Source of the DNA: Oopsacas minuta
Taxonomy: Eukaryota > Animalia > Porifera
Assembly (NCBI GenBank): GCA_024704765.1
Contig: JAKMXF010000015.1
Span: 34,529-98,528 of the forward strand
DNA: 64,000 nt
Reading direction: 5' to 3'
Of this stretch, positions 1-64,000 are shown piece by piece (position 1 is the first letter of the stretch; each line of letters begins with the position of its first letter). Both the position numbers and the translations under genes were made by a program. Under the pieces are notes generated by a model. That model saw only the letters and a list, made by a program, of their open reading frames with translations. It was not told the DNA's origin and did no database searches.

Positions 1-3000
1 TTAATACAAGAATTGATGATACTTTTTGGAGAAAACTTTGATTATCTTCTACATTCATTTGTTAACAGTACTACTTACCCCATTCTCATCATAAAATAGA
101 ATATAATAACTGAGTTCGTATGTAAGATCAGATTGCAGTGGATGATTCACATAGATATTCCCGTTAATTTCAGTTTCTGTATTATCTCCTACCAGGAATA
201 GAAAATAAGATTCATCTTCACTGAAATAAGTGTTATCTAATACTGCTTGTATTTTAATATCTGATATCCCAGTCATAGAGAATACATCTAGTATAGATGA
301 GGTGATTAGACTGTAAGCTTGTTGTATTGAGAGTGTAGTGAATACTAGAGGAGAGTTAGTGTCAGATATTATGTAGATTAGCCTGAAGGAGAAACAGAGT
401 GATAATACTATTCATATGTACATATATACAGTTAACTCGAACACTTAGGGGAATTAATATCTGTTCGAGACTTCGAGTTAACGGAAGTACTAAAGTACAT
501 TGAAGCAATTTTAGTGATAGCCCAAATGAAAATTATCCTTTCTCTGGTCCGGTTCTCCAACCTTTGATAATTAGGGACTATTTATCGTAATTAACCACTG
601 ATTTCCCCACCAAATACTAGATTTTCAGATTCGTCACCCACAATCGTAAATTTAGATCTAGGAATTTAGTTATTACATGCAAGCAGGTGTATGTTTAACT
701 TTTCTTATTACGTAATCAGATTGTAGATATTGCTTTATCGTGCGGGGGCGCGGGGACGTACGAACTCTATATGAGTGGCAAGCTGCAATAATATTTAATA
801 TTTAAACTTGGCGGTTAGTATGTGTTTGTGTGTAGTAATTACTTACGCAATATTGGCAGTTGGGAATAATCCTTGTGAAGGAATTCTTAACTCATATCTT
901 CCACCAGTCTCAGTTGATGGAGGAGGAGTAACAGGTAGAGGCCTGTCTGTACTTTCTGGAGCTAAATGGAATAAATAATATCAATTATTTTACATTTGAA
1001 ACTGTTGAACAAGTTATCTAATAACTTATCCAAAAGAATGCAGATTTAATAATGTTCATAAATTATCATAATAGATCGATATCACCTTTACTCACCAGTA
1101 GGAAAGGTAGTTTCCCAAATTTCATTAGATATCGGTCCCTCACCGATCTCGTTTACAACAGCAAGAGCAAATGAATAGTTAGTATTTGGATATAAATTTG
1201 ATAAGATAAACGTGTAAGGTCCTAGCGTGTTGACAGGAAATTCCATTAGAGTATCAGGTTGTCCTATCTTTGCATAGTATAGATTGTATGACATTAAATA
1301 GACATTGATTGTAGTTAGATTCTTGTCCCAGGAATAGGAAATAGCAGAGGAAGAGATAGTAGAAGATTGGATGTTTATTGGGGGACTGTTAGGTACTGAA
1401 GAATAGATGTTAATTGTTGGAAGATTATTTTAATAATTACAAGTTTACAACACATTCCCTGTAATAATTTTGAATGAAGCTTTGAGTTCATTCATGAAAT
1501 TAGGCGAGTTAATTGTAATCTGTTAGCCATGGCCTTAGAATATCCGCGTATGATGTGTGCATATTAATCGTTTTATACTCTGAAGAACCTTCAAATTTTA
1601 TTAGCATCTTAATCCACCCTCTCTTAGCTTATTAATTCATAAAAAATTGGGGTAAGATTTCTGAATTTTCATAATTTGAAACACAAACAAAGGATTAGAT
1701 AAAATAGCTTAAATAGATTCTTAACCTATTCATCTGTAAAATATTCCAGTTTTAACAAGATGTAATGACAGTTGAGATGTCATGACAGTTGAGATGTCAA
1801 CATTTGAATTTCCGTAATTAATTGTGTAGTTCATGTATTAGTCAATTTTTGCACTACTATGTATAATTACTTACAATCACTGTCTAGAGGATTAATCTGT
1901 AATTGAACTGCAGCAGTAGTACCCATAAGATTGTTAGCAGAGACATTAACAAAGTATTCAAAATGTGGCTGTAGCCCTGTCAACATAAACTCATTTCCTG
2001 GTCCCGTAATGACAGTAATAATATCTGTTGTACTAATAATAGTTATTTCTCTTCTCGTTATTTGTGTTAAGAACACATTGCCTGGTGTTAAGAATCCTTG
2101 TAGAGTAATTGTAAAGCCGGTTAGTTCTCCACCAAGGAATTCAATGGATACATCAGGTAAGATTATGGTGAAACTAGCTGATGTCTGTGAGAGGACACTG
2201 GTCTCGTTGACCTGAAATGGTATTGCATTAGGTGGACCTGTGAGAAAGAATTTATGTTAATTATCTGGAGAAAATTTTCTTGCTATTATTTATCAAGTTT
2301 TAGGAATTTACGATTAAGTCAATGCAAATATTCTCAAGCACAAACTTACTAACAACAGGTGTTATTACCATTATAACATCTTCACTGGGTAACCCTGCTC
2401 CTATTGAACTTACAGCAGTCACAGTGATGTTATATAAAACTCCCTCTTCTAACCCAGTGAATGCCTTTGCATACAATACGTTGCTAGGGATTGGATAGGT
2501 ACTGTCATCAAGATATATTATTCTATCATCCACAGAAAGCTCAGTGTTTGTAGCATTGAATGTTATTATGAAACTGAGGATAATTCCGTTCTGTTCTATC
2601 TCAATGGGAGCTCTCTATGATACTCCAATCTCTGTTCCACTCAATGCATTAGCTCCCACAAGTATTGGCGGACCAGGTACTATATGTCTATTATAATTAA
2701 AGTTATTATTCAATATCAATTGTTGCCTGGTTGTAGGTCTGTTAATTCGTTGTCATGAAAAGTATTTATGGTATGTTATTTGAATTAGAATGTCTCGATC
2801 CGTTTAACATATCTATTTACAATGTTAGTTTAATTCAAGAATTTATTCAGAGTTCAATAATATTAGAGAAAATATCAAATATGCTAAATCCGATTTCTAA
2901 CTTTTGAATTAATAATTTTAAATGTACTTGTTTGTTTTTATAAAAATTAGTATACAAATACTTGAAATCTCAAAAATACTTAGAGACTTGCTCTTAATGG

Positions 3001-3976
3001 CTGCAATGGTGTAACAAAGTATCTATCAAATTTCATTATTTTAACAATGAAATATATGCATATGATATTTTTCGATTTATCCGCATGAATCCGTCAGTTG
3101 CCAATTGTTTTGCTTTCAACTTACATGCTTCATCTGTTAGCACGGTTATATTCTCAGTGAAAGGACTTACTCCCTATTCCATTGACAGCAGCAACCTGAA
3201 TAAGATACAAATCGTATTCTTCCAGATTCTGTAGATAAACTATTGTAGTATATATCAGAGGATATTCTACAGGATATACTTCTATTAGGCTATATTGAGT
3301 TTCTCTTTGGGATCGTACTGCTTGATAGGTTACATTGAAAACAAGATTGGACCGTTTTGATCTATTAGTGATGGTTCGTCAAATTCTAACATAATTGTAG
3401 TTGAGTTTATAGCTAATCCTGTGAAATTTTGTGGTGCTGATGTAGGAGCTAAATGAGTAGGAATATTATTATACCTCCTACTATCAAATTGAATTAGTGT
3501 GATTTTGGTAAATGTCCACATAGTGAAGTAAATGCACAAATGGAACAGTACACACATTTTATCAACTAGTCGATAAAAATCCTTCTACTCATCCCAATAT
3601 CGCTTCAAAATACACCAACCAGCAACCACCTGGGAGGATCTGGACATCTCTAGATTTGGAGGCGGAAACTGCATTTATGGGAAATTTACATAGAGGTTAT
3701 GTAACAGCAATTTCTCATGGTGGACCCACCCGCCAGGTTTGAATTAGTTTCCTAAAACTTGGCGCAAATTACCTCAATGATCTGTTTGGTTGGAGAGGAT
3801 TATATCTGTGTGCCAATATACCTCATATATTAATCTCTGATATATTGCAACCAGAAATTTATAGTATAACAATTGACAAATTCTTGTAATTTTGAGGTTA
3901 ACAACACTTCAGCTCAATTTATATTAGCTAAATTTAGGTTAGTAGCTGTAATAATAATATAATTATTATACTTATA

Positions 3977-4299
3977 GAGTGGATACCGGTTATAAGAACA
4001 TCGTCGGGAACTGGACATGTTGTTCTTATAACCGGTTTGTAGTATATAGTGAAAACACTTCATTTAAACATATTTGGATGTAGGAACCTACCATATATAG
4101 AAAATGGTTATCATATCTACTGAATAATTTATTCCGATTCTACAAACACACCGTATTATGAACCAATTTTGCTACTACTCTAAGAGTGTTCTTATAACCG
4201 GCATAATTATATTTGGGTATTTGGTAACCGTTTTCAAGTACAATGTTCCTATACCCAGCATGTTCTTATAACCTGTGTTCTTATATCCGACATCTACTG
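3977..4299. mobile_element. Tc1/pogo-type MITE in an FN3 gene intron
   Basis: Imperfect 24-bp inverted ends (gagtggataccggttataagaaca vs reverse complement cagtagatgtcggatataagaaca), TA at the left flank, and several internal tgttcttataacc repeats. Confidence 0.6.
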
Positions 4300-5362
4300 C
4301 ATTATCAATATATTATTCAATATCTTACCTGTTTGCAATGTTCTAATGACAATTTCTGAACTCAGCGGTCCCTCCATACCAGAATTAATTGCTCTTATAG
4401 AGATAGCATAATTGTGTAGTTGTGTCTGAGAAAGCTGTTACATTCCTTGGTGACATGTCTGGTGCTATAGAATGTAGAGATATGCTTATAATTTCATTCT
4501 TATCATAAAATTATTGTAAGTAGACCCCGCTTAATAACGGTGATCTTCCCAAAGTACGAATAATATTATGGTAATAACATATCGACAAGACATAGATTTA
4601 TTCAAATTATACCTTAGATAAGTAATTGGCAGCCCAGAATATGTTTACTTCTGGACCAGGTCATTTTGAATAGATTAAATGAATTCATTCTACTTACCTG
4701 CTGGTAAGGTTTCTTGAGTCAGTTCATTGGTATAAGGGCCAATTCCTTCAGAATTAACTGCAGCTACGCTAAATGTATAATTATTGAATTCTTCAGGTCC
4801 ACTCAGTAGATAAGTAACAGTATCTGTTGCTGGGTAATCCGTTGTAATGTTTGAAACATTAATGAACTCATTCATAGAAGGAAATGGATTTCCTACCACT
4901 TGTATTATATATGAAGTTATAAGTCCATTTTGTGCTTCAGTAAGAGGAGGTAGCCAACCAAGAAGAATCCTGGTTTCCTCGAAAAATTCCACTATTAAAA
5001 TCTGTGGAGGTTGATCAGGAGCTAAATTGAAATAATAAATAATACATGGAAGTTTTAAATAATGATGTACCCTGGTTAATAGGTAGCGATTATTAATTTC
5101 AAACCTCCTAGAGAGGGAAGTTGCGATTATTGTAAACACTACGTTAATTTCTATATAATCATACTTATGTGTTACATTATGTGTATTTATCCAACAAACA
5201 GTAGCTAAATTAAAATACAGGGGAATGACTCATTATAAGCAGTTATTATTAGTAGGAGAAGGCCTTATTCGAGGTAATAGGGTACATAATATAGCTGGTA
5301 TTGATGCCAACCAATCTGTTGTCCTTATAGCACTGACAGGTTTTCGTTATGACTATCCTTTA

Positions 5363-5553
5363 CATACTTTCCAACCTGGGTGAAGGAAAAAGCGAGCAGA
5401 AAGTAGTGATTTAGCAGGACATCGCGGGACATTGCATATTTGCATTAGACTGTACTACAAAAATGCCAGAAAATAAAGATTTTGCCAAGTTTTGGCGGGA
5501 TTTTGGTCAGAAAAGCGGGACGTCCCGCCAAAACCTGACAGTTGGCAAGTATG
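5363..5553. mobile_element. Non-autonomous DNA element with CATAC-TTGCCAAC-type TIRs
   Basis: Left end catactttccaac, right end gttggcaagtatg. The same terminus recurs at 27281, 27641, 27706 and 27875. No clear TSD here. Confidence 0.55.
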
Positions 5554-6718
5554 TTCTAATATCAGGTTAGAGAAGGATGTAACATGGACAACTCGTATAA
5601 CCTCTTGGGACTAGAAAAACAATCGCTGTATTCATTTAGAAGTTAATTTGAGCTTATTGCTTTAGTGAAAATGGTGACTGGATCGTTGTAATATCATACA
5701 CCTCAAGTGACAAGAATTGCAGCAAAAAATTGAGTTACGATATTTTTATATTTCGAATATTTCGTGCTTATTGTGTGAAATATTGATTCTTTCTAGTGAA
5801 GTACTGTAGTAGTGTTTCTAGTAAGTTATGATTAATGTATGACTATATTCTACAGTAAACCTACATACACGATACATGATACAACAAATACATGCAGCAA
5901 CCTGTTGCTTGAAAAAATTTTGGAATTAGAGGGAAATTTGTTGCAGACAGCATTGTTATACCGTGTACATGTATGGTAAGAGTTGCATCAAACAAAGTTG
6001 CATCATGTATGCTGGCCTAAATATACAATAAGTATGATGACAAGTATTGGAGAGTAATGTAGGGGTCTATAACTCTAAGTCATATATCAAACATGTATAC
6101 AAAGCAATAAAAATTTCAACTCACCAGTTGGCTGAGTTTCTATGTACATCGGCTCACTCTCCATTCCTACTCCAATAGAATTTACAGCACTAATAACAAA
6201 TGTGTAATTGTTATACGCTTCTAAGATTACATAATAGATACTGTTTTCTTGGTTTGGACTAGCCATTACCTCTTCTACTGTTAGATTTGTGTCAATTGGA
6301 TTTCCATAATATGTAATATTGTATGAGAGGATGATATCATTACGTTCTATAGCTAGTGGGGGGAACCAGTCTATAGGTATTGTATTATCTGATAGTGTTA
6401 GAATAGTGATGTTGGTTGGAGGTCCACTTGCCACTGAAATACAAGATTTAGATAAAATAAAATTCCTGTTATATCGAACTCATGGGACCGCAATATTTCT
6501 TCAATAAAATTGGAATTCGACATAGACGATGCCCCAAATATTGGAAATGTGGGAGTACTCGTAATTGAAGCTAAAAGAAAATAACGAATGGTGATTGCTA
6601 TGTATATGTTATTTGCATTATAATCACAATCTTTGATTTATGAACGATGCTCAAATTTGCAAAAATACAAATAAAATATTTCCGGATGGGGAACCGATTT
6701 TGGACAGGTGGGTATAAG

Positions 6719-7053
6719 CAGTGTTCCCCCTAAGCGTTTTGTTGACCGACCGGCTTGCCGCCCAAAACGCCAATTTGGCATTCCGCCAGCCGGTCAATTC
6801 GGATCTGCAGTCGATCAAAATACATTGAGTAGATATTATTAGTATAGGCATAGGCTTAACAGCTATTAATATAATCATATACGATTTGAATTCAGCGATT
6901 TTCCACAATATCAATGTTGGGTTTCATTTGTATGTTCTGAAAAGTGTCGTAATCTCCAGCAGGAACTTTGCCGGAATTAGATGTTTTCGGCCGATAAAAC
7001 AGGCCATGAGGCCGACCAAATGTGACCCATAACTTGGCTTAGGGGGAACACTG
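6719..7053. mobile_element. hAT-type MITE, 335 bp
   Basis: Perfect 17-bp TIRs cagtgttccccctaagc / gcttagggggaacactg. The 8-bp flanks ggtataag / ggtatgag (7/8) are consistent with a hAT TSD. Confidence 0.85.
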
Positions 7054-8335
7054 GGTATGAGAAACAATTATGTATATTACTTTACACGGCCTAAACTCCT
7101 AATTTAAATCCTTGAATATTAACCTACTTATTCAATACTAAAGAAAATAAGAAAGTAAAAATAACAAATACGATTCATAAAACATAGAGTTCTAGCTACC
7201 TATCGAATGCAATATTACAAACTGAGGTGGGAGGGCCTCGTCCCTAGTAAGTTAGAGAAATATAAATTTATATAGAATAAAACTATATACTCACAAGATG
7301 ATGGAATTATTGTTGTAGTTATCTGAAGACGAATCTATGGAAAAATGCGAGTAATATTGTTATTAATTTTAAACATATATAATAATCTTACCAGGCAAAG
7401 CAAAAGTTGAAGAAGTATAACGTTGTTCCCCATATTTCCAGATTTTTCCCTCTCAATCAATGCAAACTGTATTTATAGAAGTGAATCAATTCATTTTGTT
7501 TGTAAATTTTAAATTTGGTTTAATCAAATGCCTAAAGTCAATTTGATTAATTTTTGTAATGAAAGCGCTAATCTATAAAATTTATAATATTAATTATGAT
7601 ATATTTAATATTAACTGTTATTTGATGATAATTTATTACTAATTTAGATTGTCTGAGTAATTTAATATAATATTTTATACTTTGTGCTCCGCTATAGTGT
7701 TGCAGTAGTCCAGTTCGGTTTTAATTTTTCCTAGCATATTTCATGTGGGTAAAGGCTCATTGAATGTATTGCAAGATGTCTAAATGATATTGAAATTGTG
7801 TGGCCATGTCACAGAGTATTCCTTGTAAATGACAATTAATGGATTTAGAGGAGTAGGGACTTTATAGATAGGAACATTCTTGATGATAATATGTCGGTTC
7901 AGTCCACAAATTGTAGCAAACTGCGATAGTAGTAACATTATTCGGTCATAGGATTCATTTTGTAAATTCCGAAATCACTAAGTTAGCATCTAATTATAAT
8001 TGAACACTTATTCAAAGGATGGTAAGACTTACAATCAAAGGCTACTTCTTTACAATTCATGTCAAAATATCTCAAAATGTATTAACAAAAGCAAATGAAC
8101 TATTATATTATCAGTGAATAGGAAGTTGACTATGGCGGAACTACTGGTATAAAGTTTAGAGTCATAGGACTCATAGTTTTTAACAAACAGAAACATATTT
8201 CCTTAGCGACACAGGAATATGTACACTCCATTCATACCAACCATTTTTTTCAAATAAATATTTCTCCATTATCATTATATACAACTGTCAAGCATTAAAA
8301 ACACTGACACCATGGTTTAAACACAGCTTGAAAAA

Positions 8336-8368
8336 GCGCTTCGCACCTAGCAAGCGAAGTGCACTAGT
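8336..8368 (+). mobile_element. Helitron-like 3' terminus (hairpin followed by CTAG-T)
   Basis: Stem gcgcttcgc...gcgaagtgc followed by aCTAGT. The 20-bp end motif recurs at 12171, 29617 and 43738. Confidence 0.5.
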
Positions 8369-8604
8369 CTTTATTAAAATTTTTGTTTTTTAGTTTTTGT
8401 CTGAGCTAATTGAGGTACTGGTAAAAGCTATAAACTTGAAAGTTGACATGTATGTGTAATATGGTCCGAACATGTATGAAGTTTAAGATCAATATTTGTA
8501 TGCATATTTGTGCTATATGTGAGAATTTGAATGACTGATTTTCATTAGTTAGAAATCGAATGTATATAGAGCTATAGTAAATGTGAGTTGATGCAGAAGT
8601 AGTA

Positions 8605-9918
8605 CAGGGCGGCTTTTAAGTTCTGTCCCATGATTTATAAGAACCATTTTTCCATGCTGAGTCTTTGCTATTAGATATATCTTATTAGTTTACCTTATTA
8701 TACTGTATTTAACATAAATATACAGTTTCAGAGTACAATTGTAGAGAAATTTCAATTTTATTAGTGATGGAACGTGAGAGGTCGGCAATTGTAGAATTAT
8801 TTACAAAAGGACATCCTTCAAGGGAAATTTTGAAGATCCTGAAACTCCCTCTAAACAGAAGGAAATTTGTATACCGCACTATTAGGCGATACAAGGATAC
8901 TGGAAAAGTTGAAGATATGGCAAGATCAGGCCGTCCGTGCTCAGTAACCACCCTCAGCTTAGGGAAAGTCATCGCCCAGCGAATTCGCCGAAATCCTAGA
9001 CGTTCCATAAGGAAAATGGCTCTAGATCTGAAAGTATCAAGATGTGCAATGACTAAAATTGTGAAAAGGGATTTAGGGATAAGTTCATTCAAGCGTAAGA
9101 AGGTACACTTCCTTTCTCAATTGGTAAAGGAAAAAAGGGTTTGCAAGATGCAAAGGTGCGTTGGGCCGGTACGCTGTTGAAAATCTAGAAAAAATATTAT
9201 TTTCAGATGAGAAAATATTCACTATCCAGGAGGCAACCAATGTACAAAATGATCGTATACTTGCATCATCTCCTTCCAAAGTCGACGAGAAGTTCAGATA
9301 TGTTAGCCGAATACAGAACCCTAAGTCGGTGATGGTTTGGGCAGGGGTGTCAAAAATGGGCCGGACACCATTGGTTTTTGTACCACAAGGGGTAAAAATC
9401 AATTCAATTAATTATCGAGAAATGGTTTTGGAGCCAGTATTGAAGAATATAGGCCGAGACATGTTCGGAGGTACATCATTTGTTTTCCATCAAGACGGGG
9501 CGCCAGCACACACTTCTAATGTTACCCAGTCATGGTTACATGACAATTTTCCTGGTTTTATAACCAAGGAAGAATGGCCTCCTTACAGTCCTGACCTGAA
9601 TCCCATGGATTATTCTGTGTGGTCAATTCTCGAGACGAAAGCTTGTGTTAACTCTCACACAAGTATCAAGTCACTGAAGAGGAAACTTTGCCAAGAGTGG
9701 AATAAAATTCCCCAAAAAACCCTCCGTGCTGCTATTGAGGCCTTGCCAGATCGAATTACACGTGTAATACAAAATGAGGGAGGCTATATTGAATAAAATT
9801 CGCGAAATATGTTTTGTCTCTGAATCATAAATTAGAGCAATAAATATCATTACCAAGCTATATATATATATTGATAAATAATAGTTTTTGCATGGGACAG
9901 AACTTAAAAGCCACCCTG
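8605..9918 (+). mobile_element. Tc1/mariner superfamily transposon, maT (DD37D) family, full length
   Basis: 28-bp TIRs (cagggcggcttttaagttctgtcccatg; one mismatch), TA duplicated at 8603-8604 and 9919-9920, internal transposase. Confidence 0.95.
8767..9796 (+). pseudogene. maT DD37D transposase with a single +1 frameshift (342 aa if repaired)
   Basis: N-terminal HTH region in ORF 8764-9180; FSDEK, QDGAPAH and WPPYSPDLNPMD motifs in ORF 9161-9796, with 37 residues between the second and third Asp. One extra base in aaaaaaggg (~9131-9139) joins KEKR to FARCKGALGRY. Confidence 0.9.
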
Positions 9919-10486
9919 TATTTGACTGCAGATAAGGTTAGAAAAATGTTTGGATACAGATTATAAATTTTCTAACTGAAATTAATGCTTTGTGATGTTA
10001 GAGTTGCCTAATAAGCATCAATTGGATTTCATTCCAGGTTGCATATTATCCAGTAGTCAATAGGACATAAACTATCATGAGTAGCTTATTGAACGTTTGG
10101 AGTTCCATTTGCCGGTATCGGATAATATTGGCTTACAGTAGCTGTAAGACAATTTTATAGGATGTAAATTTCTAAACAACAGGGGAAAATCCAAAAAAAG
10201 TACTGCAATTTAAATAAGGCGCATGCATTAGCTCGACTTTCCATTTTCGACCACCTTAGCCTAATTATATAAACCAGAAAACGTGTAAAGAAATTTATTG
10301 GTTCCCATATCATTTTGACTACAGTTATTACGTTGCATAACATCTTTCAATTGTCAATTTAGCAAGAATTTACTGCTCCACATATGAACACATTTACCTA
10401 CATTATAATATTGTCTTTTAATCTTGATATTAACAAGTTTGTGATAGTTAATATAAAGATAATATTGCTGATGTAGATGTATAATA

Positions 10487-10548
10487 CAAATCTATGTCAG
10501 CAATATGAAGTCAAATTGTATTGACTTCATATTGCTGATGTAGATTTG
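10487..10548 (+). other. 62-nt hairpin with a 28-bp stem
   Basis: Arms 10487-10514 and 10521-10548 pair fully on the + strand with two G-U pairs; 6-nt loop attgta. Confidence 0.8.
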
Positions 10549-12170
10549 CATAAAAAGGTTAGCAACGAACATGTAGATTTGAATGTAAAATAATAAATCA
10601 GTATATTATCAATGAAAGTACTATTATACCAGAAATTCTCAATCTCTAAACAGCTATCAAACACAATACATTTTGTTAACAAAGTTCGCCAACTTACATC
10701 AGCTGTGTAGAAAATTAAAACGTTTTATTGTTGATTATTACCTTTAATATGACTAATAGGAGTCTTTGACTGGTGGTTTTGTGATGAACTTGGCGCTTTG
10801 CCCATCGATTACAAGGTTGCCGTGGTAATCAAATATTACAACTATTCCCATAGGATTACATTGTATTATTTTCTAGATATGATTACTATTCATCATACAC
10901 AAGAATTCAAATACCATTCCGTAACCTTACCTGACAACAGACGATCAAACGAATAAATAAACAACAATTGAGATTAAATAGTATATTGTATTATATAATG
11001 TGGGATAATTAATATTATTCGTATAAATATTCACTGAACTATTTAGTGAGTCTGCCGGCCAGAGCTGTATTAATTAATTAACTCATTTTGAGTTAGCAAA
11101 ACTCTAAGTGAGTGAATATTCACAATATCTACCTATTATTGCAATATTATAATGCGAACAAAGTACAATACGTAGTATTCCAACATTTCTATATGTAGTG
11201 TTACTTTCATCTAAGAGAGTTATTCAATCTATGGTTGATGTAACTATACTATACGTCATATATTACTGTAGCTTTACAAAGTAATATATAGAAATGAATT
11301 TGTAGATTTGGGTCGTAGGAACATCTTCAAACATGATGCACACTGCATAAATCATATACAAAATTACTGAGTAAGGGATTTTGTGTCCATTTTGGAAACG
11401 AATTACAGCAAATGAAGACAATTCGTGTGTCACGTAATTATTGCATTGTATTTCTAGAAAGCACGATGACGCAAAGAGCATGACAACGGAGCAATATCAT
11501 GGCCATTCTTTAAGAAGGATACTTTACACCTTCTTAAATGACGGTCATGATACAAGTTCTGATATACCGACAGTACCGTAACAAAAATATGAAAGAAGAG
11601 TCCAGACAATGGCGCGCTCCATAAAACAAGGCCTAAGGATAACCGCTAGTACACCAGAATGCAATTTCTACCACACAGCACCTGCCAATAATACTTTCGG
11701 ACCAAAAATTTCTGTTTCTTGTCAGAGAACATACTAAGATAACAAATTTGTCCAGGGCCAAACATGATCCGGCCTAGATTTCTATCAGAAATGGAGCTAA
11801 TTCATACAATCTTTCTGGAAATTCGTACTAACTTGGTTCCAATTAAGAATATTCCACTGTATTAACATCGGAATATGAATATCAGTATTCTCAATACAGT
11901 TCCCGAAAAGAGCCAATATAGTACAGCGCAGTTCCTTACTTCCCCAATTCTTGTTGTGGCTCTGAATACCGATCAATGGATTGTGTTCAGTCTGGCCTAC
12001 TCGTGGCACGGATGCTATATTCCCCATAACATATGTACAGTGAACATTCTCTAATCGGAACAAGGTATTAGTCTGAATCAATCTTAGAAAATAATCCAAA
12101 ATAGTTATAAATACTTATTTTGTCCAATTGTGTCAAGAAATATAATGACAAAGCTGTCGACAAGCGACCA

Positions 12171-12190
12171 AGCAAGCGAAGCGTGCTAGT
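12171..12190 (+). mobile_element. Helitron-like 3' end motif copy
   Basis: agcaagcgaagcgtgctagt, matching 8349-8368. Confidence 0.45.
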
Positions 12191-12603
12191 ACGTATAAAG
12201 AAAGAAAATATGTTGATAAAACTTTCAAAGTAAATCACCATTTTGAGGATCGTAAATATGAATGTGATCAGATCGCACGTTTATGAATTAGGAATATAGG
12301 ATCAGAACCGAGACACCTATCCTGATTTCAGCCAAGAAAGGTATCTAGATTTCTAGATAGATTCCTGAATATTACCATTGCTTAAGACAGCATTTCCAAA
12401 CACATGAGAATAAGAACGTCATGTTAAGCATCTTAGAATAACTATATAAAGAGGTATTGCACAAAGAATGAACTAACAATTTCAATAATATATACATAAG
12501 GTCAGTTAGCAAAATTATACAGAAACTATAGTATTTTGTATAAATAAGATTTGGAAAATTGAAGTTTATTAAGAATATTTCGCTTGTATCAAACTAAATT
12601 CAA

Positions 12604-14116
12604 ATGAAAAAATCTGACAAACAAGTTGCTAGAACCTTACCAGTCCTGATAGCATGCATTGCATCATCCCTGTCATCATTTGTTTGTGGATTCAGCCTAG
12701 GATATACATCTCCAATTGAGGAGGAGATTAAGAATATTGGAATCCTCGATGATGACACCTTTCCTGTTTTCAGTTCTTCTCTGTTCTTTGCAGCAATAAC
12801 TGGGGCGTTGTTAGGTTCATTAGTTACAGATTTGATAGGGTAAGAAGGCTCTCTTAATATTCTCTTCGGTACCAAACGCAATTGGTTGGTTATTGGTTAC
12901 ATGTGGATACGATTGGGTTGTAATGGTGATAGGTAGAGTTATAATAGGATTATCATTAGGTTTAATTATCCCAATTATCTCTATATATATTGCAGATTTA
13001 GCTCCAAAAGAACACAAGGGATTCTATGGTAGTATTTTTGAACATGCATTCATAATTGGTATTTTAATGAGTCACTTCATTGGGATATTTGTGTCATTCC
13101 GATGGCTTGCACTGGTTCCTGTAGTAGTGTTATTGTTTCAATCCCTGCTTCTCACATGGCAACCTTACTCTCCTTACTGGTTAGTATCCAGGGGGTTAGA
13201 GAAACGAGGCTTTCGTACCGTGAAGTATTTGAGAGGACCGAAGTACGATTTTCTGTCAGAGTTTGAGGAAATGAAGGATGTAGTCAAGGAAAATGCTACA
13301 TGGACATTCATGGATCGTGTTAAAAGTTTAATCTTCAATTTAGCCTATTTGAGGGCTATCATCATCATCTCGCTCATTATGGTCTTCGTGGAACTAACTG
13401 GGATATCAGTTGTAGCTTCATATTCGACGAGTTTATTGGAACATAGTATCTTGATTCATCCTAAAGTTGCGTCTATCCTACCTACAACTATTCAATGCAT
13501 TTCAGTCTTGATATTCACTTTTCTTGTTGATCGGATTGGTAGAAAGCCCCTATTGATAGTATCTGGAGCTGGTATTGCTCTCAGCCATGTGATTCTCTCC
13601 ATCAATTCATTTGGATTACAATTCTTCTGGCCACAGTGCACTCAATTCGAAACAACAACAAATTTCACTCACACTGTTTCTGGCAATCTAGGCGTGAGTG
13701 AAGATTTTTGCAATCATATAACCCTCATTCCATTGCTAGCTCTGGTGATCCTGAGGTTTATGTATGGACTGGGGTGGGGGCCTATACCGTTTGTATTGTT
13801 GGGAGAATCTCTTCCTTCTAAAGTTCGGTCTATATCCGCTTCTGTTGCTATTTGCGTGTTAACATTTTCAAATGCATTAACTCTCCTATTATTCCCATAT
13901 CTTGAGAGGTTAATTGGAGATTATTTTGTATTTTTGCTTTACGTTTTGGTGAATCTTACCTCTTGTGCTTTTATCCTCTTTTTCGTTCCTGAAACAAAAG
14001 GTCTAAATTTGACCCAAATTGAAGAGTTGTTTAAAGGGAAAGTGATTTTTCTTAGATGTAAAGTGCGAAACCCTTTTGTTAGAAGAGATGTATATGTGGT
14101 AAAGACAGATTGTTAA
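12604..14116 (+). pseudogene. Intronless MFS sugar porter (SLC2A8/GLUT8, Tret1-like) with one +1 frameshift
   Basis: Sugar-porter motifs GFSLGYTSP, DRIGRKPLL, GLGWGPIPFVLLGE and VPETKG. ORFs 12604-12843 and 12893-14116 join as DLIG-KKALLIFSSVPNAIGWLLV if one G at 12838-12840 is removed (503 aa). Confidence 0.85.
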
Positions 14117-16301
14117 TTTGTATTATTCTATTACTGTATTCATATGTTTTGTGACATAAATCTGTATTAAAATACTGCAATTGTAATCTTTTTGTTTGTT
14201 CTTTGGCGAGGAATGGTTTCAAGGTATGCTCTATTGAATTAGAATTTCTCAATCCTGAGATGTCGCATAACGTGGTTTTAGGGTTCATCATTCGACCCAT
14301 ATTGTTAGAATACATAGCTTTCTCCTTCTGTGTTCTGAATGCGGTATTGATCCAGCAAGTTTCAATTGGATCGGAGTAGATTTAGTGGTAACGCAATGTA
14401 TTTTGTAAAGTTGTCGGTTTTCATCTTAACTTGGTGAATAATGTAGTGTTTCAGTGATATAGTAGATCTGAAAAATTGGATTTGAGTAGTTTTGGGGTTG
14501 TTTCATGGCAGCCATTAATAGTTTTGATAGCCGATGATATACTGTTTAGAGGATAACTCGCGTCCTTAATTTGGTTAACCAACCACAGCCCTGAATACAA
14601 TAATTGAAATATTGAAATATTCGTAGAAACTCGCTTCGGCTATTCCGGCAATATGATATCTCTTACCAAATTGATGTAATCATGAATACGCCAATTGCCT
14701 ATTTATAGTAATTTTTACTTATTATACTAATATTCTGAACTTTGAATTTATTATGGGTTTCTGTTCAATTTGTCGCATTAATGTTACGATACATTAGACA
14801 TAATATTTTACTTTAAATCAGTTTTCCATAGGTTTGTATGGATTATTTATCAATAAATGTGTCCATAGCTTTAGTACAGTACATGTTGATCCCTTTTACG
14901 ATTTTGCTTTAATCAATTTTGTCCCGAAATATATTTGATAGTAAAAGGAGTAGTCAATAATCTTCTGTGTTAACAGTTCAAAACATAAAATATCACGTTT
15001 GAAACATGTTATAGAGATTTAAATACAAGTTGTAATGTACAATAGTTGGGCAATGATACGTAGTACTTGTTTGGTATTTAATAAGTTTCCTACTTACATT
15101 ACCTCTAAAATTGTTGGAAATTTTCAATAAGTGGTGAAGATTTAAATTTGCTCACAATTTTGTATGTTTGCTCAGCAAGTGTAATGCATAGGATTAGTTA
15201 TATTTTAGATAAAAAGTGTAAACTTGATAAGAAACTAAAACATGTGATCTTACATGTTTTTGGTTAACGAGCAAAAATATTCACTAAGTTGATAATCTAT
15301 TTGAATGATTATGTTTCATTTTATGTTTTGAAATACAAGCCAATTTTTCCAAAAAAATTAATTGAATTAGAAGAGTGTTATAGGAGAATACATTATTGGT
15401 AATGACATTCCAGAAGAGCTTTAAGTTGATATAACAGTAAATGAAAATGCGGTTACGTATTAAGAAAAGGCCCCTTTTGGCAAAAATTACAAGTAAATAT
15501 AAAGTTAAAGGACAAAAGTATTCGACCACTTACCGTATATAATACTAACTATATCAAACTATAATCTAATTACTCTGATGTATAAAATAATTATTAGTTA
15601 TAAAGCAGAGAATAAGCATAGACAAGATAGATTCATTTATGTAGATTGACGGATATCGATATTTTAAGAATATCTTAGTTACATTGGCGAATAAGAATAT
15701 AACAAAATATTAGCAATTCTGAAATGGTCGAATACTTTTGTCCTTTAATAATATATTTATAGCGTAAATATAAAATTATATATTCTTGAGTGGCTGATAC
15801 ATCTTCTATGTAGATATTAGAAAAAGTATCTTTGGATTTGATTTCTAATTTTACATTCGTCATCAGTCTTGAGATTTAAATGAGTTAAATTACCAATGAA
15901 AAACCTTTACCTTTGCATAATTGTTAATTTGTTTATTAAATATTTTACTCACTGAATTATGATCTAATAAACATCCAATATCATATCGTTTACTATTGTA
16001 TAGGTGGTTAGTATATCTTGGTTTAATTAATTACCTTCTTTGTGATATGTATCTTGAATTGGAGTGATAGGCCCTGAACTAATCTCGATACCACCAATGA
16101 TGAGGAAAAGGGAGACAATACAAGCAAGAAACTAAACAGTAAGGATGTAGCCGAAGAAGCGAAGAACGAATCAGAAGAAGAACAGGAATTATTTGGTTTA
16201 CTGAAAGAGTGCAATCCAATGCGAGCACGCCATAAATCAATAGAAATCATGTATATAAATAAGAGTAGAAATTGAAGTTGATAAAAACGTCTCTTTACCA
16301 T

Positions 16302-16499
16302 TTACAGTTGTGGGACAGACCCAGTCGGACAATTCCTGGCCAAGCCCCACCCTTTGGGACCTATTCGATAAAATGTACATAACCATCGAATGATTAAATT
16401 GGGGAGGTCAAAGTTTTTACATTTCGTGATGAATATTGTGTGGGTCACATGATCGAAAGCCTTCCGGTAGTTCAATAGGTGTGAGGCCTTCTTCTGCAT
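16302..16499 (-). mobile_element. LINE (CR1/L2-like) reverse transcriptase relic
   Basis: NYRKAFDHVTHTIFITKCKNFDLPNLIIRWLCTF...GSVPQ matches the D(F/Y)xKAFDxVxH...W...GVPQG RT pattern. Decayed coding-like sequence at ~16780-17030 may be an endonuclease remnant (weak). Confidence 0.75.
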
Positions 16500-18032
16500 T
16501 AAGGAGACAGGTGTGGATCATATCAACGAGTGCATGTGTGGTAGATTCATGGAATTTAGCCTTGAATTATGGAATATTTTTGATAAGATTAATGGTTTCT
16601 AATCAAGGTTGAAACTACTTTAACTTAATAATGGTCAACAGAAAATCTGTTCAACCAAATAATCACTTTTATAGAATCCAATACACATATAAAAACCATA
16701 AAAATATTTGTTTGTGTCCAGATCACTTCACGTGAGAACTTGTAATTACAGATATATTTCTACCATGATGCATAGCCAAATTATTTGGATCCAATACGAA
16801 AATCTCCTATTCACCAAATTTTATTGGTGAATCCGAATATTCGAGAATAATTGTTCCAATATTTTATCCCGGGTTTCAATCCTGGTAATTACTCTCGTGG
16901 TTCATTCCCGGCGGTGAAATGGACCGCCATCCCGATGTTCTAGGATTGTAAGTCCTAATTGTAAGGATTATCAGTTTGAATATTCCCAATCAGGGTGCTT
17001 ATATTCATTCTTCATCAAATTAGTTATTTGGCCAGTTTACATGCAAACGAACATTATTTATATTATGAATTAGCTAATCATAAATCTTCTATTTGTTGTA
17101 TTAGTGACTCTCTTCTTACTGTAGTCGGCCCTATAGTTTGAATTAGTGTTAGCTTGGTCCTGGATGTCGTCAGGGTGTTTTATGCACAATTTGAGTTTTT
17201 GCAATGGGAGTTCATTAGTTTTACTTTTTCGCTTTCCAGCAAGAAGTAGTCACCACTTTTTGTATTAATGTTTAATTCGTTTTCATGCAACCTGTTTGCA
17301 AACAATTCAGTATAATTTGTTGAGTGTAATCTGAATTTTTCATTGGAAGTAGTTTCCTATTTGTGTTTATATTACAGATCTTCACAGTAAGTTTACATTA
17401 TACACAATTTTAAACCCTTACTATAATAGCTGCATTTTGATAAACACGTAAATGATGGAGAATATTCTTACATTCAATGTGTGATTATGTTAAAACACTA
17501 ATTGACAAATAATGAATTTCAAAGAACCAAATATCACAAAAATGTATTGATGAAGTGTTAGTAGAATTAAAGTGAAAATGATAATGCAGATAAAGAAAAA
17601 TTTTGCCTACCGAAGATATTCATTTGTTTCTAGCTTAGCATTAAGTGTTGAGGTTAATAAACGCATCCATTCTGGCCATTACTTCACGACAAGGCAATCA
17701 AGTTTTTAACAAAATTTTGATATTACAATGTTGCGAATTTGTCAAAATTTCAATTATGATTAACTAAGAGTTGGAAATTCGGATTTAGACAATTATGAAG
17801 AATGAATATTCAAGAACTTGAAAATTGTTGGAATACTATGACTATGAGGACAATTCAAGAGGACTTTACAATTCTTTTTGTTTGTTACAATGTGATTGTC
17901 CAAAATGACAAATAGCAAAAAATGATGACAAAAATGTATAGGCAGCAATAGAAGAGGACTGTCTTTGAAAAATCGGACATATGATAATGCTGCGTGCTCT
18001 AGTGGGACATAAATAGTATATACAAGTAGTTA

Positions 18033-19313
18033 TTACAGATATGAGAATGCTTGTAGTTTGTTATGATCTTTATGGTCTACTGCTACAATAGTGAATACAT
18101 CATCTACTGCTATTCCACCTAGATAAGCGAAATCTCCTGGAGCTGGTCCGCTCTTACCGAATTTAGTAATCAGTTTCCCTTCATTAGAGAATATCTTGAC
18201 TTGAGAACAACCTCTATCTGCTAGTATTATATTTAGTTGTTGATCCATACAGAAGTACCAAACCTCTTCAACATATCTTTGTGTATAATACATCTAGTCA
18301 GTCTGCCTTGTTTAGAGAAAGCTTGTATAGGATAATCTGAGTTAATAAAACAAACGTATATTTCATCTTGTTAGTGATATATCTCTGATAAGAGTGTTAT
18401 CTTGCTTGAATTGAGTGATTAGAGATATTCTCTTTTCTTCATTCATCTCAGAGGTTAGGACTGTTAACTTCATATTCCTATATTCACCCACATAGATATG
18501 TGTATTGTCATTACAGATACATGATAGTTGATACTCGTAACATTTATGAGATTCCATCTTGATGGTAGATTTGTTGAATTTAACTATTCTCTTATCGCAC
18601 TGTACAAATATAGAGTCATGTAGAATGAGGATATTCTCTGGATAAGCCATTACTTCATCTTTGAAGTTAACCCATTCTCCATTTCTAGAGAATATCTGTA
18701 CTCTGTGTGTCGAATAATCTGCCACATAAATCTCATCATTAATAGAATCAATAGCTATACCACATGGATTATATAGTTGATTATCTTGATTGCCTCTGTC
18801 ACAAGAACTCCATTTCAGTTGAATAGGAGTGTTTTCTTCAAACTTTACAATTCTCTGATCACAACTAAACAGTGTATTGATACTCTCTCTCAACTCTCTC
18901 ACTTTACAATTCACTTTGATAAAAGGGATATCTATATTCATTTCTCTTTTCACTGACTCTATTGCTTCAGGTATCTTGTCAAGAGGATTGGGTAGAGATG
19001 GGTCTAAGTCTTGGAAGAGTTTTTCCAGTTCACTTTTACGTTTGTTTATCTCTTCTATCTGTTTATTGATTTCATTTCTTCTCTTGTTCATCCTTTGATT
19101 AGCTTCATCCCAGATACCTTCCAATTCCCTGATAATCAGCTGAGTCTTGTCTTCAATTAGCTCTTTCATTTCTTCACTGACTCTCCTCACGAGTGACTTC
19201 TTGCTATCAATCACTTCTCTCAGTGTATTCATTCTGTCCTGTAGCTTGTTAGGGACTGGCATCAAGCTATCAGGTTCACAGACAGGATTCTCGTTGAATG
19301 GTGCAGTAGCCAT
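18033..19313 (-). pseudogene. Intronless coiled-coil + NHL-repeat protein, two frameshifts
   Basis: Coiled-coil N-terminus, then NHL repeats (LYNPCGIAIDSINDEIYVAD; NIILADRGCSQVKIF; FAYLGGIAVDD). Frameshifts near 18366 and 18268 flank a stretch reading DEIYVCFINSDYPIQAFSKQG in a third frame. Confidence 0.85.
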
Positions 19314-19435
19314 TTCTTAGTTCTGTTTACTAAGCAATTAGTATAGAACTGATAATATATTTAGAGTGGATTATACCGTTCTCACTCGCTTATGCATATT
19401 GAATATCTAATTACTAAATGCACCATGCACTAGTG

Positions 19436-21756
19436 CAGTGTTTCCCAACCTTTACCAATTTAACGCCCCCTTATAGACTTAATATTTACAGAACGCCCCC
19501 TATTTAATACTTTATTGAATCAGTTTTTAATTACTGACTATATAGGAATATTAAAGATAGACTGATAGAGTATCTAGGGACTAATCCCAAGTATCATTAT
19601 ACGTTGGAACATGTGATCCTTGACTTTGGTGGCTCTTTGCTAGTTTGACTACATCCGGTTCTAACTGCGTCAGAAAGAGTCTCAAGTTGCCTCTTGTTGC
19701 TATTTCCAGTCGATTTCTTTGTTTTGTGAGCAGATTAACTACTGTGCTGAATCCCTTTTCGGCAAGATATGATGATGGAAATGCAACAAACATTAATTTT
19801 ACAGTTTGAAAATATGGGGATTAGCGTTCAGAGACTTCCTTCTTCATCCAGAATGCACTATATCCACATTGGGTGAATATGGCATTGCATTTGATATCAT
19901 TCTGCAAATCGATGAATTCTTCTTGAAATTGTGATCCAAAGTTTCTATATTTGTTCTAAATGGATTTATCACAAAATTAGAGATAACCGGTTAAATCTTT
20001 GAATCGAATCAACAAATCTTCGCTAAGGGAATCAACATGTGAACAGTAAATATGAATGTTGTCATCTCTAATGATGTTATTATTTACCATATTCAGTTCA
20101 CTTAAACAAGGTAACTGCCCAAATTCACGACGCGCAATATTCTGTCGGAACAAGGTTAGTTTACTTAAGAATGATAGAACAACGCCCTTCGCTTGAATAA
20201 GAGTAGTATTATTTCCTTGTAGCTGCTTATTCACTATATTCAGTTTCTCGAATATGTCAGCTAAGTAAGCCACATCAGTCCTTATCATTTTAACCTTTTC
20301 TGCCAGAGTTGAATCGTATTCTTCTAGGAACTCGACTATAGAATCAAACAGTTGATGGAATCGTTTCAAACAATTACCTTTAGAAAGCCACCTAACTTCA
20401 GTATGGAGAGGGAGGCGTTTGTAATCTTCATCATTGTTTTCACAAAGTTGCTGAAAGATGCGATCATTCAGTGAGTTATTTTTTATTTTGTTCGTAGCAG
20501 TAATCACGATTTGCAAAGACTGGTGAAGATTAGGTGTTAGGTGCTTGGCGATCAAATTTGACGATGTATGAAACAATCAATAGAGAAAACCTTCGGCACA
20601 GCTCGTTTCAGATGAGTTATGAAACCACGATGACGTCCAATCATTGAAGGTGCTCCATCAGTAGCACACGCAATAATATTTCCCATTGGTATGTTCTTCT
20701 CTTCACAAAATTGCTTTACCACCATAAATATTGTCTCACCTTTAGTATCTGTTTCTAGTGGCTTGGAGAAGAGCATTTCTTCTTTTGATACACCATTGTG
20801 AATATATCGTACATATGTCATAAGTAAGTCTTTATTGTCACGTAAGGTTGACTCATCAAGCTGCAAAGCGAATTCCGTTGTTTGTAAAACTTTACACAAC
20901 TGTTGTTCAACATCTATAGCCAATTCTTCAATCCTCCTCGAAACTGAGTTATTACTTAAGGGAATTGATCTAACTACACTAGACGCATCTTGATGCATGA
21001 CAGTAGATATAACCTCTCTTATAGCTGGAAGGATGATTTTTTCACCTATTGTATGAGGCTTTCCACATTTGGCGATTAAAAGAGATATATTGTAAGAAGC
21101 AACAAGACCATCGTCATTTTAGTAGTAATTTTGTTAATCATTCCATCTATGGAACTATGATTTGCAAACTGCTTGCTTAAAGTCTGGAAATATTTGAGAT
21201 CCTTGTCTTTCTTATCAGGGTGTTTCTTCGTCAAATGGCCGCACATACGTGAAGGTTTCATGCCCTCATTAGAGAACACTTGATTGCAAAGTAAACAAAA
21301 GGGTAATTGTTGATTAGTAGGTGAAGCGATGAAACCAAATTTCAGATAATCTATGGAGTATTGACGGCATTTTTTCTTGGGATTTTCAGCCATGATTGGA
21401 TATGCAAGAAAAATCGTGTCTACTATTGAGGTAATTAATGAAATAACATGGTATGATCACTTTTTATAACTTCTTTGTTAAGAAGCCGTCTGAACTGTTA
21501 ATTCAAAACAAAGAAACAATACCATTGAAAGCATTGATTGATTGTAAATGGTGAATACTTAGCTCTTCCTGTGGGCCCAACGTGTTAGAATTGTCATTAT
21601 GGGTAAACTGCACGAAATATTAATGATACAATAGTATTTCGCAAAATTTACAGATGCTAGAATAAATCTTCATCCAACGGCTCATTATCTTGTCAACGCC
21701 CCCTTCCTCCATAGCGCCCCGTGAGGCAAAGCAAACGCCCCCGTTGGGAACCACTG
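19436..21756 (-). mobile_element. hAT superfamily, Buster/Charlie-type transposon, 2321 bp
   Basis: TIRs cagtgtttcccaac / gttgggaaccactg. Perfect 8-bp TSD CACTAGTG (19428-19435 and 21757-21764) fitting the Buster nnnTAnnn preference. Subterminal aacgccccc repeats at both ends. Confidence 0.95.
19581..21393 (-). pseudogene. Buster-type (ZBED5/SCAND3-like) transposase, fragmented
   Basis: BED finger (CLLC...HLTKKH), QLDEST, ATDGAPSM, CFIH, HTEVRWLSKG and FPSSYLAEKGFS motifs across four ORFs; frameshifts near 21120, 20555 and 19980 plus a further lesion near 19825. Confidence 0.9.
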
Positions 21757-21932
21757 CACTAGTGGCTACATAATTATACACACTATGGAAGTACGACATT
21801 TGTGTACAGATTTTTGTGTAAATCCTTAGAAATCAGTCTAAGGTTTCAGCTCCCTTTAACTCGGCGAACTGAACACCAGTAGAATCTTTCATTTGCGATA
21901 ATAAATTGAATTTCTCTTCTTGCACACATATA

Positions 21933-22303
21933 CAGTTAACACCCGTTATCTCGAAACCTCCGAGGAAATCAAATTCTGTTCGAGATAACTAATGTTCTGT
22001 TAAGAAAATTCCAAATCTACTCATGTTTCCAGGGAATTTCAAATTCATATTTACATTTGATTCTATTAATTAAAAGGGTTTGTGTAACGGGCGTTCATCG
22101 TTCCGAACGATGAGCACCTATAAGTATTGAAATACCCTATACAACATCTAAAGCTCGCTTTTCAAAAATCCTAAAACCTAAACAAAGAAAATAATTGTAC
22201 TACAGTCAACATCCGCTATCTCGAATGCCCGTTAACTCGAACATACGTTATCTCCAACAGAAATTGATTTCCTCTGAGGGTTCGAGATAACTGATGTTAA
22301 CTG
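21933..22303. mobile_element. Tc1/pogo-type MITE, 371 bp, abutted by a second CAGTGG-type element end at 22308
   Basis: About 60-bp imperfect TIRs (cagttaacac/tc..gttatctcgaa.cctc.gaggaaatcaa), TA at both flanks. Confidence 0.8.
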
Positions 22304-23999
22304 TATACAGTGGAGTCTTCAAAACGGAAACTCCGAGAAGCGGACAATCCCTCTACAACTGCAACGGAATGAATTAGCAATCATACATGTAATACTTTAG
22401 CAATCTCCGAGGAGCGGACAACTCCCTATTACGGACATGGATTAAACATCATAGAGCATGATAGATTCATTTTCAGACAGATTCGGCACTATTTTCTAAG
22501 AAAAATTTTAGGTTGAACTTGGTAAAAGTTCACTTTCACGAAATGTAGGATTGCTAAGGGATGGTTCTAACTTATCAGGATTTTTGCCCTAGGAGATATC
22601 TCAATATTATAAAAAGTTCGGTGGTTCCTATCACTTCACTCTGAGTTACCTCTCCATATTTGGTGAGGTAATCTTAATTATCGTGATTCCTCAGAATATA
22701 TTCATATTTTCTTGTACTAAGACGCTTAGAATTTTCCGTCCCATGTGTAACTGAAAGTATTAATCAAATTTGTAAGGACTGTCGACTCTCCAATTCGAGC
22801 CATCAAACTAGGGGCATTGCTATCTCTAAAATTATTCAGTATTTTCTTAATAAATGTATACTGTTGGATAGGAAGTTGTATATGAGGAATCTATTGCACA
22901 TAGCGACATATTTCGAAAATTTCTTGTATTTGAATTTTACGGTTATCACATCTTTTCATACGTATATCCATTGACGTATCTGGGAGAGGGCGAGGGGGAT
23001 AAATATATCCCTATCGTATCAAAATGGTACACTTTCGGCCGACTAAATGTATTAGTAGGTATTAAACAATACACACAATACATAACATTTTCAGGACGAA
23101 ATGAAGTCACCAGATTGCTTTTAGAGAATTTTATCACCAAAAATTCCCTGTTTGGAAGTTCTGTAGAGTCTATTATTATTGCATATCCGATTACAAAATT
23201 TTACCATGTGATTTCAGGTTGTTTCATTCAAAATATCAAAAGTTTGTTATGATAAAGTTCGCGCGTTTCAGAGTTACAGTAGTGACCATGGATGACATAT
23301 TGTGCCAATGTTCACCAATAATTGACTCCATTCAACGTTATGGTCAAATCATCTTGCACACATAAAGTATATCCCCAACTTCCCATACCCTGATAATACT
23401 TTATATCTCCAAACTATCTCACTATTCTATCGTGGAACTTACGATTTAGTATTAGTATTCTATGAAAAGACCAAGGATTCTCTAGTCAGTATAGGCCCAA
23501 AAGTCTTGAGAGTTGAGAACCATGCTAATGACTACGCAAAGTTTTCAGTTTTGATAATTATCAAAAGCAATCATGTAATACGCATATAAAGCAAAAAACT
23601 ACATATCAGTATCTGATAATTATACAGAATAGTCTTGCATCGATGTTCATCTCTCATGCACCAGTAGATGTATTTCACTCAGCAAATCATTGCATTAACT
23701 ATCTCAGTGAAATATTAGAAAGTATGAAACATATTTCCCTACTATCAGCATACAAGAAATTACTAATTGATTACAAGGTGTCTCCTTGTGAATTCTACTC
23801 GTGCTCAGAGTCAGCTATATTAGTTTTTTACAAGTAAACTAACACTATACTCATTGTATATACGTATATACCGAATAAGCTATAAAATCTATGTTCTTAA
23901 TTGGTAGCTAAAGATTTTGTATAATTGAATAGTTAGATACATTTTGAAATAAGAGGTATATACATAGTCACAAATAATTATTTCTTACTTGTATTCGCC

Positions 24000-26519
24000 A
24001 TGAAGAAGATTAGCACAGGAGTGTTATTAGTTTTGCTGATATTATACTGGTATGGTCGTTTTGAAGTTGATTCTGTCGATTGCAGTAATGAAGCCGGATA
24101 CTGTACCTATCATATTTATAATTATAATATCTTTAGAATCAAATGTTATATAAATAACGATGAAATGCAATTGATTAAGCTTTTGTTAAAGAATTGCAGC
24201 AGTATTGATGCAGAATATACAAATTTGTATGTGTATAAAAACTATGAATCCATAACGTATGGGAATCTAATCATTGATCTCGAATTGGCATCAAATATAA
24301 ATGCTTTATACATCTACAATATCAGAGATAAAGATCAATTCCGTTTAACTACATCAAGTCAAAATGGTGGCTTAACCAGACTGGAGTGTCATTATACTGT
24401 TCAACTAGAGTCGAGTGACTTTTTCGATTACTTCACAGGTCTCCGTCGTATAGAGACGTTCGAAACGAGTTTGATGATATCAGTAGAGGTACCGTCTTTC
24501 ACAAATCTACAATCCCTTTACTTCCTTAAAGCTAGGTTAGTAGGTCTAGGTTTAGTAACACATACATTTGATAACAAAATCATTAGCGGCTTATCAAACT
24601 TGAGGGTTGTAGACTTAAGTTACTCTTATTTCAATAGCATAACTGAGCGAGCATTTGATAACGTGACTAAATTAACATTTTTGAGTTTTCACTTCAATAA
24701 AATATCCATTGTGGCTGAAGGAGCATTTAGTCAACTGACAAGGCTTAGATCTCTTACCTTATCGTATAATGGAATAAAAACAGTATCAAAGAACATTTTC
24801 AATGCTTCAACCGGTTTGACATTTTTAAAGTTAGGCGGAAATCCTGGTTTTCCTATCCAATCACTCTTAAACACAAGATCTCTCGTGTCTCTACACTTAC
24901 AGAATAATAAATATCGAACCCTCGATCCATACATATTCCAATTAATGAAGTCCTTGACTATTCTAAGTATTAAAGATCCATTCATTTGTGACTGTAAGCT
25001 AAGGTGGATGTCAGTTGTTAGCCAATATAGAATATCTATCAATATTGATGCATTGTGCACAGAACCTATCGAATTCTTACAAAAGTCAATAACCGATCCA
25101 AAGCTGTACACAAATTGCACTCAAACAGAATCATACCAATGCTTTGATAAGTCAATTACTTGTCCAAGTAGTCAAATATGCCTCAACTCAGAGGATAGTT
25201 ATTTTTGCAGTTGTCCCATTGGTTATTCACAGCTCAGTTCTGGTGTGTGTTTAGATGAGGACGAATGTGCTCAGGGAACTGATTGTCAACATTATTGTGT
25301 GAATACAGAAGGTTCATACTATTGTGCATGTGAAGAAGGATACAGGCTGACTAGTAATGGATATAATTGTGATGACATAAATGAGTGTCAAGAATGGATT
25401 GATGGTTGTGAATTCGGCTGTGGAAATATCATAGGTTCATATCAGTGTTATTGTGAGGTGGGACACCAGTTACATAACAAAACTCATTGTGAAAGTGAGA
25501 TACGATGCGACATATTAGATATCGGTGGATACCAAGATAATATTTTCACTTGTCAAGAGGGATTTAACCTCACAATCACTAATCTCACCTGTCTAGATAT
25601 CACAGCGGCAACATCAACAACACTAGCAACTACAACAACTGCAACAAATATGGACATAAATACAGGAACTGCGACAACAACTAACTGTCCCAATGGCTAT
25701 TCACTACATAGTTCAAATCAATGCATAGATATAGATGAATGTGCTCAAGAAACAAATTGTCAATATTCGTGTGAAAATACAGATGGTTCATACTATTGTG
25801 CATGTACAGAAGGTTATGAGATAGCGACAAATGGATATGATTGTATTGACGTGAATGAATGTCAGGAAGGGAATGGCAGATGTGAATATGGCTGCAGAAA
25901 CACTATAGGTTCATATCAGTGTTATTGTGAAGATGGACACTTATTGTATAACAAAACCCAATGTGAGGAAGGAATAACGTGCGAATTGGTTGAAAACAGT
26001 TGCATTAATGACATGGAAAATACTTATAAGTGTAAAGGGGGGTTTGACATTTTTCTCTTCAATTTTTCTTGTTCAAACGGAAATTCACAAGTGAAAATTC
26101 CACCAAATGAGACAACACTTCAACCTAGAGAATCTACAACTCCATTGAAATCGAGCACTCTGTCAACATTCAAAAACTCTGGATGGACCATACCAACAAT
26201 AGTTTTAGTGTTTATTTCTTTAGCCTTAAACTTCTTTCTAATATTCGTGATAATTACCTTATCTATTTACCTCATAAGAAGGATACACATAGTGCAATAT
26301 TCCCGAAAAAGTGAAGGCACAAAAGAACAAATTCAGCAAAATTTCTATAACGATGAATCGCTGTATTCTCCAATTGTCAAATTGGAAAATACAGATAATT
26401 TGGAAGAATCTCCAGCTTCTGAAACTGAGTCAAAGCTGAAGAAAATTTCTAACTACATGGTATCTCAATCTTATCCTGGAAGAATGCAAGACGAAACTTC
26501 AGGATACATGAGCATGTAA
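24000..26519 (+). CDS. Intronless type I membrane protein: signal peptide, LRRs with LRRCT, two blocks of Ca-binding EGF repeats, TM, ~80-aa tail (839 aa)
   Basis: LxxLxLxxNxI repeats, PFICDCKLRW LRRCT, DxDEC/DxNEC EGF repeats, TM IPTIVLVFISLALNFFLIFVIITLSIYLI; single uninterrupted ORF. Confidence 0.9.
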   Translation: MKKISTGVLLVLLILYWYGRFEVDSVDCSNEAGYCTYHIYNYNIFRIKCYINNDEMQLIKLLLKNCSSIDAEYTNLYVYKNYESITYGNLIIDLELASNINALYIYNIRDKDQFRLTTSSQNGGLTRLECHYTVQLESSDFFDYFTGLRRIETFETSLMISVEVPSFTNLQSLYFLKARLVGLGLVTHTFDNKIISGLSNLRVVDLSYSYFNSITERAFDNVTKLTFLSFHFNKISIVAEGAFSQLTRLRSLTLSYNGIKTVSKNIFNASTGLTFLKLGGNPGFPIQSLLNTRSLVSLHLQNNKYRTLDPYIFQLMKSLTILSIKDPFICDCKLRWMSVVSQYRISINIDALCTEPIEFLQKSITDPKLYTNCTQTESYQCFDKSITCPSSQICLNSEDSYFCSCPIGYSQLSSGVCLDEDECAQGTDCQHYCVNTEGSYYCACEEGYRLTSNGYNCDDINECQEWIDGCEFGCGNIIGSYQCYCEVGHQLHNKTHCESEIRCDILDIGGYQDNIFTCQEGFNLTITNLTCLDITAATSTTLATTTTATNMDINTGTATTTNCPNGYSLHSSNQCIDIDECAQETNCQYSCENTDGSYYCACTEGYEIATNGYDCIDVNECQEGNGRCEYGCRNTIGSYQCYCEDGHLLYNKTQCEEGITCELVENSCINDMENTYKCKGGFDIFLFNFSCSNGNSQVKIPPNETTLQPRESTTPLKSSTLSTFKNSGWTIPTIVLVFISLALNFFLIFVIITLSIYLIRRIHIVQYSRKSEGTKEQIQQNFYNDESLYSPIVKLENTDNLEESPASETESKLKKISNYMVSQSYPGRMQDETSGYMSM

Positions 26520-27280
26520 TAACCTTCATAAGCTTATCAGTGAATTTACTACAGATCAAACTATATTAGGGTTTGACTATAGGTTTGCCCTTTAGTGTGT
26601 AATAATCAGATCTTGCTTGTAATGTTACTTTAATAGTATATTGTATGTTATAGGCCAGTGGTTCTTAACCATTTTTTCAATATTTCCCTTTGTATTAAAC
26701 AATTATGAAATTTCCTTGCTAATCGTATAAAATACCAGTGGTGAAAAGTATTATATTACTATAGATAATCCGCTAACCGAGAACAAGGAAATATTTTCAT
26801 GATTGCATCGAATTGCATACAAATGAACCTCGCTAATCGGTGAATCCCAGATAATTAAAGGAGTGGGACTTGGAGTGCGCTCCATTTATGATTCACGAAC
26901 TCAAGGCGTCCGTCTACAATTTGTAGGAGCGGAGCATCGCAATTGTAGACTTTTCTCAAGGTATTACATACTTTCCACTTCTACCATCCGTATGCATAAT
27001 ACTACTTGCTACATGCTGGAAATTTTACAATTTTAATCATTTGGAAAGTATAGAATCATAGAATAGTAGACATATTTCAAAAACTGTAAGTGTGGGTTAG
27101 GACAAAGTGAGGGAGCTAATTTCTTGTGTTTTACATGTTAGTATACATTAATAGTAGAAATAATGGAGGACTTAATTCAAGCATCGGTCCCCCTTGGCTA
27201 CGGGCTTGATCAGGCAATATTAAATAATACACAAAGTGATTTGCTCCCACTACTCTTTATAGTTCTTCCGTGCCCTACCT

Positions 27281-27641
27281 CATACCTGCCAACATTTATC
27301 ACATAAATCCCCAAATTTCCCCTGGACTTCAGAAAATTTTCTATTCAATTCCTCTCAACATATACTCATCTATTACCTGACATATTTCGTATGTGAACTA
27401 TTTTTCTCTCAATTTAATCAACGAAAAATACTTGTGTATATCATCCAACTATTTAATACTTTGAAATTGCTTGTCCACCAGTGAATCCCTGGACTCTTAT
27501 AATTATGGTATTCTACCAAATGCGAAGTAGAACTGATTATATAATGAATAATTGTTATTTTATGATCCTGAATTACAGTATCCTTGCTCCAAGTAAATCT
27601 CTGGCCATTTTGACCCAATCCCTGAACGGTTGGCAGGTATG
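27281..27641. mobile_element. CATAC-TIR non-autonomous DNA element
   Basis: catacctgccaac / gttggcaggtatg ends; exact 6-bp flanking direct repeat ctacct (27275-27280 and 27642-27647). Confidence 0.7.
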
Positions 27642-27705
27642 CTACCTAATTGTCTTCCAAATCTGTGGGCAAGTACAGAGGTCACTCGGTTAACCACGCG
27701 TAGTA

Positions 27706-27875
27706 CATACTTGCCAACCATCCAGGGATTTGATCTATGATCCAGTAAACAAATTGCTAGATCCAGGGAAATTTTAGGATATTCCAGCATTTTATCATAA
27801 AAGAGGGAAAATCGTATTATTTGAATAGAAAATTGGAAACCCAGGAAACAGAGTTACATGAGGTTGGTAAGTATG
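27706..27875. mobile_element. CATAC-TIR MITE, second local copy
   Basis: catacttgccaacc / ggttggtaagtatg ends; no clean TSD. Confidence 0.6.
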
Positions 27876-28250
27876 GTAAAACCATCACTGTATTAAAATT
27901 CTATGGTACTCGAATACTCGTGGATGATTAACAATGAGAATTATAACGTGGAGAAAAAAGCACAAACTACTAACCAGTCAAAACTTATAAATTCGGAACT
28001 ACGTGTCCCGTTCAGGGATTTACTAGCTACGGTTTTTACCTGGTACTTGCGACCTTTAGTGCAGCTCCTATTGGGAGATGCACCTGTGGCCATAGACGAT
28101 GGACGACGTCCGTACGTCAGTCTGCGCTGCATGGCGAAATCTAGCAGTCCGATTAACATGCAAATTGGCATACATATAGATTTGGAGTCGGAGAATTGCA
28201 CCTGGGGTTTGAATTTTTTAAAGTGAATATTTCACACCTTTTTGGTGATT

Positions 28251-28510
28251 AATATTGTAGTATCTGAGGTAATACAATGTTTCTTGGATAACCAGAGCGT
28301 ATTAAGAAGGAATTAATCAGGCTACTTAGTGTGATTATGAGAGTTAAAATTATTTCTCCTCCCAATAGAGAGTACAGTACATGGATTGGAGGATCTATTC
28401 TACCTTCTATGAATGATTTCCATAACATATGTATATCTAGAGCTGAATATGATGAATACGGAGCTTGTGTTGGTATAGAAATTTATCCTTTGATATTTGA
28501 TATTTGTTAA
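28251..28510 (+). pseudogene. Actin-family C-terminal fragment (divergent actin or ARP pseudogene)
   Basis: NIVVS-GNTMFLG*PERIKKEL...VKIISPPNREYSTWIGGSILPSM...ISRAEYDEYG matches the actin C-terminus; one frameshift, one stop, no upstream actin sequence seen. Confidence 0.85.
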
Positions 28511-28919
28511 ATAAACTCTTAGAGTATAAATAGATCAAATTTTCAGTAGAGATATTACTCATAAGAATTTTCTAACTAGCAACCGCATGATTCACTTTTT
28601 GCTATATAGGTTGCTATAGGATTCATCCCCACTTGAGCGAATCCCATCTATGCTAATACAGATCACAATCTGTAAAGTTACAAGGCATTACTCGAATCAT
28701 AGGCGCAAAGTTATGGTACCTGGGGGTGTGGATCCCCCAGGTTTGGACGCGGGGATTTATGTGAAATTTATACTAGAGGTAGCAGCAATGAATTTATCCT
28801 TACTAATAGACTTTTCACCCACTAGACTAATTGTAGTATAACTTGTACCGAATTGCCCGTATCCCGTTTAGTATTGTATTAGTTACTTATTATTCTATTC
28901 CTCTAATATTTAGAGTCCA

Positions 28920-29432
28920 ATGTCTGATATTGCCTGTTTATCAAAAGGAAGTTATGTTACATTTAGAAATGAATTGAGTGGTATAATAGAAGATGGTGCT
29001 TGGATAGCGGGAGCTCTATTCGACCTAAAACCTTTTGTGTCAATTGAAGATTATTATACCAAACTATGCGATTTTCTAAGTCAACTGTCTGTAATTGCGC
29101 AAGTTGGAATAATACGATGTTATCCTCAGTTAATTAGCACAGATAAAACTACACTATCTAAAGAGTCGACAGATGAACATGAAATGCGTTTCAAAAATAT
29201 TTCCACTTCCAGTACACTAACTATACGCGAACTGAATAGTCAGTATATTGAGAAATTTCAGTTCCCTTTCATCAGTTGTGTAAAGGAAAATTCAGTTGAG
29301 AATATTCTAGAACTGATGCATGCTAGAATTGGTAATACTTATCAGGAAGAAGTGAAGATGAATATGCAACAAATTCAAAGAATTGCGTGGTATCGCTTGG
29401 TAGATAAATTCAAATTGGAAGCGAAATTGTAA
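28920..29432 (+). CDS. URAD: OHCU decarboxylase (urate degradation), 170 aa, C-terminal PTS1 AKL
   Basis: Family pattern: KPF, GIIRCYPQL, ES..EH, LNSQYIEKFQFPFI, RIAWYRL; ends in AKL*. Confidence 0.85.
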   Translation: MSDIACLSKGSYVTFRNELSGIIEDGAWIAGALFDLKPFVSIEDYYTKLCDFLSQLSVIAQVGIIRCYPQLISTDKTTLSKESTDEHEMRFKNISTSSTLTIRELNSQYIEKFQFPFISCVKENSVENILELMHARIGNTYQEEVKMNMQQIQRIAWYRLVDKFKLEAKL

Positions 29433-29616
29433 TATAATGATAAATAACTATACATGTTTACATATTATGAATATTTGTTTACTTTTGGGGACATAAAGTA
29501 ATCAGATTTAAAGATTATGGCATTATCATGTTTGCTACAGTTAAGATTATGAGTTTATGTATTCAAGGGTCGTAGGCCCGAGTGTGGACACGAAATGTTC
29601 GCAACCGCATACCGCG

Positions 29617-29636
29617 AGCAAGCGAAGCGCGCTCGT
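29617..29636 (+). mobile_element. Helitron-like 3' end motif copy
   Basis: agcaagcgaagcgcgctcgt, matching 8349-8368. Confidence 0.4.
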
Positions 29637-30768
29637 AAGATTTATATTCCAATCGAAAGAAAGTGAATGATTACCTCAGTTTGGCCTCTGTAAATTGTTT
29701 GTTTGCATATATACAGGTATATGTATTTAGCTATATTCTGATTACTTTTTTAGGAATCCTACAGACAAAATATTAATTAGAGATAATAGATTGAATACCA
29801 TAAGTAATAGCTTCATAATACTCAAAATAGAAAGCCATAGCTATATTTGTATTTGCATACAAACTATATTGTATCCAATGATATATATACATATGTATAA
29901 GTAATTCAATTCAATGATTATATAGATTTAGCATTTACAGCTTAGGCGTAGAGTTTAGGGGCAGGGGGGCTGGCACACACTGCAAAATTTCTAGAGGAGG
30001 CAGCCCCCCTGGAAAATTTTCTTGGGACCCCAGATACAAACATTACTCTGGTATCACTATGTACGTTTAATAAATATTGCTCTCAATAATAATGCAGAAT
30101 AGAGAATCAAATATTAGTATTAAATGTGTATTTGTGGTGCATCTATAAATATATAGTTGGGGGTATAACTATCCAACTGGGCAGTGGCGGCGTGTGGCCT
30201 TGAAATCTGGTAGGCAACAAGTTCTAGATTCGGGTCCATGGGCCCTGTAAACAATCAGTAAGGAGGAGCATAACCCATCGCAAGAAATAACGTTTGGTTT
30301 GCAATTGGCCCAGAAAGTTGAGATTTTTCTGGTCCCTTGGAGTAAAGGTGTGAGAGCTTGGAGAATATTGGGGAGGAATATCCCCGGTGATATTTGGGTG
30401 AGATTGCATAATATATGACGGTAATATGCGAGCGAAGCGAACCGAGATTTTACAGTTCAATTTGAGCCAAGGGGATACAGGCTTTCATTTAGACATGGAC
30501 TCAAGAGATGGCTAAATTTAGTTAAGCGGAATATCTGAGGGCGAGGAATGCCGAAGAGGTGGCGAATGAGATCCAAGGGATGGCGAGAGTCATCTCCCCC
30601 CATCCCCTAAATGAAACCATTGGGATATACCCCGAGGCACGAGATTTTGCCAGGGGGGCATTGTCCCCTATGCCCCCCCCCGTAGCGATGTCCCTGCCAC
30701 TCATTATCACGCATTTACCTACTTGTCGTATACTATTTACCCTCTGTCCCTATATTCTGTTAACAGCT

Positions 30769-33700
30769 ATGGAGATAGATAATGTTAATATAAAATCAAT
30801 TCCAGAGCAAGATACATCAGATGATACACCTTTCTTACCAATAAAATCCCATTCAAATCAGAATATTACCACATATAACACAATACATAGAAGTATTATA
30901 GTTAATATCTTAACTAAGATTAATTTTAATATCTATATATGGACAGCTGCTGTACTTGCTATTGCAGGTGGTATTCTGTTTGGATATGATTTGGGAATTA
31001 TTTCAGGAGCCATTTTACAACTGAGAAATGAATTCTGCTTTGGGATTGTTAAAAGTGAGGTGAGTTATTAATTATAAAAAGTAAGCTACGCTTCCTTGCG
31101 CAACGCCAAATTACAAAGAATGACAGCTGTACAATCAAACCTAAGTTGATTGGATAACAGACAAATGAATTTCATTACTATTTGCTTGCGCACTGATAAT
31201 CTGTATGCTGACTACCCTCGAATTTTACATAAACAACAACAAATATTAATCATATGATGCTAACAATATCATATTCGGACTCAGCAAACTCGATTACCCC
31301 TTTATAACCTTTAGAAGTATTCTAAGACCTTTTTGATTTTTTCGTATTATTTCCCCTATGTATATTCATAAATCAAACAAATATGAACTTTGTGAGGTGT
31401 TAATATTTTCATTAGATATTTAAAATGTTTCTAGAAACGTCATTTCCATCCCTCGTACCATCTCTTACCAGTTCCTCAATCAATTCGGACAAACAAATAA
31501 ATCATTGAGTTTTTGATATATAAAATACACTATCATCGTTATTCTGCACAAGTTTCAGTATTCTTGCTATAAAAGTGAATGCTGGGACATTTCATAATTC
31601 ACATTCACATAATCATTTCTTTAAATGGTTTGACGTTGTACATATAGCAATTTCCCGATGTACAATGGTTAAATTCAATTTTATTTATTTGAATACAAAT
31701 CAAATCAAAATCTGAAATAATGAAAAGGAGCGCGATTAGCGCTCCAATTATTCAGAAGCGGCAGCGGGAGTGCGCTTCTTTTGTGTATGGAGACGAGGTT
31801 GGAGCACCGCTCAATTTAAAGGCCAGGAGTGAGAGCGCGCCCCAAAGAATGAGTAGCCCCTAATGCACTGCCTATAGGATACTATTCTTAATGAGAATGG
31901 AGTTATATAACTCCATACTCCTGCATTTATTTTCATATAAATACTGAATAATTTGATTGTTAATTTCTTTAGATCGTAGTGAGTTCACTAGTAGCTGGAG
32001 CTATTATCGGATCTCTGACTGGTGGTATTCTCGTGGATTTCCTCGGCAGAAAAGTTTCCATTATATTAGACTCAGTGGTGTTCTGTGTAGGCGCTGTAAT
32101 ACTAATTTTCTCAGAGAGTTTCTGGTTGCTAGTTATAGGCAGGTTGATAATAGGCTATGGAGTATCTCTATCTGCAACAGCAGAATGTGTCTATGTGAGT
32201 GAAATTGCTCCTTCAAAGAAGAGAGGAATGCTAGTCTCTCTGAATGAGCTAGGAATATGTTTAGGAGTTCTACTAGCTTATACTGTAAGCTATTTATTCG
32301 TAGGTGAGTTATGTAATTATAGAATAATACGTTCTGTCCGTTTGATAAATTACTTTTGGAATAAGACAATGCACAGCAACGAATCTACAATTGTAGCTTC
32401 GGTACTTTTTGAATTTTGTTGAATTTAGGATCTAAAATTATCCATGGTCCATTTTATATCACCTTCCAGTCGCATACCAACCACTTCACATATCCAGAAG
32501 GGAGTTTCTGCATGCAATCGTTCTTAAATTTCCCCAAACTATTTCCAACCTCATGTCCCTCCTTGGATTAATTTGGACATAAAATTGTCTGATATCAAAT
32601 GTGGCGAACTATCCAAGCACAATGTAAACAAAATGTGTCGCATTTTCGACACCTTGTCTATTCCACTGATAACGAGCATTTAACTTCTGCAATTCTGACT
32701 ATTACTGTTTGTAGATAAATCAGAAGGATGGAGATACATGTTTGGTTTATGTATCATCCCTGCAGTAATACAAGGTGTAGGTACTCTATTCTTACCCAGA
32801 ACACCACGCTATCTCCTCTTAAGAAGTAGAGTTGAGCTAGCTCGTAGTACGCTACAGAAGATCAGAGGTAAAGATACTGATGTGAGTGGAGAGTTCAAAG
32901 AAATGAGAGCTGCTATACTTGAGGAGGAGAAATACAATTGGTAAGTACTAAATAGCTGTCCAGTACAGTAGAAATTGGATGCAGTGATATTTTAGTTCAT
33001 TCAGAGCTGCCCTCAAGCCCCCGTCACACATCTTATATATTAGTGCAGACACAATTGAATTGGTCTTATACGGTCTGTGACTCTAATTGCTAAATTATTC
33101 GTTCAGATTAGTGAAATGCATTGAAACATTACTGAAGTATCTTGGAGTACGTTTTTCCAAAATTGTATAAACAATAAAAGACTCCAAATGTGTACTATAT
33201 TATGTATTTGTCAGCCGCAGAAATGAATACGATTATCTCTTTTTAGAACATTTTCCAAAGGTTGTACGTATCACCTTTAGCTACTGTTAGGATTGGCGAT
33301 TGTCTACTATATGAGAATATTATACTATATACAGCAGTATATATAGTAATATGAATATACGCTATAGTGTATTTCTTGGTCCAGACAATATTCTTATATG
33401 ATGTATCTACTGCACTTTATATGGTTGGAAAGCTCGCTTGTCAAAAGGTCAGGTGATTTACAGGAGCTAGGTTTTCTTCTCTGATAATCTTACCTTGCTA
33501 ATCCCATCACTTAATTAAATCGTAAATTGAATTGAATCACTTCCATAATACGGTTAACTAGTTTCGAGCATTTTATATCTTCAATGTAATAGGCTCTCGT
33601 CAAAATAAATACTGAGCAAAACTGGCAGTATATCCCTCCCTCCCTTAGTGTATTGATTATCTCAACTCTAAGTTGATTAATTGCGCCTGAAATTCACCTG

Positions 33701-34837
33701 ATTAACCTTGAGACCTGACCTGACCTGACCTGACCTGATCTGACTATATGAGACCTCTTAACAAGCCTGTTGAAAAGATTGCCCAACCTCGAGGAGCGAG
33801 ACATTTCAATTCAAAATATATTGCTTGATATAACTAGCGAGAGGTATCCTTTAGAACTCAGATATATCAAGACTTTTAGTAAATTTCCTAATTTATATTA
33901 TTATCATATAACTTATCCAGTAGGGCTTCCTCCCAGCGAATAGTCAAATTTTACTTATCCAGAGTACGCTTAAACTAATATTATGTGTAAATTGTGTATA
34001 GATAGAAGCTAAGCTCTAATACATATTTACTTGTCTAGGTGGGATTTGTTTCGTCTGAAGGACTGCATGCTACAACGCATGATAATTGGATGTATGGTAG
34101 TTCTATTCCAACAGCTGAGCGGACAGAATAGCCTACTCTACTACACACCTACTCTCCTTAAAGTGTTAGGGTTCCCTTCTAATCAAGCTGCTACACTGGC
34201 TACTATTGGTGTAGGAGCTAACAAGTTTCTATTTTCTATAATCACCTTCTTCACGATAGATAAGCTAGGCCGTCGTCCTCTGTTACTAATCGGTATTTCT
34301 CTACTGGCTGTGTCTATGTTGTTACTGGGTAGTCTATCTGTTGCTTTTGTAGATCCGTATTTAATTCTATCTAGTAATACTGTGCATTTATCTAACTGTG
34401 ATAATACAACTGTATTAACTCAATCAGAATACATACTGCCTAACAACTTAACATTATCTGTATCTGAACAAATACATTTCAGAATTACCAAATGGTTATC
34501 TCTGATTCTACTGATTGTGTATGTGGGAGCTTATGAGATTTGCTTCGGAAGCATAGGTTGGCTACTGTTGACTGAGCTGTTCCCTCCGTCAGTTAGAGGA
34601 CAAGCTGTATCTCTGTGTATCACTGTTAATTGGGTTATGAATTTTATCATAACAGTTTCCTTATTGAGTATTTACCATTTGTTACTAGGTTATATGTACA
34701 TTGTGTATGGAGTTTTCTGTGTAATAGGGTTGGTTTGTGTGTTCTTTATGGTCCCTGAGACTAAAGGTAGAAGTTTAGAGATGATATCAGATGGATTGAA
34801 GAATAGAAAGTTATGTACTTGTTTGAACAAATCGTAA
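30769..34837 (+). CDS. MFS sugar porter, SLC2A10/12 (GLUT10/12)-like, 4 exons, 548 aa
   Basis: Exons 30769-31059, 31973-32303, 32715-32940 and 34039-34837 join in frame (1647 nt) with GT-AG sites. Motifs FGYDLGIISGA, VYVSEIAP, LFQQLSGQ, IDKLGRRPLLL, VPETKGRSLE. Confidence 0.9.
33712..33745. repeat. (GACCT)n microsatellite, ~7 units, intronic
   Basis: gacctgacctgacctgacctgacctgatctgact. Confidence 0.9.
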
Positions 34838-35017
34838 TTATTCTCGTAGAATTTATCTAATATTGTGTGCAACAGACACTTCGCTACATTAACACTTCAC
34901 TAAAATACACACCCTTGTCTTGCTGTGTTGCTATTTGAATTCTAATTTAACCTTTCAGAATGTTGTATAACTATTTATGTATTTATTCTGTTTATCAAGA
35001 AAGCAAATACCACGATC

Positions 35018-35675
35018 TAGTGCCGTCTTTAGATAGGTGTTCGTGCTTAGTAGGCCCTGGCACCAATAAATATTAGGCAACTTTCACCCCTCAAAATTCC
35101 AAATATAGAAATTGACTTTATTTGGAAAGGTTTTACTGTTACAACGAATCAGATTGGAATTTGCGAGCTTTATCTCCTGCAAAGTCCTCTATCAAATCAT
35201 CAAATCAATGCTATCTTGTATTTCATATTCAATATTTCATGAGGCTAGCGTGGGGAGGTGTTGGATTTTGTCCTAAAAACACTGGATTTGTCGTAAATAT
35301 GAGTCACTGGACTTTAATAAATATGTACTTAAGGGACGCGGATTAGTAGATATACCAGCTTGAATGGTTGGATTTGTATATTTATATTCACTATTAGGAT
35401 AGTTTGAATACTTTTCCCTTTGATTATTGTCTATCTTTTTCCCGAACTATTTTCCAACTTATTGGTGGTTGTTGGCGGTTTTATTTTAACCCAAATATTT
35501 ATAGTACATTTTATGAGAAAATCCAGCATAAGAGTTTTAGGACAAATTCTCGCTATCCCTTAGCGCGTTATCGTGTACAAAAAGCGACAATTCTTCTCAT
35601 CAGAAAAAAGTAGGCCCCCCCTAGTGGTAGGCTCTGGACAAGTGCCCAGTTTGCCCATTGATGAATACGGCACTG
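35018..35675. mobile_element. Probable non-autonomous DNA element with (C/T)AGTGCCGT ends
   Basis: tagtgccgtc left and tacggcactg right; the same terminus family occurs at 60890. No TSD found. Confidence 0.45.
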
Positions 35676-35795
35676 CCTGCAACCGCCGCTGATAATATTC
35701 CCATATGTATATATTCCGGGAATTAATTATTGCACTTGCAATAACAATATTTACCAATTTTAACAAAACTCTTATTTATTTTTGCAATGTGTTAG

Positions 35796-37100
35796 ATGGC
35801 TGAGATACATTTGAGATCTCACAGTACTTCAGAACTAGCTGAATCACCTGACACTATACCTAAGGAGAGAAGTAAACGCTCCTATCTGTTAGATCCTAAA
35901 CTCCTCCAACTTAGACTGAGTGAAGATATTCACGTACGTAATTGTTCATCTCCTGGCACTCCCACCCCTATACCTACACCTGAGAGATCTGCTAACGCAT
36001 CTCCTGTAACACCTGATACCATATCTATACCAGAGGATATATTCTCTGAAGGTATAATATCAAAATGTATTCAGCCGGATAATATTCAACCTAAGAGAGT
36101 TAGAACCAATCTAACTGAGAATCAAGACCCTCCTGACGAGAGAATACAGAATGAACTAGAGAGGATGAATCGGTCTTGTGATGATATCAATAACTTAGAA
36201 TCTCAACTCACTCGTAACAGAAATGAAGAGAGGCGGATACTGAGAGAGGGAAACAAGAGACTGAAAGATATAAAACTACAAATCTCAGAGAAGACAGTAG
36301 ACACAGCACGCTATTACTACGAAACATTACAAACAAAAAAAGAATTACAGATGCGACTCAACGGATCAGCTATTGAATTTGAGAAAGCGAAATACAAAAG
36401 AGATGATTCACGTGCTGGAGTTGTTGAGTCTGAATCTGAATATATGAAACTGAGACAGTCTTTGAAGTTACAACAGCCTGATAATAATGGCATAGATCAT
36501 AACTCTAGTCACCAATATAGTGAAGCTATTGAAAGTGTTAATACAGCTAACCAGTACTTAGATATAGCCAACCATGAATTATACGATAAGCAGAGATCAC
36601 ATAAAGAGCAGCTGCTGGAGTTCAATGCTTTTCATCTCCGTCTGGAGGAGTATCGTAGGAAGAATCACAAATCTGTCCTAAAAGCGTTACCCTATTTCCA
36701 AGCCAAGAGTCAGTACGAAGAGAAACAACAAGATCTTCTAGCTACACGACATTTCATACAAGACCAAATCAAAGAGGCCAAAATCCGTTACTCTGTAGCT
36801 CTGAAGAACCTGGAAGCTATTTCACTACAGATTCATCATATGCGAGATCCTAACACTGCATGTTCATTCAAGATAGAATTAATGAGAGAGCCTTCCTACC
36901 TCCTAGACGGAGATTCTAGTGAGGCTAGCTATCAGAGGGAAAATGCTCAATCCATGCAGAGTCTGAGAAGTTTACAATCATTCAAAGACATACGTGAAAT
37001 AGATCACATCCAACCTGATATATCACCTGATAAGTCAAATAGTATGCAGTGTTTACAGGAATTTAATAAGGAACATGATATTAGCCTCAAGTTACTGTAG
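35796..37100 (+). CDS. SH3BP5: SH3BP5 family (Rab11 GEF-type) coiled-coil protein, intronless, 434 aa
   Basis: DERIQNELERMNRSCDDINNLE, ARYYYE, KALPYF and AKIRYSVALKNLEAISLQIH match the SH3BP5/SH3BP5L domain. Confidence 0.85.
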   Translation: MAEIHLRSHSTSELAESPDTIPKERSKRSYLLDPKLLQLRLSEDIHVRNCSSPGTPTPIPTPERSANASPVTPDTISIPEDIFSEGIISKCIQPDNIQPKRVRTNLTENQDPPDERIQNELERMNRSCDDINNLESQLTRNRNEERRILREGNKRLKDIKLQISEKTVDTARYYYETLQTKKELQMRLNGSAIEFEKAKYKRDDSRAGVVESESEYMKLRQSLKLQQPDNNGIDHNSSHQYSEAIESVNTANQYLDIANHELYDKQRSHKEQLLEFNAFHLRLEEYRRKNHKSVLKALPYFQAKSQYEEKQQDLLATRHFIQDQIKEAKIRYSVALKNLEAISLQIHHMRDPNTACSFKIELMREPSYLLDGDSSEASYQRENAQSMQSLRSLQSFKDIREIDHIQPDISPDKSNSMQCLQEFNKEHDISLKLL

Positions 37101-37700
37101 AAGATTCCTTTCTGTTTTGAACATACATCTGACTCTTTTAAGCTCACTTCTGTATATTTACTGTTTACTTTTTAATTTTGATTTGTATAATATTGACTTA
37201 AGGTTGTATTTACATAATTCGATTCTATACAAATTGTAAAGTGTGTACAATCAAGCAAGCTATTAGGTTCTTAGCATCATTTTATGAAAATATATTGTAG
37301 ACAGTCAGGGACGTAACAAATAGGCAAGGAGCGAGCAAGTGATTTAAAAGTAGATCTCTTGGTTATATGATATCCCGAATAATTAACTCTGAGAACACAT
37401 TTGGCATCCTACAGGGTAAAACCAACATTTCATTCACAAGTTATCTAATAATACCTCGAGAAGTAAATATATTCCGATATTAATGAAGCTCTATAAATAT
37501 TATTAGTTCCGTATACGTATCTTATTAAGCCTATACTGCTGCCGCCGTATTCATTAAGGAGTTAAGGACTAAGTCTGACCAGAGACGGGGCCAAGATTTT
37601 TCACCATTAAAACAAATTGATTTTGGAATTTTGAGGGACATTTTGTTGCAAGAAACTTGTTGTACTGTGTATGTCTAATGGCGAAAATGACAAGATATAA

Positions 37701-37757
37701 CACGTAGATTAGGGAAGTGGTCAGGTTTGAACCGGACCAACTGCCCTAATCTACGTG
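37701..37757. other. 57-bp near-perfect palindrome
   Basis: Perfect 14-bp outer arms cacgtagattaggg / ccctaatctacgtg with further inner pairing. Confidence 0.8.
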
Positions 37758-38149
37758 ATTTTGATATTTTGATAGGTCAGGCAATCTGATTCCTTTGTAT
37801 TGGCACTAAGCAGCCACTTTGACCGCCTTCTCAAGCCCCCAGTTTGCCGAACCCTTAGTATGTACTAATTTTCATGGCCGCGCGGACGGAACAAATAGAG
37901 CATCTCCCTATAGGAAGTACTCATAAATTTCAGAAAAGTGATCGGAACAATGATCCTGAACGTGATCGCGTTCCTTTTGACGCAAGGATCGCTATCACGA
38001 TATCCGATCATATTTTAATGAACGTCTTTATCGTGATCACGATCATTAATTTTGGTGATCGACTAACGCCCTACGTATAGCATAATTAGTGTTGAATCAC
38101 AGTTATGTTGTGACGTCACTCACGATCTTATTACTGCGGTTAATATCTA

Positions 38150-38215
38150 CAGTCAACTCCTGTTATATCGAAGCTCAAGGGACTGCGATAATTACTTCGA
38201 TATAGGAAGTCATAT
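38150..38215. mobile_element. Left end of a CAGTCAACTCC-family MITE
   Basis: TA|cagtcaactcctgttatatcgaagctcaaggg, matching the ends of 56511-56674 and 54295-54457. Confidence 0.7.
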
Positions 38216-38306
38216 AACCGAAGAATTTAATGTTAATACCATATTTCCATGATCGATATAATAGGAGTTGACTTTAATATTAATAAATTATTTCCTGCTA
38301 TTAGCT

Positions 38307-39770
38307 ATGAGTGAGGAAGAAAATTGTACTGGGTTTGAGCAGTGGTGCTATCCCGAATACTCTAAGTCAGAACAAATCCCTCCCTCGCCTGAAAATCTCT
38401 TCAGACCAGGGATGGGGATAGAGTTGAATGAGAGGAATTACCCTTCTATGTTATGTGTGGGGAGAATTAAGGAAGTTAGTGGTGATTACGTGTTGGCACA
38501 TTTTGATGGATGGGATAACAGTTGGGACGTATGGTACCGATGGAATTCGCCTGAAATACGTCCAGTCGGCACCTGTAAAGCTCTAAATTGTCACCTATAC
38601 CCCCCTTACCAAGGACCAGATTCCATAACATGGGAGAAAACAGGAACATGGAGTTCTTACCTAGCGGCTAACGATGCTATAGCAGCTCCAATTGAGGCTT
38701 TTTCCAAACTATATGTGTCAGAATTCGGGGAAGATTCTTTGATACGATCTCTACTAATTCTATCAGGTAACAAAGTAGCTTCCATTGCTCATTGCTATGT
38801 AGGACTTGAAGAATTTATTGGACATAGTTTGTATGAAAAATTAAAGGGAATAAAGATATGTACTATATGTTGTGGTTCATACTTAATGGGTTATAATTGT
38901 GTTAAGCCTTTCACTATCCATGAAGAGTTGAGAACGAAATCCGGGAGATCTGGGAAAACCGGTTCTGTATGCTCTCTGTCTTGTTTATCACATTATAAAG
39001 AAAGCTTTATCGGGTGCCGGCCATCTGAAAAAAGTATCATTTCACAAGCCAATCCTTTGAAAAGTAAGATTCAGGTTCCATTCCATCATCTATTATCGAA
39101 TTCTACTCGTGATAAATCTATCAGCACTTCACAGCTAACTGACAAACCTTCCCGTAACAATCTTTTCCGTGTAGGAATGAAGTTAGAATGTATTGATACT
39201 AATTATACCACTATGTATTGTCCTGGCACGATATTACGTGCTGATGAAGATGAAGTTCTGGTCAACTTTGATGGCTGGGGTCACCATTGGGACATGTGGC
39301 TCTATTGGTATTCTACACAATTACGTCCTATCGGTACAACAGAATTCCTGAACAATAACCTTTCTGTCAATTTTCAGCGTAGAATCCCTTTTAAATGGTC
39401 TCAGTACTTAGAAGATACGAAATCTATTGCTGCACCAATTCAAGCATTTTCTAAGTTATATGTCTGTGAATTCTCGAGCAATATAGACGCTATTCCTCCT
39501 CTCGAAATACTCGTCATTAATAAACTGCTAGACAGGGAGTATCCAATTAAATACAAATCTTGTACGCAGATATTCCCGCTGCAAATAAAAGGAAAACCAT
39601 TTACTATAAAAACCTGTTATATTTGTGATAAACATTATTACCAAGGTTACATAGCTATTCCAGCATTCTCACTTCCTATTGATATCGTTGATAGGTCTTC
39701 TGTAGCTCAGCTCTGTTCAAGGAAATGTCTTAAACAGTACCATAAGGAAAGGATTGGAGAATTTATTTAA
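38307..39770 (+). CDS. MBT-repeat protein with two Cys-rich (FCS/TRASH-like) fingers, intronless, 487 aa
   Basis: MBT cores FRPGMGIE...HFDGWDNSWDVW and FRVGMKLE...NFDGWGHHWDMW; CTICC...CSLSC and CYIC...CSRKC. First ATG at 38307 (the track ORF starts at a TTG, 38268). Confidence 0.85.
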   Translation: MSEEENCTGFEQWCYPEYSKSEQIPPSPENLFRPGMGIELNERNYPSMLCVGRIKEVSGDYVLAHFDGWDNSWDVWYRWNSPEIRPVGTCKALNCHLYPPYQGPDSITWEKTGTWSSYLAANDAIAAPIEAFSKLYVSEFGEDSLIRSLLILSGNKVASIAHCYVGLEEFIGHSLYEKLKGIKICTICCGSYLMGYNCVKPFTIHEELRTKSGRSGKTGSVCSLSCLSHYKESFIGCRPSEKSIISQANPLKSKIQVPFHHLLSNSTRDKSISTSQLTDKPSRNNLFRVGMKLECIDTNYTTMYCPGTILRADEDEVLVNFDGWGHHWDMWLYWYSTQLRPIGTTEFLNNNLSVNFQRRIPFKWSQYLEDTKSIAAPIQAFSKLYVCEFSSNIDAIPPLEILVINKLLDREYPIKYKSCTQIFPLQIKGKPFTIKTCYICDKHYYQGYIAIPAFSLPIDIVDRSSVAQLCSRKCLKQYHKERIGEFI

Positions 39771-40189
39771 ATTTTTTATCTTATATTTCTATCTATTTAT
39801 TCTCTCTATATATATTTAAAGTAGTGTATGTGTGCTGTGTTCAATTAGTTTCAGCTACGAAGTGCCTGTGTAGAGGATAGTTTTAGAGTAGCAGCGGTCC
39901 GCAATTTATATATGTTACCGGTCGGTCCGGTCCAGTTCAGTCCATTCCATTCCTGCTCTATAATTTTATAGCAATCTCCGCACTAGCTAGTTCACAATAA
40001 TTAAATAAGATAATGTAGCAATCCGTCCAAATGCCAAACGAAATTGTAATTCAATACACAGATATAGCATAGCTTCATGCTATATTATTAAATATCAATT
40101 ATTGTGTGTGTATTTGTACACTTTATATTATAATTATAGGGGATGATCTGCGTATATAATATTGGGAAATACATATCCTTCTGTTGACG

Positions 40190-42186
40190 CGTGAACTAAG
40201 TAATATAAAGACTGGAAACAGCAATAAAAAACTGGACCATGGATGAACTACAAGTACATTCGTTTTTTGCTATTTATTATTAGTTATGAACTTTAAACGA
40301 TAAATATGCCTATTTTAATTGGAAATCGACTCTGAAATTGGACCAGGGATGAGATAGAAGTCATTTAAATAAGGTATGTTATTATCATAGCATATCATTG
40401 CTTATAACTGAAATAATAACATAATAATAGGTCTAAAACAACAGGAATATAATAAAGGAATAGGAAACCAAAATCATTACAAAACTGTTAAGTGATTTAG
40501 TAGCAGGAACTAATATGTCTTCTAACTAGATCTAAATTTCTTCAATCATTCTTACTAGATGTGATTTCAGAGTTGACATTGCGAACTTTATTAGCTAGTT
40601 TGCAATTAGTACATACACTAAGGATCTTCCTAAGGATAGTCTAACCAGAAGTACCACAGCCCTTACAACTATCTCTCCAATGCTGGCTAAAATTATCAAC
40701 CAACATATTTTCAGTCAGCTGAATTAATACCCATCTTGATGGCGAGGAATAGAAGTGTTTCCTAAGAGTTTCATTCTCATCAATCTTGATAAATATTTTC
40801 CATAATACAACAATTGATTCAATTACTATTTCTGAAGGCCAATTCAGAGAACTACAATCAATGTCCTTATAAGGTCATATTTAATAGTGTCTGTAATCTC
40901 AATATCTTGGTTCTCAGTTAGGTGCTGACTACAAAGATGGCAAGTGGCAGTTTTAAGATAAGAGTACACAGCGTAACCACCAATAAATACAATTGATTGG
41001 AGAACATGAAGGTCGAGGTCAATAGAATTTAGATCATGTAACAATTCAGCATACTTATCGCAAGATATATTTATGAGAATATTTTCTAGAACAAAACTGG
41101 ATTCAAATAATTCAGGATTAGTGTAGTTTAGAATATCACCAATTAAGATTTCAATTTGTCGTATATCGGTTAATCTACTGAGGCTCAAAGGAACTTGGTG
41201 TTGGCAACGACTGCTGAAACTGTTAAATCTGAATGAATTGATAAGGTAGATAGAATATGTAGAGGCTGATTGGCGAATTCCAGGTGTATGACCTCTAAGG
41301 TATTACTAGAGGAGTACCATATCGCCCAATCTTGGTTAAGGTGTAACTTTGGCAACTTAATTTTAAGATCCTCAAAATTCCCCAAACCGAACCGTAATGA
41401 ATCTTGTTGATCTTGTATAATGCTATCATGAAGAGCTTTAGCAAAGTTTTCCTCTTCCTTAGATTCAAGATTTAACGCTTTGCTATTTGACCAGTTGTAT
41501 TCAAATATGATGGGCCTGCTTGGAAAATAACAGGCACTGCGTTCGGACGATAAATTGGTCTAATGCGTGGTATTTCGGAGTAGCTACCATCAGCTTGGAG
41601 TGCCCGGTCAACGCGGATAAGATCTTCCTCCCTAAAATGGTGTATGCAAATGATTATTTATCCTCTGGAAGGTCTTCGGTTAGATCCCTATGAAGAGCTC
41701 TAATCCATTTCTCTTTCAAATATTTAGATCCTTTCGGTAAACTGAAAACAGTGCCAGTGGGGTGACCTCTGTAATTAGTTTTGCACCCAAATACAGAACA
41801 TGTATTAGGCATTAAGAAGTGTCTAAAATACATGTGAGAAAAGGTAAAACGAAGGAGGAAATGTATAAAGACGAAAAATCGGGGAATTCCAATCACGGGA
41901 AAAGTTCCCGGTAAAATACAGAATAGAATATTTCAAACAGTACCTGTATTCATTGAATAAAATAAATTAATGATATAATCCAATTATGGTTTATTAATAA
42001 TATTTTATTTAAATGACTTCTATCTCATCACTGGTCCAATTTCAGAGTCGATTTCCAATTAAAATAGGTACATTTATCGTTTAAAGTTCATAACTAATAA
42101 TAAATAGCAAAAACGAATGCACTTGTAGTTCATCCATGGTCCAGTTTTTCATTGCTGTTTCCAGTCCTTATATTACGTAGTTCACG
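40190..42186 (-). mobile_element. P-superfamily (Galileo-like) THAP transposon, internally deleted, 1997 bp
   Basis: About 183-bp TIRs (40190-40372 vs ~42005-42186), exact 7-bp TSD GTTGACG (40183-40189 and 42187-42193), enclosing THAP and P-transposase C-terminal coding relics. Confidence 0.85.
40497..41812 (-). pseudogene. THAP-domain P-type transposase relic lacking the catalytic core
   Basis: MPNTCSVFGC...FSLP...KW...CIHHF...AVPVIF (THAP, split by a frameshift near 41655), then IVFIGGYAVYSYLK..CHLC..YDLIRTL..LNWPSE (THAP9/P C-terminal pattern); several stops and frameshifts. Confidence 0.8.
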
Positions 42187-42330
42187 GTTGACGATATAGG
42201 AAAAGTAAATATTACATTGGAGTAATCGAGTATACTAATTTCGATTTTCACACTTTAAAATTAATCATATGTAATATATTATTGTTTTTATGAATACAAA
42301 AAAAACAAATAGTTGAAATTTCGAAATATA

Positions 42331-42518
42331 CTTAAAGACTTTACCTCAACAGACGTATAGGAGGGGTAATCAAGTAGGCTGAATCAGAATTTCGCATTTT
42401 CAAGTTTCTCATATGTAAATTTATTATTTTTATGAATACAGAGGGAACTTGAATATGCGAAATTCGGATTCAGCCTACTTGATTACTCCAATATTTCTGT
42501 TGAGAGCAAGTCTCTAAG
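42331..42518. mobile_element. Foldback/MITE-like element with ~75-bp imperfect arms
   Basis: 41-bp inner arms (42366-42406 and 42446-42486) differ at 2 sites; outer arms are also complementary; terminal motif cttagagacttgctct recurs near 2978. Confidence 0.7.
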
Positions 42519-43737
42519 TGGATGACTGTCAGTAATGTAAAATATAAATAATAAATTTTTTGAATATTATCGCAACTATAATATTTACCGAGTACTGAAT
42601 TGGCATATCCCTGGTCCAAGTCCATGAGACGACAGTAGGGGGTACACAGGATCTATTATATTCTATTGGAGCTGGTCCACGGGTGAAAAGTTTGGGAACA
42701 AGCCGCCCTACCGTATAGAATACTTTGATCTATCATATATCAATGCAAATTATAACTAATAACAATGATTTTGTGTAGAACAAACGTCTGCATTCAAAAT
42801 TCTACGATGGTCTACGCACCTATTTAACGATATTAAACAAGCCTAATGACATTTAAACACAACGAATACAAAGTAAAGGACGTAGAATATCCAAAACTAC
42901 AAAAGTGATACTTAAGCAGAAGTGAACAGGGAAACTACATTAATATTTTGTGAAATTATTTCTTCTTTCTAATTGTGATTAAAATCTAGTAAAATGGGGA
43001 CAACTTCAAAGTGAGGACGAATTGAAACTTAAAAGTATTCCTTCATTCTCACATTCTATGTATGGGTTTCTTACAAGTTGTGTTCGGACTCGGATTTCCA
43101 TCTTCAATCGGCAAGCTACGCAAACTAAATCTTTTGGAAGAGTGGAATTTTCCGATTTTCGCTTCTATCTTACTTGCAGGGATGTGTATAGCTTCTTTCC
43201 TTTCAATACCATCTTCAAAATACATAGGAACTGCAAAGATGAAGCTTTCCGGACCGGACCAACCGGTTTCAGGTCTGGCCCGCTTTTTCTCAAGTGCGGT
43301 CTAAACCGGTCCAATTAGCGAGTTGTCGGTCTGGAACTATTCATAATCCTCGATCGGACAAACGATGCACATAAGTAAATTATACGAGCTAGAACAGGAT
43401 AAAAATCTCAAATCACCGCCTGTGCCGACGAAATTTCATTAATTATATTATAGTGAGTTTTTGAATCTATAAATTTCTACCAAATAATTTTGGTTATTGG
43501 TTTATATATACTGGAAATACTCTATATTATATTATGTATGATACGGGCTGTTCAAATGTTACGTAACGTTATAAGGGGTAGGGGAGTATATGAGGTGTGA
43601 CAGCCCCATTCTTTTTGCATAATAAAACGGTGTCAATATTTATGGAATTTGCGTTACATAACGTTGAATGGCCCCATGTATTGATAAGAATACCAGAACA
43701 CCCGCGGACACGAAGTGTTCGTGAGCCTCGCACCGTA

Positions 43738-43757
43738 AGAAAGCGAAGCTTGCTTGT
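43738..43757 (+). mobile_element. Helitron-like 3' end motif copy (degenerate)
   Basis: agaaagcgaagcttgcttgt preceded by cctcgcaccgt, similar to 8336-8368. Confidence 0.35.
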
Positions 43758-44562
43758 AGACATAAACCATCGAGAGCACGTCTCTGCCGCATATTTTGCT
43801 TATACACACTTTACAACAGTCCAGCTTACGAATTATTCTTAAGCCTACATGATGCAACTGTTACATCTTGTATGTGATTATAGCATACAACCATTTCTTG
43901 CCTGTAACATTGTAACAATGTTGTAGCATTAATTTATGTGTTACTTTGTTATTGCCATAAAAGTGTACCGTGCAATATGACCTAAACTCCTAGCAGATAT
44001 TTAGGGTTTAATTAACACTATTGCTCTTTATATATTCCCCGTATATTAGTTTATAAGCTTGTCTAACATAATTTGATTCATCAGTTAGACTAGCTTTAAG
44101 TATAAAGACAAGATTGATTTAATTCGATTTATTTTTAATGATATGTAAACTATATAATAATAAGCATTGCATTCAAAAGCAAACATAAACAATACAGCTA
44201 TCAGAACATTAGTCATTAAGTGAGAGCTCTAGAATAGTTGAGATGCTACGTAGATATAACTATGTATTTACACAAATACAAGGTACAAAACATAGGCAGT
44301 GAAATATACAGAAAGTTATTAAATACAATTAATATATACAGTTTTACAAGCATTGTAGTATAGACTGTTTAGAGCTTTAAATATACATGGAGTTGTAAGT
44401 GAGTAAAAATTTGTACACGTAAAATAGAGAATATTTTGCAACTACTCTTCAAGGGAAAAAGCGCTTGAAAAATAAAATATTTACATTCAAGTCTTTTCTG
44501 CTACTTTATTCGTTACGTCAAGACTGCAAGTGGGCTTGTTGCCGGATTTTGGTGACGATAAT

Positions 44563-47500
44563 TCAGAAAATATTAGCTAGAGCTGTTGCAAAGGCTTGTA
44601 CAGGGGTGAAAGGACCCTGGAAGTCAAGTGTGAAGCTACCATTACTGATTTTACCGAACTGTAATACCTGTAAAAGTATAGAATAATAAAATAGATTATA
44701 AGGATTATAATACGAAATATAAAATACACATATCCAAGGTTTATTGTACTAACCTGATCTTGTTCTGGAGTTTCCAGCTGGAAATTCTTAGCAGATTTGC
44801 ATGTGACTCTACCACCAAAATCCAGTTGATATATCATATGTTGGTCGTTCCAGACAGGAGTACGGCTGTGTATCACTAAATCAGATGCTGTTGAAGTAGT
44901 AGACCGCTTGGGACTATTGCTCTTAACTTTGCTGTTACTCTCCCAGCCTGTCTTAGAATAATTCTCTGTAGATTGAGAGATTAGCTTTCTCTTGCGAGGA
45001 GATGATACAGGGACGAATAGAGGAGACCCGGGTCTTGAAGACCCGTTAGAACTGAATGAGTTGTCAGAATCCATCAATTCACTGCCAGAATCTCTTTCAT
45101 CATCAGTGAAGTCTGAAGTTAGATCAAGTCCTGAGTCATAGTCCTCAGCTTTAGGTATAGATACCTGTACTCTACGTGGCTGCATGTGTAGTATACTAGT
45201 CTTTATCTGTACAACCCCTAGGTTAGTAGGCATGTCGGGTGCTAGTCCCGTAATCTTGTATTTTGATCCAATCATAGGAGAGGTAATCTCAGCAATAGGA
45301 GTAGTAGTAACTGTGTTAGATTTGACTGCCTTTCTACGTTTACGAGGTGAGCCTTGTTCTCCATCTTCGCTACCAGGCCGTGAAGGACAGCCGTTGAATA
45401 TATGATCCTGTGTTTCTTTATCTGGCAGACTTATTGTGAATGAAGATTTTATCTTAGCTGGTTTACGACTAGCTTTTAGGATAGGTACAAGACCACCTAG
45501 ATGCTCAACGTATAGAGTGTAGTTATTCGCAGGTTTGTTTAACTGTCTGTTAGAATTCTCCTGAGGGTCCGGTACCATTGTGCAGTACAGTCGCTGACCA
45601 CTTGGAGGTAGCTTATTCACATAGTCAATAAGTCCATTGCTGTTACGAGGTGTGTATCCCTAAGAGTATTGATTTAATAAACAAAGTACAAATGTATATA
45701 TTACCGGTGTTAATCAAATATCAGTACAAGTGTGTTACGTTCTAAGATAATTATATTAGTAATTAGCTTTCTAGGTGATCTTTCTGACTATAGTTGTATT
45801 GTTCAGAATATTAGTTGTAAACATTCTCAAAGAGAAATTCAACAAGTCAATTGCATATTAGCTTATAAATATTTTTAACTGATAAAAGCTACCGTATAAG
45901 GATTTGTAACTTTAATATTGTTCGTATTTACCATACCAATGTCATCCATATTAAGCAATTCATTATAATTCTCCTTAACAAATTCCCAGACAATAACAAA
46001 TCGTTTTCATTGCTCTAACGATGTAATAAACTTTGCTGAAGCTTTACCCCAGCTTACAGTACATGCGTATTTATCACAAGCAAGCTACATTAATTTACGG
46101 TTATCGGGAAATAGAGAGGCCATTTAGAAGTGTTTCTCTTGTGCCCTATTCGTCACCTTTCATCCATTAAGTTTGTTTGATTCACTATTTACTTCATTGG
46201 ATAAGAATGAATAAAATGCATATTTATACATACTAATTAACCAATTTTTACTATTTATCCTACAAATATGCATAACAAAGGATTAAGTCTAGGGTTTAAT
46301 GCAGACATAATATTCGTCTTATGGACATTGAACTTCGAGCAGTAACATGAAATTACACTTAACCTAGCAACGGCTTCACAATCAAGTTATGTAAACGTGA
46401 AACTATGTCATTTTATTCTGTCTGTTGGGAATGTCTTGTGATGAAACGAGTAGCCAGACGTTGGTTAGTTACGGTAACGGAGATTGGCATGTTACGTAAA
46501 TTCATTAATCCGATAATTAATGTTGTTTCTACCTGTGATGGTATAATTTATAATTATATTAATACACAACCTGTGATGGTAAATTGAATAAAGTCAAGTG
46601 TACCATCAACTTTATCATTAGTTTATCACATGATAACAAATATACTAATAATATTCCAGTAATTGTGAATTTGATAGTAACATACCTGTACTGATGGCGT
46701 AAACTGTTCAGAAAGTTGTTGCTTGAGTCTGATGGGTAGGCCAGTTGATAGAACATCCTTGCTATTGTTAATACAATTGAGTACTGTTTGTTGACAGAGT
46801 AATTGTAGAGAAGGGACCTCGTAGGATACACATATGGTGAAGAGATAAGCTCCACAAGCTATGAAGAGTCTACAGTCGTCATGTGCCCAGGTCATGGCAG
46901 TAACGTTTTCCTTAAAAGATAATTTCAGTAATAAACAATATTTAATATTTTAGAGATCACAGGTAATGACCTCAATACCATCATGGGATCAGGGAAAGAT
47001 AGGTAAAGAATGAGCTTGATAGCATGGAAAATACAGCTTTATATTTGAATTAATGATCGACTTGATTACTAAATCCGAACCCAAAACAAAACAATCGCCA
47101 TTAATGATCATTAAAAATATCATATTTGTCAGAAACTAACAAATAATCTTAAAATAATTCTTAATATTATTTACATTAATTATCTCTCTTTATCGGTTAT
47201 AAAGAGAGATAATAATTAAATCAATAATAAGAATTTGCTAAATTAGCAAATGAAATAATTATATCTAATAATAATATCTAATCATAGTATCTAATCATAG
47301 TATCTAATAATAGTATCTAATCATAGTATCTAATAATAGTATCTAATCATAGTATCTAATAATAGTATCTAATCATAGTATCTAATAATAGTATCTAATC
47401 ATAGTTAGCACATTAGCAATCGTGTATAATTGTAATGTCGAGTTTCTTCTACCTGACAACAGAATTGGTTTTAAAAATTTATCCTCAAATTGACAAATTT

Positions 47501-50500
47501 AGAATTTTGTGGTTTCTCTAAGTACGTTTTCATCCATACCAATGGCTTATTTAGTTGCTAAGATACAGCAGCCTTACATCCCATAACTAATGGTATATTT
47601 TATTAGGATTCAATTAACAGCATAGTCAGTGTAATAATTATTGATAGAAGAAGAGTGCAGGATAAGTTAAGGTTTGTAGCCATGGGAATGGACACATGTA
47701 TTACCAGAATGTATGACAATATAATATAATAAAGCTGCTACTTACTTTAGTTGGTAGCACTATTGTAGAGAGTAGCTGACCAGATGGCTTGAATAGCCTG
47801 ACTGCAGTATGATTGTGAGACTTTCTATATCCCCCTACTGCTAACAATTCAGTACTCTTGCTCCATGTAATATTGCCATCAGATAAACCGGTACGAATGA
47901 TAGTAGCATGTTGATCTCCACAAGATGACATTAATACCACCTTCCCGTTAGCTAGAAATAATGTCAGGTAGCTACCTTGTGGATTGGGGTGTGAGACTGT
48001 ACCCTCTGTAACACCAATTTCTTTGGACTGGCTGAGTACTGGTTTACCCTTTATCCATTCCAAACCTACAATTAGATATATCAAAATTTTAAAAGTACAC
48101 ATATTACGTAGTAATGTAATTATCTGATAATAATGCTAGAATCATTTAGCTTCTGATACAATACTATTCGATTTAGTATCATTAGTCAATTCTAATAGCA
48201 ATGAATTCATGGCAACTAAACGAGTTGAAATTTAGAGCACAATATGCAAGTTAGAATTATTGATAGAGCACAGTTGCTTTCAAATTAATTATATTTTAAT
48301 CGTCTGGAAATGTAAATTGCTGTTTTGTACAATTATACAAATCCAGACCAACTAACTTCATATTAATAATAACCACAAATAATAATAATCATGATCTGTT
48401 GAATAGTTAATTAGGTGGAATCATACGTCAAAATATTATCATTAATTTAATATAACGCTAATACCGAATAAAGAATCAATAAGATAAGCAATAAAAAACA
48501 GCTGTATCTCAGTGCATAAATATTTTCTAATCAAGCAGAGGTCAAGATTCCGCAAATCGACATATTGGTATACATATGGTTAACATGTAAGAACAAACCT
48601 TTAATGGCAATGCCAGGCAAAACTTCTGTAGTAGAAATCAACATCCCTCCGTTATTTACGTCTAGCTCAACAAGCTCCCCGATTGAACTACCTACGATCA
48701 CTCTGTCATCATCAGGACTCCAGCAAGCTGACACTGCCTTTACTTGTCCATCCCGGACTTGAGTATGTGTGACGTATGTACCAATATTCAACTGTCTAGC
48801 CCATAATCTCCGGCCACTAGCTGTACCGACAAGAATGAAGCCGTCTTCGTAAGCTATCAATACTTTCTGTCCATTGTGTGACCATCTGAAGCTAGCTATA
48901 GGAGTGGTTCTGTTGTTGACCAGTTCCATAGTAGCTCTACCATTCTGATTTCTCCATACGATAACTGTACCCGAGGAGTCACATGACGCAATCTTGTCAA
49001 GTTTGGGATTGTATTCTACAACTGTTACCTATAGAACAATAAATATATAATATACTAGTACATATGCTATATGGAAAACTGGAAGTTAAGGAAATCAGTA
49101 ATATATTTGCATTTGCGACTAATCTAAGTACGTATTTGAAGTCTATTTCACGAGATTATAATCATACAATGATAATCAGCTGTAAATAATTGTGGCGACA
49201 TAGTTATACAGGCTGCTATGTTGATAATAAGTGGAGATGAGATATACATCATGAAATAATAATTATACTACATCTGATAACCAGCTGAATATAAGCTCAT
49301 CAGTAACACCAGAAGATATATATTCACATTCCGTATTATATTAAAAAACCTATTTGTGTAAATCATAGCTGACATTGAAAATATTATACATTTTGCGAAT
49401 TAATTATGTAGAGGTAGACATGATGAGCGTGATCGAATCAATAAACTTAATATAATTATACACTAATCATATCGTTATCATTGGTATTGATATTGTAGCG
49501 CCACTTCAAAAACTACTGATTAGGTTACAATGTCTGTCTATCTATAACCTGAAGCTGACAAGACAATTAAATTTAACTAATCTGTACTAGTAAATTTATA
49601 TACAACTAATGACGTAATTTTAGAATATATACAAAAATGTTAAGGTAACAAATGCTACAAATAAATGACTGTTCCATCATTGTAAAAGTATTAAACGTGT
49701 ACTGTAGCGTGATATTAATGAATCAGTGAAATGCTCAAGAGTATTCACATATTAAATGAAAATTCATGAAGACGATAATAATATGTATTCATGCATTTAC
49801 ATGTATAATTTTCTAATTGAGTAAATGTCTTTTGAAGCGTGAATTCTTTATTTATAAGAATTCACTAGCAAGTGAACTATCACATGCAAATTATTGGTAT
49901 GTTCAATGCTTGATTCAATTCCATTCATTAAATAAATGCAAACGTGTAATTATAGGCAAAATAAATAAATTTGAGAGTCAATGGTATTGTACTTGTTTAA
50001 TAGGGTAACTTCGGGACCGGATAGATTACCCCAGATGACCTAGGTTAACTGGTGGCCCTATGAAGCGGAATCTACTGTATTAAAACCCATGCATAATCTG
50101 TTGATTTGAGTTTACAAAGCATTAGCTACATGCGCACATCAATTAACATAACATCATAGACACCTCAGGTTTAGGTTGTGATGAGAGATGATCAAAGTAT
50201 TCATTTATTAACTGAGCACACATATGCATTATCAAAGCAAGACAGATGCATAAATCAATTTATATTTAATGTAATTATTTACATTAAATCACTTCATACG
50301 GTTAATGTAATGCTTATTCTACAACTGGTAAAATATCAAAAGAAATGAGAAATATATCCAGTCTGTATTCTGGTTTCATACTATGCCAAATTATAACATG
50401 ATAGTTAGATGGTCTGGCATAATTACTATGCCGAGACAATTTAATAGTTCCGTTGTGTTTGAAGGAAATTATATTAATTGGATAAATTAGAATTGCAATT

Positions 50501-51294
50501 AATATCGTGAAAGTAATTACCACCAGACTTCTCAGACAAATTATAAATCTCCTGGAATAGTTATTAATTCCAAATTTGAACAAGATTGATGAGAAATATG
50601 AATGTAGTCTGGGATCAATCGTACTTGAGTTGCGCATTCAATGACTTTGAAATTTGTAACGGAATATCGAGTAGAAACAAACAAAAATTATAACTATGTA
50701 TTTTACTATATACGTACAATACCAAACAAATTTTAAAACTATGCTGCTTGCTAAAGCCCCGCCCCAAGAGCTCAGTTACTATGTTGGTGTTAGGACCCTC
50801 AAATAACCGATAAAAAACAATTTAATGTAATTTAGTATTCACAAGATTGTACAAATGATAAGACGTTTCTACTAATTATTTTGACTTATGTCATCTGTAA
50901 ACATTTGGTTACCGCAATAATATTATCGTTCTATACAAAATACCACAATATGATACACTAAATAATGGAATAAGAAAACGCTATGCAACTTGATGCATCC
51001 TAAGAAACAGTTTAGTGGAGCTGAATTATTCATTTAAAGAATAAAAGAATTAAAATAACTCACATTTCCAGCATGCTCTCTAAAGTTGAATGAGTGTTTG
51101 GGTCGTTTATCCTTTCCTTCCACACTAGTAGAATATTTATCAACAGTTGTTATAGTCACTCCAACTGCTTCACGTGTAGCGCTAGCAAGATATCCTTCCT
51201 GTTCAGCTTCAGAACTATCAGCAAGTTTCCATGAGAGAGAATTGATGTGACTCCCTGCATAAAATGGGGGCTCCTTCTCCAATCTTGCGTACAT
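44563..51294 (-). CDS. TULP4: Tubby-related protein 4 (WD40 + SOCS box + Tubby C-terminus), 6 exons, 738 aa
   Basis: Exons 51294-51064, 49028-48599, 48065-47746, 46910-46686, 45659-44754 and 44667-44563 join in frame (2217 nt). Motifs INSLSWK, VPSLQLLCQ (SOCS), RLYCTM, YTLYVEHLGGLVPILK, LDFGGRVTCKSAKNFQL, LQFGK. Confidence 0.92.
47262..47404. repeat. 13-bp minisatellite, 11 units, with 26-bp higher-order period
   Basis: Unit tatctaat(c/a)atag; C and A variants alternate strictly from unit 3 to unit 11; lies in a TULP4 intron. Confidence 0.95.
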
Positions 51295-53011
51295 AATTGT
51301 TATAGAGGTGATTTATCAAAATTAGAATCAAATATTACGAATGTAAATGAAAAATTATTTGAGTGTTTGATTTACTAAAAAAGTTCTAATGAGTTTGTAT
51401 TTATATGATTTATTGTCTATTGTGTATTGCAAGCATGAATCGCATCACTTAGTTGCTGCAGGCTTGAATTGGTATGTAGAATATTGCATACTTGAGCATC
51501 ACTATAGTAACCTAGGAGAACAAATTCTTTACCAAGGACATTGGTTGCTAATACACTACTGTAATGCAATATAATTGCGCTATTGTTTAGCGTGTTTAAT
51601 CGCAAATAGAAACATTACAAATTACAATGCGGTTGTCAAGCAGTTTCCACAATCAATAATTATTTATAGAAGCACTACATGTTATGTAATTGTTACGTAT
51701 AAACACATATTAACTAATTTCCTAAGCATGAGCTTAACCACATTGTAAAAATGGCTTGCTAAGTATATTTAATATGTAATAATTATGGATGCTATTTACT
51801 TATAGCGAAAGGAATGTATCGTTACATTCATTATTAATTATATATAGTTACGAATACACATTCCAATCTCACAGATTGTATCTGGGATTTTATCGACTAT
51901 CAAATGGTTACAAGCAGTACAGTTAACGGAAATTGAATTATTGAAATTTTTAAAATATCAGATTGAATAAAATTTATGGGCGGAAGCCCAACCTGACAGA
52001 GAACTCCAATACAAATTCATTTTGACTTTTGAGCCCTGCCCTGTTCTTAATAATTCATTCCCCTTGGTACATGGTTTGCTTAAGTTTCTAGAATGTTCGG
52101 CGCCCTGGAATGTACATACATACATATGTTAATGTATTCATCACCAAAATAGTCACTGACGGATTAACAACTTAAGAGACCCCTAGGCAAAATTACAATA
52201 TCTTTGGGGCCCTATCTACCTATACAGTAGAAACGGGATATTTTGACACATTTTTTGCACCAAAACTTATTTTATTTATCCCAAATCTTGTTAAAAATAT
52301 CTGATTTCTACTGCATCTAAAGCTGATTAAAATATCAAAAAGATACGCCATGTAAGTTATTTGTACATTTGATTACCAGTGCCAAAGCAACAAAATAACT
52401 CGATAGATAAAAGAGGGGTATAATTACGATTTCCAGCCCGGTGAGTAGTATCTCGGGCTGTCCGTCGGTACGGGCTTTTCGTCCATGGGTAAGATGCTGG
52501 GACGAACTATTAATCACCCATTGTTAACTTGGCTACATTTCTTAGTCCGGGATTTCTAGCTTAAACTGTATTCTCCTGGTTTTATACAAAGCAATGGTAA
52601 GGTAGCTAATAACATTTCCATAGATTCTTGTGTTTTTGTAATTATTTTTGTGTGTACAGTTCAACCTTTATAAGTGGGGTCTCTATATTATACCTCACTG
52701 CCATTGAGATTTACCTCTATAAGTGGGAAAATATACGGAATATTTCCAACTCATGTTTTGATTGGTTGTCATCTATTAATAGCATGTATTCATAAACACT
52801 CAAGTACCAATTGGACAGTATTTAGGCGCCGAAATTAGAATTTTGAACTTTTGACATTTGTCATACCTAGGTCAGATAATTTAGAAAGTAGCCCCCTATC
52901 CTTGCCCCCTCCCAAGGGTACTAATATTCACTAAAGGTACCAGCTATGATCCAAATTAATCAATAAATATATCTAATATTTAATTCAAAAATATTACAAT
53001 TCTAGCGGGTA

Positions 53012-54244
53012 TTAAGCAGAAAATATTTGTAAGCCAAAATTATTGTTATAAGAAACACAAATTAGTTTTGTGTTGTCGTGTATTGTAATGCCGGTAGGGT
53101 GGTCAAACATTCCAGCTTTCTGTCCTCTCTGTCCTATCTTGTGTAGGAGGTCTCCTTCTGGTGAGAATACGTTAATATTGTGAGTCCAGTGGCTGCTTAT
53201 GATAATGTTATTATGTCCATCTAGACAGAAGTATGCTACTCCAAATTGCATTCTTCTGGTAAGCAATGAGCGGGACTTCTCTCTGAGAGAGTAAACACAT
53301 GAATACATGGATCGTCAAAACAGCTCAACACAAACATTTCATTGGTTGTGAATTTAACATCATTGGGTTCAGTCATGGTTTGGAGTTCTAGCGTGTCTGT
53401 AAATACCAGATTAGTTGTTAGTATTTGTAGTCTGTTGTTGTTATAATCTGGTACATAAAGGTGTTTATTAGGAGAGATGGTGGGTTGTCTAGGATGATTG
53501 AACTCTTCACTACCAGATCCTTCCTTACCTACTCGCTTTATCATAGTTAGGTCTGGCAGCTTGAATAAGAAGATAGCGTAATGTTCTGTGTCTGTAACAT
53601 AAATGTTATCCTCATGGATTAGGATGCCATATGGGTGTTTCAGGTGTTGATTACCGAAATGGTTGAGGTAGTCTCTTGACTGAGAGAATATTTGTATACT
53701 ACTGTTGCCCATATCTGCCAATAAATGTGTCCAGATTCAGGTTCAATTGCGACACCTTTTGGCCCTTGAAACTCCCCAGGAGCTGATCCTGTTTTCCCAA
53801 CAGCAACAATGGGGTGTTGGAATTTAGCGTACTTAGGGATTACTGGTATATGAGGGATGGGATTGATTTCTTGTTGGCTGATCTCTCCTAGACGGTTAAT
53901 ACTCCTCTCGAGGTCTTGTGTATCACATAAGAACCTCAGTACATGAGGTGGAGTTCTGCTAGTTTTGTTTGCATTTCTGCCACAAATCTATCCGAAATGG
54001 AGTGGAGTTGATTGTGTGTCATTTTCCCTTCTACAAGAGCTCGGGTCTCTTCCAGTTGTTGCTTCATTTGTTGACACGCCACCTGATTAGCTCTTGTCTC
54101 TTCTTGTTTATTTCTTAAAGTGGTTAAGAGATGGATTCTTCTCTGATTGAGTAGGAATATCATCCTGTCAATTGATTGGTTGATTTCTTGTTCTAAGGGG
54201 TCTACAATTGGCACTAGGATTGGCTCAGGAAATTGTGTCGCCAT
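53012..54244 (-). pseudogene. Intronless coiled-coil + NHL-repeat protein, three frameshifts
   Basis: Coiled-coil, then GSAPGEFQGPKGVAIE, ADMGNSSIQIF, PYGILI, FNHPRQPTI and MFDHPTGITI repeats; frame breaks near 53955, 53722 and 53290. Confidence 0.85.
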
Positions 54245-54294
54245 TTTGAGAGTTGTAAAGTTTGAATTTGTTAGAATTTTTATAGTTTGTAATA

Positions 54295-54457
54295 TAAAAC
54301 TCCTGTAATATTAAGCTTAAGGGTCTATTATAATTGCTTTGATATAACCAATGGAATTTATGTTACATTTAGGGTTTGGAGCATATTTGTATAATTCACA
54401 CTTCGATATTAGCGGGTACTTTGATATATCCGTGTTTGATATAACAGGAGTTAACTG
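54295..54457. mobile_element. CAGTCAACTCC-family MITE, degenerate, ~50 bp upstream of the NHL ATG
   Basis: Right end gatataacaggagttaactg|TA; left end aactcctgtaatattaagcttaaggg. Confidence 0.6.
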
Positions 54458-55753
54458 TATTTGTGATTAATCATATTTTCACGCCTTTTACAAAGGAATA
54501 GTTCCGATATCTACATAATTATTCGTCAATAACTAACACAAACAATTTGATACTAAAAATAGATTTAATTACCTGGTTTAGAGCAGAAATGGCAGCATTT
54601 GATTGGCTACTCTGATTAATGACAGCTGTCATATTCAGTCCTAACTCGGCTACTGATTGGTTAATCCCATTTGAGACCAGATTGGAGAGAGGAAATTGTC
54701 CTATTTATCTCTGATTGATTCGAATGGATCAGCTGAGATAATTGTGAAGTGTCAAATACTGGCGTTGCTAGGTTAGGAACCTGTGGAATGTGTAACTGAG
54801 GTTCAGGTGCTATGATATGATCAATCACTGGTTTGGGTGGGGAAGGTAGAATAGAATCTATTTTAGGAACAGGATCCGATTGAGCAATAATAATATTTGA
54901 TGATTCGTGTGTTGATTCTCTCAAGGGTGATACAGCTATCGGTTGAATTGGCTAAAGAACTAAGACAAGATAGATTACTTGTTTGGAATTTTAATAACAC
55001 CTTGGGGAGTAGCAATACATATTCTTATAACCGGTATAAATATACAGGAATATGTGAGAACCGTAGTCCAGAAGATGGTGCTAATATCCGGTGGGTATAA
55101 GAAACAAGTATACCACTTTACATAGCCTAAACATATGAACTTTGATTTCGTAACAACTATTGTTTACCTCAATGTTTACTTGTTTGTTTACTTGCTCTGA
55201 AGCCGCCCAATTTAACAGTTTTAACTCTGTATCATCAACAACTTCTATATCATTATTAACATCTTCAGTTTGATTGGCGGGTTTAAGACGTCTTGATGGT
55301 ACAGGTGGTCTAGCACTACCATCAGGCGGTGACATAAATGGAGAAATAGGTTTATAGGTGTCAAGTGGTGGAATAGTGGCTGTATGAGATGGATTAATTG
55401 GCTGCTGTATGGGAGGTGGTGGTAAAATGGATTTAATAGTCTCAAATAATTTGAGGGTCTTTTTGTCAAGATTTTGATAAAATTTCATTCCTAAAGCAAA
55501 CAAATAGTGTTGGTTTATTTATTTGTTTATTTATTTGTTTGGTTGTTTACTAACCATCCTTAAGACTATCCTCTGTAGACCCCATCCTCTTCCAGGCTTC
55601 AACTAATCCTTTAAACATACTCTCTCTATCAGATCGAACAGTTAACAGTTCCTTTCTGAGTGCAGCTAAACTAGCATTTGTCTCTGTCATAGTCTATACA
55701 GCAACCTCGTAAATACAAACAAATATTTACATAAATCAGATGTGAAATACGTA

Positions 55754-55821
55754 CAGTAGAACCTGCATAAACCGACACAATTTCCTATCTCAACAAGTGT
55801 CGGTTTATGCAGGTTCCACTG
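55754..55821. mobile_element. 68-bp palindromic Tc1/pogo-type MITE, intronic
   Basis: 25-bp TIRs cagtagaacctgcataaaccgacac / gtgtcggtttatgcaggttccactg (1 mismatch), TA on both sides. Confidence 0.85.
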
Positions 55822-56510
55822 TATTCAATGACCAATCTGTCTAGTCAAACAAACAAACTTAGAGTATATTATCCTCTGCTTGACAATTCTGTCTAATCAC
55901 GTTTGCAGCATTTTATGCTTCTTCATTCCAACTTCAAATATTTGATCTCTATTACTGTCACTAGATATCAGGTGACTAGTGATGTCATCTGATTCTATGT
56001 CTCTTCTCAGCTGTTGTTCCAATGTAGAACTATAAATGGATATATTTACAATGATATGATTAGCAACGCCATCTCTATATGACAAGGACTGTGGCCGAGA
56101 CTAAAAACTGGCCAGTATCCGTTCTCTCTATGACTGCTACTGGTCAGATGGGTCAATTGGTTATGGATAAGATGGGCCATTACTAACCGTTGTGTCTGCA
56201 TTTCCTGTATTTTATCCATCAACATTTGTAATCTATTTACAGCTTTTCATCAAATGTTACCGTCATTAAATCTAGCTTTGGAAGACAACTTGTGAACTTT
56301 GTGTCTGTAGCAGTAACATTGATAGCTTAGGTTTCAGTTCTTTCATAACTTGATGAAGCTCCTGATTAGACTTGTCACCTAATGGAAATCATTTATTAGT
56401 TAATATAGTTACCCCTTCCTTCGGTGGTAGTAGCCAATTTTTGCTGATTACCTCTGAGAAATTGGGTTCCTATCCCTCAATTTAGTGGACAAAATGGCAA
56501 AGGAAGTTTA

Positions 56511-56674
56511 CAGTCAACTCTGGCTATATCTAATATAGATATACCTATATGACCGTTTATATCGAAGTGTCATATTGTACAAATATGGTCCCAAACATCA
56601 AAGTAACATATATTCCATCGGTTATAAGGTAATTATCACGGTCCCTTAAGCTTCGATATAACAGGAGTTGACTG
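56511..56674. mobile_element. CAGTCAACTC-family MITE, 164 bp, intronic
   Basis: TA|cagtcaactc ... gagttgactg|TA. Confidence 0.85.
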
Positions 56675-59600
56675 TACTTTAAGTCAGGTTTTGGCACGCT
56701 TGAGTTGGGTTTGAAGCCCAAAATGTACAAAAGGGAGTACAATTGGACGATTTAACGGTTGATAAAATAATCTAATAACCTTGAGTTAGATATTCATCAA
56801 TCTTATCAGCTTGATTCTGGAATTCTAGTTTCTTATCAGCTGATTCTGGAGAGTCTTTTGTCAAATACATACTTATCTCATCCAATTTTCTATGAATCTG
56901 ATTAGACATCTGAAGTACAGACTGTAATAATGCATCCATTCTCTCTACACGACCTTCTTCATTAGATATCTCTGTTCTAATTCTAGATACATCAGCTGGG
57001 ATAAGTATCTTATTGTCTGTATAGTTAAGCACCTGTTATGAGACGATTATGATTAAAGCAAAAACAATCCTGCTGGGGAAGAATACTGGAAACCCAATTC
57101 TGCCTTCATTTCCGGTTTAAACTACTTTGAGCGAGCAGGCCATAACTACAAGGAAGTGGTTCCTAAACTAGTACCAATGGACGTTGAAAAGAATTGGGAC
57201 CCTGTTCGAGATTAATCACCTCATCAATATTAATTTTAGATAAGAATTCCCCAAATTCTCTATCTTTATCTTGAATAGTCTCACAAACACTTCTCAATAG
57301 ATTAGCCTCTCCTCTGAATACATTGAATTAGATTCTAAGACAGACATAGGGATGAGTGTACTGAATATGTCTTCTCCTAGTACCAGATTTATCTGAGGTT
57401 GAGAACTCTATTGGTTTCACTAACAGGGCCCCCGTGCATTTCTTCTAGTTCTGCATATTGTGGTACCTATAGGTGTGAAAATTAATCATATAATCGTGGT
57501 TCATTTGTTTGTTATTAACACTAACCAACTGGTGATATACATGCTGATTGGATTGAACTGAAGACTGAGATTTTGCCTGAACTAATTCAGTCAAATATTT
57601 GACAGCATTCTTCACAACAGGTTGTAGCACCTAACCTTACTGGCAGCAAGAATGTTATCCATTGCCAGTTGTAGGTGCCCAATAGATTGTCCGTAATTGG
57701 ATTCTTCTGAAGAAAGGGATTGACAGTAGTTAGCAACACATTGGTAGATATGGAATTTAGTTTGTAAGAATTTCTGTCAGTTTTTGTTCTTTTCAGCAAC
57801 TTGAGAACCGATCTGAGAATAATCACATAAAACGAACTGTAAACTAACACATATTTATCTTATATGAAATTAATTAGCACGTTCCATTGAGCTTCGATAT
57901 GACGGGAGTCGACAGTACAAGCAAATAAACAAATAAACAAACAAACTTGAGAATCCAATAGATCAATAGCTTTCTGGTACAGAGCAGAAACCTCCCATGC
58001 TACTTTAGATACAAAACTAGGTCTCTTCCTCTCTAGCAAGCTCTTCTCTACCATACACTCTTGAGCCTGTGCTAGCATCAAATTCTTACAGAATGCTACT
58101 ACCTCTGAGCTCATGTCTACCTATAAGTAACAGTTTGAAATACAAATGAATGAGGTGAAGCACTATGTAGAACGTCCTCCAGGGTACCAACAGCCCTGTC
58201 CCAGATATATTACATCATATTAATACCCGAGTATGAGAAGTAGCGATTTGAGATGCAAGAGATGTCTGCAGCAAGTAGAAGGCTCCTGCAGAGCATTGGA
58301 AATGAGTACAAACTGATCTAAGTTCATCTAGAAGATCTGATCCTAATTTATAAGTAATTATTGTGTCATATTATCAGCTGATTAGCCAGCAATAAATACA
58401 ATCTGTGCAGACAGCTTAGCAACACTATAATTAGAGGCACTATGTGAATAGGATAGTAAAACACTTTACAATATATCAAGCAATTGGTCTAACCGCCACT
58501 TAACACCTTCCAATGCCCTTGTTCCATCATATTTGCACAAATTGTAAATTTAGATTTTTAGACCGCTACGTAATGTATTGGAAAATGAAATAAACGTCAT
58601 TCAAAATGAATTACGATTAAGGTTGAGTCACAGGTTAATCGGACCAATGCATGGTCCAATGTGACACTATTAAGTAGAGTCTCCCGAAGCAATCCAAAAA
58701 TTTTTAGAATACTTCAAAATCCGCTTATATTAGAGAAATAAATAAAAACATAAGAAGTTAAGCTATTTATAGTACCTGGAGCGTAGCGCGCCTAGATTGA
58801 AGAGTATCGCAGAACTCTCAGAGAAGAGTAAAATATTGGCTGATTCCTTCTCTGTAAAAGCATCTGACCAAATGAAAGTCACCTGTTTAAGGAAATAATA
58901 ATAAACAAGTAACGTGTTATAGTGGAATATTTCACACATTTCATGTCTAAACATTGTAAATACAGTGACTTAGCGTCCTAATTAGTGTCACAATCTAAGG
59001 GAGGTGTCCACCGGGGAGAAAGGTTAGGAACTGATATTCTAACAGATTCATTCAAATAGGTTTGCCGAGCCTGCACGCAGACTTACCAGACAGGAGTTGT
59101 ACACACACACCCTCCCTCAGGAATCCTGCATTCATGACAATAAATACACCCAAAATCACATCTCAATTTGGCTCAATCAATTGTAACACATAAATATCAA
59201 TAAAAGGTGTGAAAATATGATTAACCTGCATATTCGATCTTGTAGCTGCGAATCTAGTAGGTAGCAGACACAATTGTGCGTAGTACATCCTGATATCTGA
59301 GGTACCATTATTGTCCCTTGAGGGTCGAACAGCTGACTCCCTCAGGTGATTAAACTCCCTAACCTCCTGTCTAAAATTGGTGGGGTCTTCTCCAAATTCT
59401 GTCCGTATGAGCTCAGCCAATGGGCTCGTTAGGTCGATACTAACACCTTGTTTGGAGGGTATAATGAACATGGGTAGTCTCAATTAGTCCATGTATACGT
59501 GATCTATTTGAAGGTATTATACGTCTAGGTTAACCTCGAAATGTCAGATTTTGACAGTGTAAGACTTGTATAAGTCACATTATTTTCAAGTATTACATAA

Positions 59601-60443
59601 TTTGGTCAACTATGCTGAGATTCCTCATTAACAATTCGAGAACTACTGTTTGATGCAACTGAATATTTATATTTATCGCAGAAATCAGCCTAATAGAAGT
59701 TACGTCACAAAAAATTGTAGATTGAACGTATAAACGTAATATACATAATTCGTCTTCATTGAAAGACGAATTAAACAAGCTAGCTTTAAACTGTAATAAA
59801 CTGAAATATTATTAAATTAGGCAAGTGGAGTTTTATAAAATTTTCAATCGAAAATAAATGGAAATGAAGAAATAAGACAAATAATTAATCCTATTAAGAG
59901 ACTTTATTTGCAGCTTTTTAACATTAATAATCTTTCTATACCAATATTCGTATTTAGGGCCAGGCGCGTGTAATCCGGGGTGCGGCTATACGCGGCTAAT
60001 CAGAATAACTTTCTGAGGCCCCAGCGGATCCTAATTACCCGCACTTGACTGGCATGTGATAGATTATACTCTTATTGTTTAGTCCCCGGCACCCCCAGGA
60101 CAAAAATAGAAATATTCAATATGTTCAGTCTTGGATGAAAAAAGTATCACATGGCTGCAAACCATAAGTACAATTAATACAGACAAACCAGATGACCCGA
60201 TAGCTAATATACACCAATTGACGATAAAAACAAAACAACCAATCATCTAAACACTGAGTTATACATACGTATACTCAAATAATATCGTGTATGTATTTAA
60301 GGTTTTCCTGTAATAAGTGGACATTGCCCAGATTACCCAAGATTAAGTAGAGATGTTGTTTGGGATAAACGGACCCTTTTCGAATGTATAACTTTACTGC
60401 TTATGGAAGAGAGTCAAAAGATATCTTTTGCAATTGATTAGGG

Positions 60444-60709
60444 CAGAGGTGGGCAAAATTTTACCTGCGCGGGCCGCATTCTAATTCCAAATTTTTATGA
60501 GGGCAGTATTGACCTACGACTATGTTCCATGTTCTAATTTATTAGAGAAATTCTACTAGAAATTGTAAAATAAACAATAATCATACATAATAATTAACTA
60601 ATATTGTTAAATGAAATTTCCGAATGCGTAAGGAAGAGTAAGACAGTAATCAAATAATTAGAGTACTCAAATAACTTAAGCCAGGCGGCCCGGAGTTTGC
60701 CCACCCCTG
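60444..60709. mobile_element. hAT (Charlie/Buster-type) MITE, 266 bp
   Basis: TIRs cagaggtgggcaaa / tttgcccacccctg; flanks gattaggg / gattaatg (6/8, TA at positions 4-5). Confidence 0.75.
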
Positions 60710-60889
60710 GATTAATGGGTGGGCCCCTAAGCAGTGCCTAGTTTGCCTATTGGGTATCCGCCACTGAAACTAGTATCTGGACAATTAGGCAATCATCTGT
60801 GAGTTGGTATAAGCTTGTTTGGATATGTTGTGATAATGTCCTACAATATTAGGCTACTCCAATTAAATAATTCTTTCTAATACTGAGAG

Positions 60890-61158
60890 CAGTGCCGTCT
60901 TGCTATATGTGACTGGGGGTCCAGGCCCATAAATAGTATCCGAGCTCCCACATCATTACTCAAGAGACCAGAAAAATGTCAGTTTTCTGGACAAATTGAA
61001 AACCAAAAGTTATTTCTTGCGATGGGTTTAGCTCCTACACCTTACTGATTGTTTACAGCGTCCATAGTACTGAAGTTATCAATGACATCAGTCTAACTCG
61101 TGGCCCACCAGATTGAATTTGTGCCCCCCCCAGATTTCAAAGCCACATGACGCCACTG
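60890..61158. mobile_element. hAT-type MITE, 269 bp
   Basis: TIRs cagtgccgtc / gacgccactg; 8-bp flanks actgagag / actaagag (7/8). The right end resembles the element end at 30182. Confidence 0.75.
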
Positions 61159-61617
61159 ACTAAGAGTAATGTATACTGTAGATATGAATTATTTACATAT
61201 TAATCAGTGCTGTCAGCTCAGAACATATGTTATGGTTTAGATTAAAGTTCAGAATGAGATAGCAAAGAATCAATTACAGTATTTAAAAAACTCAAATCAC
61301 CGCTTGTGCCGTTTATATGAAGACCACTTTGGGAAGTTAAATTGTAGTTAAGAGTGGGATAAATACACAAAATTTTAAGGACTGAGGAAATGAATTTCCA
61401 CCAGCCAATGAAAATAAACAAGATTAGTAGAATTGAATAAGTAAAATAATATACAAATATTAATGAAGGAATAGACAGTACATGAGGTACAGGAAAGTAA
61501 ATAGTAAATCTAATCAAGAATAACACTAATGAAAGGAAATAGGTGAATACATAAAGTTAAGAAAGGGAAAGTAAATAAAATGAAAGATAGAAATACACAC
61601 ATAGATAGAGTTATATA

Positions 61618-62455
61618 TCAAAATATCTGTAGACAGTTTACAGTATGAATACACACTACAATAACTCTATCTTGATTGTCTACTGTTATTGATGTTGGAT
61701 GCTTAGAGACTGGAATATTGTGAATTATTGGAATTCAGGATTGAAGATACAAATAGAATTAGAAGAATTATCAGCAATTAGAATGTTGTTAAAATTGTCA
61801 ATAAAGAATGAGTAGGGATTTCCTTGTCCCCGTGAGATTACATTCTTCTGGAGTATGAAGTTATGATTGAATATATGGATACAAGGATTAGATTCATCTA
61901 ACACATAAATGTATTCGTTAGAGAGTTTAACATCACCAGGGTGTGTGAATGAACCAAATAGTGATTTGAATTGGAAATCTTTTGAGAGTATTTGAACTCG
62001 ATTGTTAAAATAATCACAAATATAAATATCATCATTAGATTCATTGACTGCTATACCATAAGGATAGTTGAATTCTAATTCTCCTTTTCCTTGTTTACCA
62101 ATTCTAGAAATAAATTCACCATCAAGGTTATAATTTATATACAGTTGGCATGAGTAATTAATATCATACTCCTACAAATAACTAAGCTTCTTGGATAGGA
62201 CATCTTTCCTTCACCTCTACTGTCACCAAATTTGAATATATACCTAGCAGTACTGTCAAATACTTTAACAAAGTCATTGAGATAATCTGCTATATAAAGA
62301 TTTCCAGTCATCTTGTCAACTGTAACACAATTTGGATAGATAGGTTTATCACTTCCTCTTCCTCTCTTACTAGCACTCACTAGAGGTTGTATCTTGCTTG
62401 TGTAATCAATACCAGTTTTCACTGTCTCTGTTTCAATAGCAATAGCTGTGGCCAT
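61618..62455 (-). pseudogene. Intronless NHL-repeat protein (no coiled coil), two single-base deletions
   Basis: NHL repeats YPNCVTVD..GNLYIAD, FNYPYGIAVNE..DIYICD..NNRVQIL and PTSITVDNQ; the frame is restored by adding one T near 62135 and one near 61715. Confidence 0.85.
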
Positions 62456-63449
62456 TGTTCCTAAATTGATAGAAAGAGTTAATATAACTGAAAATGAGCT
62501 CAGATTGGAGAATTATAGTATCAGATGTGTACACATGTGGGCGTACAGAATGTTTGATTTAAGATTTTGTATACAGGTGGCTAATGCTTCAAAAATTGTT
62601 GGTTGCCCCATTTAGATAGTGCAGGCATAGTTACCAGGACTCATGATATTTTGGGGATATGAAGCAGTTTGACGAAATTTAATCCCATCGATAATTTATC
62701 TGAATCCTGTCAGATAAATACCGAAATCAATACCAGCGGTCAATTTCCCATCATATTATATGCCACATGGTTATATTCAGAGAATTTACCACAGGAATGT
62801 CACGGACTTCTTAAATACACATACTCTTACTTCGCTTTATGGTGAAATTTGAGTTGGCCGTTAACAGTATACATGATAAACTTCTTGATAGCCCATATTC
62901 CGCTAATGTAAGACACTGAAATGTATTATCGTCGTAAGTAATGTTTTGGGAGTCCAAATTGCCATATTGCTTTCTCGGAAATATTTGTCGAAGGTATTAC
63001 CTTTTACGACCGTATTTGGTTGATGTAGTGAAGTGGAAATCTTTCAAAACCAAATGTATTGGAACTGACAGAAGTTACAAAAATTAAAATTACATGAAGT
63101 GATATAATTACTGATATACGTAATGTGTTACTACTGCATTCTCTTGTGCATATTCGGAGATTTATGAGCTCTCAACTTATGTCCCAAGATATTGCAGAAC
63201 AGCAGCTAAACGGAAATAAACGAACGAATAGAACCACAATTCCCTGAGAAGAGCAGAACGCTTGATAACGCCAATATTAACTTAAGTAAACCAAACGAAC
63301 TGAACAGGTCATAGAACATTTTAATCCTTCATTAAACTACTGTATATTAAGATAGGTACACTTTTGTGAAAGTGGTCAATAATTTAGCGGTAGTTAATGT
63401 TTTCTTTGGCTATCTTGTAACGATTACATAACACAAAATCGCGGTCTCA

Positions 63450-64000
63450 TAACTGTATATGTGTGCAAGAAGAGAAATTCAATTAATTATCGCAAATGAA
63501 GAGTCTACTGGTGTTCAGTTCGCCGAGTTAAAGGGAGCTGAAACCTTAGACTGATTTCTGAGTATTTACACAGAAAATCTGCACACAAATGTCGTACTTC
63601 CATAGTGTGTATAATTATGTTGCCACTAGTGCATGGTGCATTTAGTAATTAGATATTCAATATGCATAAGCGAGTGAGAACGGTATAATCCACTCTAAAT
63701 ATATTATCAGTTCTATACTAATTGCTTAGTAAACAGAACTAAGAAATGGCTACTGCACCAATCAACGAGAATCCTGTCTGTGAACCTGATAGCTTGATGC
63801 CAGTCCCTAACAAGCTACAGGACAGAATGAATACACTGAGAGAAGTGATTGATAGCAAGAAGTCACTCGTGAGGAGAGTCAGTGAAGAAATGAAAGAGCT
63901 AATTGAAGACAAGACTCAGCTGATTATCAGGGAATTGGAAGGGATCTGGGATGAAGTTAATCAAAGGATGAACAAGAGAAGAAGTGAAATCAATAAACAG
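63450..64000 (+). repeat. Inverted duplicate of 19059-19435 + 21765-21936, without the Buster insertion
   Basis: Near-identical reverse complement; single CACTAGTG at 63624-63631. Confidence 0.95.
63746..64000 (+). CDS. Coiled-coil + NHL protein, 5' part; paralog of 18033-19313, runs off the right edge
   Basis: MATAPINENPVCEPDS...; 4 differences in 255 nt from the copy at 19313. Confidence 0.85.
   Translation, partial: MATAPINENPVCEPDSLMPVPNKLQDRMNTLREVIDSKKSLVRRVSEEMKELIEDKTQLIIRELEGIWDEVNQRMNKRRSEINKQ

Follow-up and report, generated by a model that had tools for sequence, protein, structure and literature searches.

Evidence for a non-autonomous, internally deleted P-superfamily transposon with long terminal inverted repeats and a 7-bp target site duplication in Oopsacas minuta, a glass sponge

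Galileo, a P-type transposon of flies, has terminal inverted repeats (TIRs) of several hundred bp or longer. In flies P makes target site duplications (TSDs) of 8 bp, 1360 and Galileo make TSDs of 7 bp, and the three elements form separate clades (PMC3698922). The TSDs of Galileo are 7 bp and sometimes 8 bp long, and its TIRs are very variable in length and may hold tandem repeats (PMC4168063). The element has been reported from Drosophilidae only (PMC10990002). Among the deletion derivatives of P, KP encodes in flies a working 207-aa THAP protein (PMC7776569). Surveys of the repeats of glass sponges go no further than stating that DNA transposons dominate (PMC10280926, PMC12749355), and no description of the ends or TSDs of P transposases from Oopsacas minuta was found in the literature searched. 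NCBI and UniProt already list entries named 'Transposable element P transposase [Oopsacas minuta]'. These belong to the same superfamily as the element described here and share 42-49% identity with exon 3 of its relative at locus L056 (see below); they are gene predictions with no ends or TSDs described, and none of them is the cognate transposase of the family studied here.

We analysed a 64-kb stretch of O. minuta DNA (the window, G+C content 34.7%) and found a P-superfamily element of 1,997 bp spanning positions 40190-42186. This window copy is very probably a non-autonomous, internally deleted and decaying P-superfamily cut-and-paste transposon of O. minuta. Its features are as follows, with positions in the window.

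40080-40189, no strand: left half of the interrupted host repeat, matched at ~40 places in the genome with 74-86% identity
40183-40189, no strand: left copy of the TSD, GTTGACG, corresponding to the 7-nt overlap seen in empty-site paralogs
40190-40377, plus strand: left TIR, 188 nt, with the terminus CGTGAACTAAGTAATATAAAGACTGG, which is conserved among related sponge P families
40233-40246, plus strand: motif TGGACCATGGATGA, a candidate THAP/transposase site, 44 nt from the end and at the same distance in L056 and family 2
40339-40352, plus strand: second, degenerate copy of the motif, inside a 27-nt direct repeat (40229-40255 and 40335-40361)
40525-41077, minus strand: decayed C-terminal remnant of the transposase, covering roughly its final 190 codons and broken by several stops and frameshifts
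41077-41079, no strand: internal deletion junction, with ~1,680 bp absent and 1-2 nt of microhomology or uncertainty
41079-41474, minus strand: what is left of the stretch from THAP to the catalytic core, corresponding to about aa 100-246 in the full-length protein
41475-41812, minus strand: THAP DNA-binding domain with its ATG at 41812, split into two frames by the loss of 1 nt between 41657 and 41658
42000-42186, minus strand: right TIR, 187 nt, with copies of the motif at 42130-42143 and 42025-42038
42187-42193, no strand: right copy of the TSD, GTTGACG, pairing with 40183-40189
42187-42438, no strand: right half of the host repeat, with 1,167 candidate places in the genome, many of them matching from query position 1 to ~252

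The repeat search returned the TIR as two pairs of arms (40190-40267 with 42109-42186, 78 nt, 95% identity; 40264-40377 with 42000-42113, 114 nt, 96% identity). Direct alignment showed that these arms are one TIR, 40190-40377 against 42000-42186, with a single 1-nt indel between them. The full pair of 187/188 nt is ~96% identical, the similarity stops at about nt 190, and the element begins with CGTGAAC and ends with GTTCACG. A previous reading of the window from its sequence alone (the sequence-only reading) had proposed long TIRs of ~183 bp and an exact 7-bp TSD, GTTGACG. Both were confirmed, with an actual TIR length of 184-188 bp and with the TSD flanking the window copy at 40183-40189 and 42187-42193; the other paired copies and the empty sites also gave 7 bp. 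Since distinct exact 7-bp TSDs were found at other paired copies, the duplication of GTTGACG is not a chance match.

The window copy interrupts an abundant host repeat of ~360 bp. In at least ten uninterrupted copies of this repeat, the left-flank match adjoins the right-flank match, with an overlap of exactly 7 nt (for example C222:1362520-1362526, C111:1076474-1076480, C310:250272-250278 and C302:592500-592506). These places represent empty sites with a single copy of the 7 bases, and comparison of the window copy to them demonstrated the insertion event.

The genome (365 contigs, 61.46 Mb) was searched with the TIR and with the element, and the termini of the copies were located by blastn-short. 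The TIR matched in 27 places. An exact 7-bp TSD was found in five of the five paired copies of this genome, or six of six when L056 is included, among them CCTTACT on contig C177, GCCGTAC on C104, CTAAATT on C325 and GATACGG on C111. Separately, a 2-kb copy on C317 lacked matching flanks, and no paralogy beyond ~12 nt was detected between its flanks and those of the element ends on C156. With the termini CGTGAAC/GTTCACG, a TSD reading of 8 bp fits none of the copies. The genome search with the TIR, as proposed in the sequence-only reading, thus gave no copy with an 8-bp TSD, and it also gave longer copies of 3.7 kb. The latter are L030 (C104:3878-7586, 3,709 bp) and L037 (on C331, one side cut off). 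They hold the 1,680 bp that are missing from the window copy and cover residues 9-948 of the 950-aa protein of another sponge P family (family 2), with frameshifts. A stop-free piece of L037 matched the GTP-binding domain PF21788 with an E-value of 2.2e-4 and 22.1 bits, which is just under the curated cut-off of 24.8. The 5.07-kb copy on C177 was also considered as a full-length form and was rejected, as it is a deleted copy with a nested hAT-like insertion.

With the 950-aa family 2 protein as a ruler for the coverage of the copies, the window copy was found to align to residues 1-241 and 721-932 only, and aa ~242-720 are absent. The proposal that a THAP N-terminus is fused to a P-type C-terminus with the core deleted was therefore correct; the junction, placed at about 41100, exists but lies ~20 bp away at 41077-41079. 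In comparison to the 3.7-kb copies the gap falls between element positions 887 and 890-893. Residues 336-459 (RNaseH_N) and 517-609 (the GTP-binding insertion) are deleted from the window copy, as are the motifs aligned with the catalytic residues of P. An open frame of 152 codons (window 40847-41302, minus strand) crosses the junction, and the deletion is in frame there. The first half of the THAP domain (41657-41812) matched positions 1-43 of the Pfam THAP model with an E-value of 2e-4, and the second half (41475-41657) matched positions 53-87 with an E-value of 0.012. Downstream of THAP the reading frames are broken several times. The C-terminal pieces were assigned by alignment to the longer copies, and an intact counterpart of 191 aa is present at L028:837-1409 on the minus strand. 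No Pfam match was obtained with the post-THAP and C-terminal pieces of the window copy, or with the intact 191-aa piece of L028.

An identical deletion was found in seven copies (on C15, C325, C317, C308, two on C111 and a fragment on C58), which sit at different loci with different TSDs. The 1-nt THAP deletion at 41657/41658 is common to six of the six deletion copies in which it could be scored and is absent from the copies on C104 and C177 and from L056. The frameshift thus pre-dates the amplification of the 2-kb subfamily, and since all six scorable copies have it, the founder of the subfamily was unable to make the THAP protein. For counting open frames a majority consensus was made of six deletion copies. 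Apart from the THAP break it is open, with a frame of 372 codons that begins at this break, crosses the junction and ends at the normal stop. Each of the deletion copies today has several further stops. Pairwise divergence between copies was 2.3-7.4%, and the two TIRs within a single copy differed by 2-12%. No intact transposase gene of the window family was found among its copies in this assembly, in which the family is extinct or dormant.

Based on a protein word search we found a relative, P0034, that is 73% identical to translated L037 and whose gene lies on a 938-kb contig of ENA assembly ERZ25069837 (locus L056). The element at this locus (L056:3159-6906, 3,748 bp) has two 142-nt TIRs with 100% identity to each other and the TSD GGTATGT. 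Its terminal 26 nt are the same as in the window family, and it is 74% identical to L030 at the nucleotide level over the whole length. The gene has three exons (3566-4486, 4548-4782 and 4858-6587; ~962 codons) and two GT..AG introns of 61 and 75 nt, the removal of which restores the frame against the intronless 950-aa family 2 protein. Each exon of L056 was searched separately. Exon 1 encodes a complete THAP domain (positions 1-87, E-value 2.3e-12), and exon 3 matched PF21787 (RNaseH_N) and PF21788 (GTP-binding) above the Pfam cut-offs. Exon 3 also matched the structure of the Drosophila P transposase, 6P5A, across both domains (E-value 8.7e-9). Around the putative catalytic acidic residues (D, D, E), FDFVHIIK and PIEHQFG of L056 align with SDTPHLIK and IVEHFFG of the P transposase. 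The first motif, MDEIHV, is located in exon 2 of L056 and was aligned to 6P5A for family 2 only. The DNA flanking L056 matches the genome of the window through other repeats only, with 74-92% identity, indicating that L056 comes from a different but related organism. By its sequence L056 is an apparently intact relative of the window family. The THAP domain, the RNase H fold with its GTP-binding insertion and the match to 6P5A show that the family is a member of the P superfamily.

At least 92 matches to PF21787 were found in the O. minuta genome, several of them within long open frames. The family 2 open reading frame (L047:28-2877, minus strand, 950 aa) contains THAP, RNaseH_N and the GTP-binding insertion domain, and its protein matched 6P5A with an E-value of 5.8e-10. 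Family 2 elements are ~3.6 kb long and have TIRs of 130 nt (L051:2218-2347 and its partner). At least 18 paired copies of ~3.6 kb were detected, the TIRs of which are 95-100% identical to the query TIR. Family 2 appears to be live and recently inserted in this genome. The one family 2 copy read at both ends is flanked by GTCTCTAT/ATCTCTAT, apparently an 8-bp TSD with a single mismatch. An additional sponge family, L053, has a frame of 807 aa, and its TIRs, at least 71 nt long, are flanked by the 7-bp TSD ATCCATT.

The TIRs of family 2 and the window family align in two blocks only, the terminal ~22 nt (CGTGAcCTACGTtATAATAAGG) and TGGACCATGGATG, located 44 nt from the end, and L056 retains both blocks. 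As only these blocks are conserved between the diverged families, the terminal block and the motif are putative contacts of the transposase, and the sequence comparison suggests that the motif 44 nt inside the ends is a candidate transposase binding site. It is present four times within the window copy, two per TIR, with ~0.55 occurrences expected by chance in 64 kb. Within the TIR the 27-nt direct repeat recurs at a spacing of 106 nt, and there are no tandem repeats. Another motif match, at window positions 32438-32451, was inspected as a possible element end and was rejected.

The history of the window copy may be reconstructed from these comparisons. The full-length form is ~3.7 kb long, with a three-exon gene of ~962 codons and TIRs of 142-188 bp, and in its protein THAP is followed by a linker, an RNase H fold that a GTP-binding insertion divides, and a C-terminal domain. 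An internal deletion of ~1.7 kb, probably produced by interrupted gap repair after excision, removed the whole catalytic core with the predicted DDE residues and both introns. The deleted form, which already carried the 1-nt THAP frameshift, was then very probably moved in trans to seven or more places, as one deletion junction is shared by seven copies at different loci with different TSDs. This mobilisation is read from the pattern of the copies, no intact transposase of the window family having been found in the assembly, and which transposase moved the 2-kb form is inferred. The transposase presumably recognises the terminal ~26 nt and the TGGACCATGGATGA motif 44 nt inside the ends, and the target would be cut with a stagger of 7 nt.

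It is conceivable, although rather unlikely, that the 2-kb elements were cross-mobilised by the intact transposase of family 2 (950-aa open reading frame, 130-bp TIRs) in the same genome. Family 2 is numerous, with its at least 18 paired copies, near-identical TIRs and an intact open reading frame, and it has the terminal ~22 nt and the TGGACCATGGATG motif in common with the window family at an equal distance from the end. However, the 2-kb copies are at least 2.3% apart and thus appear older than the family 2 burst, the THAP domains of the two families are only ~50% identical, and the family 2 copy read at both ends has an apparent 8-bp TSD with one mismatch instead of a 7-bp one.

The window family could also be a true member or a sister of the Galileo lineage of Drosophilidae, with the long TIRs and the 7-bp TSD inherited by descent. 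The 7-bp TSD in all paired copies is consistent with this, as are the TIRs of 142-188 bp, which are longer than the 31-bp TIRs found in P and 1360 (PMC7776569; PMC3698922). In addition, the putative motif ~44 nt inside the end, which occurs again deeper in the TIR, recalls the THAP sites of Galileo, located ~70 bp inside the end with secondary sites (PMC3688188). We nevertheless consider this descent improbable. The sequence-only reading had treated long TIRs plus a 7-bp TSD as characteristic of Galileo, but 1360 makes TSDs of 7 bp too (PMC3698922), as does a second sponge P family, so the trait is not diagnostic. The gene of L056 contains two introns, the genes of Galileo and 1360 are intronless (PMC3698922; PMC10990002), and the TIR of the window family contains no tandem repeats.

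The tree also argues against such descent. A quick maximum-likelihood tree was made from 35 proteins, using the part homologous to exon 3 together with full-length relatives. For sponge copies with interrupted frames an X was set at each break, and sequences shorter than 800 aa were omitted. In this tree of sponge, tick and spider proteins, families A, 2 and 3 and their relatives formed one clade of their own with 100% SH-aLRT support and a long stem, apart from the tick and spider proteins. The protein word searches gave only sponge-like, chelicerate and unnamed proteins, and the nearest named relatives outside sponges, P-like proteins of ticks and spiders, are only 28-31% identical. It is similarly doubtful that the hexactinellid P clade (the window family, family 2, family 3 and their relatives) is closest to the insect Galileo and 1360 lineage. 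If this were true, the 7-bp stagger and the extended TIRs with repeated THAP sites would mark an ancient P branch pre-dating Bilateria, and the pair of traits would not be an oddity of Drosophila, with at least one member still mobile in glass sponges.

It is scarcely credible that the deleted element is a KP-type derivative whose truncated THAP protein represses transposition by competing for the ends: the junction is in frame and spanned by the 152-codon frame, the consensus of six copies has its 372-codon frame downstream of the THAP break, and the deleted form outnumbers every other form, as KP does in flies (PMC7776569), but the shared 1-nt THAP deletion ended the founder's frame after ~52 codons, short of the zinc site's C-X2-H half, and all copies now have several further stops. 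The parallel with KP drawn in the sequence-only reading holds for the internal deletion; with the frameshift common to all six scorable deletion copies, it is structural only.

We regard the window copy as a deletion derivative that belongs to a new, fairly ordinary family of the P superfamily. 'Galileo-like' is a fair description of two traits of the sponge element, its TSD of 7 bp and its long TIRs. The host had been taken as non-bilaterian and as a possible novelty; it is indeed a glass sponge, and since P transposases are already named for O. minuta the databases cover this host range already. What is added is a well-delimited glass sponge P family for which the ends and the TSD have been defined, as have the full-length form, the deletion derivative and the empty sites. 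A 7-bp TSD together with TIRs of 70-190 bp occurs in P elements far outside flies, which weakens the view that these traits are specific to Galileo, and the sponge sequences provide material for rooting the split of P, Galileo and 1360. The apparently intact P-type elements, family 2 in this genome and L056 elsewhere, are the more useful lead and may be candidates for mobile-element tools in sponges. For the window copy itself no function is expected.

In comparison to the known systems, the sponge elements share with Drosophila P the domain order, the introns and the excess of internally deleted copies over full-length ones, and the termini of both presumably begin with C-R-T-G-A and carry ATAAGG ~15-22 nt in. 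They differ from P in that P has TIRs of 31 bp and TSDs of 8 bp (PMC7776569), whereas the window copy has TIRs of 188 nt and a TSD of 7 bp. KP has a working THAP repressor, and in the sponge the THAP frame is broken in all scorable deletion copies. With 1360 (Hoppel, ProtoP) the 7-bp TSD and a P-type transposase are shared, while 1360 is an insect element with short TIRs and no introns (PMC3698922). Galileo and the window family have in common a THAP-bearing P-type transposase, a TSD of 7 bp and the fact that most copies are defective. The TIRs of Galileo often contain tandem repeats (PMC4168063), whereas those described here, of 142-188 nt with one dispersed 27-nt repeat, lack the very long and internally repetitive Foldback-like structure. 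Like BuT5 and the P element of the repleta group, the sponge system contains a short defective partner that would be moved by a P-family transposase via shared ends; BuT5 is ~1 kb long with 3-bp TIRs and 8-9-bp TSDs (PMC3698922), in contrast to the 2-kb sponge element, which is a simple deletion derivative with full-length TIRs.

Besides the family of the window copy, two further P families were found in O. minuta, each represented by an element with a long transposase frame:

L051:2218-5843 (contig G000:C310:922717-926340): family 2 element, about 3.6 kb, with 130-nt terminal inverted repeats (TIRs)
L053:1192-5137 (contig G000:C325): element of a third P family with an 807-aa frame

The family 2 frame is unbroken over 950 aa and contains THAP, RNase H and GTP-binding parts. 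In L051, the one family 2 copy analysed with both ends, the two TIRs are 99-100% identical. Together with at least 17 further places, this gives at least 18 paired copies of the family, the TIRs of which match the query TIR at 95-100% identity. Activity of family 2 in O. minuta looks recent or ongoing. In the third-family element the TIRs are 99% identical and extend over at least 71 nt, the termini are CATAGCA...TGCTATG, and the target-site duplication (TSD) is the 7-bp ATCCATT. On the same contig, at a distance of about 3 kb, the window family has another of its copies.

An apparently intact relative of the window family was found in a related organism:

L056:3159-6906 (938 kb contig, ENA ERZ25069837): three-exon element

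The 142-nt TIRs of this element are perfect and are accompanied by a 7-bp TSD (GGTATGT), which together suggest a very recent insertion. Beside it, at L056:7402-8012, lies a foldback-like perfect inverted repeat of 250 nt with a 111-nt spacer.

Discordant flanks were observed at two window-family sites in O. minuta:

G000:C156:179-2582 and 13962-15100 (L011, L035): complementary halves of one element in swapped order, with about 11.4 kb between them
G000:C317:334495-336509 (L034): 2-kb deletion derivative, flanked by TCACCGC on one side vs ATCCATC on the other

The C156 halves have ATCCACC just after the right end and ATTCACC just before the left end. Possible explanations are a rearrangement, a tandem duplication, or an artefact of assembly on this 22.9-kb contig. 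The C317 copy has no matching TSD, which could mark an exchange between copies; its flanks showed no paralogy with those of C156 past about 12 nt.

The window insertion itself is hosted by an abundant repeat:

window 40080-40189 and 42187-42438, also 42363-42489: host repeat of about 360 bp

This repeat, with 1,167 candidate places at first look and inverted repeats of 44 nt inside, is probably a MITE family.

Other sequences were found within or against window-family copies. At L029:4139-5280 (G000:C199), a divergent copy (about 83% identical) is split by a mariner-like element, in which there are two frames (133 and 169 aa). An intact 410-aa frame (L037:3899-5131, G000:C331, minus strand) lies where the C331 copy is cut off. 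The deleted 5.07-kb copy on C177 carries a nested insertion:

L028:1706-4087 (G000:C177), opposite strand: insertion of about 2.4 kb

Based on the weak DUF4371 match of its 466-aa frame and a Spin-doc-type zinc finger upstream (PF18658, E 6e-7), this insertion looks like a hAT/Buster-like element.
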